A DNA stretch of 63,155 nucleotides, the filler included, from Lenisia limosa (Eukaryota > Protista > Breviatea): the NCBI GenBank assembly GCA_001655205.1. It is 5 parts of 5 records of this genome, joined end to end, with 100 filler letters (N's around TTAATTAATTAA, not from the genome) between each part and the next. Parts side by side here need not be neighbours in the genome. Positions count along the whole stretch, not along the records: positions 1 to 29,684 come from LPNZ01004562.1; 4 more parts are not named here. The stretch is one strand, 5' to 3'. The position numbers and the translations under genes were made by a program. Under the pieces are notes generated by a model that did no database searches, was not told the DNA's origin, and was given only the letters and a program-made list of their open reading frames with translations. This document shows positions 1-63,155 of this stretch, piece by piece (within the stretch, counting starts at the first letter, position 1; every line of letters begins with the position of its first letter).

Positions 1-2329
1 ACCTGCCCTTCAGGCAAGTACCTTACTGGCACATGTGGAGGTACCAGCAACAAATACTGCACAAGTAAGCTTATATTAAGTATTCACTGTAATATTCAGT
101 AAGTTTTACATTACATCCACAACACAACACTGCGGTGCATTGATCGAAGAATGTGTCGTATAAATAACACAGAAGTATAGTTTTAAAATATTATATATAT
201 TAGTAGTATATATGCTTTTTGTTCGTCTGTTTTGTCAATAGTATATCATATGATATAATATGATACTCTACCTTATCACCCCCTCCCAGCATGTACATCG
301 TCCTGTTCTTCTGGCAAGTACCTTGCCGGCACTTGTGGGGGTAGCAGCGACACGTATTGCGCAAGTAGGCATGGACGATTTTGAGTATAGCAATTGTTCA
401 CTATCATTAACAATTCATTAATCAAGTTTACCAGTCTCAACCTTCCTTTACTCTGATAGTATATTACTCATCACCAGTCTCATCCTTCCTTTACTCTGAT
501 GGTATATTACTTATTGGCGCGTGTATTCTTAGCTCTCCCCCTGTTTAATTGTGATCTCAAACTGTTTTCGAACATTCTCACCTCCCCCCCCCCCCNNNNN
601 NNNNNNNNNNNNNNNNNNNNNNNNNNNNNNNNNNNNNNNNNNNNNNNNNNNNNNNNNNNNNNNNNNNNNNNNNNNNNNNNNNNNNNNNNNNNNNNNNNNN
701 NNNNNNNNNNNNNGCAGGTAGGCTTTTTTACGGACTACATGGATTGAAAAGTTTGTGACACCAATATCTTTGTTGTTTTTGTTGTTGAAATAAAAAACAA
801 CTATTATACTCGCCCATTTGCACATGTTCGGCAATGGACTTTTACAATATTTTCTTATCGATTTTATTGAAAGTTTCATCCCAATAACTACAACACTCTT
901 TACTGTTGCAGCGTGTACCACCGTGTCAAATTGCGCTCCTGATATGTACCTCTCTGGCACTTGCAGCACTAACAGCAACCCCACATGCATTAGTGAGTGG
1001 CTGATAAATCAACTATTCCAACATTGGTGCATCAATTTCTATTTTACTGAGACGGAATGGATCCTACTGGATTATACTGTATGTATGCAAGCTGTCATTT
1101 ATTACCTTTAAGGTTGTTCAACATCATGCCCCTCTGGCAAGTACCGCAGTTCATCTTGCACTGACACCAGTGATATAACCTGTTCAAGTTTGTGACTTTG
1201 GTTACTTTTCCCCATCAATAGACTAACGTTCTTCTTTCTTACCTGTGTTGTGGTTTACTCCTCAGCATGTACCTCCTCTGTTACTTGTTCCTCGGGCAAC
1301 TATCTTTCTGGAACTTGTTCGTTCACAAGTAACCCTTATTGCGCTCGTTAGTTGGGCGTAACTGTATTTTCATATTTGAATGCATACCGTGGTAAACACA
1401 GAAGAATCGTACATTGGTGCATTTACTATCTGTAGCCTGCAGGTCAAGTTGTCCTGAGGGAATGTACCTATATGGTGCATGCGGGGACACCAACAACCGA
1501 ATTTGTAGAAGTATGATGGATTTATCCAATTGATTAGATCGAAGTAAACAATGTCATTTTCAACTATCTTAACTCGAGTATCGTATATAATGTGTGTTGG
1601 AATCCATCTCACTACCCAGGCTGTCAGAGTTCATGCTCCACTGGGTACTATCTTGCTGGTAGTTGCGGTGGATTCAGCAACTTTTATTGCGAACGTATGC
1701 ACCAACTTTGCCTTTGCTCTGATAATACAAAACCTTTATTAATTTGCTCATTTGCTCCAAGTAGCAGCACAATGTAGAAATGAGAAATCATAGAAGTATC
1801 CTATCAGAGGCATCTATTCTATCAAGCTAATTAGATTTTCACTCGGTCATTTAGTACAACACCCCGTTTCAAGATCCTGTTAACCCCCCCCCCCCCCNNN
1901 NNNNNNNNNNNNNNNNNNNNNNNNNNNNNNNNNNNNNNNNNNNNNNNNNNNNNNNNNNNNNNNNNNNNNNNNNNNNNNNGTTCTACTAACTCTGATACCA
2001 CGTGCACAAGTGGGGGGGTAGGCTGCATATAAGCGCTTCTGCAAATATTGTGCACATTCATAACTGTACTTACTGTCAATTCATGTTTCAGAATGCTCTG
2101 TTTGTAGACCAGACGAAGTAGTTTTCAAATCATGTACTGATGACAGAGACACTGAGTGTATTCGTAAGTGGGGTATTCCAATGAAGAATACTGGCGTAAA
2201 GGTATTTATCACGAAGCGAATAATCAAGCAATATGGGGGGGGATGAGAAAAATAAGTTGGGCCACTTGGAGAATTTACTTCTGATACACTCTAGCTTGCC
2301 TGAGAAGGGATTGTCTAATGCCATCGTAG
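1..2329 (+). CDS. 5'-partial Cys-rich repeat protein (TNFR-cysteine-rich-region-like modules), at least 10 repeat exons
   Basis: GT-AG exons 1-64, 290-364, (gap)-717, 912-992, 1113-1187, 1266-1346, 1436-1510, 1620-1694, (gap)-2009 and 2092-2163 each encode one module, e.g. CTSSCSSGKYLAGTCGGSSDTYCA and CSVCRPDEVVFKSCTDDRDTEC. Probable last exon 2295-2329 (PCLRRDCLMPS*) is less certain. Confidence 0.8.
430..514. repeat. 43-bp tandem duplication (intronic)
   Basis: accagtctca(a/t)ccttcctttactctgat(a/g)gtatattact, two copies. Confidence 0.9.
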
Positions 2330-2544
2330 CTTACTCTGTATTATTATCATCGTACGTAATGTAATTCCATTTTTTGAGTTTTGCATTCTTGTGGTTACTA
2401 ATTATTAAAACAACCCTCTAGTTAGCTAGCTAGCTTGCCCTGGTATGGAATGAAAAAATAGCCCAGGAACAACCAGCAATTATTAAAGGAAACAGGTAAG
2501 ATGTATAAGATCAGTACCGATAAATAGAAGAAAAAGAAAAGACC

Positions 2545-4362
<1,818 letters not shown>

Positions 4363-4730
4363 TTTGAATATAATCGATAAATGAAGGTTTCTGCCATTCA
4401 CAAAATTCGCTGAAAAGATAATTAGGTGACTCAAGTTCAGTTCATACTTACGAATTTAGTTATTCTTATTTCTCCCTCCTCTTGTTCTCTCAAAACTTCT
4501 TCACCTCCTCCCTCACCCCGAAGTACAAGAACAAAATAACTTGTACTATCTAAACATCAACCCTTGTTGCAACTACTGTCCTTCACTGTACCCCCCCCCT
4601 CTCCCAACTCCAACTGGTGACTACGGCAAGGACGTGAGCAATTATAATTGATCATAAATAAGTAACTACTAAAAGACAGCTAAAAGATAAAAACACAACC
4701 GAGAAACATTAAATATTGAGTATTTGCGAC

Positions 4731-5572
4731 CTAGGCTTTGAGGGGGGCGGGGAGGGAACCCATGATTGGTTTCTCACCTAAAATATTTGAGTCATATGAA
4801 AGATAGTGGAGATGCCTTGACATATATTAAATTATATCAAAAGCACCTCGTCATACCTCCGCAACAGAGGTACATGCCACCTTCTTCAAGCTCAGAAATA
4901 TCCTTGATAAGAGTCTTCAAGTCCTAACACCAGTCAACCAATTTGCTATATTTGTTTGCATACCTTCTTGTAGATCTTGATGCAAGGTCCGGTTGTAAGC
5001 TTGACACTGTTGGAGGCCTCTTTCTTGAGTTGGTCAAGAGTCTTAATCTTGGCCATCTTTCCAGAAGGAATCTAAAAGAAAGTCAGAAAGAACAACAAAA
5101 ACAAAAGGAACAATCCGGATGAAAAGGGAAAGCACTCTTACCTTGGTTCCCTTGTCAAACTTGTCACCATTTCTGAAGAGGATAATACTGGGAGCAGCAG
5201 TGGTCTGAACACCAAATTTAGCCTTGCCCATTTCGCCCTTCACGGTAGGGGACTTCTTTTTCTCAATAGTAGAGGATGAAACCTAGAAGTTAGGTTATTA
5301 TATCAACAAAAAGGGCTCAAAGGCGGACTATATTGCTGATTCTCGGGTCTGAAATGACTCCAAACTCCAAACCTCATTGTTTCTGGAAGCTGATGAAGTG
5401 GATCCAGTGTTGTTGACAAGACTCTCACGTCCAGCTTTTCCCTTTCCTAAAAAAATAAAAACAATTCCTCGAATTATCTCGAAATACCTCCTCCTTCAGC
5501 ATCAAAACGCTCCTTGTGAGCACCAGTGTACTTAGAAGAGTCGGTAAGGCGAGAAACGACGTCAGAGGGCAT
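4731..5572 (-). CDS. Apicortin (partial p25alpha/TPPP motif + doublecortin DCX domain); apparent 1-nt frameshift at 5436-5447
   Basis: Exon 1 encodes MPSDVVSRLTDSSKYTGAHKERFDAEG and exon 2 GKAGRESL (p25alpha signature). Later exons give IILFRNGDKFDKGTK...TLDQLKKEASNSVKLTTGPCIKIY...LEEGGMYLCCGGEKP (DCX). Stop TAG at 4733-4731. Confidence 0.85.
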
Positions 5573-6497
5573 GTTGTTAAGTTTTATAATATGTCAAAAA
5601 TACGACAAGAGAGAATATGACCTAGAAATAGCAGTTTAACTGTAACAGGCAAAAAAATCAAAAATTATTTATATATTCGATAATTTTTTCGAGCTCGGCG
5701 AAATAAAGGGTACCCTAGTGACACACCCCCCAATTCACTTATCTCTATTCCATTTCCAAAGAACCAGCTGGTTATTGCTCTGAGAGTGTTTGAAGGAAGT
5801 ATTGTGATAAAACTTGTGATACACCCCCNNNNNNNNNNNNNNNNNNNNNNNNNNNNNNNNNNNNNNNNNNNNNNNNNNNNNNNNNNNNNNNNNNNNNNNN
5901 NNNNNNNNNNNNNNNNNNNNNNNNNNNNNNNNNNNNNNNNNNNNNNNNNNNNNNNNNNNNNNNNNNNNNNNNNNNNGTCATGAGCGGGGTGGGCTCTGAC
6001 CCATCCCACTCGCTCCTCCAGGCAAGGTTTGTGGGTGGGTGTGTGTGTGTTGTGTGAGGAGTTCATATCGGTTCCTTTTAGGAATTCAATCCGATCCCGA
6101 GAAGAACTGAATCTCCCGATAATTCATCGATATATGAGAAGACTAGGCTCAGGGGACTGGAATCGATAGTTCACCAAACCTCATAAATACCAATATTTCC
6201 AGAAAGCCGTAATGATAAATATCTACAGTGCAATGACAAATGTAATGATATGCTGATACTTCAGGTATAATGAAATTCAAGAACTGCGAGCAGAGTTACT
6301 AAGTGGGAGTGGTGGTTTTGTTTTTGTTTTTTCTGTAACGCGCTGTTTTTTAAAAAATAAGCCCTGATACGATTGACTCAATCTAAAGCTCAATATCCGT
6401 GTCATGATTTCACAACAGAGTTGATTTTGGGTGGTTTTTTTGTTCCAAACATTTTCCAATTTTACCCCTCTCCCCCATCCCGCTCACCCCCTTCTAG

Positions 6498-6586
6498 GCC
6501 TGCGAAGGAAGCATGAGAACCAATCAATTGTCCTTGAAAACACCCACATTGAGCTTGCCGACGCCCGTCAGAAGGTCAAGCAACTG
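6498..6586 (+). CDS. Isolated exon of an unidentified coiled-coil protein, truncated at a gap
   Basis: Follows the acceptor cccttctag and reads LRRKHENQSIVLENTHIELADARQKVKQL into a 12-N gap. Upstream exons (about 6080-6300) could not be resolved. Confidence 0.35.
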
Positions 6587-6598
6587 NNNNNNNNNNCT

Positions 6599-7372
<774 letters not shown>

Positions 7373-8211
7373 TTTGGACAACTTAATAAAATGAAGAAGT
7401 ACCGATTTTTCGGGAATTTTTTCTTTAAATAATCTATCGAATGTTCTAGAACTTATGTTCTTTTGGATTCTAGAAGCCTTCCTAATTTAGTAAGTATTTT
7501 CGCTGTTATTGAGGGAATCGACCTAAATTTATATTAATAATAAAACGATGAGGAAATATTTGGATATAAGAGTTTATTGAACAAAATTACGAATATCACA
7601 AGATCCTATGTTGTTCTTGAGCCTTCTTTGACATCCGAGAAAACTTCTAGCTGCTTCTTAGCTTTCTTCCATTTCTTCTCTGTTCTTATACTTTATTAAT
7701 TAATAGTATGACACGGCCTTCCAACGCTAAATCGGATTTCCTCTTAACAGTCTCCTGATCCCTTGTGTATGCTGAGAAGGCTCTTGTGTTCCTTGCCTAA
7801 TGCCTACTATTGGCCTACTATCCTACTATATCACATGGAGGATATTTTCTTTATTGGATGTTTTTGATTTTGATTGGGCTCTGTTGTGCTTTATTGCTTC
7901 TCAGACGGACCAAGCGATCTTACTTCTACTCCTCTTTCACTATTGCGAAAATGGTGGGATTTGCAAGCCAAGTGGGAGCGTTTTATTTTATTTTGCGCTC
8001 AGAGTACAAATTAAGAATATCTTACTAATATTAGTTGTGAATGTGTGCTTGTGAAACTGCCTGTTCCACCAATATTAGCTAAATACAAAATTCATCGTCA
8101 CATTAAATAAACAAATCATTAGAGAGTTCCTATCTCATTTTGTCTCATCTCAAGAGAGCTGTCTACTTTGAACTGCTTCAGAGAAGGGGCTTCTAATGGA
8201 TTGTTAGAGCT

Positions 8212-9748
8212 TCAAGCCTAATAAAGAAGGCACTCAAGATACTTGGGTAAAAAAGGATAATAGATAGACATATATCATATATATATATATATGATTTGTA
8301 GATATCAAAGAATAAGAAAATTCGGCTTACGTCCATTTCTTTGGTTTTGTTGATGAAGTCAGTGTAAAACGCGTTGGCAAGGTATATAAATGGGGCCTCA
8401 ACCTGAGCATGAGGGAAAAAGGAAATATTGTTCAACGAATGCTGGACTATTGGGTATTTCAAAATTCAGGGATGATATGAATCTCACCTCATCGTCTTCA
8501 TATGAGGACGTCTCAAAATAAGTCAGCCCCAAGTTGTTCGCAAGTTCAGCGGCAGTGTGCGACTTCACCGCTCGTAAACCGTCAAGATCGGTCTTAGTCC
8601 CAANNNNNNNNNNNNNNNNNNNNNNNNNNNNNNNNNNNNNNNNNNNNNNNNNNNNNNNNNNNNNNNNNNNNNNNNNNNNNNNNNNNNNNNNNNNNNNNNN
8701 NNNNNNNNNNNNNNNNNNNNNNNNNNNNNNNNNNNNNNNNNNNNNNNNNNNNNNNNNAAGGGAAGCCCCCTGGCACTAATTGCCTTTTCGAGCCATCGAT
8801 TCACTCCGCTCAGTGATTTCTGTCATTATTAATGGCTTTTGATTAAGCTTCCTTAAGGCCCCAAAAAAGATTGGATTTCTTCTTGATAAATGATCGATAA
8901 ATATTGATATTATGTCAGCCTACTTATCACATTATGTATTGCCTTACAAAACGTAAAAGTTGACATTAGTTTCGCCAATAACCCCATCTTACTTCGAGAG
9001 TGACATCAAATACAAGCATTACCATCGAACATCCTTCCCACTGAAGGGTCAAGGTTCGTAACAACAGAGTAAACGAAGAAATGGTAAATATTATGCCCAA
9101 AAAAAATTCTTTAAAACAATTGCTGATTTTCCAGGGAAATGTTACCAGAGTTGTACTTGACCCATACCACCCTGTTTATCAAAGAAAGAGTATTATAACA
9201 ACAGAAACAGGAAGGTTGGGTTTTGGCCCATACAATCCTACGTTGATTGTACTGACCTCACTACCATCTTGTATACATCTAATACTATGAACGGAAGTAA
9301 TGTCCTATTGTTGACTGCGAACCCGCATACATCACTATCAATGGTGTTTGTGAAGAGGGCTGAGCCTGGGGAATCGTAAATGAAGAGCTCCACAGTGAAA
9401 TCGCTATCAGGAATGGAAATAGTCTTCACCACCAACTCTGTCTTTGTTGTCTATATTGTGAGGGACTCGCTTCTTTGAGTTGATTAATTTCTAAATATAA
9501 CAGGAAAATAGTGCACATCATAAACAAATCTAGCCCCACCATTGAATACGCTTTGCTTGGCTTTTCCCTTGTGATGAAACTTGAAAGCAAGGTGGATTTA
9601 CCGACAGCTTGGTCACCTGTCCAATTAAACAAAGAATAAAAGAGTGGAAGGCAAACGACAATCAAAAACAAATTTGAACTAAACGGGCTTATAAAATTAC
9701 ACCCCTCCAACCACCAATGATGACCTTACACCTGAGAATGTTTGGCAT
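8212..9748 (-). CDS. IFT27: Intraflagellar transport Rab-like GTPase IFT27/RABL4
   Basis: MPNILRCKVIIGGDQAVGKSTLL, VELFIYDSPGSALF, WEGCSMVMLVFDVT, RWLEKA, TKTDLDGLRAV, YFETSSYEDDEVEAPFIYLANAFY; the VEAPF..LA..F end matches IFT27. No C-terminal prenylation Cys. The terminal 2-codon exon is tentative. Confidence 0.88.
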
Positions 9749-10069
9749 ATTTGATTGAGAATATCGAGGGCGTTTGGGACAACGTGAGTTTCTTTCGCTT
9801 TTCTGCTACAGTTTAATAGTTTAATAATATTAAATTAATAATAATAGCGGCAGTTAGGGATGAGAGGGGCTGAGGGACTTGATCAAAAAAAAAAAAAGCC
9901 GAACGAGTAAAAGTCCGGCTACCAATAAGCTGCTTGTTTCCTGGTCTGACCAGTCTGACCAGTCTGACCTTTTTGAACGGTCTTTTGTGTTAAAATCGTA
10001 AAGGGTATTAGTAAACGGTATATAAGTTAAATAGGTGGATAATTTGCACGAAAGCGGTTCTCAATCGCG

Positions 10070-13000
10070 ATGACAATATGTTTTCAGACTAATTTTGGAG
10101 CTCTCGTTACTCTCCTGCTTTGCTTTGTGTACCCTATTGTATGTACATCTCCAATAATGTGAGAGGGATTCGCTGAGTGGACAACTGTGAGAGTATCCTA
10201 ATTGTGGTGCATCTCATACACCGTACCAATATCAACGTGAACATTTTCAGATTAAAATGATAAATGAAAAAAGCAACCCAATGTTTGAGTGATAATAGTT
10301 TCATTGACATAGCAGACATTCATCACATACGAGTTGATATGAGGTGTGCGTGATTTGAAAATACTGTTTGACAATAACTTGATTGCCATACAGATTTACT
10401 GAGTTTGGAGTTCAGCTACAGTTGGCAGAAGCTACTGAAGGGAATCATGCAATTTCCAAGGTTTGGGCAGATGACATATTCTACGTCCCTCACAAACGGG
10501 ACAATCTTTCCTGTTGCTCAATTCCTATTCAAAGCCTCAAGAATCTTCAACTTTACTCTTCAGGATGTCTTCACGACCTTTCTGAACAGTGAGGTGGCCT
10601 CACAGAACTTTGTGGACCCTTGAGATATGGCTAAGGAGCATGGAATATTGGAATTTAGTTGTGTTTCTCAGTTATTGAGGTACAGATGTAAAAACTCTTT
10701 CCCATTCATTGGGTTTGTTGCAATTTCCAATATCTAATATTTTAGAAATGACTTGTTTGGTGGACTCACCCGAAGTTGCTGAAGGTTTGTGTGCTGATGG
10801 GCAGAAATGTATGATATAGGGTATAGATACAATGTAGTATATATCGGTATGGTATACTGTGAATTATTCATCTTCACTTTTTTTTTTGTGTTTTCTATGC
10901 ATTTGTAAAAAGAGGATCATTAATTAATTCCTCCATCACCTGTTTTCACTTCATGCCTCTTTCAATGATCGCCTAGGGGTATTTGTTGAGGTAACATCCC
11001 GAGTGAGGGGCGCATCTTCAGTACTAACTGATATCAACGTCACGGTAAGTGGACTGGTCAAGGGTTTCCTATTTGGAACCTTTGGAAGCCCTAATATGAA
11101 TATGCCTCCAACTCTGTTGATCTTCAGTGTATCCCTAATTCCAAATTTTATTTCTGATTACTCAGGGTAGTTGCCCTGAAGGCACTGTATTGAATGTGCC
11201 CAAGACCAGTGGAGTTGAATGCAGCTTCTCCATGGGCTGGATTGACGGACCAACTTGTGATACAAGTGGGAGTGGTAATTATTAAGTTTGGAGGAAAATT
11301 GTTTAGATGAAAGGAGCTAATGAATCAGCGTATTAAATAACCAAGAAGATACACAAATGAGCACATTAAACTCATTAGAACTTTTTGCATAATATAACAT
11401 AGTGTTTGTATTTGACATTGACAATCTAGTTACCTGTGACAATACATTTGACAGTACTCTTTCGTCAAATTGCACCGCCGGTAAGCCTAAGGATAGTTAT
11501 TCTAGGGCTTTAGTACCAAATACGAAGGGAACTTCTTTTTGGATTTTTTTTTTTGTGCTAAATACTATGCCCATTTCTATTGCGAATGTTTTGGTCTGGA
11601 ATTTACTTACTTGTTTTTTTCTTGATCATCCACACTTTCTTATTTGTCAAGATAGTACACCTTATGGCGGAGCATGTTCCTTAAGCTGTGTTGATGGTGG
11701 TGCGACCGCATCAGGTAGGCCCCGCGGTATTAATCATGACAATATGATTTGTGTCAACCATTGAGAGTCCCCTTGGCTGCTAGAATCGTGGTGTGATAGT
11801 GATTTCTTTTAGTCATAAAATGATATGACGGATACGACCCGAGACTGTTTAGGATATGAAATATAATATGTGTGATGGAAAATTCTGTAGTTGTGTGGTT
11901 CACTTTACATCAGGGACTCCAGTTGCAGTCTGTGGGAGCTCAGGGTGGGAAAGTAGCTTCAACTGTGGTATGTTCTGGTCCAATTACAATGATTATACTT
12001 ACAAGAGTATGATTTTCCTTTTATTGGTGCCACAGTAGTACTGATTGACAATTAGGTACAGTTATGAAGTCTTGTGGAACAGGTGACGTATACGGTCTTG
12101 GACAGGTGAGGCCCGAACTCCCACGATTTTCAAAGAAATCATGTTGTATGTCTAATACAACATATCATATGATATTATAATGTTAATGTGTAATATACTG
12201 TAGTATTATATCATATGTATGTATTGGTCATAGTTGGCGAACTACTGTTTACCATTGTATTTTCATCACCCAGCCAAACACATTGGACAAACTTGATGGA
12301 GACTTTTGGGACTTGGGTTCCACCTGGGGTTCTGACATCAAATTCATCACAACTGGCTTCTTTAGCATCTGTGCTGTTACTCATGGTACGTCTTCACGAT
12401 GTAAATACATGTGATATATTTTTGTATCTTCTTCTATCTCTTTGATTTTGCTCACATCCCAGATTCGACCATCAAATGCATGGGAAACAATGACTACGAA
12501 AACGCTGCGTGTTCTAGCCAAAACCCCGCTACCACACTCCTCCCCTGCACAACTTTAGTTGGGAAGACAGTGACCAAAGTCCAAGCAGGTACCCACTTCT
12601 TCGCGGTTATTGGTAGGATAAAGAACCGCTCAACGCTTACTTCTTTGATACACTCAAAAGTTCGCAGATCTTTTGATCAGAAATAAAAAATGAATATTCT
12701 ATTTTGATCTGTCACCACTGGATTCACCTTCCTGTTTTCACCCAACATATGGCAAGAACAGTCTTTTCCATAAAATTGACGATATTTTTTGTTCACAGTG
12801 TTCAGCCGATGACCAAGTGTACACATGGGGAGAAAGCTATCGTCTCCAGACCCTCCAAGCCACCACCACCAACTTCGACACCCCGACACTCGTGAGCCTC
12901 TTGCTTTCATAGTCTTGATGAGCGTGTTTCACATTTGGGGAGGCACGAAGCTGATCGTATGGGGTTGTATGACAAATGTGTGAATTTTTATCACCCTCTT

Positions 13001-14921
13001 ATCTATATGAGCATACGTGTGCCACCAACCATTTCTACTCATGTTCTCATGGTTCATATCAGTTACTACAAGTGATTAAATACATTTACATAGCTTCATG
13101 TTCCTCAGAGTTAGCTAACATCGCCAGGTTGACCTGGGAGGATCGTTCACAGCATTGGACGTTTTTACGGGTCCTCATACAACCGTTATCCGGAGATGTG
13201 AGTTGATGGTGTCAACAGAATGCGAATTATTGGTGTTTTGCTTCAGCTTTCCACTTTAAATAGTGTATTGCTTTTGTACTCACCCCAACCCTTCAGCTGA
13301 CAACAAATACTACGGTGGTGGGTATGGCCCATACGGATGCTTTAAGGGACTGAATACGCAAAACACAGCAGCGCATATTACCGATATGACCGGCTCGGTA
13401 AGAACACCATTGCTTAACTGATGGGATTTTTAACGATTTCACTATCTTCTTGATGATCATCACCTCATTGTAGACTGGAACAATTGTTAAGTATGTGACA
13501 GACCACCATGGAGGAATCCTTCTTAACAGTAAGCAATAATTCAGTCACACAGCCATTTTTGTCCATTATCTGCCTCACCGCAAAGATGCCGGAGAGATGT
13601 TCAGCCACGGAAGCGGCTCGTATTATAAGCAGTTCTGTATGACCAATCCGAATAGCAATGTGAACGACAATTGGGCGCCTGTATGTTGGAATATCGGTTT
13701 AGTGAAAACAGTTGTTGTACTATATGTGTGGTCTGTTATTTTCATGACCCGTATATCCTGGCGCATTGTGATGCAGTGCGAACTATTATTTTTTTTTTGA
13801 AATTTGAAGTAATTTTTATCTTACCCTAGTCTAATAATGCTGGGGGAATGCAAGGTACCATCACAGATGTGGAGTGTACGTACAAGAACTGCGTTATGAC
13901 TACAAGTAGGGGACCTTCTTGCATTACTGTGAAACCTGATCGTGAATTTTGATAACAATCTATTATGATTTAATTCACTACTTTATCTTAGCCCTGATTA
14001 TTTGTTTAGCTGACAACCGAGTCTTCGTTTGTGTTGCTGTCAGTTTGACTGCCGGAGGTGTGGCCAAATCTTCTTCCGCAGATCCTGTAAGGGGGTTGTT
14101 AATTGGAGCGACCTTGAACGCATGCCGTTTATGCGGTTCTCTTCTAATCTCAACTCCCCTCCTGTGTAAGGCAAAGAAATGGTGAAGTGTTGTATTACAC
14201 TTGTTGGTATGATATATAGTTATTGCTTGGGCGTTCCCTACGTGCCCAACAAGAGTTTCACGGACTTTTCGGACTGTGGGGAAGTCCTAGTGATTGCCTT
14301 AACAGCTTCGGTCAAACCCTTGTATTTCTGCCTGTTACACCACAGTACGAAATCACCAGTGCCGTTAACAGTGGATGTTCGGCTGGGACGTATCGGAACA
14401 AAATCGAATCGTCATATTACAGCATGGCTTTCCATGGATGTTGGCGGGGGATGATTGAACTCCAAAAATGATGACCATATCGAGTTACGAAATCTGACCT
14501 CTCAGCCTGCCCCAAGGTCTACGGCTTCCAGACCGAAGGAGCCAAACCCCTTTGTAGCTCCACTGGGTCTCTAAACACGGTATGGTTGTGGGCCCTATGA
14601 CGGAGTGGCTATTCACTTGGGGTTTCACTTCAGTCTGAACAATATTGATTCAAGCCGAGATTGGAATGGTTAAGGAAGCAGTTTAAAACTATTTTTTTAT
14701 TGAATGGAAGAGCTTAACCTCCCCTCAGATCCAACCGGTTGACACCTTCCCTGGAGTATACAAATCAGTGTCCATCCAGGAAACCATGGTGTATACCCTT
14801 GAGTGATGTCTCTAATTTTCATCTCTCTGTATTATGTTATTATTTATTATTTGCCCATTTTTTTGGAGTTATGTGGGAGTATATTTCTGGTAGATTTGGA
14901 AAACAAAGCTCACAAAAATAA
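10070..14921 (+). CDS. Secreted Sushi/CCP-like + RCC1/BLIP-II-repeat protein, paralog A (3' end approximate)
   Basis: Signal-peptide-like MTICFQTNFGALVTLLLCFVYPI. Cys exons VTCDNTFDSTLSSNCTA / DSTPYGGACSLSC / VAVCGSSGWESSFNC. RCC1-like exons IKFITTGFFSICAV-DSTIKCMGNNDY, VTKVQAGTHFFAVI and DDQVYTWGE. Confidence 0.7.
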
Positions 14922-15382
14922 ATAGGTTTAGTGGGATTTATACCCTTTCATCAATGAGTCTTTTTGCTGTCTGGCTGTCATCCGAGGCTGTCATCTTGAA
15001 CTCATGTTGTGTTGACATTCTAATTTCCCAAGTTTCTCCAAAGAGTAGCGGAGGATCTATTACCCCGGTTGCGTTCCGGGAAATTCTAATTCTAAATTCA
15101 ACCTTTTGATTTGCACTGGATTTGTGGATTTGCATGAAGAGAATAGAGGAATAGAGAAGACAAGGTTGAGACGAGGAGAAAAGGGGAAATTGCAATCAGA
15201 CAGACAGACAGTTTACAGCCAGAGAACCAATGTTGTATAAAAATTTATTTTTCATCCATCCACGACTCTCTGCAAAAATTGAATCATAAATTCATAAACA
15301 GATAAACATATCATAACAGCAAAAAATTCATTGAGTGAAAAAGGAATACGGAAAAAGGATAAAGGAAGGGCACTCCAACAAT

Positions 15383-17894
15383 ATGCTCCTCGCCTTGATG
15401 AGGCCTTTTCTTATCTTCATTCTGGCTTTCCAGGTGACTGCTTTCTTGTAGGATCGGATTGTTCATGGCTTTTTTTTATTTTGGGCGTTTTAACTTGATA
15501 CCTTGCTTGAGTGATGAGTGTAATACTCATTCCTTCGGTTCAACCAATCAAGCTATTCGCTTACCCTTCAGGAAAGTTGCATCAGATGGTGACACTATTG
15601 AGTAGGCTTGGTTTGAATTTGAACACATCAGTTCTAAGGGTAAGAATAATTTCTGTTCATTTCTGGATTAGTGCTGTCCCCAGTCAGTTCCTTGTTTCAC
15701 GAGAGACTTTACTGCAGAATCCTCCCCTCCCCTCCCCTCCTCCATCCGAATTCCCCTCACATTCCTCAGGGCCTCTATCATCAACGCCAATGAGGCCACT
15801 GTGTCCACTTTGAAGGTCGAAACCGTTCAGTTCATCTCCCCTGACAAAACGGTAGGCTTGCTTCATGTGAAGCCAACAAGATTCGTGAGAACAAAGGTCA
15901 TTTCGGCTGAGTGCTTCTTTGAATTCAACTCTCATAGTCCTTTCTTTCATATTTGCAGAACTTCAACCAGGACGATTGGGACTACCTCTCAAACCTCGGT
16001 AAGCTCAGGTGGCTGTAAGAGAATGAATCTATACATATCGCATATACACGACAGCACCTCATATTGCAGCCAAATTGAACCGCAAGTTCCTCAGCTGCTC
16101 TGAAGTTCGGGCTGCGGGGCTCCCTTCAGGGTTCTATACGATTAATGGGGTGGGCAAGGTTCTATGGTGGGGAATTGAATTATTTCAAGATAACAGTTCC
16201 CAAATTTCTGACATTGGGGATATGTTCATAATGAAACATAATAAATTGGTTTGATACTGTTTTCTTTCTTCATATGTAATCTGGTGAGAAAAAGCGTGAA
16301 CGTGTTGAAGTGTGCTTGGGCCAAACAACAAATCTTGAATAGTTTCTGTATTTTTGATTCATTTCTATTGTCTATTGCCTTTGACCTTCCAGATTCAAGA
16401 GGAGTGCTACATCACTGAAACGAAGAGTTTCAAGAAGTGGGAGTTATCAAAGTGATTTCTGCTATTGATTGAATATCTAAATGAAACTGGAGATGTGTTT
16501 CTGTTTTTACTCCTATTTTTTGTTTTCTTCACTGTTTCAGGGTCATACACAGTAACGCTGGCAAACACTACGTTCCAAATGAGCAAACCATCCCCTTCCA
16601 TTTCTGGACGCAGAACTTCACCTCGGGCAGCCCTAGTGATGGTGGGAGGGGGGTCAGTTTGACCCGAAAAAAACTGCGTTAAGTGAACATTCCTTAATTC
16701 GGTATTTCAACATTTTTTGGGGGATTTTTTTTTTTTACCTTATAATGGATAGTGGGTTTGTGTGTGTCTGGGTAGGGGGTATTGTTTTCTTAATTGTACT
16801 CGAGAAAAATGACAAAAGATAATCGCCTTTTAGATTCTGCATTCTTTGTCTCCGAGGCCTTTTACACCGACATCCCTGTTAACCCTATTCTTATCACTAG
16901 TATGGGGAACTTAAGCAGTAGTATATGATGGGCTGGTTCTTTGTATTATAGAGTCACACTGCTATTAAACTATGAATAAACAGTCATAATTGAAACTCAA
17001 ATTGAGTTTTTTCTTGGCGACTCATTTCTGACTTGTCAATCCTAAACAATCCCCTTATTTGACCGTCTAGCTGCCAATGGGATTGTGGATGTGAAGACCA
17101 TGCTTCTTAATGATTTTACTGTCAGTGCTGGCGACCAGTTGAAGGATTTTACCAGTCGCATTACTGGAGTAGGCCACGCTCAAATTATTCTGCTATACTT
17201 TTGACTCCACGCTTTCTTGACATCATTAATAATTTGCTCTAATCGCCCAGACGTATGACAGCAATCTTCCCACCGAATCGAAGAACATCAACTTCAACGA
17301 CATGCATTTCGTTACATCCTAGTGAGCCTGGCCCCTTCTAATCTCGGAAGAGTTTGGCTTTGGATCTTTCGCTGTTCTCAGAACAAAATTTCTACTTCCA
17401 CCTCACGTTTTAGTTACGAACGTGCTGCTGCACATACGCACCATATCGTTTATATGTCGTTCCACCAAAGCAGTTCCGCTGCCTCTCACAATGACTTCCT
17501 CTGCATCGACCCTCATTATAACAAATATGAGGGAGCTTGTTCCTCCTATATTGGTGAGCGCACACTACTAACATTTGTTTTGAATCAATACAAAACAACA
17601 TATTATGCTTATATGATATGATGATATGACATATCATCATAAATTTTTGATACATCAGAGTCAACGTATTTAACTCTGTCCAGCCAACGAGGGTGCTTTA
17701 CCTGGTGTTTGCGCCGTGCGTGAGCGTAACGAAGCTGGCAGTAACCACCCCACTCAGTGCAGCAGCTCGGTGGGTGGATCCTTCTGCTCATTTTGTCTTT
17801 TACACTACGCTTTATTTTGTATTATTTTCATAGTCCGCATTCACTTTTTCAGACCATGAACGATGTCCTAGTTGAAATGTTTTATGAAAACTAA
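15383..17894 (+). CDS. Secreted protein with a fibrinogen-C-terminal-like (FReD/intelectin-like) segment
   Basis: Signal-peptide-like MLLALMRPFLIFILAFQ. Exon LSCSEVRAAGLPSGFYTING followed by EECYITETKSFKKWVI resembles the FReD start (SCxxI..G..SG.Y.I...YCdm...W). Final exon TMNDVLVEMFYEN*. Confidence 0.5.
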
Positions 17895-18355
17895 GGTGTT
17901 GAGTGTTTTGTATCAGCCAATGACATATGATATGTATACATATCATATGTATGTCTGCAAGATAATGACTGGATCCGGAGGAGGTGTAGAAATGAGAAAG
18001 TTTACAAGGTAGCTGTCCGATGGAACGAAATATCCTATGATATGTATTATTGAATTGAATACGGTTGGGTAGCCTGGCCTTTTACTCTAATGCCTCGTTG
18101 AATGACGAAAGCTGTCAGGTGAAATGAATCAAATTAGAATGTGGTATATTTTCTGAAACAAAAAAGAGTAACAGTCAGAGCGAAACTGATTTAATCTCTT
18201 CTTCAGAATTTGGGGCTAGAAAACATCTCAGACAACTTGACCGTTCACAACCTTAATAATGATACGATATGATAAGATATATCATTATTTAACGATAGTT
18301 AGCACGCATAGGTGTGCTTGAAATGAGGCATCTTCTTTACAGGTAAATCTCTAGT

Positions 18356-21300
18356 TTATCTTACCTCTCCTTCCTGAGGCGCTCGGGAGCTGAATTTGCC
18401 TTCAGGACTCACCTCAAAAATCTGTGGAAATTAGAAAATGCTCCACATCACTTTCAATAAATTTTTACGTGTTGGTAAACAAACCTGTCCAGTTTTCATG
18501 TAGAGAGCCTGTTTTGAGTCACGTGTGATACCTCCGGACTCCAAGGATTGAAGATACACCCGATTGGCCTCATTGACCTACGGGTGAAATAAGTTGGAAT
18601 GAAACTGAATGCGAGGGCAAAGTAAGGGATGACGGCATTAACTCAAAATTTCCAAAAATTCAAAACAGCATCACTACGGCGCATCGACTTGGGATTCCTA
18701 TGAAAACGTTGGAATTCCCATATTTTACATGGGAATCCCATGGAATTTTATGAATGTGGGGAGTAGGATAACCCCAAAGAACGACAAGCCCCCACCCACC
18801 TCCGTGAGATTTCTTATGGCTAAAAGAGCCCATTCTTTCAACACTAAATCGGTAAGGTTCAAGGAGGGTAAGATAATGGATGCAAACTGCTTTGGTGACA
18901 AATAAATAAATGACGCCTACATGGGGCATCCTCGTGGATGGAGGTGAAGGCCAGAAGTAGCGGCAATCCCTCCAGTTCTCTCACCTGAGCGATCACGAGT
19001 TTTGAAAGAGTCCAAAATACCGATTGAAAAGTTATGTATAGTCAGGGTATGGAGATGGTTAACAATTGTCCTCGCGGTTCTACAAAGTGGAGGAATATGC
19101 CGAAGATACAGAAAACAAGGAGTTATCCAAGGGAACTCAGATTAAAATAGGATATTCCATTGTTTCTCGTGAACTTGCCAACCCTGTCTTGCGCTTCAAC
19201 GTTTCTAAAGCACAAGTTCGCAATGCATCGAATACATGACGTTTTCAGGAGAAGGGCCAGGGATTCACTAGGAAGAAGGGACTCCATAGAAGGCTCTTGA
19301 ATGTTAAAAATGCTGCCAAGTCTGAATAACTCCATGTAATGAGCAAAAGTTCCCCAGACTTGAGGTTGTTTCGATTTCGTCGGAGACTTCTTCAATGACT
19401 GGTTCAACTTTTCCACCTACATATGTCACTCATTTTAAAAAATTGAAACAAGTACTGAAAGTGATATGTCAAAAAAGAGAATATGTGCGCCATTAACTAT
19501 TGTATTTGGTGAAACGACATGCAGCTGGTATGCAACATGCAGAAAGCAGATGACAAGGAATTGAAAGGCTAATCCAGAAAGTGGCAAAAAGTTCCATCAT
19601 ACCAGCCTTATATGTTTGCGGTGGGTATGAGGTGTACAGTTCTCGAAGTAATCGAACCAGGGTTCGGATAACATCCGAAGAGGTCATTTGCCGAAGAGCT
19701 GACGGTTGGTCCATTCTGGAACAAACTTATTATCACTTTGGTTGATTATAAAGAGGATCGGTAGACCAGCAAAAAATGTATTGGGTTTTTGCTGAATTAG
19801 AACCTTAGAAGCCCTGATTTCCATTCCTCAAACCGAGCAGCAGCTTCACTAACAAGATGGAGGACAGTGGCCGCCTGTTGGAACCTTGTCACAACAATCT
19901 ATTTAGTTACTAGCAACAGGATGAAAGGCAACTTCATTTGTCAACCTTATGCAAATATTCCATCTTTTACATTTTTAAAATAATACACATACATTTTAAA
20001 GAGTCCAAGAGCCAAAATACCTCTGGCGATGACAAATCAATTCTTTGGAGGTTGCTGCTGTCCTTTTCTTCTTTTTCAGCCTGAAAAAAGGGTCAAACTC
20101 AGCACACAACAAATGAATAATAAGAGAAGTGAACGAACAGTATGTAGCTTCTATGGGATCTATTTCAGCTAAAAACAATTATCAGAAAACATCAATTTAT
20201 TGATACAATCCGTCTTTTGTGCCTCTGAAGTGGATCACTTCTTGCTTTACTTGAAGAAACACTGGTTTTCTCACCTTTTTCTTCGCTTCATGTTCGAGAG
20301 CATCATAGGGGTTGTCGAATTCTGGCTCCTCTTCCTCTTTGGGGTAGGTCTGGGCAGCCAAGTCTACACACGTTAGCAAGGAGTAATGTATGATACAACG
20401 CATTATATGATCAAAGCCACCCCCTTATAATCATATTCAAAGCCACCCGCTTATACTCATATTCATTATATTGGTGTCTTTTTGAGAAAATCCTTTTTTT
20501 TTTAATTCACGAGTACATTTACTCCAGTATCCACCATCCCCCCACTTTCGCCTTTGAGAGCAGCATCGATATGCGCACGAACAACCTGGAGGGTTTCGGA
20601 GGCCCACTCCACCATCGGTACCAATGAAAGTCGAACAATGTCGCATACGGCAGCGAGGGGAATTGTCATTTCTGACCAGCGTGAGGACAATAAAATAGGT
20701 AAAAGAGAAAGTAATAAGTATTCTCATTCTGTAGTATAAACCTGGACGACACCTCTCAAAATTTGATATTTCGAAGAGAACTCTCTTTCCATGTACCAGA
20801 TTGGGTTGCAAGGGCCTCGGAAGAAGGCGTGCAGCAGAAGTCAAGAAGAGGGGGATTTTTGGTCAGGCATTCTTCAGCAAATGTCAATAGAAGGTGCTGA
20901 GTTGTAATCATTGAAGACAAATAATATTAGCTACAAAATGACTTCGTGCAATTTTGATACAATAACATGCCTCAAATGGGCTATTGTTACAATATGCTGC
21001 ACTTATAATTATTCAAATAACTGCAAGGAACCGAAAATATGTTTGTCAACATACTGATTCGTTAAAGGATGGTGAAAGATTAAAAGATTAAACCTAAAAC
21101 TACCTGATGATGAGTGAGCTTCTGTCTCTTTCTGGTTTGCAAATGTCCTCCATCCACGGCCTTCCAGAGGGCCTCGAAATCACTTGCGTAAACAAGGTGT
21201 GCCAAGAGTAGCGTGCAGTGTTCAACAGCTCTCACAACTGACACAGGCTTTTCCTCTGGGGGGAGGGTGAAAAGGATATGATATAGTATACTATATAGTA

Positions 21301-22821
21301 TATGTATATATATATTCATGTTGTATTTCCGAGAAGATAATCTGGGTGCACCCCCACCAGTTCATTGCTTGCACTACCACCAGTTCATTGCTTGCACCCC
21401 CACCAGTTTCAACTTCAAGTAAATTGGTGACAGTCGTCATGATGGAGCGGTTGCTTGCAATCTATAAGATGAGTTTTCAGGATGGCATAATTTTCTTGAA
21501 ATTAAAAAGCGTTATTTCAGATGATTATTTTACATTAACTTCAGACGAGAGGCACCTTGCCCCAAATATCTTGGGCCTGAACACAAAATTAAGATAGGTA
21601 TTTGTGATATTGAACATACCTACTCTACGCCACCCTCCCACCGCAGCTGCACGAGCTTTCTTCCGCGCCACCATTGTCAGCAAAAGGGCGGCTGCGTCAG
21701 CCACCACGCCATAGTCCAAAGACGGCAGCAAAGCATCGAAGAGTGGTGACTCATTCTGCTCTTCCGCAAGACCCAAAAGAGACCACACTGCGGCCGCAGC
21801 GACTTCGGACTCAACTCCGCAGTATGCAGACATGTTCGTGAGACACTGCAACGCGGCTCGAAGGGCTGGTGGCGCTGATGATGGTGACAGATGAAGGAAT
21901 AATGGTAAACTTAACGAAGAATGGCGAAGATACAATACATCATAATATATCATAGAGTATATATCATATATAGAAATAAGATGTTAATTGCAAAAAATAT
22001 GACAGAAAAAAGTAAGAGCAAAGAAATACCTCCTACCCCTGACATCCACAGTTTCGTTATCTGGTGCTTCCTGCCACTTTTTGGCAGCGTCAGTTGCCAA
22101 TTGAACTAATATTCCTTTTTTGTCAGAGATATAATCATAGTCGATTTTCATGTCCAATTATAAGTGCATTCACCATCAAAGATGTTGCAAAAAGAACAAT
22201 GAAATAATTTATACGGCTTCTGCCAAACAAAACCTTGTTATATTTCTCATCTCTGTATATATTATGGAGATAATGGAAGAACAGATTGGAAGACCCAAGA
22301 AAGGCATGTAAATATTTCTTTCAATTTCCGTCTGAGTCTTTTTGGAAAGTCAAAATAAAAATTGATAGTCAAGAATAGAAGGTGATGGAAAACTAACCTG
22401 GTAGCTTGAGGTCCGCGAAACGTTTTTGCACTGCGCATTGTCCAGCACACATATTGCGTGCCACCTTGATCGACCAGAGTTTAACCTCATTACTGCTGTT
22501 GAAAACAGCAGCAACAAGGGACTTACAACATGGCAGAAGAGCAAATCTAAACTGTCAGCATTCCATTGGGTGAGTCACACACAAGCGGACCCCCTCTATA
22601 TAATACAGAACAGTCCAGCCAACCTTGCTTCGGGCTGTCGGATGGTGGTCTGAAAAATAGACTGAAGGTTTGAAATCGATCCTAAAAGGTATCAAAATAG
22701 GGTGCTATGACAGATAAAAATCCAGGCATGGTGCAACGGTGGTCGGGTGGCGTGGTGACAGGATATCGATTTCCAGCAAACCTTCTTTCAAAGCTTGTTC
22801 TAACTTCTCACACAATGCCAT
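18356..22821 (-). CDS. ATXN10: Ataxin-10-like armadillo-repeat protein
   Basis: KTSCIRCIANLCFRNVEAQDR-VRELEGLPLLLAFTSIHEDAP-LKEWALLAIRNLTE-VNEANR matches the ataxin-10 C-terminal domain. N-terminal WSIKVARNMCAG and ALQCLTNMS motifs. Start and stop positions are approximate. Confidence 0.78.
21347..21408. repeat. 23-bp tandem repeat x~2.7 (intronic)
   Basis: tgcac(cc/ta)ccaccagttcattgct repeated. Confidence 0.9.
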
Positions 22822-22979
22822 TGAGATGAAAGCGGATATAAGAGGCGTTTTAAAAAAGAGGTTCAGTTTATAGACAATCTCTCTGGGGATGCTCTCCGTC
22901 TTTGCTCCTTTTATGATTTTTTGTTTTTTCATTTGCCAACAAGTTATATATTTAAGACATAATGACAGTGCCATTGATG

Positions 22980-23953
22980 AAACTACCGTTAGGAGACGCA
23001 GGGTCAGTTAGCCCCGATGCTGCTGGTTGCTCTGCTGTACCGTATGCTTGCCACCATAGCTGGAATAGCATTATATAACATATTTAAAAGCGTAAATGAA
23101 GAGCTTGATATTCAAACGGGTTCCCCTTTCGAAGCATTCCTGTGTCAGGAGGATCTGACTCTCTAGGACCAACAATCTGATGCTTACTTTCGCTTTCGAC
23201 GGCGGCTTTAGCTTCAAACACCCTGCACATCTTGATGAAACGTTTGCTGGGGTGGTTGTACCAATGGCCCTCCTCTTTTTAACGTGGATTTTTTTGCACT
23301 TTTCACTGTTCTTATCTTCTTGGGGATGGCAAACAAAGGGAGTGGTGATTTGCGAAGGTGTTTTTTGGCGGTTTATTTTCATTAATACACATAAAGTACA
23401 AATACTATAATTTTGTTTTTGGTTTGTAAATGTGGCGTTCACTCCTGCGGAAGCTTTCCTTGTGTGACCTTTCAGTGTGTCCATGGTGAAAAGGCGCTTT
23501 AACGACTATTTCGAAGTCCCATATCAGAACATAATGATGACACTTGATGAAAGGTTTGCAGGGACCATGGGTTGGTGACCTTTTTATTGAACATGCTAAG
23601 TATGGCAACCCTATACGCGCACTCATATGCCCTATATCCCCTTTATTGATCAACGGATGACGTATTTTAACCCTGAAATATTGAGCATGGTATGACTCTT
23701 ATATTCTATTAATATTGTACCAAGAGACTCCTTTTCATTTCCCATTGTACATATTGATCGTGACTAAGATAAGGACTGACCCTATTTCAATGATACTATT
23801 TCCACAGCAACAGATTAGTATAACCGCTTTAGTCCCCTTATCGACCCCCTTTCTCTCAACGACTTCCCCGCAATTGTTGAAAACCCACAATCTGTTGTCA
23901 TCCAAATGAAAGTGGGGGAATATTTGCTCTAAAAATGCAGAAATGCACATCAT
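22980..23953 (-). CDS. Possible multi-exon orphan gene
   Basis: Several GT-AG-bounded open stretches on the minus strand (e.g. VKIRHPLINKGDIGHMSARIGLPYLACSIK; LWWQAYGTAEQPAASG). No recognisable family and no unique splice path. Confidence 0.3.
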
Positions 23954-24066
23954 GACTATGACTAGCTGAATTTTATGGCTTTTTTATTTTTTAAAACCGT
24001 TCATAATCGGTTTATTTTTTCACTCCAAAGCTCTCGGAGGCACTCAGCGACTCAGCGCGAGAACTG

Positions 24067-25357
24067 ATGGAAAAGTCCATGCAGGACGGGTCCAAACCTG
24101 TCGGCTCGGCTGCAATGGCTGCTGCCGCCGGTTCTGAGTGGGGGGGGGGGGTAAATCGTAAAATATTATTACGCTATTCCACCAAAAAATATTCCCTTTT
24201 TTGCTCATTTTCTGTTTTAGTTCGCCCAAAAGCCCAAAGTCCCCGAAATCGCCAAAATCGCCCAAAACACCAAAAGACGCAAATCCTGATGGTGAGTTGG
24301 TTTTTGTTGCTACACTGATATCTAAAGTTTACTAAATAGTGTTTTGAAGCACTTGTCATAATTTGCAGGACCAACAGATTATGGTGCCGCGGATCTCTTA
24401 CCATCAGCAAGGTCATCGAAGAGTCATGACAGTGATGATGACCTTTTTGAGGTGGGTGTACTCTTGGTATATCTTGGAATCAGTAGTTGTGTATAATATT
24501 GAAAAGAGCCTTCTTTGTGCTGTGATTTCCACATAGTTCCTAAATTAACCAATGAAGGAGGGAGAGCAAGAAACCCCCAGGAAACCTGAGGAGAATACCC
24601 CGGTTCAGCTGAGGCCACTAACATCTGAAGGGCCACGGAAAGAGTGAGGGATTTCACTCTTTCACAATGCATTTCTTCAATCGCTTTTTGTTCTGAATCT
24701 CCTTCACCTGATCTGTTCAATATGACTAATTTTTGCTAGTCATCATGCCCATAGTACCCCCAAGTTTTAGTGTTGATTGCTCGTGTTTGTTGTTGCTTGT
24801 TTTTGATTTTTGTTTGTTTGGAGTTTCAGATTATTCGGTTTGTGATTAGTACTTTTACTATTCTTCATCGAAATTTCCTTCGTTTTACTCCCCCCCCCCA
24901 GACCGATGGTGGCCACAATGGACGACGTTGTGGAAGTCAAATCCGAGAAACCTGATGTTGTGCGTGAAACTCCAACGGAGGGCACACAGACCACCCAGCT
25001 GCAGCCCGTGCAACCCAACGTTGGTTTTGGTTTATATATTTGAGAACTATATTGTACATGTACATAATATAATAACTATAAAAACAACCTTGATACCGAG
25101 TAACAGAAAGCGTTCATGTATCACATGTTACCTTGGAAAGGTCTCAGATGTGAGTGATGAAAGACACTCTTTGATTGACTTGAAACCTTTCACCAGTCTC
25201 TTCAGAAAATGTTGTGTTTACTACATTAAACCGCTAGAAACATCATTTTCATCATTCCATCACCCTGTAGGCACCCGGGGAGGTACAAACACCTGCTCCG
25301 GCCGCGGAACCCGCACCAAAGAAAAAGAAAAAGAAGGGAGGATGCAACATTCTTTAG
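24067..25357 (+). CDS. Disordered SPK-repeat protein with polybasic tail and CaaX box
   Basis: Six exons splice in frame: MEKSMQDG...DSPKSPKSPKSPKSPKTPKD...SDDDLFE-EGEQETPRK...-APAAEPAPKKKKKKGGCNIL*. Confidence 0.68.
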
Positions 25358-25651
25358 TCTGTATTATTGTTGTTTTTTTGTGAGGTGTGTTGTGCCTCTT
25401 ATTGTTTTCTGGTTTTTCTTGTTTCTTATTGGGGTAGTATAGCATGTAGCAAATTTGAAATACTGGTTTGTTTGATTAGTTGAAGCAATACTCCTTGGGC
25501 TATAGTAATACTTTCCTTATGCTTGTGCTATCAATCAAACACTGTAGCGCAAACTCTGAACTAACTCCTCCGCTCGCCACCCCAGGCGGCAAAGCCAGAG
25601 CTGTGAACCTCTGGTGGTTCAGAGTAATATTACATGTTTCCAGGGGTTACA

Positions 25652-28600
25652 TTACTTCTTGCGCTTTTCGGGACGATTCCTTACTTCGGCTTCCTAGAGA
25701 AGTTAGAAAGAAAGACCCATTCCAAAAGCAGAAATGGGACAAGCAGACCTTGCACTGATGCACGTGCAGCTTGGTGATATTGCGTGTCTTCTGCGCGTGG
25801 CCTTCGCTCCAATCGTAGCCACTGGAATAACACAGGAATTGACCTGGGGGGTTAGTGAAGAAACAAATGTGTAACCGAATTGCTACGAAGAAGCATTGTA
25901 TGATATGCCATGAGGAGAAGTTAGGTATAATTATACATATATATTATTTTCTCTTTCATCTGCAGGAAGGCGTAGGGGGGGGGGGATATCGCCACTATTT
26001 AATGATTGTTCCAAAATGCCTTGAACAGCCCACCGTCTTTGCTGAACGCTGCAGCGGTGTAACTGTTTTGAGAGGCCATGTACGACTGAAATGTCAGCGA
26101 AAAAGGGGTCAGGCAATTATAAACACAAATATTCTATCAAAACAAATCAAATGAAGAAACACCAAACAAGAAGTGGTCCAAATGCCGTCCACACCATCAC
26201 TACTATAGTGGCCCGTTCATACCACAAGCTTGTCCCTGGAGTCCTTGCACCATCCGCTGGCCTTGCCGTCACCTCCAAATGTGGCAAATGTACCTGGTAA
26301 TCAATGGTGTCAAGTACTGATGGTATTCTGCAAGTGATAGAACCGCTCGCAACTATTTGTTTTCTACACTCTCATGCTACGATATTGTATAAAATATTAA
26401 CAAAGCATATACTATATAGCTATGTACACACAACAAATGCTTCCATATTATTTATGAAGGTATTATGTGTTACTACACGCATTATAAACTGTCTTATTAT
26501 TACCCTTCGTACCGAAGGTGGGGTGGACAATGACCTTGTTGATGGGGTACGCAATGCCGCTGTTGCCGGTTCCCGTCCGGTGCGCTTTGTATGTGAACCC
26601 TTTCTTGGTTCCGGTTTGATTGGGACTGAATAATGAAGAATTAATCATGAACGTTTGGGCAGCCCTTACAGAGGATCATGACACCCCCCCCCCCCTACAG
26701 AGGATCATTCATATAGGAGATCACGACACGACCTTCGTAACCGCCCAAAACGGCTCCATCTCGGTCCTTAAACACTGATAGCGACCTAAGGGATCAGGGG
26801 CAACAAGGGAGCTATTCAGCAATCGTTGATAAATCTAAGCTGCTTTGTTTCAACAACCTCCCTCACTTGACTTGGCTTTGCACACCACTCGGACATGTTT
26901 TGGCGATTTCCGTGGGCTGCGCAAGTCAGAACAAAAAACAAACTGATCACGAGGGGGGGGGGGACTATTTATGAATTATAAAAAAGAACCCAAAATCAAT
27001 TCTATTAGCTAAATGCGCAATGTAAAACATGCAATGGCAAATCCAGGTGGAAAATAAGGATATCATGTAGTAATAGTATATAATATGTACTATATAATAT
27101 TGTATTTGCATATAATAGTACATGCTATCTGATTATGTCTTATATTATGTTTATAATTGTGTAATATGATATGATACGTGAAACATTAAATAGACAAATC
27201 TGCCCGAAGTCACCCCAAAAAAGAGGCTGGTAGGAACAAACTTTTTCGAGGTTGATGTAGTGAATCTGATTATCGGCAGTGGCAACGCAAGCCATTGGGT
27301 GTTTCACGTCCTGAAAGATTGGAGGTTAAATGACACTGCATTCGTGTGGACTATAGTCTATTCTGCATATGATAATATGTACTATATGAAACCAAAGAGA
27401 GAGGATTTGTTTTATCGGAACAAAGCAATCAAATAATCATCATTATCAAGGATATTGACGAAATAATTTGTTTTTTCTTATCTAATTTTTGTCTTGCAGT
27501 TTGTATTATTTATGTGAGGGAGAACGTGAATTCAATAGCAGCAAATCCAGCCTCAAACCATAGCAATGCACTTGTTGGGAAGTTGAAGAGTGGCTGCATG
27601 GGTTATTTTATAAATGAGAAGCAATATAATGTTATATTTGTTCGAAGCTGCGAGTCCGAATAATTGTTTTTTTAAAAATAAAAATTTCTGGAGAATATGT
27701 AGAGATGAGATAAAAAAAAAATTTGTATCTGACCAAAGCCGTCCACACTATCACGCTTATCAGAGATATTGGGTTATAGTACAATATTAATTCACCCTTA
27801 CAACTCTGTGAACCCAGGTTTCTGAATACCTCATTTCTCGAGAATAGTAAACCGTATTTTAGATAGTGTTCCACGTAACCTTTCAAGCTTTCAACCCAAC
27901 AAACCAGAAGGGGTGCTCTGGGTACAGTTCCAATATGAGAGTTTTCCGTCAAGAGAGGCTATAAAACTGTCAAAAAACCCATGCATATAAAGATGAGTGA
28001 TTTTCATGGATGATGAAGAGTAGATAGAGTATCAAGAAGAACGTACCAGTCATAAGCATGTTAACTTCGGCAACATAAGCAATGGCCATAATTGGCTTGT
28101 CACATGCGGCCACCTTTGAAGGTCAGAAGGATAGAACATAGTATATCAAGTTCGAAGCGTGCTAAACAGCCCTCATACGACTTGGCCTTGTTGAGTCTGA
28201 AGATTCCACATTTTGACTTTGTTGTTACCCGCACAGCCAAAAACAGCACTTCCGTCCTGTAGGTGTGAAGTGGGTAAAAGAAGGAGACCTGGTCACCTGT
28301 CATGCTGTGGGATACTATAAACTGAACACATCTTATGCCGTTTTATCATAGGAAGAAAAGGATGTGGAACACAAAGAAGATTTCCATGCCAACATTCTTC
28401 CAAGCAACGTCAAGAATAGGTGCCTCATCTGTGAACATCATTTTAGCCGCCACGCCTGTTGCTGACACCTCATAAAGCCGGATCTAAACGGAGTTCAACA
28501 AATGCTCAGTATCAGGGGAATCTACAAAGAAAATATTACCGTGCCTGTTCGAACTTTCTCAATAATAACAAAATTATTGGTGTCATCATTAACTATCCAA

Positions 28601-28799
28601 GTGTTGCCTTCAAATAGCCTCCAACCTTGCAATCCCATGATCCAACAGCAATGATATTGGCCTGGGGGCTCCAGCTAATAGAGCTAACGGTGTCTTCGGG
28701 AGGGTTTGCAACCTAAATATATTATTTGAAGCTAGTAAAACCAGCAGAAGATGCCTTATTACAAACCTCATTGTCGTTGCCTCCCTGAACGTCCGTCAT
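25652..28799 (-). CDS. RAE1: mRNA export factor RAE1/Gle2 (WD40)
   Basis: VANPPEDTVSSISWSP...GSWDCKIRLYEV, DGSAVF...KMWNL, HPMACVATAD, GGYEGRV, FTYKAHR, YPINKVIVHPTFGTFATFGGDG and FLCYSSGYDWSEGH, ending RKK*. Confidence 0.93.
27723..27810. repeat. Dispersed ~90-bp repeat, family H, copy 1 (RAE1 intron)
   Basis: Shares gccgtcc..c.atcacgct...gagatattgg.tta.agta.aatattaattcaccc...caactctgt with 52725-52821 and 61221-61298. Confidence 0.85.
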
Positions 28800-29684
28800 T
28801 TTCACGTATACGATATATACTACTTCACCAAAATATTAAAATCACAAAACACAACAATAGGGAGGATGAAAAGATGAAAAAAATTTGGGCGCGGTTTTAA
28901 AAGAATGAGCGCGTGCGCGCACTTTTCTAAATCGTGCACCATGCCTGCAGTCAAGAATGTTCAATTTGTAACGAAATTTGAATGCAATCGAAGACAGATC
29001 GAAGAGGGTTGCAATGCAACTGAATTGTAACCGAATAAGTGAATAAGAACCCCCGCTCCCACTGAAAGACATTGCAAGGTCAACGCAAATTGAAAATTCG
29101 ATAAGTAGATTAGAAAATCAATCAAAATCTAAATGGAACCCCCCTTGAAACCCCCTGTTGAAACGAAATAACAGGAATATATTGACCAAGCTACTGCCCG
29201 AAAAAGTTGTTCGGCTTTTCATAAGGTGGCAGAAATCTGATGGGGGGAGGGGGGTTAGATGTAAATAAATCTGTGAAGCAGTCCACACCAAATGTATAAA
29301 TCAGATGTTTTCAATACCCTCTCCCTCCTCACTTAAATCATTACATATAGCCCTTTCCTCCTCACTTAAATCATTACATATAGCACCCTCGGTTTCATTG
29401 CGAGGGGACAAAAAGGGGGGACAAGGTAGCCTCTCGAAGCGGCTCTTCCTTCCGTTTTCTCTTTGGCATTGGGGCTGCAGTCTTTAGAATAGATATGCAA
29501 CATCACTTCGTGAGGGAGGTGGAATGGAAAACCTAATATTACCACAATACACCTTAATATTCATTAGTATTATAAACGTCTTATCCCTAACCGGTTGGAT
29601 TGGCGTTTCGGTAGAAGTCGCGGAGGAGGTCAATGGCCTCATCTCCCATCAGCCCGCCCCGTGCCTGATATCCGGGGTGCTTGT

Positions 29685-29784
29685 NNNNNNNNNNNNNNNN
29701 NNNNNNNNNNNNNNNNNNNNNNNNNNNNTTAATTAATTAANNNNNNNNNNNNNNNNNNNNNNNNNNNNNNNNNNNNNNNNNNNN
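29685..29784. other. Artificial scaffold spacer (44N-TTAATTAATTAA-44N)
   Basis: Exactly 100 bp with a six-frame-stop linker; identical structure at three other sites. Confidence 0.97.
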
Positions 29785-32700
29785 TTATAAAACAAAAAAG
29801 CCCTCAACTCTGTTGACTAGGCATAAAATAGCAGAAACACCCAATGGTGCCACAACATGACGGAAAGGAAAGGAGAACATATGAAAACAACAATTGTCCA
29901 ATTTCAGCGAGCTTCGAACTCTTCTGATTGCCATTTTGTTTTGAAATTATGTTACTTGGAAGCATGAGTAATAGGCACCTCAAGACGAACCTGGAACTGC
30001 ATGGCGTGTCGCTTGAGATACGACACAAACTCCGGGGTGACCGGGTCCACTGTGAACTGCTGGCGGAACTCGAAATCTGGGTTGTTCGTGGAAGACAGAA
30101 TTTGTTCGGTCTACGGAAATTAATCAATAACAGATGAATCGGAAACATCAGAGCGCGCTCACCTCGTGTGGCTCCTTATCAAGGTAGAATCCAAAGCGGA
30201 CAAATGAGCCTCTTCTCTGTGTCGCCGGCAGGCCTCGAAGGTTCTTCACCTGGGCAATCAATAAGACTTGAAAAAAAGTCCAAGATATAATTTCTAGATT
30301 AAACATTTCTAGAAAACATGAGTATTGCGGACCTCCAAAATGAAGTCAAGTCGAGTGCCAATGAGGTCATTTGGCTCATCCGCAAATCCTTCGAACCCGT
30401 CCGTTTCGCCTTCCGTATTACACGGGAACATCCTAGTGATCATGAGTTTATTCACATTTACATCTCGTTTATGCTTGGAGTATCCGGTATTATGGCCTCA
30501 AAGGCCCGCCCACGTGACACTTAACAAGCCTTGCTCCTGTCCTTTGTAGTCGATGACTGGACATGGATCCTCGACTTCCATCAAATAGGCCAGGGGCTCA
30601 AGGTAGACGTAAGACTTTCCTACAAGAACATCCGTAGGAGGGTCGTAGAAGGGGTCCTGAAGGGTCAACAAGAAAGGAGTAACACGTATGAAAATTTCAA
30701 ATACACCGCCATTCCCACCTCTTCTTTGGTCTCATCCAATTCTCCAAACTCGACAAAGTTGTTGTAGGACTCTCTCATAAGGAAAAGACGATCACGGAAT
30801 TTGTCGAACTAAACCGTTGTGACACTGTTAACACCATGATATAAGAACACCGTTATTGTTGTTCAGAGGGTATCAGAAGCCTACCGTCCAAAGCCAAGCC
30901 AAGCCGGTTTTGGCGTTAACAAGGTTCAGGCCGAGCGTGACTTCCTTCATTTGGCGAAGCTCCTCTGTGGGTGTTAGGGCAATGTCTACAAAGTGCATTC
31001 AAACCTAATGGGGAAAGAGAGGCAGATTCTGGGACCTTTGTAATGACCTAAAACAGTAAACGGTCGGAGTCATGTGGTATTCCCTCCAGTATAAGCCCCC
31101 CATGAACCTTGAGTTCAAAGAAAACAGGCTTGCCCAGTGCCTTGGCGATTTCGTTCGCTTCGTTGACCATGGGGATGGAAGACGCCAAATCCTGAACGTG
31201 TCAGACATTTGCAATCCAAAAGCCAGTGCATTATAGTGGTTCTTGAGCCCACGGATTCAAGCTTCTGCTTCCAGTCGCCCGAGGACTTTCTTAAGGCCTT
31301 CAACGCATCTTGCTCCAACTTCAGCTGCAGGGATATTTCCTAAGTTGTCAGGCCATTCCTGGGCACAAGTTCAAGCCCACCTCCTTCTTGACAGGGTCGG
31401 ATTCAGCAGCTCCCAGACCGATCAAACGTGCAATGTGCTCCGTGATCTCCTTTTCTCTAATAATATCATAAAGACTGCCAACAATGTGGACAACCATGGT
31501 ACAAGGGGTGTGAAAAACTATTGAATAATGCATTCGAACCTTTCCGTTCTCTGTCTGTCCGTCTCTGCTCCCATGCTCTCAATTTGATCAGCAAGACCTC
31601 CTCCCTAAACAGTTACTATCACCCACAGACTGGTGCCATACCTGTGCAATTGCGAACTCCTTTTGGGCCACATCCCACGAGTACACGTCTCTCAGCTCCG
31701 CATTCTCCCCGGCATTGGTCCTCTCCTCGACCCATTGCTCATGAAGCTCAGGATGGTGGAATCTGAGAACGTAGTTTGATCCGAACATGACACGGTCGGT
31801 GTGGTGGATCTCCTCCTCCTCGGTTACAGTGGTTCCGTTGTGGAAGACGGCAGCACCACTCATGGCTCGGAGGAAGAACTTGCCGTCTCGCTGCTCAATG
31901 ACCGCGTGCTGAAGGGTTTTGAATACAATTTGTTGATTCAATTCCTGCACAACTGACAATAGTGTAAAGAATGTAACATGAGGCCCACTTCTTTCATGAT
32001 AGAAACACCTCTCAGTTCGATATCTTGCTTTTCGGGAGAGTCCTTTCGTCCACATTTGGTCTCCGTGTCCTTGAGGGGGAACACCAGGGCTTCAGACATC
32101 ATTATGTCCTCTGAGGAAATCAGAAAGAAACGAGGGTATGAGTGTCTTAATGACAAGAGAAGGTAGTGGTCAACCGGGGAACAGAACAAACCATGCAAGT
32201 TAACGAGATGGGGTATCGAACGAGGATCAACAGCACGTCCGCCGCCAGCTGCGATCAGAGCCGCAGCCTTCTCCTCTGCTGCCTAATATCGTAAATGAAT
32301 GCATGTAAAGATTATTGCAAGGTGAAGACCAACATATATCAGCAAGAGTGCACAAACCTTCTCAGCTTCCAAGAGCTTATCCTCCCAAGACTTGTTGAGG
32401 TTGTTGACAAGCTTCTCATTCTCTCTGAGCTGCTCTCTCAGACTCTCAGCCTCCGGATCGGGCTCCGCACTGATCGTCAGAATCGCAAAAAGAAAATTCA
32501 TTTGCAGCTTCATGCACCGCTCCACCCACTTCATCATACATATGATATACATGTATATATTCATACAATTACCCCCCCCCCCNNNNNNNNNNNNNNNNNN
32601 NNNNNNNNNNNNNNNNNNNNNNNNNNNNNNNNNNNNNNNNNNNNNNNNNNNNNNNNNNNNNNNNNNNNNNNNNNNNNNNNNNNNNNNNNNNNNNNNNNNN

Positions 32701-35040
32701 NNNNNNNNNNNNNNNNNNNNNTGAAAACATCGCCTTTAGTCTAAATCCGTAAACAAAGCAAAGCAGGCAAAGACAATCCGTTCAGGGCATACACACCTCT
32801 CGATTTCTGCCTTGAGGTCGTTGATCAGTTTGTCAGTGGGAGACTCGTTAATGACGGCGGCGTTCTTGATCTGTTTGGCGCGATCAGCGTATCTACAGTG
32901 TCAAGGATGACATGGCAACAATAACAATGAAGCATTGGACTGAAGCAAAATACAGTACCTGAGAGTGGAGAGAGTTTCATCGTAATTGATATCGGCTGGA
33001 GACAAGGCCGCAATCATAATGGTTTTACTGTTACCACCCAAGGCATCTTGAAGCAATCTGATAGGTTAGAAGGGTTAATCCGAAACGGTACTACACCCTT
33101 TACTAACCTGGTAAGTGTCGAATTTCTGTAAGGCACAAAGACCTTTTTCTTCTTAGCTGGATCGGAGTTTTCGGCCTGAAGAGTTGAAACCAGAATGTTA
33201 AGAATCCAAAGGAAAAAGGTTGGATCTGGCTGAAACTGTCCAGGAGTACACTCCTACCAGTGCGGAAATAACGTTACCGAGAGATGAAAGGGATTTGTTG
33301 ATAGCAGAACCCTCCTACATGGGAGTAAATAAAAACCAAAAATAACAGAGTTGAATTGTGCAAAGAAGCCCCCAAGGAACCTTCAAACGGTCACCAGTAG
33401 CACCAGTCGAATTGGCTCTCTCAGATCCAGCCAAATCCACCTGCGTTATCAGAATATCGTCTTGTGCGCTTTGTTCAGGTTGTAGCATATATATGCTATA
33501 AAAAGAGAAGGTGGTGTATGACTCAAATTTGTCAAAATATAAAAGATATTGAACAAACAAGCTTACAAGATTGACTTTAGAGACCTTTGATGTTTTGGCA
33601 CCCGCATCATCAGTTGTAATCTAGGGGTGAGAACAGCCCGCAATATAGGGGGGGGGGGGGNNNNNNNNNNNNNNNNNNNNNNNNNNNNNNNNNNNNNNNN
33701 NNNNNNNNNNNNNNNNNNNNNNNNNNNNNNNNNNNTGATAGCGAACACGGTGTGCGCTCTCGAAGATGTTGCGTTCATAGCAGTAGAGGCAACCTGCACA
33801 ATCATGCAATGATATTGATAGCTTTGACCCAGGAAAATGAATACAGCTTACAGTTCTGGCATTTGTTCCGTCTTCCATTTTCTGTTCAACCTCTTTGTAA
33901 GAAGTCACAGGGTGTCTACATAATAAAAAAAGAAGCCATGAAAGCAATGCCCCCACCTCCAGCCAAAAAAAAAGAAATGCCCCCACCTCCAGCCAAAAAA
34001 AGGTAAGCTAATCTAAGTCACCACAAACTGGGAAAGGCCGTCAACATAGACACCAAGTTTCTTGTTGTTGCGAACTTTAAGTCCTCCCTACACAATCAGT
34101 ACATTGCAAATTCTTTGGAACAAAAAGAAGCAGCACTGACCTTGACATCGTGTGTAGCAGGATTGAGAAGATCACGAATGACCTCCATATAAATCTCAAG
34201 CATGGTTACTTCAATCTAAAATGTGAAAAGGGAACCACAAAGCAAAAGGCCTACGTTGTACTCCAGCTTTTCGTTGTCATTCTCTGCGATACGTTGAAAC
34301 ATAACTTCGCATGAAATCGGAATGATGCCTCTCTCCGGGCCATATCCGACCTGAAAGATCAGTGATACATGGTGAGCAAGGGCAACTGATTAAGTTGGGA
34401 TAAAATGGTTGATAAAGGAAGTTCCAAGACCAAGTCAACTGTCCAGATGAAAGACAATATTCAGCCACTGGTTGCCACCTTCCAGCTCACCATAGAGTAT
34501 GATTTACCAGCACCAGTCTGTCCATATGCTGGGGAGTAAAACAAATGGTTACCAAAATCCATCAAGGCGGTGGCTTACCGAAAAGAGACGTGTTGAACCC
34601 GGACCAAGCGTTCTTCAGCACACCCTCGCCAAGATCATTGAACACATGTGTTTGAGTGGCGTAGTTCTCGTCCGAGCTGTCAAACGAGTCGTACGAGTAA
34701 TCGAATGTGAATGTCTTCTCATTTTCCTTGTCTAAAGTAGAAATGATATTCAAAAAATCGTACAACCAACCTCCAACTTCACCACCAGCAGCAACATTGA
34801 GAATGGTTGTGGTCTTTCCTTTCATGAAGATGGCTCTCTGGGCCCCTCTCTCTTTCTCACGGCCATTAAAGGGCCGAACTCTCACTGCCACCTAATAACA
34901 TCAAATAATAATAAAAAGGGGGTCGAAGAAGAGAAAGTAGAAGATGGCCGAGAGACGGAGAATCTAGAGGACAGATGAAGAAAGGGCGACTCTCGTGTTT
35001 TCCTCACCTTAACATTGTCACCTCCTCCATCGTCTCCCAT
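29785..35040 (-). CDS. KIF28P: Kinesin-3, KIF28P/KLP-6-like (motor + FHA + C-terminal domains), 3' end lost or unclear at scaffold join
   Basis: [71 protein letters not shown] and FHA segment [16 protein letters not shown]-terminal [27 protein letters not shown] and [23 protein letters not shown] resemble KIF28P. Confidence 0.88.
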
Positions 35041-35417
35041 GGTACTGTTGAGGTTCCAAGCGGCGACTCAGAGCGTCTTAGTTGGACTGAGTAAATCGAT
35101 GAGTTGTCTTGTAAAGCCTATCCAGTCTTGAATATAGGGATCTTAACAAAATAGAAGTCGTCAGACAGGCTTCAATCCCTTGTTTCCTTGGTTGGTCAGT
35201 TTTTTTTTTGGGCCTTATATAGTCGACGTTTGCGCAATTTTTCGCGTGGCTGGTGCCTTTTACCCTTTTACTGGCGTCCCTTCCCACCCTTCCCAATCTC
35301 TTCCTTCTTGCCCCCACTCCCCCACTTTCCTTTTTATAAGTTAAAACAACCACCAGGAGACCATCAGAGCTGGAGAAGAGAGAGAACAGCAAGGGTCTGT
35401 CACGGATTTAGTCCACT

Positions 35418-38400
35418 ATGCCTGCTCCATCTAAAAAGGAGAAGGTTTGAGCCTGCTGTAATAGTTTCATGTGATTTGACTTTTTAGACGTTCCGATATA
35501 CGGAGGTGATGTTTGACCCCCAGAGGCGCGATGTTGTGAAGGAGCTTCTGAAGGACTGGGTGGTATGCTGAGGACTGGTGGCTTGTTTACCTGTGTTCCT
35601 TGATTGACGTCTATGTAGCCACCCCCAGAACAGGACGAAACCGAGAAAGAAGAAGTCATGGAATTCTTAAAGTCAAAGAGGTGAACAGGGTGACTCGTTG
35701 TGTTATTGCCACGATTCTTACATCGCAGACCAAAGCCTTTCAAAAGCAACCTCACAGAGGATATGTTGGATGAGATATCAGACACACTCTACGAGCAGTC
35801 TTTTGAAAAGAAGCACCTCTCAAAGCACACAGAAAGTCTTCGGGCTGACCTTCCAGCCAACAGGTTTGCTCTCGGTTCCGATGAAGGGGACACAGGGTCA
35901 TTTTTGACAGCATAGCTCCGATGCCAAAGCAAACATCCTCAAAGCTTTAAGAAAGCACCAAGTGAGTCAGGCTGTTGAGTTGAACTTCTGAAGGGGAAAT
36001 TCGTGTGAGGCATACCTGTAATCTTTTCAGGTTGTTGTAATTGAAGGACAAACAGGTTGCGGTAAAACAACACAAATCCCCCAGAGTAAGCAAAATTTTA
36101 TTTATTTGAATTTTATTTTTTGTTCTTAATGTTTAGTGCTTCTGGATCATTGGATCTCACGTAAGAAGGGAGGTCATGCCAAGATTATCTGTACACAGGT
36201 GAGCTAACGGGGGTAATTATTCGTGAGAGTTTTTTTTTGCTTTGCTCAATATTAACATATGATATATATAGTTTATTTATCATATAAAAAAATGTTAGTA
36301 ATTGTATTTTTTCAAACCACCTTGAGTGTGCTAATGTTTTCAAACCACCTTGAGTGTGTTAATGGTTTCAAAATTTTCAAATTTGTTTTGTTTCTTAAAT
36401 TTTCGGTTTTCTTACCCTACCAGCCTCGTCGTATTTCCGCAACCTCGGTGGCGCGGCGCGTGGCGTATGAACGTGGCGAGGATGTTGGAATCTCAGTGGG
36501 GTTCCATGTTCGACACGAAAAGTCGTTCCCAAGACCACAGGGTGAGGCGGGGACCAAATGTGTTCATTCACCTTTTGGACTTTGTTCACCCTTGTAGGCA
36601 GCATCATGTACTGTACTTCTGGTATTCTTCTCCAACAGCTTCTGGTACGGGATGAGTTTCTTTATTTCTTTTTACTTTTTTTTAGGGTGAATCAGATATT
36701 CCATATTCCCACATTATCATCGATGAAGCTCATGAAAGGAACCTCACTGAAGACTTTTTGCTTCTGACCCTCAAAAATCTGCTCAGTATGCTATATTAAT
36801 GGCGTGAAATAATTACTACTTTAGATAAAAACAGGCACCTCAAAGTGATAGTCATGTCTGCAACCCTCGACACCGCTCTCTTCAAAAACTTCTTTGGAGG
36901 TAACGACATCGTATTCCTACTAATCATTTTAGATTGTCCTATTATTGAAATCCCTGGTCGTACATACCCTGTCAAAAGTAAGCTGGAGTGAAAGGAAGGA
37001 ATTTTTATAACGTATTGCCCAATTTCAGCATAAACACCTCTTTTCTTACCCTTGCAGCCTACTATCTTGAAGACGTCATCTCCAAGCTCAACTTCTTCCT
37101 TCCAACCGGTGGGTGCTGCTGATATTTGGAGCAAGCCCGCTATCTGCCCTCTTCACACTGATACCTATTAGATTACCGTGCCCCAAGAATCCAGCATTCC
37201 CCCTATGAGGAAGTCCATAGTCACTTAAGTAAGCAGGCATGTTGAAGTGGTATATCTCACGTAAGTACTCCTTAACCCCTGTTAGGCAAACAACTGTCAA
37301 ACTACTCGAGGGACGTTTTGAGTGTGTTGAAGAATTTGAACGAATCAGCCGTGTGTCTTCCTCTGGTCCTGGTGGGTGTGGGTTTCATTGTTTTGACCAT
37401 TGCCTTAATGATGAGGATGAGACTAAGTTTAAAAATCTTCGTGTGAGATGTTTAGCAATATTCCCATTTCACCTCACAGGAAACCATCTTCTATGCCCTC
37501 GAGAAAGAAAAAAGTGGAGATGTTCTTGTCTTTCTCCCTGGATGGGCTGGTAGGATGTCTATTTTTTCGACTGTTTCTTGGGGCTGGTCTTACAATACAT
37601 TTCAATTTTGACCCGCTAGAAATCTCAAGAATGACAAAGATGCTTGAGAACCATCCTGATAAGAAACGTCACAATATCACTGTTCTTCCCCTACACTCAC
37701 GTGTGGACACCAAACAACAGGTCTGCCCAAAGCTGCTTCACTGACATTGTTAAAACGGGGTTCTCTTTTTTTATTCCTTTTCAGTCTCGTGTTTTTGACC
37801 GAATTTTCGGCCGGAAAGTTGTTCTTTCGTCGCAAATTGCCGAGACATCGGTGACTGTGGACGGTGTTGTCTCCGTTATTGACACGGGAAAGGTTCGCGT
37901 TGTCATTAGCTCTTGTTGATCTTTTCTCTGTAAAAGGTTTTAATATTTTCAGGACAAATACACCTCTTATGATGCTGAGTCAAAAATCGGTTTGTGAATT
38001 TTCAAAATCAGTTGTTTTGTTTGTTAAAAGCCTGGGTCCTGAAGGAGTCCAATAATGGTCTTTAGGAGCACTGACCACACACTGGGTGTCGAAATCGGGA
38101 TCTAAGCAGCGTGCAGGTCGTGCTGGCAGAGTAGGCATTTCTACTAAAAACACTCATTTCCCAGACCCGTCCTGGCGTGTGCTACAAACTCTACTCCTCC
38201 CTTCGCTACAATACTTTCGACAAAAACAGGGTGGCTGAAATTTGCAGATCACCTTTGGAGCAAGTTTGCCTTCAGGTTTGTGAAAATGAGTATTTAATGA
38301 CTTCTCCAGACCCTCTCTCTCCAGCTTGGAAGTTGTCATTCTGTACTCTCACAGGTAAGTTGGTCGTAACAGTGTTACTTTGTGTTTGTAAGACGGATTG

Positions 38401-41192
38401 ACAGACATGCAGGCGCTTGAACCGCCAGCCCCCCGTAGCATTACCTTGGCCATCGACAACCTGGTGCTGATCGGAGCCGCCGTGCGACCCATGGAGCAAG
38501 TCGGCACCCAGCCTGATGGCACGCCTCTTTTGGAAGGTCGGACTGCGCATCACTCCCTCATCTTCTCTTGCTTCTCTCATCTTCTCTTGCTTCTCTCATC
38601 TTCTCTCGCTTCTCTCATCTTCTCTTGCTTCTCTCATCTTCTCTTGCTTCTCTCACCGTTCAGCGTCGTTTGATGAAGTTCTGACACCCTTGGGCTGTAT
38701 TTTGGCTGACCTCCCGATTGACCCTACACTTGGCAAGGTAAGGAAGGTGGAGGGCAACTACGATAATATTAATATACTATACTATATGATACATTGGGCT
38801 TCCCTTCGGTCCCAAAAAAGACTGTATTTCTCGATAAATCCTCGATATATATCGATATTTTACCGGTCTTTTTTCGGTCTACAGGTAAGTCCTAATGATA
38901 TATAATATCATATGTATTACAGTAATATTTTAGAGTATACATGTATAATATATATCATGTCATATATACAGTATATAAGTACAATTGTTTTATTAAGTTG
39001 ATTATTGCCAAGAGAACTCAAGAATCACCTCACGCCGTAGTTCCTGGTTATGTCGCATCTCCTTGGCGTCGGCGATGCCGGAGTGGATGTGACTTCTGCC
39101 TTGGCGGTTCCGAGTATCTTCTCAATGGATCAAAACTCAATGGATGAGTTCCGGTGGGGTGAACGGTTCTATTATCTATATCCTGCTTTCCTTCAATTTA
39201 CAATATTTAGAGCACAATTCGCGGGAACAGCTCAAAGTGACCACGTGATGTATCTGAGATTCATGCAGGAATATAGGAAGGCTAACGATAAGGAGTAAGT
39301 TGGATTTGTCCATGATTTTGCAAAAGAGATGCGTGATTTGATTATCTAATCACCAGGGCCTACTGTGCCAAAAGGGGACTATCCTCGAAGGGCATGACAG
39401 AAGCCGTTCGAACTGCCGACCATCTGGATGACACCATCAGTCACTCCATTCTCAACGTTTGCTCTTTGTTCTAGTGACCTAATGACAATGTAGTCCATTG
39501 ACGCTCCCTCCTGCGCAGCCATTGTCTCGCCAACATCTGCCGCCTCTCAGGTCATTCTCCCCAAGGGGGTGGACATGACCAGGTAGGTTCCTTCATTTCT
39601 CCTTTACATTGTTACCAATTAATGCAACCACTATAACTGCTGTAGTCACGTATCGGTGCATTTATCAGACGAGCTCGACGGCCGCCAGTTGCTTGATGGC
39701 GAAATATCACGGTACGGGCTCATGGTGGCTAACTGATCTTTAGATCTGACCAATACTCCGCTGCGAAAGCTCTGAAGTCCCAACTCCATTCCAAGTTTGC
39801 GGCGGTTCCTTCTCAAACCATGCTGTCACCCATTTCTTACTCTGTAGGCAAGCCATGCCTCTCCTGAGAGCTGCACTGGGATCTGGGACCATGACGTTTG
39901 CTGAGGTTTGTGGTGTCATTATTGGGGTGTTAGCTACTGTGGTGTGTTTTTGACCCCTTTTAGGCTGAGCGGAAGAAGTACTCGTATTTGGAGCTCAAAA
40001 ACAAGGTCGAAGCACTCCCTCAAAAGTGGGCTAATGAGTTTCTGCAGTTATACATATGATAGTATATTACGGAAATCGGTCAGGACTTATGCCTATCACT
40101 GTATATATTCATCATATTGGAGATCTGTTCCACTGATAGAGTGAGTCATGAGCCCTTTCGATAACGATGCTAGATCATCAGCTCTTCACAACGTTGACTC
40201 CTACGCCATGCCTCAGGTCACTTATTACTCCGCACAGAAGTCTGGAGTATGGACTTGGGAATAAGATGGATATTTGATAACGTCCTGTGTTGTCGATTCT
40301 GATCTTAAAGGGACGCAACATCAAGCTGAGAGACGTGTCAACAATATCCCCGGCGGCTGTGATTACTTTCTGTCGAACTATCAAGGTCTTGAAGCCAAGT
40401 ATGTGCCTTTCATTCTGCTCTTGGCTTGTTTATTATGTCAATGGCCTTGGTAGTCTAATGAAGATTAACGTAGCTCACAATACTTAATGTTTCAGAATCT
40501 GAAAAGCAGCACCCCATGCCCAATGATGAACACCAGGTTGGACAGGGTTTTACTAGGATGAAAGAAGTTGTGAGATACGCTACATGATGATACATAACTA
40601 GACTTCAAGTCCCACTTTAAAACACCATAATACAGATATTGTTTGAAGCAATTGGTCCTCCTCCAGTCCAAGGTTTATTCATTCCCTCAGGTTTTAGTGC
40701 TTGCTGACGATCACATTCGTTTCATGGTTGACAAAGATGATGTTGAGGCCATCATCAAAGTCAGACAGATTGCAAAGTACCTCTTCAGGCTTGTGTAAGC
40801 TTTGCGGTCCCAGATTGGTTCATTGCCTTCACACTGTAGAATTCGTCCAACTGACCGGCTTGACTCTGCACCTCATCATCCCCAGTTCATCAATATCTTT
40901 GAACAGTTCATCACTGCTCTCCAAGTGAGTGGCGAATCTCATTGGATTCACTGTATTTGCCAAATGAATGGCGACAAACGATTCTGTCGTTACGCTTCGA
41001 AATTCCCCTCTTTTGACACCGCAGATCTGGCTTGCCGGCCCAGTGTACCCGAAGCTCTGCATCCGGGAGCCCCGGGACCCTCATGACTACAATGAATTCA
41101 TCAGCTCGTGGGTGAACATTGGTGCTCTTTTTGGCTTTAACTTAGTTTGTTTTGCTTTAACCATTTTAGTAAAGAAGCTACGCGCCAGGTGA
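35418..41192 (+). CDS. DEAH/RHA RNA helicase (DHX36/DHX30/YTHDC2-like); 3' end approximate
   Basis: [68 protein letters not shown] and HA2 region [19 protein letters not shown]. Confidence 0.93.
38558..38655. repeat. 19-bp pyrimidine-rich minisatellite x5 (helicase intron)
   Basis: tcatcttctcttgcttctc repeated five times just upstream of the acceptor. Confidence 0.95.
38796..38892. mobile_element. Palindromic MITE-like element, family P, copy 1 (in helicase intron)
   Basis: Imperfect ~29-bp TIRs (gggcttcccttcggtcccaaaaaagactg ... ccggtcttttttcggtctacaggtaagtcc); closely matches the reverse complement of 52460-52549. Confidence 0.7.
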
Positions 41193-41836
41193 TCAAAAGA
41201 AAGAAGGAAGAGAATACTGTTGGCTGGGTTGTGTTCAATGCTATTTTCGTTTGATCATGTTTGTGAGGTAGAGATGACCGTATCAGGCCCAACAAATCCA
41301 CATGCATGTGAGTCTCAGCCGCAAGAGACCGAAATGCACTTTCATGGCTGCTGCAAATCTGCCTTAGGGTTCATGGTGATTGGTTATGGTTGTTCGTATT
41401 GTAGTGTATAATAATAAATTGTTTCTTTAGAGGTTTATTGGATATTAAAGTGAAGGTGTTGCATGATATTTGGAACATTAGTGTTGTAAGTATTCAAGAG
41501 GGGGGGGGGTCAAAATAACACCCAGAGCACCCGAGGAAAACAGCCATAGATTATTAGGGGGTTTTGAGCAGACCGGGCCGGATTCCTAATATAAGCTAGG
41601 GAGCAGGGTCGTGTTTTTTTTTTCTTACAAGATCACAACCAACAACCCAAAAACACTTTATATAATATAACAAGAAGGTTTCAAGAAGACGTGCTGAATC
41701 AATCAAAATGGTATGATGATGGTGTCATTCTTTCCCCATTAGGACATTATAGAGAGAGAGAGGGGGGGGAGGGGGGCTTTGCTCTTCTGCCTTAATCCTC
41801 TCCATTATTTTGGCTCATTGTACGTGTTGTTGAGAG

Positions 41837-43568
41837 ATGTGTTGGACCATCCTTCGCATTGGCCACATTGAGTAAGATGAGTGTGTCATTATTCAGAGCC
41901 CCCGTTGGAGTCTGACTAACAAGACTGCTATTGTCACTGGTGGTACTAAGGGAATCGGGTGGGCTGGGATACGCAGAACCGGTGGTGTACTTCTTCTTTT
42001 CATTCACCCTTACCCCTTCTTATCAGCCTTGCCTGCGTGAAGGAGTTGGCAACCCTAGGTGCTGAAGTCCTTTTCGTTGCAAGGGACCAGGTTTGTCATA
42101 GTTGTGCGTGGCCCTAACACCCGAAGGAGACTGTACAATCTGTTGAAGTGTCTTTGAAGCAGGAGGGTCTCAATGTGGTGAGTGATGGTGAGTATTGTGC
42201 AATATATACTCATCCAGGGGAACCCCTGCCTGAAGAGTGAGGATTTATTATAATCTCAGCACGGATTGTCTGGAGACGCTGCCTCAAACGAAGGAGCAAA
42301 GGCCATGGTTGATTTTGTGGGGTGGGGGGAGCCAACTTGGTTTGGAGATGTATTGAATTAACTCTGTAGGTGAACAATTCGTTCAAGGGACAACTTGATA
42401 TGTTTGTGGGGGATTCTGTACTTCTGAATGCTAATACCACGTGATATTGGCAATAACTCCGTTTCAGTTTGGTGAACAATGTCGGCACCAACATCCGCAA
42501 ACCCACTGCCGAGTTTTCTGACTCAGAAATTGAACACATCATTAACACTAACCTGGTGGCCTCAATGAAACTCACGTTTGGGGGCAGAAATGTGGATCAA
42601 CCATTGGTCGAAGAGAAATAGTAAAGTGTGTTAGAGAAATTTCAAAAGAACGTAGTATGTATTTCCCGTAAAAATAATCTCAAATATTAACACGTGACAC
42701 AACATACTATTTGCAACATTGTGATGATATTCAATGGACCAACACCATCAAATGGCAAATGAGATGATGTTAACATCTCTTAAATGGCATGGAGTGATAT
42801 TTGATAGACTTTTATGAGTGTACCACAGTTCATGTTTCAGGCGTGATTTGTACCCAATGCTCAAGGCAGCCAGCCGTTCTTCAGTCGTCAACATCGCCTC
42901 AGTAGCCGGGCAAACGGTCATCAAGTCGGGCAATGCTTACTCCATGTCCAAGGCTGGCCTCATCCAGGTGGGGGGGCACCGTGTACCCTCCAGGGGCTCC
43001 GAGCGACGCTGCGGAGTCAAACTCAAGGGGAGATTTTGGGGGGGTCCTGAGTGGGGGGGAGTATGAAATGAAAAATTGGATTCGGCTTTACACTTTAGAT
43101 GACCAAGTACCTTGCAGTGGAGTGGGCTGATGATGGCATTCGCGTCAACGCCATTGCACCTTGGTACATTGACACCCCTTTGGTTGCCCCCGTGCTTTCC
43201 AACAAGGAGAAACTGAAGACAGTGAGCTAATTTAATGCCTTTGTGCTTGGGATTAACAGGCTAACAAGTTCAGCGCTATCTCGCCAACTGTTTTTTTTTT
43301 TTTTAGCCCATTTTATCTAACTAATCGTTTTGACCCCCAATGCCTCTCACCCCCTAGATCACTGATCGCACCCCCATGGGGCGTGTGGGTCAGCCTGAGG
43401 AGGTGTCCGCTGCCGTAGCCTTCCTCTGCCTGCCTGCTGCATCATTCATCACAGGTTGGCTGGTGGGAGCTTGATTGATGGTGTTGCTATGTCACTCACT
43501 GCGCAGGCCAGGACCTTTCAGTTGACGGAGGTTTCACTGCGAGCGGCTGGTGGCCTGCTATGCCCTAA
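41837..43568 (+). CDS. Tropinone-reductase-like short-chain dehydrogenase/reductase (start approximate)
   Basis: [104 protein letters not shown]. Confidence 0.92.
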
Positions 43569-43657
43569 GAATTGCCTTAAATTACGAATACATTGCTCAG
43601 AAGAACAGAAAACTCAGATGGCCCTCTTGGAACGGACGAAAACAGATAAACAAAGGA

Positions 43658-46600
43658 TTAGATCAGGTTCAGCGTTTGTGTTGCCAAGGTCTGGACCTCC
43701 TGGTTCTGAAACGTCAAGGGGTTTAGTGAATCGGCAAAACCGTGACTCCCTACCTCGGCAGTTGAAAGGTGCTGAATACAGGACCTGAGATCTCGCAATG
43801 AAGGAAGTGCCCCGGCCTGGGCCAAGTTGAAAAATGTCTACTGTGTTATTGGGATTATCCATAAAATAAGCCCACCTTTGCGCAAGCGTAAGCTATATGC
43901 TGATATGGGGAGTACGACAATTCAATCATAGCTCCAATGGCTCCGCAGGCGGCAACACTACCAAGAACCTGCTTATTAAGATTTGTGTGCAAATTCAAGA
44001 GCGGCATGCCCTTTCTGCCATTTTTCATGAATATATTTCCATTCACATAGACACATACACAGGTATTTATTATATCATTTGATATATAGTATATTATATG
44101 ATATATATACCTATACATGTATATATTAGATCAATAGTATGTATGCATATATACTATGCCCAAAAGTGTAGCAAACCTTTTTCATTTGCTCATCAAACTG
44201 TTCACCCATGGGCTGGGAAGACAACGAGGATATAGCCATAGACGCCAAGTTCTGCACCTCACTGAACAGTCACCTTAATGCCGGCTATTCAGTCTCAAAT
44301 TTCACCGGAATCCTCACCTATCTTCGCTCTCCAAGAGCTTAACAGCAGTGGGTAGGATATTTGAGGTATGCGACGAGAGGGCAAGTTTGGTTTCGATGCT
44401 TCCTTTGGCAAGTTGCAACAGAGTCCAGGCAGCAAGATGTTGCGCATTCGCACTTGACGACTGGTTTGTCAATGAACTCGAATGCAATATTTCAACTTAA
44501 ATGTAAGTATGAGCCCCCCCCCACAGCAGCGAAGTTAGTCAGGTAAGAGGCTATGCCCTCCTGAAGCAGTACCAAATGCGTTGAGGCAGATGTTGAAATG
44601 TTACCTGCGTCATAAATCGCGGACATGTGAAACAACTCGTAGCCTGGCTCCCCCCCCCCCCCNNNNNNNNNNNNNNNNNNNNNNNNNNNNNNNNNNNNNN
44701 NNNNNNNNNNNNNNNNNNNNNNNNNNNNNNNNNNNNNNNNNNNNNNNNNNNNNCCCCCAGAAAAAGACTAACAAGAGGAAAATAACAAGCCAGACTAGCA
44801 TCGGAATATGTATCAAGTTGAGAATTGAACCCACCAATTGCACCAGCTGCGTTGGCGCGAAGCGTGGCGTCCTGACTGTTTGTGAGCTTGATGAGAACCG
44901 GCATAGCGCCGTAGGCCACCAGCGCTGGTTTGATGACGTCAGCAACAGCCACAACCGCCACTGCCGCCGCCGCTTCTGATTGGACCTGAAAGGAAGGTCA
45001 CACGGCCGTATATCCCATGATCTGGACTATTGTTTCAGAGTCACAGAAGCCAACCATTGAATTCGGAGTCTTTAAGAGAGCAAGAAGGGGTCTCAGGCCG
45101 TCAACTTCCACAATCTTCTCCTTGATTGTGTCTAAACGATAAGAGGCCTCGATCTTTGATCAAAATTCTCACCGTTAGCACTCAGGTTCCGAAGGCAGCC
45201 TGCAGAGTTCACAAGCACTTCCGTGTCGTCGCTAAACAGTAAATACTGACAGGAGGCAGAACTGCGAGTGAAGCTGGGGATAATATCCTAGAGAATTCCA
45301 GGAGTGAAGATTTGACCAAATGAGCACAATCCCGCATACTGTTTGAAAAGGTCAAGCAGAACGGGAATACACCCTGAGTTGAGCATGGGAATCTCGTTTG
45401 ACTAGTGAGTTAAGAGAGTTTGTCAACATTTCGACTTTCATCCTCTTGATGGCCAACCACCCACTTCATGAATGGACAGGTTTCTTAGAAGGGCCGCCGC
45501 TGCCCGCAGAGTTTCAACAGTCTGTTCCATAAAACAGCATTCAGAAGCACACATATGATACAACTCTCTTCCCAACCCTCACATGGGATGTGGTGATGAC
45601 TGAGATAATGGACTTGAGCGCCCCGGTCATGACAATTGATCTTTGATGCTCCTCTAAAACATGAGAAAGCTCGGGTGGCAGAAAAAAGATTGAGGGCAAC
45701 AGTAATGATGCCACGACAAACCATCACTGGCCAGATTTCTGAGAGCCAAGCAGGCTTGACACTTCACTCTCTCGTCATCAAAGGAAAGCTAAAAAGGTCA
45801 CGTTGCTTTGGTCAAAAGAGATGACATTTTCAATTTCCACGCACTTTTGCCAAAAGACAGCGCACAGCCCCGGCAGAAGCCAAGGGGTCGCGGAGAGTTG
45901 CCTCCACTGCAAGATTCGATACTCCGGCCAGGGCATAGAACGTGGCCTACATCGTAAGTATTCAAAGACAAGATCCCAGGAATAGGAAGATGATCCTGTT
46001 GATAGTAGTAAAAAGTGTATTCAATTTTGATCCACAGAAGACCACAGCAGCTGGAGCTTACGTCGGCATCGCCATGAGCACAGAGATGGAGTAGGCCTGG
46101 AATGGCCCCTAAGGCGGACACCTCCTCACGGAATTGGGCTGGGAGGTAAACAAGGAAATCAAACGAGACTCTGTATTTAAGTAGTGATGGAAAAGATGAA
46201 TGCAAATCATACTATAACCATTCACTGTTTGACTCATATCATTCAGCATTTTCATATTGTACACCACCATGCACAACCAAACCCACATGAATTGGCGGTG
46301 ATATTTGTAATGGCCCCAGCAGCAAAACAGGCAACTTCTGGGAAACCTAAAACGCATTAGGTTTCACAATACTTCAAAAACTAATAAGGTCTTGGCCTTG
46401 CAATACTACTCTAGTCAATATGGCATGTAAGTTTGTCCAAAGAATCAAAGGAAAGCCAAAACGAATACGAACTTGTTTTTTGGACATTAACTTTCGTTTG
46501 GCAAACGTTAAAGTAAAGTGTTATTATATTTTCATTTCAACAAACCAGAAGACAGAAGCGCCACAAGCTGTGTTGATGCATTCTAAAAGCGTTAGCAGTA

Positions 46601-47330
46601 CCAGTACAAAGAGCCGAAAAGTCACATTGCCGGATAACTCACGGCTTGCATGAGAGCCTCCTTGTTTTGCTCTGTGAACGCAATGTTGGATAGTGCGGCA
46701 ACTACAGATGGTCAAAGCCACTGCCACTCAAAAGCCCATGATAAGGTCTCTTCTAATGGAAAGAGGCTTCAAGCCGACAAAGGCAAATCCAAACATACCA
46801 GCAGGCTTCAGGATGGCAATATCTTTTGAGCGGGAGAGGAAAATCAGAGGCTCCAGGGAGAGGGCTGATAACTGGCCTTGGTAGTCTAAATAAATTATTT
46901 CAAATAAAAAATAGTATAACTTGGACAATTTCTTCTTGAAATATTAATGGTTACGATGCAAACCTTCGGTGGCCTCAGAGTAGGTCACAGCTGCACTGGA
47001 TGCGTGAGTATGACTCCCTCTCCCCAATTTGCTTCAACCATGGAAAATATACTTGGACAACCAGGAAACATGGAAAGAGCCGATAGCCAAACCTCCTTTG
47101 TAGCTCAGGGTTGGTTGAGAAAGCCAATGTCCTAAGGCACTCGTGAGGCTCGCCTTGGAAGAAATCCACTCCATGCTTGTGTTCAAGATAATGCATTACG
47201 GAGTTGACACTCTCTTGCTCATCATCGGGAAGAAGAGGCTCATACCGTTCCTCATCCACCCCGTCAGATGAACCTGCTAGTAAATCCATTTTGCCTATTC
47301 ATACTCACCTTTTCCACAGCAATTTCCCAT
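43658..47330 (-). CDS. VAC8: Vacuolar protein 8 (armadillo repeats) with N-terminal MGNCC acylation motif
   Basis: A 22-nt first exon encodes MGNCCGK. It is followed by RYEPLLPDDEQESVNSVMHYLE..DFFQGEP..LRTLAFSTNPELQRSAAVTYSEATE and ARM repeats (LRANAAGAIG; LGAIPGLLHLCAHGDADV). Confidence 0.88.
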
Positions 47331-47602
47331 TATCGGTCTTTCATTCAAGATATTTAATTATTTATAAATTTTATAACTACTCAGCAACTCTTGATAATTG
47401 GGAGGGTTGGTGGAGGTCAATGAACAGATTTAAAAATCGGAAGAGTCGGTAAGTCCAGTTCCTTTAAAATTACAGGTTTGGCATTCGCACCATTTTTCCA
47501 TTCAACAGTTTTGTAGCAGTTTGAAGCGTTTGGGGGAAGGGTTTGAGGGTTTGTGCTGGGGAAAAAAGTTAGCTGGTTTTGTAACGCGCAACATTCATAT
47601 CA

Positions 47603-50600
47603 ATGAGACTACTTAGTTGGTGGCTGCTTGCCACCCTCTTCGCCATTACATTGGCAACTCCGAGGTAAATTGGGCGTGTGGTGTGGTGAATGGTGAATGG
47701 TGAATGGTGAATGGTGAATGGTGAATGGTGAATGGAGGGTTGTGGTCAAATGATTAGGATTAGGGTTAACAGATTGTTCTGATTCTGATGTCTATATTTA
47801 GCCCACGCGTTTCACACTTCAGCATGACCTCAAGGGGCTATGTTCAACTTGAGCTTGATGAGCCAACCCAGGCCAACCATGCAGCCACCTTTGGAAGTCG
47901 GTAACATCCGCCTCACCTTACTAACCCTGCAGTGGTGCGATGCATGATTGGTCCTGAAGTCCCGGACGGCCTGATACTTTCCCTTAGTAACGTCAAACGC
48001 ATCGCCGGCGGCAGTCAGGCCGACTTCACCATCGAGGTGGCTGGGATTATTGTCTTGTGGGTCACCTTGAAACCAGGTGGTACTAGTAGCACTTGGGTCC
48101 GATCCAGGACCAATTACACTTCATTTTCTAGCAATATTCAAGTGCACCACACCAAACAAAAACAAATAATTTGAGCAACAAATTGGAATCTAGTCAAAAA
48201 CTGGAGCAAATTACNNNNNNNNNNNNNNNNNNNNNNNNNNNNNNNNNNNNNNNNNNNNNNNNNNNNNNNNNNNNNNNNNNNNNNNNNNNNNNNNNNNNNN
48301 NNNNNNNNNNNNNNNNNNNNNNNNNNNNNNNNNNNNNNNNNNNNNNNNNNNNNNNNNNNNNNNNNNNNNNNNNNNNNNNNNNNNNNNNNNNNNNNNNNNN
48401 NNNNNNNNNNNNNNNNNNNACTGCGGTTTCTTGTTCTTTTGAGTCTGGATGGGCCGAAGTACCACTGTGTCTCCCTGGTACTTGGTGAAGGAATTTAAAC
48501 TTATAAAGCTGTTTGCAGTGGTGCAATACCAATGATGGGTGGTTCTGTTTTACATTTCTTAATGGATGAGACGGATAAAAGTGTTCACATTATTTAGTGC
48601 AATGCCCTGTTGAACTTGGCGCGATTGACGCCACAAATTGCACAGAAAGTGGGCCGGATTGATAATCAGCTTGATGAACACTAAATAGACAACCAATATT
48701 TAATACCCAATGGAGCAGGCTACTTTTTTGTAATATTGATTTAAAACTTGTAACCAGCCCCCAGGTTTTTACGACTATGGTACAGTGTGTTCAGCGACAT
48801 GCACTTCGGATAGCTCAACACACCACTTCGTACGGGGCTCTCCTCCAATATTAAGTTTCCATTTGCCTTCACTGAATTTTTAAAAGAGCTGTTTTTTTTT
48901 TGTTATTTTACCGATCATTATTTGGTGTGGCAGCTTCTACAAATAACATTTTCGAACCGAAATGTTATTGTTCTCAACTTAACTAACTTTTAACACATTT
49001 CAGACCTGCTTGGAGACAAAGAGATTTGACAGCTCATGTACAAAAGGTCAGTGTAAAATAATCATGGTTGCTCAGAATGTACCCAACTCACCTCACCAGA
49101 GTATATTCCGCTGACCTGTGGTGATAATGGTGACTCTCAAATCGGAAATGTTGGAATGTAGTAGCATGTGTGTTTTTAGATATGATTTTAACCTATTAAA
49201 TAATAGCAATTATGAGTATATATGATCCCATTTAACGTTGTTTCCTTCCCGTCCGTTCCCTGATAGCATAGAAACAAACAGCAGCAGTGTACCATCCCAA
49301 TTCATACCAGCCCATTGAAGCTGACGGATGGTTTGTTGAGGCTTACGCCTGCATTGTTACTTTCTAGGTTTGATGATGTTGTTTTTGCCGTTCAGCTAAT
49401 TCGAACGATGTGTCTTGTCGACTCAAGTAGGGGAAATTGTCTTTATATAAAAACCTTTCGACCTCTTTTCTTAGAGCGTGGGGTCAACCATTTTTCTCAT
49501 CTTCTTAAGGTTATAAGATATATTGTGTGGGGCAAAACGCATATAACGAGGTGAGTGGACGTTAGCCCTTCTTTTTCATTGTGTAGATTGATACAACTAC
49601 CAATGATCCCATTGGAACGCCAACACTTTCAATGGACTTTGGAGCTATCGGTGAAGTTGTTTCTCACTTTGTCTCGGGAGCATACCATCATACCGTCGTC
49701 TTGAGTGGGTGTTGGTTTGCCTCTTCATCTCTAAGCTTTGTATTTTATTTCCATATTATTGGGAAGTACCTGGAGAAAAGTAATTTCATATTAAAGTACA
49801 AGGTTCACACAATCTAATCAATACTAGAGTCTGGAAAGGCCTATACATGGGGCTTTAACCATTTTGACCAGCTTCTGAGGGACTATTCGCTAAACAGTGA
49901 AGGAACACCCACGCAAGTGAGCGGATTGCTTTCGTTGAACACATGAGATCCCTTTGACGTTTCAGGTTAGTCTTCCTGCCGGAAGATTGGCTGTTAACAG
50001 CTATACGGCCTACTACGTTTCTGTATTTGAACTTGGTAGGCCGAATATTTCGTAGCATGGGTCTTTTGCACCCAGGAAATCATCCTTCTTGTTCGAGTAA
50101 CGTAGTAGATGACGGCACCTTCTATGGAGGAGGGTATAACGGTAATGGCGGTCTTGGGGCTGCAATAGACTCCATGCCTGCCCAAATCATTGACACAACT
50201 ATTCCTGATACGGTATGTGGCCTAAACAGCATCGGGTGTTGTCGTCAGTTTACCTTTGACTGCATAGTCAAGTCTTGTGAAGCAGTATTCGTTTGGAGAT
50301 AAGTCTCTTATCTTGACCGGTGAGTTTTGAGAACAGTTTTAGTTAGACAAGCTACCCCCCTCCCCGCATTTATTCTTGTAGAAAATGGAAATGTCTTTGC
50401 ACGAAGCACCACAGCAAGTTTGGGGCGAGTGCCTCTTTTTGCTTTGTTATGTATCTGAAAGTTTGAGCTTAAGATTTAGGCTGGGCGCAACAGGCTTGTC
50501 TTGGGTCCACCTCCAACACCTTTGTTCAGGTTGGTGGTCTATTCATCTTTGTCTCCCGTGCATTTTTCTCTTTTTACTATGATGTTGGATTTTTCCAGTT

Positions 50601-51320
50601 TGAAAGAAACTCTTTATCCTTTTCAGACGAACCCCTCTCTTCAGGGGAATGTAGACACTTTTACCTGCAACACTGATAATATGTGTGTCTTTCTCTTGTG
50701 TATGTGGAGGGAGTACTGCTGTTGTTTACCAGATTGGAAGTCAGTTCTACTTACCTCTTCAGTTAGTGGAGACATTATGATGTGTGCAAACGGAGACTAT
50801 ATTCCTGGTCATACTGGAGCAAGTGGTGTTCCGGTAGGTTTCTTCCAGTAATGATGAGATCAATATGTGTTCAGCAACTCAACATGTTAGATTAATATCT
50901 CCTCTGCGGTTAACGCGAACTGCGACGCCGGAAAGAAGATCACAAAGATCAAGGGTGGCATCCATGGTGTCATGTACTTCTTTGGAGGTTGGGCCGGACT
51001 TCTTTGCGGTCACTGCCAATTCAACAATGTCATCTTCCAGAATGTTCTGCAACTAAGGTGTTTGGCATATCGAGTGGCTTGGCACCCCCCATGTGTCGCG
51101 GTTCATCTGCTGCAAAAACGGTTGGAGGGCACGGAAGAAAGACTCTAAAGATGATCTTGTAACGACGTAGGTGTACGAGGTGATGACCACAACGAAACCT
51201 GTGGAAGACGTGCTGGGAAGCTATTCACAAACATTGGTGTTGACTTCCAAGTAGATTTATTTGCTATTATTAATTCTCTGTATTACATTCAATAGAAAAG
51301 AAAAAAAAAGATAAATGAAA
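47603..51320 (+). CDS. Secreted Sushi/CCP-like + RCC1/BLIP-II-repeat protein, paralog B (3' end approximate)
   Basis: Signal-peptide-like MRLLSWWLLATLFAITLATP. Cys exons VQCPVELGAIDATNCTE / GFYDYGTVCSATC. RCC1-like exons VSHFVSGAYHHTVVL-ESGKAYTWGFNHFDQL and DDGTFYGGGYNGNGGLG. Confidence 0.7.
47687..47735. repeat. (TGAATGG)7 microsatellite in first intron of RCC1 paralog B
   Basis: Seven perfect 7-bp units. Confidence 0.95.
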
Positions 51321-51396
51321 GAAGAAACTACCACACATCGACAGAAGACCCCAAGCCCACGGGTCAAAAACAACAAAATAAAATAAAAAACACTCC

Positions 51397-53478
51397 CTAA
51401 TCACTATTGTCGCCATCCAAGGCGCCGGCAAGAGCTGCGTCTAATGACAGCCCCGGAATCATTTGGTCCAATGCAACCCCACCTGAAACGTTCATTGCTT
51501 ACTTATATCACATCATATAAATAATATACTGGATGAAAATAGAAAAGGAGGTATCTAGCCGAGGCCGTCTATACAATCATTGTTTTACATTCACACATCC
51601 ACACATCCATTGTTTTACATCTAGATTGATATCATCCCAGAATATCACTACATGAACCATATCCACCCCTACCAGATTCCTCCTGTGTCCCAAGAATAAA
51701 GGGAAGTGATGACGTGGGTCCTGAAGAATGAGACATGACCAAACGCAGTAATGCCCACCGCCACCGGAGCTGCCACATGAATCGTCGTCTTCCACGGGTA
51801 TCAAGTCATCCTCCCCATTTAGACTGCCGTTGAGACTTTCGCTTTCTGGGCTTTCAACAGGCATCCCACACAAACGCTTTTCTAATTGGTTAACACAATT
51901 TCCTGACTGCCAAAAACGACCCACCGTCGTCACTTTCTGACTCCTGTTTCTTGTCCGCTGCTTCTTCCTTTTCCTTGGCCTCGCGGGCTTTGCGGGCCCT
52001 TCGCTACAAATGTTACGCAATGTCATAATTCAGATGGAGTCTTTGTTCCTGATTGGAGTGAAACCCTACTACATCGCACTTTGTTTATACTAGCCTGGAT
52101 GTGATAGCTGTCGGTAATATCGGGTGCTGTATAAAGTAGCAATAAGGAGAATAAAAAAGATTATTATTGAAACATTTGCCTTGTAAAATGGTGCATGTAC
52201 AGTGCCTCCTCAGAGAATACCAAAAAAGATTCGCGGAAATTAGTGCGATGTCCCACAAACCGCCTTCTGTCTTGCAATGGCTTGACGATGCTCCCGGTAG
52301 TCCTCCTCGGTCATGCCTTGCGACTCCAAATACTGTGAACGGTGGACACTCGTCAGCTTTTTAATCTGAAGACATGAGCGTAATGTAAATCATCACGCTG
52401 GAAGAAAACTATAGAACATGTTAAAATAAAATTTGAAGTCATAGTATCAGTTATACTAAGGGCTTCCCTGCGGTCCGAAAAAAACTGTCAAAATATCGAT
52501 CGAGAATTTATCAGGAAATTCAGTCTTTTTTGGGAGCGTAGGGAAGCACTAGGTATAGTATAACCCAATTAAGGCAACCAGCTCAAACCTGTCTGAACTC
52601 CAAAAGGGCTTGGGCCATGTCTTTTCTCCACAACACTTCCCGAAAAGCTGGGCAAATGATAGAAGGTTACGATTCGTGAAACAACTGTGCGTTGATATAT
52701 AAAGAGATGAAAAATAAAAAAAGGTTGTATCTGGCAGCCGTCCGCCATCACGCTTTTAAGAGATATTGGATTACAGTATAATATTAATTCACCCAATCAT
52801 TTGCCTCACAACTCTGTACAGCTATTAATGGCTTTTATGCCTTGAAACAAGCCCACAATACCTTGTTTGAGAGGTACCCATTTTCGTTTTCTTCTCTCCA
52901 TTTCATACCTACAAAGGTGTCAGCAAATGAGGGTGTTCATAATTTTCTTCCCAACAAGATTTAGCCCCCTCCACTAACCATTTATCACTCTGGCCTTCAA
53001 CCTTAAATGCAAAATAATGTGTTTTCGTGTTTCGAACCTGAAGGGTTACAGCTTGCAGGGTTGGAAGATGAGATTTACCCCAAAACCTTGTCTCGGAGTA
53101 CTCCAAGGCTTTCTTCGAGCACACCATAGAAGCCCCCTTCTTCTGCTACCTCTCTTTCAGCCGTCTTAGAGGTAATTTTAATCGCACCATAATAATAGAC
53201 AAAGGATGGTAACAGTACTCACAAGTTCAACTGGTTCGTTGTTTTCATTGGTACCTCCTGGAAGGATCCATCGATCATCGTATGTTCTTGAGGAAACTAG
53301 TGCAATACGAACTCCAGCCTGGGTGGTCATACGAGACATACGAAGGGCAACATACATAGTGATCTTGAGGGTCGACAAACTGGTATGTCACACAAGCTGC
53401 TCTTTTCTTTGTGATCTTCCTTTTCGGCTTTATCCTTTTCGGCCTTCCTATATTAGTTGCTTTAGGAGAGCTATCCAT
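51397..53478 (-). CDS. DIPP/NUDT3-type Nudix hydrolase with long charged C-terminal extension
   Basis: KKRAACV, ALVSSRTYDDRWILPGG and the Nudix box (PGGTNENNEPVE...TAEREVAEEGG), then RRKRKWVPLKQAFREVL. The tail includes RRARKAREAKEKEEAADKK and an acidic stretch. Extra 5' exons up to the 53782 join are possible. Confidence 0.85.
52460..52549. mobile_element. Palindromic MITE-like element, family P, copy 2 (in Nudix intron)
   Basis: gggcttccctgcggtccgaaaaaaactg ... cagtcttttttgggagcgtagggaagcac, with TA-containing flanks. Confidence 0.7.
52725..52821. repeat. Dispersed ~90-bp repeat, family H, copy 2 (Nudix intron)
   Basis: ttgtatctggcagccgtccgccatcacgcttttaagagatattggattacagtataatattaattcacccaatcatttgcctcacaactctgtacag. 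Confidence 0.85.
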
Positions 53479-53782
53479 TTTCCGACGACGAAGGCGAAGG
53501 GCGCAGTTGTTGTCTTCGAGAAAATACAGCAGGAGTGAAAAGAGTGACAGCAAAAGCTAAGGAAACGCTCTAATATCTTCTTCTTTTCTTCAAATACTTA
53601 TTAAAATACCAATCTTCTTCTTTGGGGAGAGCTGTGCTTAAATCAAAGATGATGTGTCTGTCAGCTAACTCTACTACTGCTGGATGGCTTTGCACACTTG
53701 ATGAATTCTTTAATTATTTCGAGGAAAAGAGGCCATTTTTTCGCCAAAAACCAAGTTCAAATACTCGATCATGGGATCTCTT

Positions 53783-53882
53783 NNNNNNNNNNNNNNNNNN
53801 NNNNNNNNNNNNNNNNNNNNNNNNNNTTAATTAATTAANNNNNNNNNNNNNNNNNNNNNNNNNNNNNNNNNNNNNNNNNNNN
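53783..53882. other. Artificial scaffold spacer
   Basis: N44-TTAATTAATTAA-N44. Confidence 0.97.
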
Positions 53883-54012
53883 TGATAACATGAAACAGAG
53901 GTTTGATAAAACTAAGCATGCGTACCAGACGATATCATATTACGCTGCATAGTTGCAAGGCATATTGTAAACAAACTACCTGGCATACATTAACCCCACC
54001 TTTCCACCATAG

Positions 54013-57000
54013 GCATCAGAAGAGCTGTCAGCCCTGTTCATCAGTCTTCGGAGAAACCCCATGCCATGTCTCACCACCGTCAATATACAGGTCTGGGGGT
54101 GAAATACAAGTCTTGGGGCGGCTATTCAAAATATTGCATTGAGATCTCCGAAAGTTGACTCTCGTAGGCGGTCCTTCTGCCTTTTAAGACTGCGAAGGAG
54201 CTGGGCTCGTTCATAGCTGGTAGGTCAAGGAAGCTTGCTTGTTTGCGCAAGGGCTTTCCTGATTTCTTTCGTAAGATAACGGGGTCACTCCTTCAATGAA
54301 TATCGTAGGTATTTCAGGTTTCTTCTTTGTCCGTAGGCTGTTGATAAAGGTATTATTCACTCACCGCAATTGTGTTCGTTTTTGTTTCATCTTCCATCTT
54401 ACTCAAAATATTTTTACATGGTTTCAAAGCGAAGGCAAATAATGGGGTGAGTCGATATGACTCAATAACCTTGATGGTGTCCTATCCCAGATAATCATGT
54501 AGCACACACCACAATTGCGACGGTCAGTATCACTTCCTGCGAAATGATGCCTGAACCGGCCGAGGCGTTTGTAGCGTCTTGGTTTCAGACTAGAAAAGCT
54601 CTAAAGGTAAGCCCCCCCTCTTGCATCAAATTGTTTTAGAAGCCGATATGTGTTTAACAACAGTTTTATTAGAATATCAAACCAGTGTAATCATATTGTA
54701 AAATTAATACTATGTGGTTACAATATGGAATGGGATTCATGGAGTTCGTACTGGGCGGTGATTTAAAAGAGAATAAGCCCCTTAGGCTGCTCTTTTTATA
54801 TCCCTTACCCCTTACCAATCCTTCTCCTCCCTTACCTCCACTACTTCCAGATGAAGGCGACACCGAAGCTCTCCTCCATTGACCTCAACGACAACTTCAT
54901 CGGAGACCGCGGGGCTAGAGGTACGTCAGAGGATATCAGAGGGCGGTAAAGGGGTATATATGTTTGGGGAGGTATAGGGGGGCAGCTTCGGTCTGGTATA
55001 TAACCTTTTTCTAATCTCATATCCCACCCAATAGCGGTGGCAGCGTTCTTAGGTCCCGATCTTAACCTCCATCATCTGGACGTTTCAAAGAACTGTATTG
55101 CTGAGGACGGCTCTACTGCTCTTGCGGCAGCCTTGAAGGTGGACGGTTTTTTTGCTGGGGTTTTCTTTTCTTTTCTTTTCTTTTTCCTTTCTTCCTCTTC
55201 ATTTCCATCTTCCATTTTCTTTCATCTATGACATCACCCCAATGCATCCTATCACTTAACCTCAAAACCCAGACGTCCACTCTGAGCTCTATCAATCTGC
55301 GGTTCAATGACTTGGGAGACGAGGGTGCCCTAAGCCTGGCGGGAGGGCTTGCCGTGGCCCCCGCAATCACCTCGGTTGATATGGCTTCAAATAAGTGGGT
55401 CTTGGTTGATATGGCTTCAAATAAGTGGGTCTTNNNNNNNNNNNNNNNNNNNNNNNNNNNNNNNNNNNNNNNNNNNNNNNNNNNNNNNNNNNNNNNNNNN
55501 NNNNNNNNNNNNNNNNNNNNNNNNNNNNNNNNNNNNNNNNNNNNNNNNNNNNNNNNNNNNNNNNNNNNNNNNNNNNNNNNNNNNNNNNNNNNNNNNNNNN
55601 NNNNNNNNNNNNNNNNNNNNNNNNNNNNNNNNNNNNNNNNNNNNNNNNNNNNNNNNNNNNNNNNNNNNNNNNNNNNNNNNNNNNNNNNNNNNNNNNNNNN
55701 NNNNNNNNNNNNNNNNNNNNNNNNNNNNNNNNAGCGCCCCACATCTCAGGACTATCAATTTGCGCTCTAATCCACTTGGTGGAGGGGATCTGCTATTCTT
55801 CTCTATCGCTTGATCATTCATCTTTTCTTTCGCATCCTTATACATAGTATAGTCTTATTCAGATACTCACAACAATGTAGGTGACAGTGCAGCCTATAGC
55901 CTTGGCCTTGGGCTGAACAGGTTGGGGGGGGGGGGTNNNNNNNNNNNNNNNNNNNNNNNNNNNNNNNNNNNNNNNNNNNNNNNNNNNNNNNNNNNNNNNN
56001 NNNNNNATGTTTGTGCTTAAATGGGATCCAAGGATTTTAATGGGATCTGAGGGTGTGACGTTTGATAAAGCTGGTCATAATCTAAAAATGAGGAATTCTG
56101 ACAAATAAATCCGCTATTTTCATCTGTCACATCAATCATAACACTAATACCAGGTCCCCCTGCGAGGAGATTTGCCTTGGCAACTCCGGAGTTTCGAGTG
56201 AAGGACTCGGGGCTCTGCTAGAGGCGGCTAAAGACTCTCAAAACATCCAAAGGCTTGACGTGCAGGTGGGCTGACAATTTGGTTAACACCAATTTTGCAC
56301 TCTATTAAATTTCTTGATAATACCGTTCTCTAGGTCTTCAAATGGAAACAGTTAAAAAGTATCAATTTGCATATCATACTATGTTCAACTATATGATATG
56401 ATTTCAAGTACATATACTATGTATGTTTACACATTGTACATGTAATTCCGTGACTTCTGGGGTAGCTATATTTATCGGCCGTTTATTGTGTGATGAGGAT
56501 TCCAAACCACTCCAACCCTTCCAGAACATTCCTCTTGCCGGTCCTGGTGCAGCGGGCTTGGCCTCTTTCCTCCGCCATAATCGGTCTGTCCAACACCTCG
56601 TCTGTTCACTCGAAACCTGCAGTGAAGATGAGGTTGGGGGGGTTAGTGTTACATTCTCTGAAGCTGTGAAATCTTTGAAAATTTTTAGATGAAGTTGTCT
56701 TTTTACTAGTATTCAATATATTTCTCTTCTGACCACTCTCCCCCCCAGCAAGCCACAATTGCCTCAGCTCTTCGGAGCAACACCACTCTGACAGAAATGT
56801 GGTTACCAAATGAGGAAGTTTTAACAGCTGAAATCCGGTCTGCGATCGAAGACACTCTCCGGTTTAACCGCTATGTACAAGGTATGTGGGGAAAAAAGTC
56901 AAATAAGAAATATTGATGAAGGTGTTGGAAGAATGGTTCAATAGCCTCTTTGATACAATACCTGCTGTTCGGACTGGAACTTCCTGATTATGAAGGAATC

Positions 57001-60000
57001 GATGGCAAGCATGACACCAAAATAATGGACAGTGAAGAGCCCCAGCCCTCAACTCCTCCTAAAGTAGGCGGTTACATTCCATTTGTTTGATTTCTAATAA
57101 ATGTCCACTCTCATCCAATTCTCAACGTTCTCTGATCATAATGTACCCAATTCCTCCCTCAACCATATTTACTATCTCATCCCCTCCCCCNNNNNNNNNN
57201 NNNNNNNNNNNNNNNNNNNNNNNNNNNNNNNNNNNNNNNNNNNNNNNNNNNNNNNNNNNNNNNNNNNNNNNNNNNNNACCTTCCAAAACCCACGATGCTC
57301 CGTCCGAGCCTTCACAAACTCCTACGCAACATGATGATTATGACAGCTATCTGAGCGCTACTGAGCCTCGTACAGAGCCGAGCCGCTTAGATCCATCCGT
57401 CCAAATGGCCTACAACCCAGATCTTAAAGATCAAACGTACCAGGCTTCGTCAAAGGTAATAGTTGTAGGATATTCAGTTTGTAGTACTGGTAAAATCCTT
57501 GATGATCGTAAAAAAAACATTAATCTGCTCAGTCAACGTGATGTTCTCTGGCGTTGCCCTTAATTATTTAGGCCGCTTCCCGTGATGCCACCCTCAACAC
57601 CGCGCCACCAGCATCGGAACATCACTCCCTCCACACAGAACCGGACTATTTCTCCGATCCCTCTCTAGTGTCCGAAGGTCAGGAGTATATCGGCTACAAC
57701 CAAGCTGAGCCCGAATATCACCCGGACCAGCCATATAGTACCCAGATGGACGCGATAAATGCACCGTTACCGCCAAGTACTGTTGTTTCTCTTGCTAGGT
57801 TTGAGGACCCACTGTTTTGTCTGCCTCTATGGATTCTTTGTGGGTAGTATCTCACCTAATTGCGAAAATTAGTCTGTACTTATATATCATATATGATATG
57901 TATATACATGTTGGACCGACCCTATGATTAAAAGCGTGATTTCAGGCCTCCAGACCCCATATATGTATATACTAGTACATATATTTATTTTCGCAATTTG
58001 GGGTCAACAAATACCTCTTACAAATCTATGTTTTTCCATGGAATTTTTATAATCAATGTACTTGTTTCTAGAATTAAAATCTTAAATGTATATCATAGTT
58101 ATCGTATATTGTTTAATGGATGACTACTCTTACTCTACAATGGATATTTTCTCTAACCACAGCACCTCATTTCACCCATGTAGTAATGACGTCACCAGCA
58201 TCCCCCCTTCCCCCCTCCAAGAACCCAAAAAAGCATCCGGCATGACCAGTCAAAAATCGGCAGCAATTCCTCAACAACCCTCAAGTCCCTCTTCAACCCC
58301 CAAAACTCCTCGCAAGCCCCCCAGCGAAACTGTCATCCCTACGGAGCCGCACACNNNNNNNNNNNNNNNNNNNNNNNNNNNNNNNNNNNNNNNNNNNNNN
58401 NNNNNNNNNNNNNNNNNNNNNCCGCCCCGGCCCCCTCCAGTGGTGAAAACTCCACGTGAAACCCCAAGACATGATGATTCTGATAGAATCGAAGATTTAT
58501 CCGACCCACGGCCCTCCCCTTCATCGCTCTCCGACTTGTCCGCTTCCCCGCCCTCCAGTCCCGATACTACTCACCATGGCCTTCCGCAAAAGGAAAGTCC
58601 GAGTGTTGTAGGTCGCATTCCCGATATGGTAAGTGCGACAGAGGACAGTCACCACGACCATCGGCCGCCCTCAGCAAGATCATCAATTTCTCAGGTGAAG
58701 GGGGGTTGTATGAATTGTTTTTTTGGATTGACATTAATATATACACTATCGTCACTATCGCCATAATCATCATATCACCATCGACAACCCTACCATCCCC
58801 ATCATCACCACTATCACCATCACTACTATCCCTAACTGTTCAAGGTTGGTCAATTCCATCATGGGAAGCAAGAGGGTTTTGAACCCCGACACGGCGCTAT
58901 TTCTGAAGGAGGTGGTGGGAGGGGGGGTCAAGGAACTCTCTCAAATGGATGTTTTAATCATGCACTTCGTTTTGTGTTCAGGTTCATTAATTACAGAAAG
59001 CCCCATCATTCATTCCCTTAGGAGGACACGCAGCTTCGATTGTGAGCGAATCGGATGAGGCCGTCACAGCCCCTCCGCACGTCAATAGTTTCAGCCTTAG
59101 TGTTGAGGGTGAGGGATATGAAGATATTCCACTACACCCACTCCTACATTGTCGTTTTCTTCTTGAATCTTAACTCTATCACAGCCTCCTTCCGCTAGTT
59201 TTATCCTCTTTCTCCCATTATTACTGTTCATTCACTGTCTCCTCCTATTCGTTTTTACCGTTTCTCAATCTTATCATCCCTGTAATTCCCTTCAATTCCT
59301 TTTCCTGGAAAAGATATGGATTTATTGGGGGTTTAGTTTTTTGCGGTACAATTGTAACCCTCCTCCCCCCCCCCCCCCANNNNNNNNNNNNNNNNNNNNN
59401 NNNNNNNNNNNNNNNNNNNNNNNNNNNNNNNNNNGGGTACTCCGGATACCGACAGCCAATCTCCTGGTGGGTGGGGGTGGAAAGCGTGTAGTACGTAGTA
59501 AGTTGAATCGTCACAATATCAGCAAACAGGCAATGAATGATGGGTCCTTTCTCACGTTCCTCTTGCAGCAATGAATCGCGCCCAAGTCCCTGTCCTCCCA
59601 AAACTCCCCCTTCTTCCTGAAGTAGCCAACTATGAGCCTGTTCATCTCACTCAGGTTTGACAATTTTCAAACTTCTGTTTCTTTAATATCTCCTTTGTGT
59701 TGTGTTATAGTCCTTATTGCTGATCTCAACCGGTAATTTAGAATATAAACGCTTTTTTTGTTAAAATTATAGTAGTCAGCTCCATTATAATTGAGATAAA
59801 ACCAAAATAAAGTGCATCGCTAATATCCCAGAATGACCCGCAACCTAGTAGCCAGTGCTCTAGCGAGGCCTCCACTATCCGAAAATTGGTGGGTGGTTTT
59901 GGCAATTCCCAAAAAGTTTTTTTTTGGATTTAGGTTTCTTGTGCAGTCATCCGCCGGATCTCTATGAGCCTGGTTTCAATAGAATACTGCAAAAACAATT

Positions 60001-60185
60001 ATTTATATCATATGATCATAAATATTATTATATCCTTATTAAAACAAATTTCATACTTAGCCTCCCCCCCTCCTCTCCTGATATTCTTTAAGCCACCTCT
60101 ATCCCCTCGAATTCAACGTGTCGGTCCGTCTCCGCTACGCCGAATGTCACTCCCCATACAGAGCGACAGTATGAAGGGAGGATGA
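54013..60185 (+). CDS. 5'-partial ribonuclease-inhibitor-like LRR protein with Pro/Ser-rich tail
   Basis: LRR exons LSSIDLNDNFIGDRGA, LHHLDVSKNCIAEDGSTALAAAL, LSSINLRFNDLGDEGALSLA and LRTINLRSNPL. An in-frame link through exon 56944-57063 leads to a low-complexity P/S/T tail ending ...SMKGG*. Confidence 0.8.
55374..55433. repeat. 30-bp tandem duplication spanning an exon end and donor site, adjoining a gap
   Basis: ggttgatatggcttcaaataagtgggtctt, two copies. Confidence 0.95.
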
Positions 60186-60288
60186 CTCGATTATAACCTG
60201 CTTTTACTCTATGAGCAACACAATTTCAGATATACAGTATCAATTGTATTGTTGTCCTTTGTTGGTACGATGTTATATCAACACATCG

Positions 60289-60388
60289 NNNNNNNNNNNN
60301 NNNNNNNNNNNNNNNNNNNNNNNNNNNNNNNNTTAATTAATTAANNNNNNNNNNNNNNNNNNNNNNNNNNNNNNNNNNNNNNNNNNNN
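60289..60388. other. Artificial scaffold spacer
   Basis: N44-TTAATTAATTAA-N44. Confidence 0.97.
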
Positions 60389-61220
60389 CGCGCCGTTCAT
60401 GGATACGTGTTTGCTAGATGTCTTTTTTTTTTCGAGTCTTAAAACATATTTTACAAGAAAGGCAACACACAAGAGTTGTATCCTGAAACGGACTATTTAG
60501 GTTGCTCCTCTGCGTCCTCCTCCACGACCACGAAGTTGTTTTTCTAGGGATGAACACAAATATAAAGTCGCTGACTAGCTCAAAAATGACTTTAAATCGG
60601 GTTTTGGGCACTTTTTTTAAAAAAACACATTTAGATAAAAAAAACATCTATTTATGAACGGTGTGATATAGCCTATATTAAATTATATCAAGCTCTCTGT
60701 GTTCTAAACATAATATATACGTCNNNNNNNNNNNNNNNNNNNNNNNNNNNNNNNNNNNNNNNNNNNNNNNNNNNNNNNNNNNNNNNNNNNNNNNNNNNNN
60801 NNNNNNNNNNNNNNNNNNNNNNAGTTGATTTTGGGTAATTTTAAAAAACAATCCACCCCCCCACCCCATTATTGGTGTTTTGTTGATGTTTGTGTTTTTT
60901 AAAATTGGCCATTTACGCCCTCCAGGTAACTACGGTCGAAGCAGCGCGCAACCATGTCGTTATCCTTAGTAAAGAAATAGAGTAAAGCTGTATCTGTCTG
61001 TATTATCGATAAATCATGTTCTGTATTTGCATTCGGCCAAAATCTTTTTTCTTATTTCCAAATTGCTTTAATGGGGGTGACTTTGGTTGACATCTTTTAC
61101 TATCTTGTTTTACCCTGGATCCCCTCCTAAATTCGCCTTTAATTTGCCAGGGCGGACCTGGAGGGTATGCCTTTAGTTCCTCATTTCGACAATACTGTAA
61201 CATTGTAAGCAATCCCCGAA

Positions 61221-61298
61221 GCCCGTCCATACTATCACTATGAGATATTGGGTTATAGTAATTCACCCAATCATTTGCCTTACAACTCTGTGCACAGC
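61221..61298. repeat. Dispersed ~90-bp repeat, family H, copy 3
   Basis: gcccgtccatactatcactatgagatattgggttatagtaattcacccaatcatttgccttacaactctgtgcacagc. Confidence 0.85.
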
Positions 61299-61601
61299 TT
61301 TCGTAACATATTAAATGACGTTCCCCTCCACACCCAGCCCTTGGTATGGTATCAGAAAATATTAATACATCAACAGCGGTTTACAGCGGGTTAGTTAGCC
61401 ACTCAAGAAGCTGGCCGTAGAGCTTCTTTGTCTCGGGAATGACAACATACTCTACAATTTGGTTACAATAGTCTCAGGTTACAGTCTGCTTATGTGATTA
61501 CAATATACTCAAAATAAACCAAATCCAATAAAACAAGATTCCTCCTCTCACCATCAATCAGGGGCTTGACATGTTTATCAAAGTGGCTGCAGAACCTGGG
61601 G

Positions 61602-61701
61602 NNNNNNNNNNNNNNNNNNNNNNNNNNNNNNNNNNNNNNNNNNNNTTAATTAATTAANNNNNNNNNNNNNNNNNNNNNNNNNNNNNNNNNNNNNNNNNNN
61701 N
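61602..61701. other. Artificial scaffold spacer
   Basis: N44-TTAATTAATTAA-N44. Confidence 0.97.
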
Positions 61702-62099
61702 AATTTTCCAATTATACTCATCAGACCCCCAAGCTTTACACCAATATTCTTAATTGAAATACTTTCTTCGTTTTATACCCCAGTCCCCGAACTCGGCGCC
61801 CAACAGCGGCCGGCGTTTTGCCCCTCCCTCAGGTGCGGCAATTGAGAATAAAATACATAAACCTTGGGATACAAATATGAGAAATAGAAAATGATTAATT
61901 AGACACATAGTATCATTATTTTCGGCAAGATTTTAACTTTTGTTCATGCTTAACAATATGATCACTGTGATCGTAGTACTCATGGGGGATTCATCATTAT
62001 AACGATGGACTTGTCCAACAAAGCAACCTAATAAAAAGGATAGTAACATGGGCGAATCCTGGGGTATCGAAGTACCACGCATAGAAAAACTCAATATTT

Positions 62100-62810
62100 A
62101 GGGCCGCGCCCGTCCAACGCCACTCCTTATGGCACCCCGGTTGCCGCCTCCCCCCTCGCACAGCCCCAGCCAAAAGCACAAGTATGGGAGGGTTTATTTT
62201 GTGTGTTCTGGCTTGTTTTGTGTTTCAATCTATTCAGTTCGTATTTTGTTGTTCTCTCATAGATTTACACCCCTAGGAAACCATATTTTATTCAGAGAAA
62301 TTTCCTTTCTTGTACCCCCAGGAAGCTATATTTGAGTCATTTTCACCCTCCCCCCACAGAGTTGATTTTTGGGCTTTTTTTTGTTTATTAATTTCCCAAT
62401 TTTACCCCCCCCCCCCAGGAAGCGATTTTCAATGACGGGGCACTGGAGAAGGCGCCACCCCGACGCAAGACCTCCATCCACGGCCACCCCGACCCCTACT
62501 CCAGCTCGGCTATGGCGGGACAGGATAAGTCCGATTCTGACGTCGAAGGTATGGAGTTGTCATGGGATCATGAGATCATATAATTCTGAGGAGTTGTTGC
62601 CATAAAGGTATGGAGTTGTGATGGTGGGATCATATCCTGAGTTGCTTCCATAAAGGTAAGTGGAGTTGTGATGCTCATGTTTGCACTAAACAAGCTTGAA
62701 CAGGGATAGTCACTTAGACACTGTTTCACCATGCAGCCTTGAGTGACATCGACGAAATGACCGAAATGGGTGACCTTGATCTTGGCTCTATCAATGCGTC
62801 ATGGTGCAAT
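62100..62810 (+). CDS. Partial orphan gene (acidic/Pro-rich exons)
   Basis: GT-AG exons reading EAIFNDGALEKAPPRRKTS...DKSDSDVE-ALSDIDEMTEMGDLDLGSINAS; start and end not resolved. Confidence 0.4.
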
Positions 62811-63155
62811 AACAACGCTAAACGTAGGGGGTGCAACAACAACGCAGTAATACTATCATCCCAATAACCCTCAAAACACCCCATATAGTATATCGATATC
62901 ATATCATATTATATATATAATTTTTATGATACATACCTCCCCACACCGTACTCTGTACATATCAAATCTATACAGTGATTGGGATAGGTCGATGGGTTTG
63001 CTATATGATTTCCCAAGGAGAATCGGTCAAGACTTATCCCGGTCGGTGTGCATACACCCATATGAGAGTGTAAAGATACCCCGGCCCTGCTATGTTTATG
63101 TACATGTAGCTGTACATCCCATGCCCTACAAACCAAAGTTATTATTTTTACCCTC

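Follow-up and report, generated by a model that had tools for sequence, protein, structure and literature searches.

Sushi-like modules joined to an RCC1-like propeller in a family of predicted secreted proteins of the breviate Lenisia limosa

Introduction

Most RCC1-like domains of eukaryotes are intracellular. A locus of the breviate Lenisia limosa raises the question of whether such repeats can be part of an exported protein, in one chain with a signal peptide and Sushi-like (CCP) modules, and what a protein of this kind might do. The locus lies in the window, the whole stretch of 63,155 nucleotides (filler included) that was analysed, and the initial annotation had placed it at 10070-14921 as one copy of a lineage-specific family of secreted proteins. 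The architecture of signal peptide, two Sushi-like modules and RCC1-like propeller is very probably correct, and the combination of Sushi-like modules with an RCC1 propeller is previously undescribed. The evidence for each part, the comparison with known systems, and the functions that the family may have are considered here.

Gene structure

From its splice sites and reading phases, the plus strand from 10070 to 14806 is modelled as one gene of 22 exons (E1-E22; all features given below are on this strand). Every intron is GT-AG, the phases are consistent, and there are no in-frame stops, either within exons or at split codons. The product of approximately 560 amino acids consists of a putative cleavable signal peptide, approximately 30 residues of unknown nature, two Sushi-like modules, and seven RCC1-like blades, in that order. 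Paralogs in which exons are fused, together with spliced transcripts, establish exon joins. The Sushi-like and RCC1-like exons share one reading frame, and the E9-E10 intron, which separates the last Sushi-like exon from the first propeller exon, is 88 nt long and in phase. When 13 paralog loci were searched with all 22 exons, the exons were found in the same order, which is also seen on three further contigs; such agreement greatly exceeds what chance would give. All parts listed in the initial annotation are present, on the plus strand and in the order given there; the Cys exons E4, E6, and E9 and the micro-exon E3 have to be added to its inventory.

E1 (10070-10158; MTICFQTNFGALVTLLLCFVYPIVCTSPI) contains the start codon and a signal-peptide-like sequence and ends in phase 2, and a putative TATA-like box (tatataag, 10020-10027) precedes the start codon by approximately 45 nt. 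The N-terminal region of unknown nature is encoded by E2 (10394-10460; FTEFGVQLQLAEATEGNHAISK), which fits the phase of E1 and is kept in paralogs (e.g., TEEGIQLKLREATESYHAV). The phases also demand a micro-exon of 25 nt, E3 (10564-10588; DVFTTFLN); paralog C8345 has a 25-nt exon with GT-AG borders at the same place (GAFMELMQ). At the 3' end, coding terminates within E22 at the TGA of 14804-14806, where the paralogs also stop, and not at 14921 as first annotated; that position falls inside an AATAAA (14917-14922) approximately 110 nt after the stop codon, which is a likely polyadenylation signal.

Sushi-like modules

E4-E6 and E7-E9 appear to encode two tandem Sushi/CCP-like disulfide modules. 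Module 1 begins in E4 (10746-10784; MTCLVDSPEVAE), which contains its first Cys and is kept in paralogs as MTCL[VL]D, and continues through E5 (10977-11044; VFVEVTSRVRGASSVLTDINVT), which is kept in C5760, C9286, C10113, and C8345; in C8345 and C6113, E4 and E5 form a single fused exon. The C-terminal two thirds of the module are encoded by E6 (11166-11274; GSCPEG..VEC..GW..GPTC), which is better conserved in the family than any other exon. Module 2 starts with the phase 1-1 exon E7 (11430-11480; VTCDNTFDSTLSSNCTA, with VTCDN..NCTA), has its middle in E8 (11652-11714; DSTPYGGACSLSCVDGGATAS, carrying DSTPYGGACSLSC), and ends with E9 (11914-11967; TPVAVCGSSGWESSFNC), for which only one acceptor fits phase 1; all three exons are kept in paralogs, and the E8-E9 join is fixed because the two are fused in C11623.

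The spacing in module 1 is C-x33-C-x15-C-x4-GW-x5-C, i.e., the four Cys and Trp of the CCP type, and 17 paralogs show no variation at its Cys2, Cys3, G, W, and Cys4. Module 2 has one extra Cys pair (C..C..C-x3-C-x13-C-x3-GW-x6-C). In a comparison of the E6 profile with the PDB, six of the 12 matches, including the best four, are to factor H or FHR1 CCP modules, and the alignment to the Cys2-Cys3-Trp-Cys4 part of the factor H CCPs is in register; the best match has an E-value of 0.014, and none of the 12 reaches 0.001. When exon pieces were scored against Pfam Sushi (PF00084; cut-off 20.7 bits), the E6-equivalent exon of the divergent member C8652 reached 21.5 bits and a C2476 exon 20.6 bits alone or 21.1 with its in-frame neighbours, above the cut-off; weaker scores were obtained for C4710 (17.6 bits) and the E9-type exon of C4856 (15.4 bits), and E6 of the window itself gave no match at E ≤ 10. 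An hhalign comparison with other Sushi exons of this genome is in register (P = 2e-4, probability 46%). The Sushi identity suggested by these comparisons is weaker than the RCC1 identity, yet the lines of evidence are consistent with one another.

RCC1-like propeller

The repeats encoded by E10-E22 are predicted to form a seven-bladed RCC1-like propeller with conserved Cys that reaches the very C-terminus of the protein; the number of blades follows from the periodicity of exons and phases together with repeat alignments, and most blades are split over two exons. Blade 1 is encoded by E10 (12056-12105; TVMKSCGTGDVYGLGQ), which fits in phase and GT-AG borders and has weak paralog matches, and E11 (12274-12385), which is kept in at least seven paralogs. 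Blade 2 lies entirely within E12 (12463-12612; STIKCMGNNDYEN..VQAGTHFFAVI), matched in C5760 with an E-value of 1.8e-11; the C10526 equivalent is interrupted by an intron. Blade 3 is divided between E13 (12806-12891; DDQVYTWGESYRLQTL..TPTL), a weak match to Pfam RCC1 (E 0.094), and E14 (13128-13197; VDLGGSFTALDVFTGPHTTVIRR), which fits in phase and has matches in C9286 and C4856. Blade 4 comprises E15 (13297-13397; DNKYYGGGYGPYG..; kept in C9286, C10250, C10113, and C7393) and E16 (13474-13528; TGTIVKYVTDHHGGILLN; kept in C9286, C11623, and C5902), and blade 5 comprises E17 (13586-13680; AGEMFSHGSGSYYKQFC..; kept in C10250, C9286, and C5760) and E18 (13830-13905; ..MQGTITDVECTYKNCVMTT), in which two Cys are aligned in the seven matched paralog exons.

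The first half of blade 6, E19 (14010-14086; DNRVFVCVAVSLTAGGVAKSSSADP), occurs in both spliced transcripts, P0121 and P0124, and the second half, E20 (14346-14439; EITSAVNSGCSAGTYRNKI..AFHG), is a family-specific signature. E21 (14506-14579; CPKVYGFQTEGAKPLCSSTGSLNT), with a donor (GTATGG) at 14580, is kept in paralogs and stacks with the other first-half blade exons in a MAFFT alignment; the C-terminal Cys exon of the initial annotation is no module in its own right but encodes the opening half of blade 7. The second half of this blade and the stop codon are in E22 (14729-14806; ..ETMVYTLE), and C5902, C10250, C5760, C9286, and both transcripts end approximately 25 amino acids into this exon. 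Cys pairs are conserved inside the blades.

The RCC1 identity of these repeats is solid by sequence comparison. Paralog exons exceed the Pfam RCC1 (PF00415) cut-off of 21.7 bits (C9286, 24.4; C3955, 26.4; C7080, 26.1; C10526, 27.6). A profile of E13-type exons, that of the window included, matches the third RLD of HERC2 in the PDB with an E-value of 2.3e-13; all seven HERC2 blades are aligned, and three stretches of the match pass the E-value cut-off on their own. Further matches of this profile are HERC2 RLD2 (1.6e-7), HERC1 (9.6e-6), BLIP-II (0.005), and also RCC1. The nearest ESM Atlas clusters are RCC1_2/RCC1, and for a partial structure model of low confidence (pLDDT 50) nearly all top Foldseek matches are RCC1-like domains and none indicates another fold. 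Blades 4-7 are too diverged for detection by Pfam or phmmer. In the HMM scans proposed as a check in the initial annotation, the exons of the window itself stay below both cut-offs (E13, 13.7 bits for RCC1).

Signal peptide and secretion

E1 is the sole strongly hydrophobic exon (Kyte-Doolittle hydropathy, KD, of 2.55 over 15 residues). E19 follows with 2.21, but a membrane helix would need a longer hydrophobic run than its VFVCVAV, and all other exons have values of 1.55 or less. Outside E1, hydropathy of all exons reveals no membrane-spanning segment and hence no membrane anchor, and the protein terminates with its last blade, with no C-terminal extension. E1-equivalent exons that have a phase-2 GT donor and end in [ST]P[IVA] are found in C6113, C8345, C11623, and C7080, which bears out the proposal that the family has many copies and that their signal-peptide exon is conserved; the candidate first exons of C9286 and C5760 are hydrophobic but less clear. 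The features of classical secretion, an N-terminal signal peptide and no other membrane segment, are thus present by a hydropathy heuristic, from which we infer that the protein of the window is soluble and secreted.

It is very improbable that the signal-peptide and Sushi-like exons have been mis-joined to the gene of an intracellular RCC1-like protein (a GEF or scaffold), which would not be secreted. Such an error would suit the usual location of eukaryotic RCC1-like domains, the HERC RLDs as best sequence matches, and the lack of a transcript spanning E1-E14: neither a transcript of the window's own gene nor one that joins a signal-peptide exon to the propeller was recovered. Against it stand the short, in-phase E9-E10 intron, the E1..E22 order repeated in 13 loci, and the same-phase signal-peptide exons of paralogs, and the conserved Cys pairs within blades suit an oxidising compartment.

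The gene family

The genome-wide count of paralogs that the initial annotation had suggested gave 41 own-genome matches for E6 and 16 for E20; the family is put at roughly 25-40 diverged copies. Some of the E6 matches contain stops, and a short interspersed repeat lies near several family members. The E6 query recovers more than 25 paralogs at E < 1e-3 and the blade-2 exon E12 only one, a comparison confounded by exon length. Searched against 1.84 billion proteins, a single profile of 31 columns (E20) gave four real matches, all from L. limosa, and two JGI metagenome scans yielded no relatives; the collections searched hold few breviates. The family thus appears, so far, to be confined to L. 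limosa, in agreement with its description as lineage-specific.

Comparison with known systems

The RLDs of HERC2/HERC1, RCC1, RPGR, UVR8, and WBSCR16 likewise have seven repeats of approximately 50-55 amino acids with the pattern G-x-V-Y-x-W-G..G-Q-L..P, and RLDs rank first both among the sequence matches of the Lenisia blades (HERC2 RLD3) and among the fold matches obtained with the partial model. These RLD proteins are intracellular, without signal peptide, and are not cysteine-stabilised, whereas the Lenisia propeller has conserved Cys and is preceded by a signal peptide and two CCP-like modules.

BLIP-II of Streptomyces exfoliatus is, as is predicted for the Lenisia protein, a secreted, soluble, seven-bladed RCC1-like propeller, and it acts purely by binding. 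Unlike the Lenisia family it is bacterial, has shorter blades, and lacks CCP modules, and its target, a class A beta-lactamase, is not indicated for the Lenisia family. BLIP-II as the closest sequence kin was rejected, given its E-value of 0.005 versus 2.3e-13, 1.6e-7, and 9.6e-6 for HERC2 RLD3, HERC2 RLD2, and HERC1, respectively. As a special case of extracellular binding, the Lenisia proteins could be inhibitors of the BLIP-II type, in which a propeller face plugs the active site of hydrolases from prey or epibionts. The profile match to BLIP-II, a signal peptide with a soluble, anchorless propeller, and the dense contact of the organism with bacteria would all suit this role; it is nonetheless improbable, as the blades are much nearer to the HERC2/HERC1 RLDs in sequence, CCP modules are missing from BLIP-II, nothing points to a target enzyme, and the family is larger than one inhibitor function needs.

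The initial annotation took bacterial BLIP-II to typify secreted RCC1 folds, which is incomplete: the ectodomain of the plant receptor CRINKLY4 (ACR4/CR4) is an extracellular propeller of seven blades, structurally closest to BLIP-II and UVR8, with invariant blade disulfides and an adjoining cysteine-rich module (10.1101/2020.08.10.245050). It thus resembles what is predicted for the Lenisia protein, a eukaryotic, extracellular propeller with blade Cys beside a cysteine-rich module. CRINKLY4 is a membrane receptor in which a TNFR-like CRD, transmembrane helix, and kinase come after the propeller; this type of architecture was rejected for the Lenisia proteins, which end at the last blade, lack a membrane segment, and have their CCP-like modules N-terminal to the propeller. 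The CRINKLY4 chain is absent from the PDB matches of the E13-type profile at E ≤ 1.

The Sushi/CCP modules of factor H and FHR1 have the four-Cys and Trp framework, with matching spacing, in common with the Lenisia modules, which differ in their weak scores and in the extra Cys pair of module 2. The Lenisia protein has only two CCP-like modules, joined to a propeller, in a protist without a complement system.

Proposed function

RCC1-like domains are generally non-enzymatic binding platforms. The Lenisia proteins are probably extracellular binders: the protein would be exported from the cell, and its disulfide-stabilised propeller would serve as a binding platform of this kind. The two Sushi-like modules, which are better conserved, would form a constant stalk or adaptor, and the many diverged paralogs would differ in binding specificity. 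L. limosa has Arcobacter as an epibiont, and cultures of breviates are kept with bacteria as food (PMC12453579); no COX1 was found in the present data, which fits an anaerobe. The most plausible targets may be molecules on the surface of the bacteria that are eaten or of the Arcobacter epibionts, or enzymes that these bacteria secrete, although a bacterial target is, taken by itself, a tentative proposal. A family of exported Sushi-like/propeller binders with targets on or from bacteria is, as a whole, the explanation favoured here with some reserve.

CCP modules are common among adhesion and matrix proteins. The family might accordingly supply components of an extracellular matrix, adhesion system, or cell coat of the amoeboflagellate itself, for substrate attachment or filopodial gliding rather than recognise other organisms, and its predicted secretion, richness in cysteine, and many copies would agree with this. 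Such a role is unlikely, since the proteins have no anchor, no repetitive or low-complexity region of the matrix type, and no known adhesion domain, and strong divergence between copies is atypical of structural coat proteins.

Among the forms that extracellular binding of bacteria could take, a doubtful one is a diversified secreted recognition repertoire, in which the constant CCP stalk would attach to the cell or to a partner protein while fast-evolving propellers bind varied bacterial surface structures. If this were true, Lenisia could sort its prey from its hydrogen-consuming Arcobacter epibionts, and the family would be a protist counterpart of pattern-recognition systems, made from a propeller whose use in eukaryotes is otherwise mostly intracellular, in a sister lineage of animals, fungi, and apusomonads.

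Expression and selection

Two paralogs are expressed and correctly spliced: spliced Trinity transcripts of L. limosa (EukProt EP01086) match exons of C9509 and C11623 without any difference across the exon bodies and span E15-E22 and E18-E22. Transcript P0124 confirms the E18-E19 join, and P0121 confirms the E20-E21-E22 joins. The N-terminal and Sushi-like part of the protein is under purifying selection, with a dN/dS of 0.14 over these exons in the recent paralog pair C8345 and C6113.

These results bear on the extremely improbable alternative that the family consists of pseudogenes in decay, or of repeats dispersed by a mobile element, without current function. The number and dispersal of the copies, the stops in some own-genome matches, and the interspersed repeat near several members could be read in this way. 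The copy in the window is, however, open across 22 exons, two paralogs are transcribed and correctly spliced, the recent pair has the low dN/dS ratio given above, and the scaffold residues Cys, Gly, and Trp are kept across copies.

Gene structure and transcripts

The gene under study, the first of the two loci named in the initial annotation, lies at window 10070-14806 (plus strand). The piece examined has a G+C content of ~41% and, around the gene, no long open frames, and thus reads as intron-rich eukaryotic DNA. The gene model is based on the plus strand of 9900-15300, in which open segments were compared with paralogous loci from the same Lenisia limosa assembly. It consists of 22 exons (E1-E22; mean length ~76 nt) separated by introns of 57 to 259 nt; every intron has GT-AG ends, the phases all fit, split codons are never stops, and the product is ~560 aa. 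Three joins that were ambiguous from the window alone (at E3, E4-E5, and E8-E9) were settled through the paralogs. Introns have been gained or lost between copies: E4 and E5 form a single exon on contigs C8345 and C6113, E8 and E9 form a single exon on C11623, and E12 is split on C10526 (presence/absence sites in the excerpts of paralog loci: L038 2408-2518; L037 2025-2135; L044 1677-2110). The E8/E9 fusion fixes the sole phase-compatible acceptor of E9 at 11914. Intron length also varies; the E5-E6 intron is 49 nt on C8345 and 121 nt in the window. Micro-exon E3 (25 nt; window 10564-10588) has an exact counterpart on C8345 (L038 about 2111-2135); such a conserved micro-exon could easily be missed by gene finders, and its omission would shift the frame of the entire model.

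The stop codon is the TGA at 14804-14806, and four paralogs and both transcripts described below finish at the same point. An extra terminal exon beyond E22 was dropped because the paralogs stop within E22. A TATA-like box is found ~45 nt upstream of the ATG and an AATAAA ~110 nt downstream of the stop; the position of the latter explains the gene end proposed in the initial annotation. The borders drawn there needed correcting, but the arrangement it described, a predicted signal peptide followed by cysteine-rich exons and RCC1-like repeats, was confirmed by the 22-exon model and the paralogs.

A profile of the family-specific exon E20 (alignment A2), searched against 1.84 billion representative proteins with a cut-off of E ≤ 0.001, gave five matches: one false positive (a low-complexity repeat), two unspliced open reading frames from paralog contigs, and two L. 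limosa Trinity proteins from EukProt EP01086. The exon bodies of these two proteins are identical to contigs C9509 and C11623, and their joins are exactly as modelled (E18-E19-E20 in the C11623 transcript and E20-E21-E22 in the C9509 transcript). For at least two family members, transcription and the predicted splicing are borne out; transcripts of the window's gene itself, or covering the 5' half of any family member, were not found.

Predicted signal peptide and secretion

E1 encodes MTICFQTNFGALVTLLLCFVYPIVCTSPI and is the sole strongly hydrophobic exon. In several paralogs, E2 is preceded by a first exon that has a Leu-rich core and finishes with [ST]P[IVA], its GT donor being in phase 2. 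Hydropathy analysis of the exons after E1 found no membrane-spanning segment; E19 scores high when averaged over 15 residues, but its stretch of hydrophobic residues is shorter than a membrane helix requires. The protein ends in a blade strand and not in a GPI-type tail. Because of the hydrophobic E1, the matching first exons of paralogs, the lack of a later membrane segment, and the blade-strand C-terminus, the prediction that the protein is secreted and soluble is well founded on sequence.

Predicted RCC1-type propeller

From E10 on, the protein is built of a repeat unit of ~53 aa. First-half blade exons are of the G-x-V-Y-x-W-G..P type and enter in phase 1 and leave in phase 0; second-half blade exons are of the V..I..G..H..A[VIL] type and enter in phase 0 and leave in phase 1; blade 2 is one exon. 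This periodic exon/phase pattern indicates seven units, the last being E21+E22. MAFFT, unprompted, stacked E15, E17, E19, and E21 onto one another.

The queries taken from the spliced model were its single exons, and the domain and profile results for it apply to exon pieces. Pfam RCC1 scores above cut-off on the E13-type exon in several paralogs. A profile of eight E13-type exons, that of the window included, matched the third RCC1-like domain of HERC2 (RLD3) at E 2.3e-13, with all seven RLD3 blades matched, followed by HERC2 RLD2, HERC1, BLIP-II (0.005), RCC1 (0.01), RPGR, and UVR8. By sequence, the Lenisia blades group with the HERC-type RLDs of eukaryotes, and BLIP-II is not specifically nearest to them. 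Blades 4-7 are too diverged for detection by Pfam or phmmer: Pfam found nothing on the two transcript proteins (P0121 and P0124), and phmmer of P0121 against PDB gave chance matches only. The E20 profile matched nothing in PDB. The ESM Atlas clusters nearest to the part containing blades 4-7 are RCC1_2/RCC1, and a partial AlphaFold model of P0121, poor at pLDDT 50 on a thin alignment, gave Foldseek matches that were nearly all RCC1-like domains. Conserved cysteines recur within the blades; examples shared by all matched paralog exons are two in E18 and, in E21, the Cys of 'C-P-x-V-Y' together with one more. Such cysteines fit a disulfide-stabilised extracellular propeller.

Sushi-like modules

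Two modules precede the propeller. Module 1 (E4-E6) has the framework C-x33-C-x15-C-x4-GW-x5-C, and module 2 (E7-E9) has the same framework plus one extra Cys pair; the Cys, Gly, Trp, and Cys positions of E6 are invariant in 17 paralogs. When an E6 profile was searched against PDB, CCP modules of factor H/FHR1 made up six of the 12 matches, including the four best (best E 0.014), and aligned in register across Cys2-Cys3-Trp-Cys4. In a whole-genome search with Pfam Sushi (cut-off 20.7 bits), E6-equivalent exons scored 21.5 (C8652), 20.6 (C2476), and 17.6 bits (C4710), and the E9-equivalent exon of C4856 scored 15.4 bits; comparison by hhalign with Sushi exons from unrelated genes of the same genome gave P = 2e-4. 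The window's own exons, searched exon by exon, had no Pfam Sushi match; when open frames and clean exons from both window and paralogs were scanned with Pfam, a weak RCC1 match on E13 and a stray cEGF match were all that appeared. The assignment of E4-E6 and E7-E9 as Sushi-like is made with moderate confidence.

Several Pfam-level Sushi matches also occur on contigs C9396, C10648, C8715, and C9984, in genes that, to the extent checked, do not belong to the propeller family; open frames of great length (778 and 1841 aa) contain some of these matches. CCP modules are thus used more widely in this protist.

Paralogs and lineage range

The own-genome scan covered the 49.0-Mb assembly (11,727 contigs), in which E6 had 41 matches (about 25 at E < 1e-3) and E20 had 16. 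Both exons are present on many contigs, several of which also have Pfam RCC1 matches. Exon order and orientation are kept in all 13 loci searched with the full set of 22 exons, and likewise on three further contigs; per-exon identity among copies is typically 30-70%. The most similar pair described, C8345 and C6113, is recent, with 88-96% identity at the DNA level across exons and introns; its dN/dS of 0.14 in the N-terminal and Sushi-like exons (9 synonymous versus 4 non-synonymous changes) indicates purifying selection. Contig C6985 carries two E6-type exons in opposite orientation within 9 kb (6607-6708, minus; 15139-15246, plus) and an RCC1 match at 17884, so some family members at least adjoin each other. 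No conserved neighbouring genes were found beside family members.

A word search with P0121 retrieved only P0121 itself and one open reading frame fragment, and two metagenome scans gave no relative. No relatives outside L. limosa were found with one 31-column profile and queries of partial length, in collections that hold few breviate data. The interpretation first put forward is supported in part: a Sushi-like/RCC1 family limited to this organism stands, as a large family of predicted exported proteins.

Proposed role and relation to known systems

RCC1-like propellers are non-enzymatic binding platforms, as established for RCC1, BLIP-II, RPGR, and UVR8, and are best known from intracellular regulators; CCP modules serve in binding and as spacers, and their most familiar examples are in the complement and adhesion proteins of animals. 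Breviates branch beside animals, fungi, and apusomonads, and they eat and host bacteria; earlier work has addressed the bacterial side of the Arcobacter-Lenisia association. Within the family, conservation is highest in the Sushi-like exon, and the blade-2 exon retrieves one paralog only, a hint of faster divergence in the propeller from a comparison that is confounded by exon length. Given the binding roles of both domain types, the lack of an anchor, and the better conservation of the Sushi-like exon relative to blade 2, the family probably consists of exported binders that are constant at the CCP end and variable at the propeller end. By inference, bacterial ligands would be the most plausible targets, given that the organism lives among prey and epibiotic bacteria. 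L. limosa, a marine anaerobe, is known for the hydrogen-based mutualism that it maintains with epibiotic Arcobacter (PMC12453579). Family members are concrete candidates for host-side molecules that hold or select these epibionts. Without a binding role, the family would amount to an ordinary expansion specific to this lineage, notable for its unusual domain combination.

The initial annotation regarded secreted RCC1-fold proteins as essentially a bacterial matter, a premise that is incomplete: the plant receptor kinase CRINKLY4 has an extracellular BLIP-II-like propeller (10.1101/2020.08.10.245050). CRINKLY4 also has a CRD, a transmembrane helix, and a kinase, whereas the Lenisia proteins lack all three. 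No paper was found that ties breviates to RCC1 or Sushi proteins. The family's joining of CCP-type modules to an RCC1-type propeller would mean that a protist independently put together this extracellular toolkit. The gene is also a clear case of a propeller whose blades are, almost without exception, each divided between two exons at equivalent positions, and in which introns have been gained or lost from one paralog to another.

Other features of the window and genome

COX1 had no match anywhere in the 49-Mb assembly, which fits an anaerobe whose mitochondrion-related organelles are genome-less; alternatively, organelle contigs could have been omitted from the assembly. Open frames at window 794-1774 (plus strand) contain a repeated C-x3-C-x2-G-x-Y-L-x-G-x-C motif (e.g., ACRSSCPEGMYL and GCQSSCSTGYYLAGSC) and had no Pfam match; they look like part of a further cysteine-rich gene for an extracellular product. 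On the minus strand, a GdhA-type NADP glutamate dehydrogenase gene is present twice in tandem, at 2548-4113 and about 5000-7173, and one of the copies has a 326-aa stretch without introns. Their best relatives are ~63-66% identical and mostly from marine bacteria, with Carpediemonas and one EukProt transcript in addition; an ancient acquisition from bacteria, with duplication afterwards, may account for these genes. A stretch of ~100 bp at about 18640-18750 is shared with contigs C7393 and C7080, where it lies close to further members of the family. Its matches fall in several frames of both strands, and it is probably non-coding, a short interspersed repeat.
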